IMG/VR virus record: IMGVR_UViG_3300046001_003584
Direction: 5' to 3' (one strand)
Origin: an uncultured virus (IMG/VR IMGVR_UViG_3300046001_003584)
Lineage: Duplodnaviria > Heunggongvirae > Uroviricota > Caudoviricetes
Length of the DNA stretch: 20,000 bases
The translations under genes were made by a program, and so were the position numbers. Of this stretch, positions 1-20,000 are shown piece by piece (position 1 is the stretch's first letter; each line of letters begins with the position of its first letter). A model generated the notes under the pieces. It worked only from the letters and a program-made list of their open reading frames with translations, was not told the DNA's origin and searched no databases.

Positions 1-1134
1 TTCTTCCATATCATCGTTTGTGCAATTGTATGGCATTTTTCTTAGTGCATGGCTTTTACCTTGAAGTCTTGCAGCTTGTAAATTATGTTCCATGCCTTCT
101 TTAACTTTCTTTTTATCTTTGACAGCTTTCTTCATTGGCTCTTTCTTATTACCGTCTTTATCTATATCTAGAAAGTCTGGTTTGGCAGATTTCTTAGCAA
201 AAGGATTAACACCTTTCTTAGGTGCGTTCCCTTTCTTCTCATCCTTTTCTATATCTTTGGTAACTTTTTTTCCAATCTTTTCAGCCTTGTCATCTTTCTT
301 GACAAAAGGATTTACACCTTTCTTGCCTTCTAATACACCGCGATTAGCAGTGCTTAGTGGACTTGATTGTGCAAAGTACTGTGGAGCTTCAGCCTCATGC
401 ATCTTGCTTAATGTCGTAGCAAGTTGTGCTTGCTTTTCTGTCTTAGCAGGATAATCTTCTTTGTGTGCTAAGACTTTTGCTCTGAATTGAGTAGGAGTCA
501 TACCGTGAGATTTTGCTTTTGTGGTGAAGGCGCCCGGATGCTTAATAGCACCCTTGATCCAATTTTCACCATCTTCAGCCATTTGTTGATCAGGCATTAA
601 AGTCAGTTCACCTTTACCAATAGATTGTTTAATCTGTTGTGCTAATTGAGCGTTGTCAACTGTACCTAGTGTCTTATCACCTTGTGCAATAACTTGTGTG
701 TTCTTTTGTGGTTGACCTGCCATTTGTTGCTGTTGTCCGGGCTGTAGTGTTTGTCCGGGCTGCTTAGGCATTTGTGAAGCCGGTTTGATTTCAATTTGAT
801 CAGCTTCATTCAATGCTTGGGTTAATTGATCAAAGTATTCTTTCAAACTATGCTTAGTAGTTTTACTTTTATCCCACTTGGGCAACTTAACATCTTTACC
901 TGTTACACCAAATGCTGACCAATCAGGCTTGCTACCTGCAGGGGCTGCTTTTGGAGGACGACCTTTGCCACGCTTCACGGCAGGAGGTGCTTGCTTAACT
1001 GGGTTACCGTCAGCATCTTCATCGTCTTTACGACCGTAACCACCTGGGTCAGCAGTGTGAACTTCACCTGTATCAGTAGTAGTTGTGGCTTCTGATAAAT
1101 TGTCAAACGATTTTAATATATCTCTGAAATCCAT
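1..1134 (-). CDS. Large low-complexity Lys/Gln/Glu-rich protein, probably head-internal or scaffold-type; 3' end lies outside the window
   Basis: Not in the ORF track because it runs off the edge. ATG at 1134 with AGGA upstream; my translation starts MDFRDILKSFDNLSEATTTTDTGEVHT and is still open at position 1 (...YNCTNDDMEE). Contains KRGKGRPPK, two KKGVNPF repeats and DIDKDGNKKE. Function inferred from composition and late context. Confidence 0.75.
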   Translation of the reverse strand, partial: MDFRDILKSFDNLSEATTTTDTGEVHTADPGGYGRKDDEDADGNPVKQAPPAVKRGKGRPPKAAPAGSKPDWSAFGVTGKDVKLPKWDKSKTTKHSLKEYFDQLTQALNEADQIEIKPASQMPKQPGQTLQPGQQQQMAGQPQKNTQVIAQGDKTLGTVDNAQLAQQIKQSIGKGELTLMPDQQMAEDGENWIKGAIKHPGAFTTKAKSHGMTPTQFRAKVLAHKEDYPAKTEKQAQLATTLSKMHEAEAPQYFAQSSPLSTANRGVLEGKKGVNPFVKKDDKAEKIGKKVTKDIEKDEKKGNAPKKGVNPFAKKSAKPDFLDIDKDGNKKEPMKKAVKDKKKVKEGMEHNLQAARLQGKSHALRKMPYNCTNDDMEE

Positions 1135-1144
1135 TTTATTTTCC

Positions 1145-1774
1145 TTAACGGTTATATGCTGCGCCAGTCTTTGGCTTTGGTGGCATCTTTATAGTACTCA
1201 TTGGGCTCTTGTCCCCCATCTTCTTATCATCTAAATATGGCTTGAACGGGTCAAACGCATCTTTTGTTCTTGTCCCTGCATATGGAATATCAATCTTAGA
1301 CTCTTTAGCTTGATCTTTGATTGATTGTAAATATGAATCCCCGTACGCCTTGCTTGCTGCTTTGGCATCAGGCTGCTCACCCATTTCTTCTTTATCAAGC
1401 AATGGGCTATGACTCATTTCATTTTGATATCCCGCCTGTTCACTATCAATACTATCATCAAAAGCAGTTGATATCATACGCACCATGTTAACATTGTATC
1501 CGCATAACTGAGCAAGTTGTTGCACCATTGGTTCTGTAGCTGGGTATCTAAACTCAACTTTAATCAATGTAACACTTTCGTTCTCTAAGTTAGGAAAACC
1601 ATATGGTGATTTCTGTATTGGAGTACTTTTTGGTTCACCAATTTCCACTGGGTCAAACTTTTTTAGATTGTACTTAAACATGTCTATAAAGTTTTTGTCA
1701 ATGGTGCCGGCAATTTTGATAGTATACTTGTAAGTATGTATACTTTCAACAATGAAATGTTTAAGGCTTCGCAT
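1145..1774 (-). CDS. Hypothetical late protein (209 aa)
   Basis: ORF track 1145..1852. Start moved to ATG 1774 (MRSLKHFIVE), which follows AGGA and late promoter GATAAATA at 1795-1802 and removes the overlap with the upstream gene. Confidence 0.75.
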   Translation of the reverse strand: MRSLKHFIVESIHTYKYTIKIAGTIDKNFIDMFKYNLKKFDPVEIGEPKSTPIQKSPYGFPNLENESVTLIKVEFRYPATEPMVQQLAQLCGYNVNMVRMISTAFDDSIDSEQAGYQNEMSHSPLLDKEEMGEQPDAKAASKAYGDSYLQSIKDQAKESKIDIPYAGTRTKDAFDPFKPYLDDKKMGDKSPMSTIKMPPKPKTGAAYNR

Positions 1775-1794
1775 GTTTTTATTCCTGTATATAT

Positions 1795-1802
1795 TATTTA
1801 TC
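1795..1802 (-). promoter_or_regulatory. T4-type late promoter GATAAATA
   Basis: One mismatch to the T4 late consensus TATAAATA; intergenic, upstream of ATG 1774. Confidence 0.7.
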
Positions 1803-1805
1803 TTT

Positions 1806-2282
1806 TTAAGTGGATTTTGCTGCCAACATCTTAAGCAACTCGTTTCTATCAAGTTCTCTACCTTCTCCTATTGGGGTAGCTTCAATTTCCTTGTCCCTAC
1901 TTGATTCTTTTTGATCCAATTGTGCTTTTTTCAACTGTAAATCAATCATCTTTAACTTCTTATTTAGTTTAGCAGTTTTTGCAGTAATAGCATGACCAAG
2001 CATAGTTCCAGCAACATTAAATATCTCACTGGCATATCTGCTATCCACTTGCATCCCAAGATCAATTAAGTCTTTGTAGCTGCTTGTAGCCATCTCAGCT
2101 AATGCATCCATCTCATCATCTGCGGCTTCTAATCCACGGACTTGAGGTAATGCTTGTTCTATTTTTGATAGACTATCTAATGCTTCAGTGGTTATTTCCT
2201 GTGCATTTTCTGGTGTTGGTTTCGCCAAGGTGTCTATTTCATCTTGCGGCAGTTCAAAAAGTTCTTCTAGTCGTTTCGTCAT
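1806..2282 (-). CDS. Probable terminase small subunit (T4 gp16-like)
   Basis: 158-aa helical acidic protein (ATSSYKDLIDLGMQVDSRYASEIFNVAGTMLGHAITAK, C-terminal DRNELLKML) resembling the T4-like TerS layout; late context next to head completion gene. Confidence 0.55.
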   Translation of the reverse strand: MTKRLEELFELPQDEIDTLAKPTPENAQEITTEALDSLSKIEQALPQVRGLEAADDEMDALAEMATSSYKDLIDLGMQVDSRYASEIFNVAGTMLGHAITAKTAKLNKKLKMIDLQLKKAQLDQKESSRDKEIEATPIGEGRELDRNELLKMLAAKST

Positions 2283-2288
2283 AGAAAG

Positions 2289-2295
2289 TATTTAG
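2289..2295 (-). promoter_or_regulatory. Late promoter CTAAATA, 6 nt upstream of the ATG
   Basis: Minus strand reads TAACTAAATACTTTCTATG; no room for a Shine-Dalgarno between motif and start. Confidence 0.6.
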
Positions 2296-2331
2296 TTACT
2301 TTCGTGACCCATTTCTAAAAAGGTCATCTTC
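2296..2331 (-). pseudogene. Orphan second C-terminus of the head-completion gene (EDDLFRNGSRK*)
   Basis: GAA GAT GAC CTT TTT AGA AAT GGG TCA CGA AAG TAA in a shifted frame; parallels the in-frame EDSIFANTTS segment just upstream. Confidence 0.55.
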
Positions 2332-2773
2332 TTTTTTTTACACTACTAGTAGTATTTGCAAAAATTGAATCTTCACTAATGACCCTAAAAACATAACCGT
2401 GCTGTTTGCAATATGCAGTAGCGGATAGGAATTTAGCTTGGTTAACTATTGCATGTAATTTATCATGTCTGGTTTTTGCTTCAGTCAATGATGTTTGACT
2501 TTTTGGTTTTACTTCAACTATTTCTGCCTTAATTTGATGTGATTTATTTTCATAAACCACAAAAAAATCAGGAATATATTGATGTATTTTTCCATCTAAT
2601 GGGCTACGATACGGTATTGAAATTGATTCACTTGCCCAATGTGTAATATGTTTATTTTCATCTAAAAACATCATAACCCGCATTTCCCAAGACGATCTGT
2701 ATTTGGGTTTATGTTTACCTACATACTTTTGTGGATTTCGGCAAGTATAAGTACCCTGAGCATAATTAGCCAT
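2324..2773 (-). CDS. gp4: Head completion nuclease (T4 gp4-like, TnsA N-terminal PD-(D/E)xK fold)
   Basis: Motifs NPQKYVG, YRSSWE, WASE..IPY, YIPDF, EVKP, AK..A..YC, FRVISE typical of gp4. Confidence 0.88.
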   Translation of the reverse strand: MANYAQGTYTCRNPQKYVGKHKPKYRSSWEMRVMMFLDENKHITHWASESISIPYRSPLDGKIHQYIPDFFVVYENKSHQIKAEIVEVKPKSQTSLTEAKTRHDKLHAIVNQAKFLSATAYCKQHGYVFRVISEDSIFANTTSSVKKRR

Positions 2774-2775
2774 AC

Positions 2776-3135
2776 TTATTGCACTATGTTTCGTGCCACT
2801 GGTTGATTTGATTTTGGTATGATAGCTATGCCATATAATGAAGTTTTGCTTTTAAAACTATTTAGATAGTAAGCAAGAATTTGATTCATTTCCATTTTCT
2901 TTGTACCTTTGATTTGGTCAATTAATTGTAATACAGGTATCTGTGTTTCTTGTGCTATTCTAAATAACACCGCAGTAAAATTAGCTGCAATATTTTTAGA
3001 GGCACAAACAGATACAAAATATGAATATACGATATCATATTCTACAGCATTAACAACTGAATTGAACGCATAAAAAGAATCAAAAATTCTAACTGTTTGA
3101 TCTAAGTTTGTACGATTATCTATAATTTGTGACAT
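2776..3135 (-). CDS. Hypothetical virion-region protein (119 aa)
   Basis: Tightly packed co-directional ORF in the late operon; no recognisable motif. Confidence 0.7.
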   Translation of the reverse strand: MSQIIDNRTNLDQTVRIFDSFYAFNSVVNAVEYDIVYSYFVSVCASKNIAANFTAVLFRIAQETQIPVLQLIDQIKGTKKMEMNQILAYYLNSFKSKTSLYGIAIIPKSNQPVARNIVQ

Positions 3136-3144
3136 TTTTTTACT

Positions 3145-4350
3145 TTATTGTGGTCCACTCTGACCGGATGTTTGTGAACCCGCGGAAGGATTACCGCCTA
3201 TCTGTGGAGGTGCAGATAGTGCTCCTGATAATTTTGCTCCAGCAGTTCCAATTCTACTTTGAATAGCACCAAATATAGGAGTTGCTACATTGACATTTCT
3301 ATTTGGGGTTTGTCCTACTGAATTATTTATACCATTGACAACTTCTGATTTTGCAATATTCACTATGTTTGTATTTTTAAATGTATTATATGCCGTGCCA
3401 TTCGCCGTGTTAGTTTCTTGTACTATATTTCTATTAGTTTTCAATGTGCCGCCAGCACCGTCAACTAATCCACCTTGACCTAATATCTTTGAATTTGCAT
3501 CGGGTCTTGCTATAGGGCTTAATCTTCTATCATAAAAAGCTTCCTCACCAAATCCAGTGACGATATTATCGGGGCTCTTACCATCTATTGCACCTTCATT
3601 ATAAACTACAGTTTCGTAATCCAATGTCATTTGATGTTCCATTGTTCCGTTGCCTTGAGCATAATCATATGTATCATGGCTAAAAGCTGTTATTACAGGA
3701 TTGATCAATGTATAAGCTACAAAATTATGTTGGTTGAAACCAAACACTGTTATATTTTTAAAGAAAGGTATTTTTTGACCAGTTGGATCGCTAGTACTAC
3801 CTTGATAACCCCAACTTGCATTCCCAGTAATAGAAGGTTGATATTGTGTTCTGCTATTGTATGTGGCATCAGTTTCACCTGCGAACCCTCCGCCTCCTGT
3901 TAATTGTGATATTGGGGTATCTCCTCTTGCTCCGTTAAACACAACTTGTGGTTTTGTTCCATCGGCGTAGTAGTAATTGTAATAACCCTTCCACATTTTT
4001 CTAATTGAATTTCCATTATCATCATGGAACGTAATATTAACTGGATCGTATTTGATTTTTGTTTGTATCAATCTTTTACGATTATATTGATTCAATGTTG
4101 CTACGTCTAAATTAAAGCCAGGGAGTTTTACTGTTTTAACTAATAGGCCGTAACTAGCCAAATTGAAGTCGCTTGGCAATCCAGTTGGATTAAGTTGAAA
4201 GTAAACATGAAATAGAAACTTAAATTTAGGAGCATTTTCATATGCATTGGGTCTAAATGTTTTACTAGCGTGAGTGTAATCACGAAGGAAAACACTGCCG
4301 GAAAATGCTCCGGCAGTGTCTGTTTGTAAGTTTTGATAAAATCCAGACAT
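3145..4350 (-). CDS. Tail tube-fold protein (gp19/gp54/gp48-like tube initiator) with Gly/Asn-rich C-terminal extension
   Basis: LLVKTVKLPGF..NQYNRKR.IQTKIKYDPVNITFHDD..W..Y and YTLINPVITAFSHDTYDY...MTLDYE resemble the tube fold; immediately downstream of the tube gene. Confidence 0.7.
   Translation of the reverse strand: MSGFYQNLQTDTAGAFSGSVFLRDYTHASKTFRPNAYENAPKFKFLFHVYFQLNPTGLPSDFNLASYGLLVKTVKLPGFNLDVATLNQYNRKRLIQTKIKYDPVNITFHDDNGNSIRKMWKGYYNYYYADGTKPQVVFNGARGDTPISQLTGGGGFAGETDATYNSRTQYQPSITGNASWGYQGSTSDPTGQKIPFFKNITVFGFNQHNFVAYTLINPVITAFSHDTYDYAQGNGTMEHQMTLDYETVVYNEGAIDGKSPDNIVTGFGEEAFYDRRLSPIARPDANSKILGQGGLVDGAGGTLKTNRNIVQETNTANGTAYNTFKNTNIVNIAKSEVVNGINNSVGQTPNRNVNVATPIFGAIQSRIGTAGAKLSGALSAPPQIGGNPSAGSQTSGQSGPQ
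4285..4319 (-). terminator. Intragenic terminator-like hairpin
   Basis: Perfect 11-bp stem ACACTGCCGGA (4292-4302)/TCCGGCAGTGT (4309-4319), 6-nt loop, followed by TTTCCTT on the minus strand. Confidence 0.55.
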
Positions 4351-4358
4351 GCTAGATT

Positions 4359-4365
4359 TATTTAG
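4359..4365 (-). promoter_or_regulatory. Late promoter CTAAATA, 8 nt upstream of the ATG
   Basis: Minus strand reads TAACTAAATAAATCTAGCATG. Confidence 0.6.
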
Positions 4366-4377
4366 TTACGATTCTTT

Positions 4378-5010
4378 TTAGAAAGAACCACCGATACCGG
4401 TAGTAATTGAACCAAATGTCCTTGGTACTTGTGTACCGACCCCTGTACCGAGAGGTGATTGAATTGCGTTATCAAAACGTAAGGTCAATGAAATTGTCAC
4501 TGCATCGTTTGTAACATAATTTAATGTATTATAGTTTGCGGTTTGAACAAAGCAACCATAACATTCCCAAGTTTCTAATACTACCGGAGTACTTGCACCA
4601 TTGCCACCGTCTAGTATTTCAATGTTTGTTTGAAACTTGTAGTCTTGACCAGATACCGCACTTGCTTGTTCAACAAAATCCATTTGCTTCTGTAATTGCT
4701 GACCAACTAATCTTGACACACTGTTTGAAGCATCATCACGAATGTTGATAGCTAATGTTTGCCATGCAGCCTTTCCAGCCAAATACATTGTTGAGTTATA
4801 AATATTTATTGGAATTTCTGTGAACTGTACGTTGGGACGAGAGCAATCAATAACTTGCTTTGTTAACTCTACCGTACTGGTGTCTGCTCCAAAATTCAAA
4901 AAATTAACTCTGAATCTGAACTGTAGTTTGGGCATTAGTAAGCCCTGATTGCCGCCGGCATTATCAGAGGCGACTGTCATGTTGAACAATGATTGTGAGG
5001 CTGTTGCCAT
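4378..5010 (-). CDS. gp19: Tail tube protein (T4 gp19-like)
   Basis: 210 aa, PKLQFRFRV..RPNVQF..YLAGK..W..L.I.IRDD..ETWECYGCF..ISLTLRFDNA; directly downstream of sheath; strong SD AGGAGA. Confidence 0.88.
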   Translation of the reverse strand: MATASQSLFNMTVASDNAGGNQGLLMPKLQFRFRVNFLNFGADTSTVELTKQVIDCSRPNVQFTEIPINIYNSTMYLAGKAAWQTLAINIRDDASNSVSRLVGQQLQKQMDFVEQASAVSGQDYKFQTNIEILDGGNGASTPVVLETWECYGCFVQTANYNTLNYVTNDAVTISLTLRFDNAIQSPLGTGVGTQVPRTFGSITTGIGGSF

Positions 5011-5032
5011 TTTATATTTCTCCTATTAATCT

Positions 5033-5040
5033 TATTTATC
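5033..5040 (-). promoter_or_regulatory. Late promoter GATAAATA for the tube gene
   Basis: Lies between the sheath hairpin and the tube SD. Confidence 0.7.
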
Positions 5041-5042
5041 TT

Positions 5043-5079
5043 AACTAAACTGATAACCCCCGAAGGGGTTATTTTAGTT
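5043..5079 (-). terminator. Hairpin after the sheath gene with C(UUCG)G tetraloop
   Basis: Minus strand ATAACCCC-TTCG-GGGGTTAT (5053-5072), extendable by AACTAAA/TTTAGTT; UUCG loops are typical of T4 terminators. The U-tract is weak. Confidence 0.72.
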
Positions 5080-5081
5080 TA

Positions 5082-8000
5082 CTATATTCCTGCTATCTCA
5101 CCTGTGTTTAATACACGAACCGGGATGTAGATAAATTCAGCTGCCTTGACTGGTTCAATTGCAACGTCTACCCAAAGTTCATTTCTATCTATTCTTGCTG
5201 GTGTGTTGTTACTTTCATCACATATTACAAGATAATCATAAATTCCGCGTTTAGCAACTAAATCTACCATCAATGTTTGAATAACCCCTTGAATTTGTTG
5301 TCTTGTTAGTGCATCGTTAGGTTCAAATACGAATGGACGTGCTGCTAATGTTAATTGTCTACGAACATACGCAATTAGTCGTGCAACGTTAGTTCTGTCT
5401 AAAGCACTAGAACTATTGAAACTTGTCTTGTTGCCATAATTCAACAATCCAATGCCAGTAAAGAATACTAATGGATTGATAAAGTTAATATACAACACAT
5501 CACGAATACCAATACGTGTCTTAGTAGTTATAAATTCACCAGTTGCACTATCAATATAACCGATGTTTGTTGCATTGTCAATATTACCTCTACGTGTACC
5601 TGCTGCTGCTAACCAAGGATAAGCAACTGTATCATTTCTGATAAATGTACGCAACATCATATGACTTGCGGGAACTGCAACTAGATTACCACTTAGATCA
5701 CTTGTGATACCACTTGGATAGAACAAACCTAAATATGTATTACGTGTTACACATCCTGCTTCACCTGTGCTTGTAGCACCTGCCGCGTTAGTTGCCCATG
5801 CTTGAATTGATGTAGCATCTGATGGCAATCTCATTGGAGTATCACCTAAGATATAACCTGTATCACCACGATCAGCATTCAACACAACCATATTAGGTTG
5901 TAATTCTGGATAACCAGGAGTAGCCATCAAGTTGAAGAAATTATCTTCATCACGAATGTCATTGTTAGTATCCATTGCTGAACGCAATGATATTACAACC
6001 ATATTACGTTGCGCCTGACGACCCATATAAGGAGCACCATTTGATTGCAATCCACTTTCACTTAACCACGTTGCTGTTTCTACTGGCAAAGTTTGATCAG
6101 GGAAATTAATGCCGTTGAAGTAATTTGCTTGGTATGATTTAACATTGTAACCTGAACGGCGTGTGTTAAATAATAGCATACCTGTTGGGTATAATGCTGC
6201 ATCAGGTACATCTAAGTCTACATAGTCGCTGGCCAATAAGCTAACGATACTTGGAATAGGATCATCAACTACATTTGTGTTGTCGTTGGTTGCCCAACGT
6301 GCATCAGCAAACACTACACCCTTGCTGCTTGTTTGATCAGCGTTGTCTAACAATACCCACATGTCTGTCATGCTTGTTGTATCAAATTCCCAACGACTGA
6401 TTATTGGATACAGTTCTAAATCACTGGTATCAATCCATAGATCACCGTATACTAACGCTGTAGTATCACTTTGAGTTGTTGGTGCAGTTGCAGCAATTAT
6501 AGGACCAGCTGGATCTGTTGTGTTACTTCCAGTTGGGGTCGGGAAACCAGTACTGTCATAATTTATATTTTTATAACCATTCCATTGTCCGCCGGATTGA
6601 ACCATAATGTCTACTTGGTCAATGACACTCCAGAACCAATTTGTACCTTGTGCAGGAGCTGCTACCGGAGCACCTTCATTTGCTGTAAACACTAGTGGAA
6701 TCCAGTTACTAACTTGAATAGAAGTTTTTAGTGAAGATACACCGCTGTAATAAGTTACTGCGGTAACTACACCTGAACTCACTGATACAACTTTTAATAA
6801 TAAATCATTGGCCGGTGTAGCTCCTCCCAATAATGCTCCACTAACTGTTATAGTATTACCTACAGCATAACCAGTTCCGCCAGACGCTACACCTGTTCCT
6901 ATTATACCATAAAGGAAGCCACTTTGAATATTTGCATTCACTGTCAATCCTGAGCCAGCACCACCTGTAGTAGCTATGCCATTAAAATCTACACTAGCAC
7001 CTGAAAGTGGGCCATCGTATTGAACAAAAGGAGTAATTTGAGCATCAAAGCCAGCTTGTGTTAGTATGGTGGCAGAACGCCCTTGATTAGCTCCTGCTGT
7101 TGATATACGATCATTCATTACAATTTCGCCACCTTGAGTATGTACTAATTGCACAGCATCGTCAGTAGTTAACAATGCAGTTGTATAAGGAATAGCAGCA
7201 GCTAACCAGTTAGTTACAAATTGCAACGGAGTACAATTATTAGGAATAGTAACAGTATATTGACTTGACAAGCTAGTACTATTTGGTATACTGGTTTGAA
7301 CTGTAATAGTTGCTGTTGACAACGTATACGGCAAAGCTATTGTGAAAGCTGTCTCACTGCCGGTTGCCACTGTTGGCCCTGTTGCTGCTCTTTCCCATAA
7401 ATATATAGGAAAGGTGCTGTTTTTAAAAGGATAGCTCCAATCGTATTGTGCGTAGACAGTACCTACCGGAATCGCTTGTCCGCCAGTGGCGTCAATAGTA
7501 GCATCTGCTGACCAGTTATTGGTAGCTAATGTTACAGATTTTGCTACAAAAGAACCAGTAACTGCATTATATTCAGAAACAACCGGGGTTAAACCAAGAC
7601 CTGCATTGCTAGCCTTAATCCATACTGAACCAGTTGGATGAGGATATGTTTGACTACTTGACCATAACGGCATTTCTGCTGAAGTACCATATACAACTTG
7701 AGGTTGATAGTAATTTTGTGCAGTTAACCCTACATCAGCTAACACTGTGCCTGTGCCAGTAATTCCAAGATATTGATTACCAGTAGTTGAAGGTTGAGTA
7801 GATAATAAGACTAATTTACCTGATACTACCTCCGCAGTAATATAGCTATATCCCAATGAATTGATAGCATTTGCAACACCTTGAACAGTGTTAAAAGGGG
7901 ATGCAGGCACCGCAACAGTAGTAGACCACACCCCACTTAAACTAATAATTAAAGTGTCAGTGGCAGTTAATGTAGGGTTAGAATTTGTACCTTGAACAGT

Positions 8001-8666
8001 TGGCCATTGACCTCGCCATGTTCTGGACCCTAATGTTGTCCAAACATTACTAGAAGTTTTGTAATAATATTGTTGATATGCTGAATCAGCTTCAACCGTA
8101 GCATTAATTGCATAATCACCAATATTACCTAAACTAGCAATAGGTTCACCATTGGTTAAATATGCCTGGTCTGTTATAACGATTGGAGTTTTTGCTGTAA
8201 ATTGTCCGGTTGTTGCATTGAACTGGAAGATACCCCATGTAGAAGTAGTTGTATCTAACCAATATGCACCATTTGCCGGTGCACCTGAAGGACGACCAAC
8301 TGAACCTACTAGACTTGCTAGATCAATATCAGCACGTAATGTATATACCCGATTGGTTGTGCCTAATGCGGAATAAGCCGCTAATAACCCGTATTCGTTT
8401 AATTCGTAACCTTGGATAGGTGTTCCTGCTGTTGTTGTATAAAAGAACGGTACACCATAAAAATCTACCAAATCTTTTTGACTTGTAATTTGATATAATT
8501 TACCTCCATTTGCCGCTGTAGTACCGGCTGCGACACCTGTACCAGAAGGGTTTGCTTTATTCTGTGCTGTTGCGAAAACTACCAACGGCACGGTGGCGCC
8601 TGGTGCAGGTAGATATTGACTTTGGTCAATGATAGTGACTTCGACGCCCGGTGAGGTTAATGACAT
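5082..8666 (-). CDS. gp18: Contractile tail sheath protein (T4 gp18-like), enlarged
   Basis: N-terminal MSLTSPGVEVTIIDQSQY; C-terminal YPWLAAAGTRRG, INPL, GNKT..SALDRTNVARL, FVFEPND, CDESNNTPARIDRNELWVDVAIEPVKAAEFIYIP. Confidence 0.96.
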   Translation of the reverse strand: MSLTSPGVEVTIIDQSQYLPAPGATVPLVVFATAQNKANPSGTGVAAGTTAANGGKLYQITSQKDLVDFYGVPFFYTTTAGTPIQGYELNEYGLLAAYSALGTTNRVYTLRADIDLASLVGSVGRPSGAPANGAYWLDTTTSTWGIFQFNATTGQFTAKTPIVITDQAYLTNGEPIASLGNIGDYAINATVEADSAYQQYYYKTSSNVWTTLGSRTWRGQWPTVQGTNSNPTLTATDTLIISLSGVWSTTVAVPASPFNTVQGVANAINSLGYSYITAEVVSGKLVLLSTQPSTTGNQYLGITGTGTVLADVGLTAQNYYQPQVVYGTSAEMPLWSSSQTYPHPTGSVWIKASNAGLGLTPVVSEYNAVTGSFVAKSVTLATNNWSADATIDATGGQAIPVGTVYAQYDWSYPFKNSTFPIYLWERAATGPTVATGSETAFTIALPYTLSTATITVQTSIPNSTSLSSQYTVTIPNNCTPLQFVTNWLAAAIPYTTALLTTDDAVQLVHTQGGEIVMNDRISTAGANQGRSATILTQAGFDAQITPFVQYDGPLSGASVDFNGIATTGGAGSGLTVNANIQSGFLYGIIGTGVASGGTGYAVGNTITVSGALLGGATPANDLLLKVVSVSSGVVTAVTYYSGVSSLKTSIQVSNWIPLVFTANEGAPVAAPAQGTNWFWSVIDQVDIMVQSGGQWNGYKNINYDSTGFPTPTGSNTTDPAGPIIAATAPTTQSDTTALVYGDLWIDTSDLELYPIISRWEFDTTSMTDMWVLLDNADQTSSKGVVFADARWATNDNTNVVDDPIPSIVSLLASDYVDLDVPDAALYPTGMLLFNTRRSGYNVKSYQANYFNGINFPDQTLPVETATWLSESGLQSNGAPYMGRQAQRNMVVISLRSAMDTNNDIRDEDNFFNLMATPGYPELQPNMVVLNADRGDTGYILGDTPMRLPSDATSIQAWATNAAGATSTGEAGCVTRNTYLGLFYPSGITSDLSGNLVAVPASHMMLRTFIRNDTVAYPWLAAAGTRRGNIDNATNIGYIDSATGEFITTKTRIGIRDVLYINFINPLVFFTGIGLLNYGNKTSFNSSSALDRTNVARLIAYVRRQLTLAARPFVFEPNDALTRQQIQGVIQTLMVDLVAKRGIYDYLVICDESNNTPARIDRNELWVDVAIEPVKAAEFIYIPVRVLNTGEIAGI

Positions 8667-8718
8667 TTTATTTTTCCTTTAGTAAAATTCTGAGGTTTAC
8701 AACCTAATTGCATACTAT

Positions 8719-8769
8719 TATTTAGCAAAAAATTTAAAAAATAACAAATTGCTTGCATTTTTATAAATA
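8719..8769. promoter_or_regulatory. Divergent late promoters: CTAAATA (minus, 8719-8725, sheath) and TATAAATA (plus, 8762-8769, endonuclease)
   Basis: Both motifs are in the 134-bp AT-rich divergent gap; the plus one is a perfect T4 late consensus. Confidence 0.7.
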
Positions 8770-8800
8770 AGCATATCTTCAAAGGTATTTAGGAAATTAC

Positions 8801-9745
8801 ATGAATATAAAAAGTACTGTTATCTATTGGATACATCTACCGGAACACACTAATGCAGCTACCGACGGATATGTTGGAGTCTCTAAAGATTATGCCCGTA
8901 GGTTAAAAGGACATTTGAATGACATTAATAACAAGAAACATAAAAATCCACATCTAATACATGCAGTTAGGAAATATGGATGGGACAATCTAATCAAAGA
9001 TGTTATCTTATGCGGTGAAGAATCTTATTGCTATGAAATGGAAGAAATACTAAGACCAAAAAAAGCAACTGGATGGAACATTGCTCCCGGTGGACATAGA
9101 GGACCAGGTTGGACAAAAGGCAGACCTAAAAGTAAAGAATCCATCCAAAAACAAAAAGCGTCAATTGCACCTTTCAATGAAGCAAAACGACTTGAAAGAA
9201 ACAAAAAAAGAGAAGAAAGATTGCATCAACGAGAACTAAACCGGCTATCCAAAATTCGTCAACTGGAAGAAAAAAATAAGGTCAAAGAAATTAAAAAATT
9301 AGAAAATGAAGAAAAAATAAAAAGGCGGGTCGGCGAGCGTGATAGAAGAAAACAAAAAGCAATAGACAACGGCACATACGGTTCAAAACCCAATTACAAT
9401 AATCGGCCATTCTGCAATAAATGTAACAAGAATCACGCAGCAGTGAACTATAAACGTGCCGGTGTTACACATTACAGAAGCATATGTGATGAATGTAGTA
9501 GGAAGAAGCAGAAGCAAAAACCACAAAAAGCCAATTGGACTAAGAGTGGTTATAAGAAAAAAGCCACATGTGATTTATGTGGCTTTAAGAGTTTATTCGT
9601 TACACAAATAACAGTATTTCATGTTGATGGGCACTTGGATCACAATGAACAAACTAATCTACGCAGCATTTGCTTAAACTGCATAGAAGTTGTGAAAAAG
9701 AAAGAGATTACTTGGAGACGGGGAGACCTTGAGATTGACTATTGA
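8801..9745 (+). CDS. GIY-YIG homing-endonuclease-like domain fused to a C-terminal Zn-finger/HNH-like domain
   Basis: N-terminus VIYWIH..GYVGVS..RRLKGH..KYGWDN..YEMEE..GWNIAPGG, then NUMOD3-like KGRPKSKESIQK, a charged coil, and four CxxC pairs with FHVDGHLDHNEQTNLRSICLNC. Confidence 0.8.
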   Translation: MNIKSTVIYWIHLPEHTNAATDGYVGVSKDYARRLKGHLNDINNKKHKNPHLIHAVRKYGWDNLIKDVILCGEESYCYEMEEILRPKKATGWNIAPGGHRGPGWTKGRPKSKESIQKQKASIAPFNEAKRLERNKKREERLHQRELNRLSKIRQLEEKNKVKEIKKLENEEKIKRRVGERDRRKQKAIDNGTYGSKPNYNNRPFCNKCNKNHAAVNYKRAGVTHYRSICDECSRKKQKQKPQKANWTKSGYKKKATCDLCGFKSLFVTQITVFHVDGHLDHNEQTNLRSICLNCIEVVKKKEITWRRGDLEIDY

Positions 9746-10370
9746 TAATAGTATGAATCTTGGTATGTAACTCATCAATTGTTCCATTATTTTCAACAAC
9801 ATAATCATATTTTAATCCTATGCTGCTGTACTCACTAGCATGAATTTTTAGTTTGTCTAACTTCATTTTACTTAGTGCCCAATATGAATTACCATCTGGT
9901 CCTCTATTATATGCAATTGCAGCATCATACCATTCAGGATTTGGTCCACGCTGTACTCTAATAGCTATTCCACCTGCATTTTTAATAGCAGCAACTTCAT
10001 TGTCAAACCTACAGTCTGTGATTACAACATCTTCTTTAGAGTTTAAGAGTTTGTGTTCTACACTTGCTACCCAGATGGCATTATGAAAATGGTTACGACA
10101 TACATCTGTTCCCCAATACTGTAGAATCCATCTTGGAGTAATGTTCATACCTAGACGATTACTCCACCATTCATCTTTTTTCTCCCTCCATGCTCTGCTG
10201 GCTTTTGTTGTGCCTTCTAGATACTCACGATTCCATCCAAAAACTGCTGCTACTGCATCTTTAAGACTAGCAGCAAAGCTGACTCGTTTGAAACCATGCT
10301 GTGTGGTGAGATAATCTGCAATGGTGTCTTTGCCAGATCCTATCAATCCGGTGATCCCCAAAATAATCAT
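9708..10370 (-). CDS. Deoxynucleoside monophosphate kinase (T4 gp1-like)
   Basis: P-loop GLIGSGKDT, SFAASLKD, TPRWILQYWGTDVCR, ITDCRFDNE, HASE, NNGTIDEL; SD AGGAG. Confidence 0.92.
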   Translation of the reverse strand: MIILGITGLIGSGKDTIADYLTTQHGFKRVSFAASLKDAVAAVFGWNREYLEGTTKASRAWREKKDEWWSNRLGMNITPRWILQYWGTDVCRNHFHNAIWVASVEHKLLNSKEDVVITDCRFDNEVAAIKNAGGIAIRVQRGPNPEWYDAAIAYNRGPDGNSYWALSKMKLDKLKIHASEYSSIGLKYDYVVENNGTIDELHTKIHTIINSQSQGLPVSK

Positions 10371-10437
10371 ATGTGAAATGCTCCTATATTACTTATTATA
10401 TTACAGGAGTATGAAAAAGAAAACTGTTTAGGTTATC

Positions 10438-11235
10438 CTAACCTTGGACCCACGTTAAGGGAAAAGAAAAATCCACATACTTCTTCAAATCTTCAATGAG
10501 TAATTCCATTGCTGCTTTACCTTCTGCTTTCATAGCAGTACCGTTCAATGATGTGCCACCACCCGGACCAGCAATAGTTCCAAATTTTTCACGGGCTTCT
10601 CCGATCATAAGTTTAAGATTAGCTAAAACAAAGTCACCGATCCATACTCCAGCACCCGGGTCTTGCAGTAATATTTCTTCTGTCTTTTGTACATCGGCCC
10701 ATATCAATACATGTTCCCCTGATCCTTTTGGATCTCGCACAATACGCAATACTTTGGACACTGGATTAAATGTATATGTTACATAACCACCAAACATTCT
10801 TGCTGCTAATTTAACATACCCTGCATAGAAATCATATGTTGCCATACCACCGGCATAGTTATAGTTAAGTAAGTATGTATTCAAAATAGCACTGGAGAAA
10901 GGATCAAAACTACTACTTGACGGGCCTGTTTCTAAACCAATTGATCTACGGAAAATACTTCTAACATTGATAAACTCTGCGGGAAGAGTATATGTATCTA
11001 CATTTTTCTCAATAGTCATCAATATGTACGATTCCTCAGTGGCTGCTTGTGCCCTTTGACGATATATCTTTATGGCATAGGTGTATGCTGCTTCATAATG
11101 CTGCGGGTCTAATTCAAGGTCAATCATACCATCACCTAAACGATATCTTAAATTAGTGAATAATAACTCTTTTAATTCATCTAGGTTTAATCCAGTTGGT
11201 GTAGAAAGAACTGATGCTGTTGGATATGTTGACAT
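10438..11235 (-). CDS. gp13: Neck protein (T4 gp13-like head-tail adaptor)
   Basis: RLGDGMIDLELD..Y, and C-terminal W..DF.LA..K..IGEAREKF..IAGPGGGTSLNG..MK.EG pattern of gp13. Confidence 0.85.
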   Translation of the reverse strand: MSTYPTASVLSTPTGLNLDELKELLFTNLRYRLGDGMIDLELDPQHYEAAYTYAIKIYRQRAQAATEESYILMTIEKNVDTYTLPAEFINVRSIFRRSIGLETGPSSSSFDPFSSAILNTYLLNYNYAGGMATYDFYAGYVKLAARMFGGYVTYTFNPVSKVLRIVRDPKGSGEHVLIWADVQKTEEILLQDPGAGVWIGDFVLANLKLMIGEAREKFGTIAGPGGGTSLNGTAMKAEGKAAMELLIEDLKKYVDFSFPLTWVQG

Positions 11236-11254
11236 ATATGTTACCTAATAAGTG

Positions 11255-11262
11255 TATTTATC
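11255..11262 (-). promoter_or_regulatory. Late promoter GATAAATA for the neck gene
   Basis: 19 nt upstream of ATG 11235. Confidence 0.7.
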
Positions 11263-11295
11263 TGGGTATTACTGATTTGTTTATTCTATTTCTAG

Positions 11296-11735
11296 GCAAA
11301 GGCGAGTAGATATAAAATACCTACTCGCCAAAAAGGTGTCTATTCCTGAGGCCCTTACGGGAGTGCGATGATGAATTCAAAAATTACAGTGGAGGATTGT
11401 CTATGTCTCACTAACCCGTAAAGGGATTTTGCCGTATTCGCTGTGTGTTAAATCTTCAATTCATCAGGTAGATTTAACCAGCCCGCGCCCTCTATCGCTA
11501 TCACTATGACGCGGCAATGCTTATAGTAGATTACTCTATCTCAACCAGTAAGGTACAGGAAACGTGAACTGCTAGTGAGCAGGCGTTTAGGCATCCCGAA
11601 GGGTAGTCCTGTAAATTGGATGTTGGCATTCATCTTAACTACCGTCACCGCATGGATTGTGGACGGATTAATGGCACACTTCAAGGCGGCGCTGCCTATA
11701 AGCCAATAATGAAAGTAGGGCTACTGCCCTACTTA
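11296..11735. ncRNA. Candidate large structured non-coding element (RNA or ssDNA), family unrecognised
   Basis: ORF-free, visibly GC-richer than other intergenic gaps, with about 10 stems, a multi-way junction and a 9-bp loop-distal pairing (see findings). Confidence 0.55.
11713..11734. terminator. Hairpin, probable terminator of mazG (possibly bidirectional)
   Basis: AAGTAGGGC-TACT-GCCCTACTT, a perfect 9-bp stem directly after the mazG stop. Confidence 0.7.
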
Positions 11736-12176
11736 TTAAATATCATTAGCTTTACGATTCTCGCTATACAATGCGTCAAACTTTCCACCGGGGTAGCGTG
11801 ACTCTAGTTTGCGTACATTCTCTGCAATTACTTCATTAGGATCAAGTTTCAATGCACGACATGCATTTATCCAGTACCACATAATGTCACCGAGTTCACG
11901 TTTCATATGGAAGACATTTTCATCAGTGAGGGGTTTACCCTGAAAAATGATCTTCTTGGGCACTTCAATAAATTCACCACTTTCTGCGGCTAATCCCAAA
12001 CATGCAGTAAGTAGCAACGGGATGTTAACATCAGGACCGTGCTTCATCTCACCGTCAACTAATTCGTAATTAGCATCAAGCCGATCACATGTATCCATAA
12101 ATGTAGTCAAGTCATTGCTTGCTTTGCTTGTTACAGCTTCTACGAAATCTTTGTATTTGTTTAAATCTATATTCAT
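11736..12176 (-). CDS. mazG: MazG-like nucleoside triphosphate pyrophosphohydrolase
   Basis: LGLAAESGEFIEVPKK..KRELGDIMWY..NVRKLESRYP. Start set to ATG 12176, coupled to the upstream stop (TAATG). Confidence 0.9.
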   Translation of the reverse strand: MNIDLNKYKDFVEAVTSKASNDLTTFMDTCDRLDANYELVDGEMKHGPDVNIPLLLTACLGLAAESGEFIEVPKKIIFQGKPLTDENVFHMKRELGDIMWYWINACRALKLDPNEVIAENVRKLESRYPGGKFDALYSENRKANDI

Positions 12177-13342
12177 TACCATGCTTTCAAAATTATCATT
12201 GACTCATTAAACCTGCCATTCGGCGTAGAGGCTACTGCTTTAATATCTGTGAAATATTTTCGTGCAGCCGGCTTGCTCCCCATAACTTCTTTAAGTTGTT
12301 CCCCTGGTTTGCGTAGTGTTTTGACTTCGCTCTTTGCTGAATCAAATCCTAGCAGTGTACTACCCTTAACAGTAAACACCTTGCTATACTCATCAGCAAT
12401 GTAGTGATGAAGGCGCCGCTTTGCAGTATCATAGGCCCACGCTTCACTTGCACCATGCAACTTTGTAGGGTGAATGCTAATCAAGTCTAGCTTTGCAGCC
12501 GCATCCTTGAACACCTTCAAGTATTTCAATTTAGCAACAATCTTTTCAACAGGTACAGCCTTCTTCTTGCGAGGAGCCTTGCTTGCTTTCTTAATGCTAA
12601 TGTAGCTGTTCAAGTCACTGAGAACCCCATCAATGAATTTGAGAATGTTACGAATCTGAACCTTACCTAGAAACCTGTAACCCTCTTTAAGATACTCGTC
12701 ACCGTCAGAAAGTTTCTGAAATTCAGCTTGTTTGCGTTTCCAGATTTCAACAATGATTGGGATATGCTGTGGCATAACATTATATTTTGCCACGATATCA
12801 ACTGTCTTTTCTGTTGCTTTACCTTTAGTAACAAAATCGTCAATCATCCCTTCCATTTCACCTGCTGCTTCTCCCGCCTTTTCTTTTAGAATTTCCTGAA
12901 TATTGGGGCGTGTTGCTACTACAGTTTCCTTAGCAATACTAGTTTGACTAGTTTTCACTTCTGTTTCGGTTAGTGTCTTGATCAGTCGTTTGATGTCATT
13001 TTGCAAGGCAAGTTCTTCATGCTCAGTCAATTCTAGCCCGCGCATTGTCATTCGTGCTATCCAGCACAATGTCAGAATGAATTCACTTTCATGCACTTTC
13101 CTAAGCAATTTGGCTTCATCAGGGCGTTTATTGTAATCTAGATATTGTGCCATCAAATCCCTAGCATCTTTTTTGCTATAGAATCGGGTGTACCAAGTAA
13201 AGCTGCGGGCAAGAGCCGAGAATCGTGCTTCGGTATTAGGTTGAAGTGGGAAGAAAGGTTCTTCACCCATATATTTTGTATCAGCATCACGTGGGTTGAG
13301 TGCTTTTACAAAATGCTCATCCGTATGTTTGCGTGTAGCCAT
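12176..13342 (-). CDS. Hypothetical early protein (388 aa)
   Basis: Long clean ORF with SD and its own consensus sigma70 promoter; helical N-terminal part, basic linker KKASKAPRKKK, C-terminal alpha/beta region. No function recognised. Confidence 0.8.
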   Translation of the reverse strand: MATRKHTDEHFVKALNPRDADTKYMGEEPFFPLQPNTEARFSALARSFTWYTRFYSKKDARDLMAQYLDYNKRPDEAKLLRKVHESEFILTLCWIARMTMRGLELTEHEELALQNDIKRLIKTLTETEVKTSQTSIAKETVVATRPNIQEILKEKAGEAAGEMEGMIDDFVTKGKATEKTVDIVAKYNVMPQHIPIIVEIWKRKQAEFQKLSDGDEYLKEGYRFLGKVQIRNILKFIDGVLSDLNSYISIKKASKAPRKKKAVPVEKIVAKLKYLKVFKDAAAKLDLISIHPTKLHGASEAWAYDTAKRRLHHYIADEYSKVFTVKGSTLLGFDSAKSEVKTLRKPGEQLKEVMGSKPAARKYFTDIKAVASTPNGRFNESMIILKAW

Positions 13343-13369
13343 GTTGATTCCTATCTTTGTCTAAAGTAG

Positions 13370-13398
13370 ATTATAACAGTGATTGCACTTAATGTCAA
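13370..13398 (-). promoter_or_regulatory. Early sigma70 promoter TTGACA-N17-TATAAT
   Basis: -35 at 13393-13398, -10 at 13370-13375. Confidence 0.88.
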
Positions 13399-13406
13399 AA
13401 CTTATT

Positions 13407-13667
13407 TTACCGCCCTGCACTAATCACCATACGGGTTTCTTTGTCATCCTCGTCAGAGAACTCAGGTTCCTTGGAAATACATTGTTCCACATCCTGCAAG
13501 ATACGCCGTAGTTCGCCAATGTTGATTCCTAACATCTGAATCATCATTTCTTTTACACCTTTAGGGTAAGGATTTACTGATGGATTCTGGTATGTGTCCA
13601 ACAGCAATTCCTTGCCCATGATTGTGTTACGCAGATTAGATGCTACGGTTTGGAAACAGTTCATCAT
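13407..13667 (-). CDS. Hypothetical small early protein
   Basis: ORF track 13407..13679; ATG 13667 preferred because AAGGA lies just upstream. Confidence 0.7.
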   Translation of the reverse strand: MMNCFQTVASNLRNTIMGKELLLDTYQNPSVNPYPKGVKEMMIQMLGINIGELRRILQDVEQCISKEPEFSDEDDKETRMVISAGR

Positions 13668-13675
13668 ATTGTCCT

Positions 13676-13882
13676 TCAAGCCACAGTAGCAAAATCTTCC
13701 GGAGTTTCTACCACTTCAACTACTTGAGATTTGAAACGCTCCAATGCATCATAATATTCAGCAGAGAAATTGGTATTTTTGCCAGCAACTTCCAGTTGAT
13801 ACTGATAGTTGCCAGTACGCCACAGAACTACCCGCTCACGGTTCTTGTTGTAACCATCTGCGATATACTGAATTTGATTCAT
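13676..13882 (-). CDS. Hypothetical small early protein (68 aa)
   Basis: SD AAGGA, downstream of promoter 13916-13944. Confidence 0.75.
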   Translation of the reverse strand: MNQIQYIADGYNKNRERVVLWRTGNYQYQLEVAGKNTNFSAEYYDALERFKSQVVEVVETPEDFATVA

Positions 13883-13915
13883 TGCGTTGTCCTTTAATTA
13901 ACTGTCTAAGTATGT

Positions 13916-13944
13916 ATTATACACCCAAAACTATTTAATGTCAA
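13916..13944 (-). promoter_or_regulatory. Early sigma70 promoter TTGACA-N17-TATAAT
   Basis: -35 at 13939-13944, -10 at 13916-13921. Confidence 0.88.
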
Positions 13945-13955
13945 CCTGCTTAATC

Positions 13956-14105
13956 TTAGTAATCTTCGGGATGACCTTGATCAGGACCGCGATAGTGCGG
14001 GTTGGGTACCCATGAATCGTAGTCTGTCAGTAGCCATTGCTGATCCGGGCGTTCCTCGCCCACGATCCAAGCCCATTCGCGGATTGCTTGTTGAATATAA
14101 GACAT
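13956..14105 (-). CDS. 49-aa Trp/Pro-rich early protein (below the ORF-track cutoff)
   Basis: MSYIQQAIREWAWIVGEERPDQQWLLTDYDSWVPNPHYRGPDQGHPEDY*; fills the space between two repeated promoters; GGA upstream. Confidence 0.8.
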   Translation of the reverse strand: MSYIQQAIREWAWIVGEERPDQQWLLTDYDSWVPNPHYRGPDQGHPEDY

Positions 14106-14135
14106 TTTTGTTCCGTTTTGCGAGTTGATAAGAGT

Positions 14136-14164
14136 ATTATATACCCAAAATCATTTAATGTCAA
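14136..14164 (-). promoter_or_regulatory. Early sigma70 promoter TTGACA-N17-TATAAT
   Basis: -35 at 14159-14164 (contains the TGA stop of the upstream gene), -10 at 14136-14141. Confidence 0.88.
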
Positions 14165-14418
14165 CCTAATTCGTAGATACAAATGCTAGGATCCAGTTTT
14201 TTCAACTGAGTTGCTGCGGCCATCAATTGTTTGAATCGTGCGTTAACTTGGGTGCGGCTCAGTTCGCCATCGCAGGACAAGTTCTCTGGGCTCAAGTCAG
14301 CATCAAGGCTGTTGGCAATGCCCTGCCGACCCTTAGCAGTTTCAAACTCATATTCTTTGCCTTTGAACAATCGGTTCCATTTGTTCTTTTGGTCAATGTA
14401 TGCTTGTAATGCTGACAT
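14161..14418 (-). CDS. Hypothetical small early protein (85 aa)
   Basis: SD GGAG, own promoter; motif DLSPENLSCDGEL. Confidence 0.8.
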   Translation of the reverse strand: MSALQAYIDQKNKWNRLFKGKEYEFETAKGRQGIANSLDADLSPENLSCDGELSRTQVNARFKQLMAAATQLKKLDPSICIYELG

Positions 14419-14433
14419 AATTTACTCCGTTTG

Positions 14434-14480
14434 TTTACTGTCTAAGATTCTATTATAGCACCAAAACCATTTAATGTCAA
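14434..14480 (-). repeat. 47-bp direct repeat copy 1, containing an early sigma70 promoter
   Basis: tttactgtctaagattctattatagcaccaaaaccatttaatgtcaa, identical to 14741-14787; -35 at 14475-14480, -10 at 14452-14457. Confidence 0.92.
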
Positions 14481-14498
14481 ATTTAGAGTATACTACTT

Positions 14499-14726
14499 TT
14501 AGTTTACCTTTTCGGTAACTGTCTTGTTGAAACGCAAATAACATACATCATGCGATTTACTAAATGCGGTCCCGGATCCGGTCATTGATCGGCTGTTTTC
14601 TACAAGAGTAGCACGACCCTCACTGACCATCTTGAGTGCTAGCTTATTCCACTTAGCACCTTCAACTGTGCGGCAACGCCCATTAGCATCCATCATGTCT
14701 ACTAGATCAAAAGTAAAACTACGCAT
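14499..14726 (-). CDS. Hypothetical small early protein (75 aa)
   Basis: SD AGGA; flanked by the two identical 47-bp repeats. Confidence 0.75.
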   Translation of the reverse strand: MRSFTFDLVDMMDANGRCRTVEGAKWNKLALKMVSEGRATLVENSRSMTGSGTAFSKSHDVCYLRFNKTVTEKVN

Positions 14727-14740
14727 TTTGTTTCCTATTC

Positions 14741-14787
14741 TTTACTGTCTAAGATTCTATTATAGCACCAAAACCATTTAATGTCAA
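14741..14787 (-). repeat. 47-bp direct repeat copy 2, containing an early sigma70 promoter
   Basis: Identical to 14434-14480; -35 at 14782-14787, -10 at 14759-14764. Confidence 0.92.
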
Positions 14788-14818
14788 GTTTTGGTAATAC
14801 CCCGTCATCTATATTTAC

Positions 14819-14826
14819 GATAAATA
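14819..14826 (+). promoter_or_regulatory. Late promoter GATAAATA for the gp14-gp15 operon
   Basis: 20 nt upstream of ATG 14847. Confidence 0.7.
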
Positions 14827-14846
14827 AGTAATAAAGTGAATTAATT

Positions 14847-16571
14847 ATGCCTAGATTAAGCCTTTGGCGCCCCAATAAAACGAACGACTACAACTTTTTT
14901 GATAGAACGATATCAGAACAGTTCACCGCAGGTGCCACGGATTTGTATGTTCATAAATACCTAGGCCCTACCAATCAGGGCACTTCAACTGATTATACAC
15001 AACCAAACTATGATGTATTAAGCCCCACTAACATTCAAGACTTGTTATTTCTAGAGAATCGTGACAGAACATACGACCCAAATGTTTACCGTGTGCGTGG
15101 TCACTATAATGTACAGAATTTAGACTTTGATTTGAGTCAGTTTGGATTATTCTTAAACAATGATATCATATTCATTACGGTTCATTATAATGATATGATT
15201 GATTTAGTTGGTAGAAAATTGATGGTAGGCGATGTGATTGAGTTACCGCACTTGCTTGATTATAATCCGTTAAAAGAAACTATACCAACCGCATTGAAGC
15301 GATTCATGCAGGTTACCGATGCAAACTATGCAAGTGAAGGTTTCAGCCCAACTTGGTTCCCTCATATATGGCGTATAAAGTGTGAACCACTAGTTGATAG
15401 TGAAGAATTTAGTCAGATATTAACTGCTCCGATAGACCAAGATACTTACTTGGGTATTTGGGATATTGCCAGTCCGTACCCTGCAGGATATGTTATTACT
15501 TACGGTGACAAAAATTATACGGCATTGATTGATGTTCCTGCAGGGATTACCCCACCTAATACTACATATTGGCAACTGGATACAGCAGATAATCTCAAAG
15601 ATATTCTTGCTACTTACAATACCAACATTGCAATCAATAATGCTGCACTTCAAGAAGCTGCCAGGCTTGTTCCAAAATCAGGCTACAATAGTAATAATTT
15701 GTATATTGTACCTACATACGGGGAATATTCAAGTAACGGTGTATTATCCAGAGCAATTAACAATCCTGCTCCGCCTATCAATGTAAACACAAATGGCGGA
15801 GTACCTAATCCTGCTTATACAGGTACAGTGATGATGGTGAGTAGTAGCCTATATAAAAATGCAAGTCCAGTAATCAGAATACCTAAGGCAGCAATAAAAA
15901 GTATTTGGGATATGACTGCTGACATGGGGTATGATAAATTAGAGGTATTCAATACCACTCATTTAGAAACATTCACACTAGCACCAGAAAGAACAGATAC
16001 AAATTCAGGTAGAGTTAGTGGTGAAATAGTACTAACTGTTACTAGTAGCGGACCAAGCACGGGGCCATATGGCACCGCGGATAATACATACGCCACTGCT
16101 GATGCTAACCCTGAACTTCCGGGATTTACCGGAACAATTAGTCAACAAATGGATTGGAGAGCAGATTGTGATCCTGCATTTCAATTTATTTCTCGTAGTA
16201 GTCCACGTAGTTTTGGTTATAGTGCCGGTTATATGACAGGTGATGGGACCGCTCCTAATGGAGTCTCAGATGGTGCTTCTATTTCCGGTGCTGGCATCAG
16301 TTTCCCAACAAGTCCCCAAGTAGGTGATTATTTCTTACGAATTGATTACTTCCCACAACTATTATATCGTTGGGACGGTAGAGTATGGGTTAGAATATCA
16401 TCTAATATAAGAACAGATACGGGATTCACTGCACAAGATCAATCGTTGTTATCAGGTTTCATCAATGATACCGCACAGACAAAACTTACTGACGGTACAT
16501 ATGTTCCGCAACGCCAAGCATTGTCTACTGCCCTAGCATTACAACCAGATCCAATTCCCCCACAACCTTAA
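14847..16571 (+). CDS. gp14: Neck protein (T4 gp14-like head closure) with long C-terminal extension
   Basis: N-terminal DLSQFGLFLNNDIIFITVH..KLMVGDVIELPHL..W..KCE matches the gp14 pattern; directly followed by a gp15-like gene. Confidence 0.72.
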   Translation: MPRLSLWRPNKTNDYNFFDRTISEQFTAGATDLYVHKYLGPTNQGTSTDYTQPNYDVLSPTNIQDLLFLENRDRTYDPNVYRVRGHYNVQNLDFDLSQFGLFLNNDIIFITVHYNDMIDLVGRKLMVGDVIELPHLLDYNPLKETIPTALKRFMQVTDANYASEGFSPTWFPHIWRIKCEPLVDSEEFSQILTAPIDQDTYLGIWDIASPYPAGYVITYGDKNYTALIDVPAGITPPNTTYWQLDTADNLKDILATYNTNIAINNAALQEAARLVPKSGYNSNNLYIVPTYGEYSSNGVLSRAINNPAPPINVNTNGGVPNPAYTGTVMMVSSSLYKNASPVIRIPKAAIKSIWDMTADMGYDKLEVFNTTHLETFTLAPERTDTNSGRVSGEIVLTVTSSGPSTGPYGTADNTYATADANPELPGFTGTISQQMDWRADCDPAFQFISRSSPRSFGYSAGYMTGDGTAPNGVSDGASISGAGISFPTSPQVGDYFLRIDYFPQLLYRWDGRVWVRISSNIRTDTGFTAQDQSLLSGFINDTAQTKLTDGTYVPQRQALSTALALQPDPIPPQP

Positions 16572-16580
16572 GGTATTTAC

Positions 16581-17957
16581 ATGGCCGCCTTCTTCTATGA
16601 TTCGCAGATACGCAGATTTTTAATCCAGTTTGGAAAAATATTTTCAAACTGGGAAGTTACTAAAGGTAAAGACCCTGCAGGTAATGATATTATTGTGCGT
16701 GTACCAATCATGTATGGTGATAGTAGTAGACAAGCCGCAACTATTATTGCTAATAATAGCGCAAGTAACTTGCCTAGCGCACCGTTAATTACATATTATA
16801 TAAGTGGTCTGGAGTACAATCAAAAATGGACTCAGGATCCTACGTTCGTAGACAAGATTAATGTTCGTCAACGAGCATATAATCAAGAAACACAACAATA
16901 TGAAACTGTACAAGGACAAGCATTTACGGTTGAAAGATTAATGCCAGTTCCGTATACATTAAGAATCACAGTTGATTTTTGGACAACCAACTATAATCAA
17001 AAATTACAATTAGTTGAACAAATAGGAACGATATTTAATCCTGCATTAGAAATTCAAAGTACTGATAACTTTCTAGACTGGACAAGTCTTAGTGCCGTGT
17101 TTCAAGATGGATTGACATTTAGCAGTCGTATTATTCCAGTTGGTACTGGAAATCCCATTGATGTTTTGAGTTGGAAATTCTATATGCCAATATGGATCAC
17201 TACTGCAAGTAAAGTCAAGAAGATGGGAGTTGTTGAGAAAATTATAGCAAGTATTTTTTCAGGTAATGCATTACAAGATATGCAAAATGATGACATGTTA
17301 TTGGGCACCAGACAAAAGATAACACCATATGGTTATAAGATTTTGTTATTAGGAAATACCTTACAGATATTACCACAGGCTATTGCATTTGATCCTTCTA
17401 ATGATAATCTAAATCTACCGGATAATCCTGATACAGATATATACTGGTCCAGTGTATTGAATGTATACGGAACTATTAAACCGGGCATAAGTCAAATTTG
17501 GCTGCAAAATCCATATATGACTACTGAAATTGTAGGTACTATTGTACCCAATCCAAACGATGATAGGGTATTGATCTACAACATTGACCCTGATACATTG
17601 CCGCAAAATACATTAACTCCAGTTGATGGTGTTATAAATCCTCAAATGACAGGCCCTAATGCAGGATTACCCGGACCAATTAATGGTCGTAGATATTTAC
17701 TAGTAGAAAATATTGGTGCACCGGGTGATAGTACAGTTTCTTGGGGCACGGTGATTGCTTTTGCTAATGATATCATTGAATACAGCACAGGTACTGGTGA
17801 ATGGGTTGTCAGCTTTGATAGCACGGTAGCAACACCAACTACATTAGAATATGTAACCAACTTAACAACTAATGTCCAATATCGTTTTATAGATGATATT
17901 TGGCAGAAAAGTTTTGAGGGTTGGTACGATCAGGGAAATTATTCAGTGGTCATCTAA
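16581..17957 (+). CDS. gp15: Tail terminator / sheath stabiliser (T4 gp15-like) with C-terminal extension
   Basis: FFYDSQIRRFLIQFGKIFSN..RVPIMYG..P.I......EY....Q..MPVPYTL..QLVEQI...FNP pattern. Confidence 0.82.
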   Translation: MAAFFYDSQIRRFLIQFGKIFSNWEVTKGKDPAGNDIIVRVPIMYGDSSRQAATIIANNSASNLPSAPLITYYISGLEYNQKWTQDPTFVDKINVRQRAYNQETQQYETVQGQAFTVERLMPVPYTLRITVDFWTTNYNQKLQLVEQIGTIFNPALEIQSTDNFLDWTSLSAVFQDGLTFSSRIIPVGTGNPIDVLSWKFYMPIWITTASKVKKMGVVEKIIASIFSGNALQDMQNDDMLLGTRQKITPYGYKILLLGNTLQILPQAIAFDPSNDNLNLPDNPDTDIYWSSVLNVYGTIKPGISQIWLQNPYMTTEIVGTIVPNPNDDRVLIYNIDPDTLPQNTLTPVDGVINPQMTGPNAGLPGPINGRRYLLVENIGAPGDSTVSWGTVIAFANDIIEYSTGTGEWVVSFDSTVATPTTLEYVTNLTTNVQYRFIDDIWQKSFEGWYDQGNYSVVI

Positions 17958-17976
17958 TACTGTGAAAAATCATAGT

Positions 17977-18393
17977 ATGAGCAACCAGGCAGCGGGAGTT
18001 TTCTTTTATAGCAATAAAACAGATCGCTACCTATATCTGTTGCGTACTGATAATAAGAACCCGGGAAACTGGGGAATACCCGGCGGAAAGATAGAAGATG
18101 ATGAAACTCTATTTGAAGGGATCGCAAGAGAATGTCAAGAGGAACTAGGATCTTTTCCATATAATGCAAAATTAGTTCCACTTCAAAAATTTATCAACCA
18201 TGCATTCACCTATCATACATTTTTCTGTGAAGTAGACGATGAGTTTGTACCAAAACTAAATGACGAACATTGTGGTTATGCATGGGTGGGTGATAATCAA
18301 TATCCTAAACCGTTGCATCCGGGATTATTTAACACAGTACATTTTGATGTGGTTCAATCTAAATTAAAGTCACTTACAAAAAAAGAGACCTAA
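17977..18393 (+). CDS. Nudix hydrolase
   Basis: Nudix box GGKIEDDETLFEGIARECQEELG. Start moved to ATG 17977 to avoid overlap with gp15. Confidence 0.92.
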   Translation: MSNQAAGVFFYSNKTDRYLYLLRTDNKNPGNWGIPGGKIEDDETLFEGIARECQEELGSFPYNAKLVPLQKFINHAFTYHTFFCEVDDEFVPKLNDEHCGYAWVGDNQYPKPLHPGLFNTVHFDVVQSKLKSLTKKET

Positions 18394-18405
18394 GTCTCTT
18401 TTTTT
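18378..18405. terminator. Bidirectional intrinsic terminator
   Basis: AAAAAAAGAGAC-CTAA-GTCTCTTTTTTT between convergent genes. Confidence 0.8.
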
Positions 18406-18703
18406 ATTTTAATAGTGCTGCCACTGTAGGTAACCCCATAGAGCCGATTACTACACCGGCCCCCATTAGCATCCATCGCCATTTTTCAAGTGCAGAAATT
18501 TTACTAGCTAATTCATTGTGTTCTTTGACATCCTGTTCGCGCATAGATTTCAGCATTTTTCTAGTTTCTTCTGCATTAGCTTCAATTGCATCATGTAATG
18601 CCCTCAGATTCAGTTTAAGTTCCCCAATTTTATCCTCAAGGTTCTTAACTTGGTACTGAAGTACTGCAATTTCAGTTTCCGGTTGCATTTTAGAGGGCAC
18701 CAT
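18404..18703 (-). CDS. Coiled-coil protein with one C-terminal transmembrane helix (XhlA/holin-like architecture)
   Basis: Heptad-rich body, then LEKWRWMLMGAGVVIGSMGL. Confidence 0.6.
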   Translation of the reverse strand: MVPSKMQPETEIAVLQYQVKNLEDKIGELKLNLRALHDAIEANAEETRKMLKSMREQDVKEHNELASKISALEKWRWMLMGAGVVIGSMGLPTVAALLK

Positions 18704-18705
18704 GA

Positions 18706-19971
18706 TTATGCGCTAGCAATAGAAACTATTTCGTAAGGCTGAGCACCAACTGAGTTGGCTGCTGCTGCGGTGTTGAATGTAGCAAATATCGGAGTAGCAT
18801 TTTGAAATACAATATTACCGGTGGCAACTGGACCAGAAGTAGCAGTAAACAACTCGCCAACGTGATCACTTAAACTTTGAACCGTTTGAGTAGCACTATT
18901 AGCATATGTAGCAAGAATCCGCATTGTATTAGGAGTCAATGCGGTATTTGCAAGATTTGCAGTAAAGCACTGTGATGTTAATCCAGTAACTGTGCCTGTA
19001 ACTAAATATTTTTGCTTACCCTTTTGACGAACAATGAAACCTGCTTCATCATTTGCATAGACAAATGCGGCGCCTGTTGAGGCAACTGCGGCGTTTGCAA
19101 CTAGTTCAACTACATCTTGTTGTGCATCAGGTGTGCCCGTAGCATTAGACAAATCAACTTCTGCTCCAGCCAATGTTTCTGAAACAGTAAGTGCAGTTGC
19201 GTTAGCAATTGCTTTAACAAAATAAACTTGACCAGATACTAGACCACCCAAGTTAGCAGTAAATCTTACTGTACCATTAGCAAACAATGTCTGAGCATTA
19301 CCGGTAGTACGAATGATGTTACCGGTGTTGTTTGTGTTAGCAACAGCAATTGCTGTGAAGCCACCAACGGTGTTAGCAAAACCTATCGTAGTATAATTTG
19401 TACTACCGTTGATGTTTGCGCTAGCAACTTGAATAGCAGAACCTACACTTAATGTGTTTGCCAAATCAGTACCAATACCAGTTACATAAGCGGTATTAGT
19501 TGCAGAGTACAATGTACCTGTACCATTAACACCAATAGCAACTTGTGCAAGTACTTGCTTACCGATAATAGCTGTATTACCACCTACTACGCTATATGTA
19601 TTAGCATTTGTTGCGGGAAAACCAGTTCCACCAACTGGGTTATTGAAATATGCATCAACGACATTAAAAGATGCTTTAACCGTGCCTCCTGATGAATTAG
19701 TTAATGTAGCCATCACACGAGGTTGAACACTTAATTGTGTAGTTGAAACGCTGAATGTAGTGTTTGATAAAATAGTATCAACATAATATATTGTGTTGGC
19801 TACTAAACCACTAATGTTTGATGCAGGTACAAATGACATACCGTTAGCTACACCTACTGTAGGGGATGTAGTTAAATTTCCACCTGATACTGTAACGATA
19901 CTGCCGGTTGCGGCTGTATCAGTGATTGTTAAGACTGCTTGAGCCTTTGCGATTTTTAGAGGGCGTCCCAT
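18706..19971 (-). CDS. Ala/Thr/Asn/Gly-rich virion structural protein with duplicated beta domain
   Basis: Internal repeat SNISGLVANTIYYVDTILSNTTFSVS / ANLGGLVSGQVYFVKAIANATALTVS; SD AGGAGA. Confidence 0.7.
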   Translation of the reverse strand: MGRPLKIAKAQAVLTITDTAATGSIVTVSGGNLTTSPTVGVANGMSFVPASNISGLVANTIYYVDTILSNTTFSVSTTQLSVQPRVMATLTNSSGGTVKASFNVVDAYFNNPVGGTGFPATNANTYSVVGGNTAIIGKQVLAQVAIGVNGTGTLYSATNTAYVTGIGTDLANTLSVGSAIQVASANINGSTNYTTIGFANTVGGFTAIAVANTNNTGNIIRTTGNAQTLFANGTVRFTANLGGLVSGQVYFVKAIANATALTVSETLAGAEVDLSNATGTPDAQQDVVELVANAAVASTGAAFVYANDEAGFIVRQKGKQKYLVTGTVTGLTSQCFTANLANTALTPNTMRILATYANSATQTVQSLSDHVGELFTATSGPVATGNIVFQNATPIFATFNTAAAANSVGAQPYEIVSIASA

Positions 19972-20000
19972 TTGATTTCTCCTGGTATGGGTTGCGGGTC

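Follow-up and report, generated by a model that had tools for sequence, protein, structure and literature searches.

The 20,000-nt stretch of viral DNA analyzed here (the window) derives from a large T4-like phage and carries genes for the tail sheath, head-tail adaptor, MazG and dNMP kinase; relatives of this phage have genomes of up to 170-370 kb. The question raised by this locus is what occupies the 500-nt gap between the MazG-like pyrophosphatase gene (11736..12182, minus strand; phrog_229) and the gp13-like head-tail adaptor gene (10438..11235, minus strand; phrog_211). An earlier note on this DNA described the gap as free of ORFs, which is borne out by longest closed ORFs of 44 aa on the plus strand and 47 aa on the minus strand, and suggested either an undescribed phage ncRNA or a structured single-stranded DNA element such as a replication origin. 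The first suggestion has held up: comparative sequence analysis supports the presence in the gap of an undescribed, conserved, multi-domain phage ncRNA, on the grounds of covariation, a strand bias of GNRA loops and the absence of Rfam matches. The predicted structured non-coding RNA gene, of ~430 nt, is placed at 11285..11712 on the minus strand by alignments A1 and A2, the loop bias and a covariance model (CM) match at 11530-11670 (minus). Its ends (~11712 to ~11285) follow from conservation, and the gene is co-oriented with mazG, its upstream neighbor, and gp13, its downstream neighbor. Elsewhere in the window, a GIY-YIG-type homing endonuclease gene (8801-9745, plus strand) separates the tail sheath and dNMP kinase genes, to which it is antisense.

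Motif scans yielded 97 full-length matches, 46 of them non-redundant and 56-91% identical to the window, along with many chance matches (including coding false positives) that were removed by nhmmer or inspection. In alignment A1, which holds 45 of the 46 non-redundant members, the longest being excluded, 76 pairs were 93.3% paired by cell, compared with 34-39% in slid controls. Changes on both sides were found for 51 of the 76 pairs against 35.5 +/- 2.1 in shuffles (0/500 reached the observed value); given that the structure was derived from the same, related sequences, these A1 statistics are not to be read as probabilities. A measure of further pair types gave no excess over shuffles (493 of 500), and the long-range pair 11663-11293 and similar pairs of high mutual information were judged phylogenetic. 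The covariation argument holds because many independent pair types occur per helix. We consider this comparative evidence, drawn from aligned homologs, decisive for a real element, and it includes support for the pseudoknot that the earlier note had singled out for such a check. Folding of the single sequence, which that note had proposed to compare with shuffles, exceeds chance only moderately: the z-scores are -2.8 (plus) and -2.5 (minus), with 0/100 shuffles as low, but 11285-11712 on its own has a z of -1.7 (25 shuffles), the same as one of four control tiles.

The strand had been left unresolved, with a lean to plus from G-U pairs; the comparative data favor minus. Of 84 distinct Watson-Crick hairpins whose loops are four bases long, 20 read as GNRA and none as GNYA on the minus strand, and a single one reads as GNRA on the plus strand. 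In the flanks, by comparison, 674 minus-strand hairpins include 42 GNRA and 30 GNYA loops. G-U cells outnumber A-C cells on the minus strand by 117 to 76, a weak lean in the same direction, and two conserved wobble-type positions fit the plus strand better. On the aligned sequences, we take the element to be a minus-strand RNA. The same bias makes it very unlikely that single-stranded DNA acts alone, as an sso- or pas-like origin or a packaging signal to which the RNA would be incidental, even though the G-U excess is weak, relatives carry DNA-type mini-hairpins just downstream, and such motifs are difficult to distinguish from RNA (PMC5737381). Thus, of the two possibilities raised at the outset, ncRNA or origin, the first stands, a body made purely of single-stranded DNA is unlikely, and the two are probably not exclusive. 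Public RNA runs contained 8-14% of the element's words in five cases; the four examined were assembled contigs in which flanking genes were covered equally with the element, and they are therefore uninformative on transcription, strand and ends.

Both borders of the gene are flanked by signals that appear to belong to its neighbors. The terminal 9-bp hairpin that had been counted as part of the element (11713..11734, minus) varies among homologs and resembles a terminator after mazG, outside the RNA. A TAAGTA motif at 11730-35 is a possible promoter; TAARTA occurs upstream of the RNA in 20 of 74 loci against 10.5 expected, and a sigma-70 promoter scan, generic in kind, was at chance level with no site exceeding it. 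On the other side, the late-promoter-like motif GATAAATA of gp13 (11255..11262, minus) is not part of the RNA, because it is present with or without it. In relatives lacking the insert, the gp13 GATAAATA motif lies in the loop of a conserved hairpin (window 11236-11270; gaps in L007-L075).

The predicted fold, read 5' to 3' on the minus strand, begins with Domain I (11619..11709), in which the pseudoknot PK4 joins 11702-06 to 11623-27 in the loop of the P3 hairpin (11631-34/11619-22), all five pairs covarying and 89% paired. An H-type pseudoknot, PK3, combines P1 (11694-97/11684-87; 89%) with a pairing of ~11688-91 and 11675-79 (75%), the latter making it the weakest of the pseudoknots and sensitive to the alignment; the P2 hairpin (11663-66/11642-45) is 97% paired. 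Domain II, a three-way junction (11554..11613), is the most widely conserved part. It is closed by P4 (11607-13/11554-60), which is 98.6% paired with six of seven pairs double-changed in 50 diverse members, and contains P5, of variable length (11593-11604), and P6 (11584-87/11561-64) with a variable hairpin. The conserved linker that follows (11523..11553) bears a hairpin that some members lack, its loop being of the GNRA type (GUAA at 11534-31 in the window; GAAA, GAGA and GCGA in homologs).

Downstream of the linker, the P8 stem (11510-14/11483-87; region 11483..11514) presents a loop, 11491-99, that forms the long-range PK2 with 11300-11310 (99.5% paired; pair types CG 37/UA 8, UA 28/AU 16 and GC 44/AU 1). 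P9 (11479-82/11440-43; region 11440..11482) carries P10 (11471-77/11448-54), in which all seven pairs covary, and the P10 loop (11459-66) pairs with 11369-76 in PK1. P11 (11427-31/11378-82; region 11378..11431) closes P12 (11423-25/11415-17) and P13 (11409-12/11388-91), whose loop region, 11394-11409, is highly conserved. After a variable hairpin with a GUAA loop (11352-61) comes the first copy, X1 (11341-51; region 11341..11361 with the hairpin), of a direct repeat; then the 3' hairpin P15 (11321-29/11301-09; region 11300..11329), with a conserved 3' arm and a variable opposite arm; and, ~53 nt after X1, the second copy, X2 (11287..11296). Because the conserved 3' arm of P15 also forms PK2, the two are mutually exclusive, and the 3' end can therefore switch between them.

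Much of the architecture read from the single sequence survives in this fold. The five helices given with coordinates in the earlier note are letter-perfect and the remaining arms it listed lie where it placed them; its pseudoknot between 11369-77 and 11458-66 corresponds to PK1, which is 98% paired over 11369-76/11459-66 and includes three covarying pairs. That single pseudoknot is one of four, the further pairings PK2, PK3 and PK4 having been missed. Two of its helices gave way to better supported ones: the TTGCCG/CGGCAA helix is 76-80% paired in 63 homologs versus 98-100% for 11483-87/11510-14, and the TGGC/GCCA helix 43-58% versus 87-88% for 11623-27/11702-06. Its hairpin at 11301-09/11321-29 is present, but only 68% Watson-Crick, and competes with the conserved PK2.

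One feature of the core invites comparison with group I introns. A possible P7-like helix pairs 11604-08 with 11399-403, with three of five pairs invariant and a fourth kept in 62 of 63 sequences, and presumably resembles the group I intron consensus. A rearranged group I core is nevertheless largely refuted and barely credible: the fifth pair is A.A in 53 of 63 sequences, the first two bases lie within the covarying P4, the G is replaced in wider members, and the element is intergenic and lacks an Rfam intron match at E up to 10. Likewise, RNase P RNA was rejected, with no Rfam match (E up to 10) and a look-alike bulged stem that is a local hairpin with its first bases in the covarying P9.

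Nothing matched in Rfam searches run with E limits of 1 on the window, 10 on the gap and 5 on 14 homolog loci, so that novelty stands against Rfam, and ARAGORN found no tRNA or tmRNA gene in the window. These results agree with the earlier statement that no tRNA, tmRNA, RNase P or intron signature is visible; frame-breaking indels among homologs further discount tmRNA and tRNA. HEARO and omega RNAs (IscB, TnpB) were set aside, with no CM match and no adjacent IscB or TnpB, as were retron, DRT and DGR template RNAs, with no cognate reverse transcriptase. Covariance models of ROOL, GOLLD, OLE and raiA produced no match. The family is not described in the literature searched, including the searchable supplement of Fremin 2023 (PMC10690425), which contains none of its motifs and whose unreadable remainder may list a fragment.

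We then asked where else the element occurs. It is present in 4 of 63 distinct mazG-gp13 gaps, 36 of the gaps being at most 51 nt long and others containing small ORFs; its acceptance of varied small ORFs makes the slot a hot spot for insertions. Of the 64 members with sufficient flank, 50 have gp13 within the next three ORFs, and those examined outside the gp13 context mostly belong to small phages, a single one belonging to a large phage. With distant members included, the family comprises 77 distinct domain-II sequences. The P2-hairpin word of the distant members marks at least 120 more loci, 82 of them distinct, and a domain-II model scores 19 of 19 tested loci of this kind at E 1e-21 to ~1e-3. 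Three of the five large-contig members considered below (L546, L520 and L542), selected by the shared word, are weak CM matches at E ~1e-3, which weakens their use as evidence on genome position. At five loci (L528, L529, L533, L551 and L578), what follows the P2 hairpin word is a shorter structure of another kind, and the surrounding genes differ as well. There was no blastn match among INPHARED phages or, for one distant member, among plasmids; three 19-mer matches in cellular genomes proved to be non-homologs, and the CM found nothing in a sample of 121 genomes of one bacterial family under stricter filters. Among complete genomes, the family is absent from G004 and G006 and represented once in G012 and twice in G014, where one copy precedes gp13. 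The RNA family occurs in both huge and small freshwater phages.

Among the small carriers, the complete 31-kb phages G025 and G026 each carry a single intergenic copy. Their 79 ORFs include no match to polymerase, primase, helicase, Rep or integrase families, and many matched no family at all, so that the silence of PHROG is no proof that replication genes are absent. TAAATA motifs before genes are common to G025, G026 and the large phages, which hints at helper dependence, and satellite status is possible for G025, G026 and G027. These three (L475-L480) are phages of 31-41 kb with virion and terminase genes and with TAAATA motifs ahead of their genes, and replication genes are undetected in G025 and G026. 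Comparison of slot swaps in small phages was limited to the 2-3 relatives found. A ~140-aa protein family is encoded 3' of the RNA at six small-phage loci (L368:1113-1535, L170:1489-1914, L352, L428, L342 and L346), with no Pfam or PHROG match and no counterpart found in five large genomes; in two small phages, the first ORF after the RNA (L480:3500-3766 and L475:15008-15247) belongs to Pfam PF12843 (QSregVF_b).

Size, four pseudoknots, GNRA loops and this patchy distribution resemble ROOL and GOLLD, which are accessory phage RNAs with kissing loops (PMC5737381, PMC12286853). The present RNA shares with them a large, ornate, multi-pseudoknot fold, patchy presence in phages and variable peripheral helices, and differs in its length (~430 nt versus ~580 and often >800), in its X1-hairpin-X2 end with a downstream DNA hairpin in relatives, and in that no tRNA is found in the window. 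The element might accordingly be a trans-acting RNA that forms a scaffold or cage, or that works as a decoy against proteins or defenses of the host. Its loop-loop pairings would then possibly be intermolecular, and a protein specific to the lineage would bind or process X1 and X2. The two copies in G014 and the late-gene surroundings in 50 of 64 contexts would also suit this role, which we nonetheless consider rather unlikely: it leaves unexplained the strand-specific DNA-type hairpin downstream, the slot and 3' module shared with an unrelated RNA family and the proximity to the flip in gene orientation (all described below), and the RNA has no constant partner gene, the commonest small-phage downstream ORF having no counterpart found in the five large genomes.

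In the 3' module, X1 and X2 are 47-60 nt apart among members and change jointly, in at least eight sequence classes, with cores that differ between lineages; another subfamily shows the same co-change, with 11 classes among 31 loci and a single-base co-change between L516 and L538. In ten divergent members, X1 and X2 share words of 4-11 nt, compared with a mean of 5.0 between members. No complement of X was found at a constant position inside the RNA in 14 members. Because X1 and X2 are identical in sequence, X1 could pair with the template strand at X2, and X2 or the sequence just beyond it is our proposed site of an RNA-DNA hybrid at which priming would occur.

Such guide-like covariation could also belong to a mobile or self-processing element of the RNA-guided or ribozyme type. 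X1 would then be the guide or recognition site through which X2 is cleaved, nicked or recombined, either in DNA or in the RNA made from the element. The complex conserved core, the unrelated genomic slots and the two copies in G014 fit this possibility, which is quite improbable on other grounds: empty sites lack X2, there is no clean excision junction, the slot also accepts small ORFs, no Rfam ribozyme matches, and the window's subfamily has no constant nuclease, transposase or recombinase neighbor. In another subfamily, the family phrog_447, which also gave a weaker homing-endonuclease match, adjoins 31 of 102 flanks. Alternatively, the direct repeat around a segment of fixed length at the 3' end might mark an RNA template on which a reverse transcriptase jumps between X1 and X2, which we take to be akin to telomerase or DRT. 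This we regard as extremely unlikely, as RVT_1 is found in none of five carrier genomes (the control was positive in 3 of 14) and no reverse transcriptase is among the neighbors.

Beyond X2, many relatives carry a further hairpin. Of 55 loci of the wider family, 28 have the motif [GT]AGC-GN(N)A-GCG downstream of the RNA on its sense strand and none has it on the opposite strand, against a background of 0.012 per 400 nt; since 9 of the 28 loops are non-GNRA, the hairpin suits DNA. A looser form was found at 10 of 67 loci of the first set, mostly outside the gp13 context. In the window, X2 is followed by an A-rich tract (11263..11286, minus) with no GAGC-GN(N)A-GCG hairpin after it, and most other gp13-slot members likewise lack this DNA hairpin, a few retaining full or worn forms. 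The GAGC-GN(N)A-GCG motif presumably corresponds to a pas, or PriA, site. The ColE1 record NC_001371 (L461) has GAGC-GNA-GCG once on its plus strand, at position 1332, presumably downstream of the RNA II region and on the same strand. In the ColE1 model, an upstream RNA segment matches a downstream site.

ColE1 replication relies on an RNA primer with an n' pas downstream (PMC3167613, PMC5778457). The present RNA resembles RNA II in being a folded transcript of several hundred bases followed by a same-strand GAGC-GNA-GCG motif, in carriers that may be without replication genes. It differs in having no Rfam match to RNA II or RNA I, and thus no RNA I found for it (and model R1 finds nothing in L461), in its four covarying pseudoknots and lineage-specific direct repeat in place of G-tracts, and in its residence in tailed phages, including 360-kb ones, with a window copy that lacks the hairpin. 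A second comparison is offered by the PE1-T origin of Ceduovirus (c2, of Lactococcus), where a non-coding PE1 transcript functions without phage proteins (PMC7150918). There, too, a tailed-phage origin is built on a non-coding transcript and sequence-unrelated origin types share one slot; unlike here, the phages belong to a different group, and a similar working of the present RNA is our inference. The plasmid-origin motifs ARRPOF, GEBRO and PAGEV (PMC5737381) are likewise structured, a few hundred bases long and tied to replicons, and ARRPOF lies within a region that supports replication without a rep gene; by contrast, the present RNA matches none in Rfam, occurs in phage and has a more complex fold. 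The present RNA most plausibly works like ColE1 RNA II or the c2 PE1 transcript.

Genome position bears on this comparison. In all five large contigs tested that have an RNA of the wider family, the RNA lies within 8 kb of a flip in gene orientation, and in four of the five it occupies a slot between SbcC and baseplate-hub genes, which in the fifth, G163, is present in a rearranged version. The distance to the cumulative GC-skew minimum is at most 4.4 kb in four of the five: G161, G162 and G164 have their minimum 4.3 kb upstream of the RNA, G165 has it 18.8 kb away, and in G163, the one case in which the skew follows the RNA, rearrangement has put the flip 7.9 kb away with the skew minimum 0.67 kb from the RNA. 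Skew at four-fold sites has the same sign on both strands; it therefore mostly follows gene orientation and carries no independent replication signal. The GC-skew check proposed in the earlier note was uninformative for the window and for the 31-kb phages. The gp13 slot is ~110-150 kb from the orientation flip, and neither the gp13-slot copies of G012 and G014 nor the other G014 copy is near a skew minimum.

In relatives of the window phage, the corresponding slot holds a different RNA-like element. This second conserved element of ~430 nt, family B (L637:500-960), was found in 9 of 25 records and in all three complete genomes (G004 at 55.2 kb, G006 at 98.5 kb and G012 at 293.6 kb; L640-L648), and was not found in the spans fetched of the five large contigs above. 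It came to light through a search for the GAGC hairpin motif and matches neither Rfam nor the profile of the present family. A resolvase-like gene and, facing it, a convergent baseplate-hub gene flank family B (SbcC-resolvase-[RNA]-hub), and its 3' layout is that of the present RNA, repeat-hairpin-repeat followed by a GAGC hairpin. A member of the present family occupies the same position between resolvase and hub in L263, and the hub gene is in the flank of 14 of 113 loci. In the three complete genomes, family B is ~5 kb from the flip and points outward, so that all eight slot RNAs (five of the present family and three of family B) are <8 kb from an orientation flip; the distances of family B to the skew minimum are 5.1, 7.4 and 38.7 kb, the last in G012.

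Taken together, we see about an even chance that the element supplies the RNA of a replication-origin module primed by RNA in the manner of ColE1 or c2, of which the window's copy would be accessory. In such a module, an RNA polymerase would pass X2 and the folded RNA would present X1, which would pair with the template strand at X2 and seed a persistent R-loop, a step that the P15/PK2 switch may gate. The 3' end of the RNA, perhaps trimmed by RNase H, could then prime leading-strand synthesis in the A-rich tract, and, in members that keep the DNA hairpin, the displaced strand would expose GAGC-GN(N)A-GCG for loading of helicase and primase (the primosome). The module might be the sole origin of the small phages, and several large-phage lineages would have the family in their main origin-like slot. 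In the window's lineage, family B would fill the main slot and the gp13 copy would serve as a dispensable second origin from which the DNA hairpin has been lost, or would be a module that has drifted to another use. Against an origin speak the facts that the window's copy is optional, is far from the skew minimum and lacks the DNA hairpin, and that searches showed no resemblance in sequence to ColE1 or to any plasmid.

A bolder and less probable reading is that huge freshwater phages and their probable 30-40-kb satellites use interchangeable multi-pseudoknot RNAs in which self-guided strand invasion starts replication, an internal guide of 6-10 nt, X1, pairing with the template at X2; fast joint change of X1 and X2 could set the origin specificity of helper and satellite, and the folded core may make or process the primer end. 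If the origin reading is true, it would point to how phages of 300 kb and more, and small phages without replication genes, begin DNA synthesis, and ColE1-like RNA priming would then take in an RNA of unrelated structure and much greater intricacy. The co-change of X1 and X2 allows a direct mutate-and-rescue test. Regardless of function, this is a new family of large ornate RNAs with many natural variants and four covarying pseudoknots, suited to structure work.

Further non-coding elements were observed in G014. Another long ORF-poor element, at 183.0-183.8 kb (plus), ends in the GAGC hairpin motif, and a duplicated non-coding repeat of ~330 nt with the GAGC motif is located at 76.8-77.2 kb (plus) and ~184.0-184.4 kb (minus; both elements in L503 and L509).
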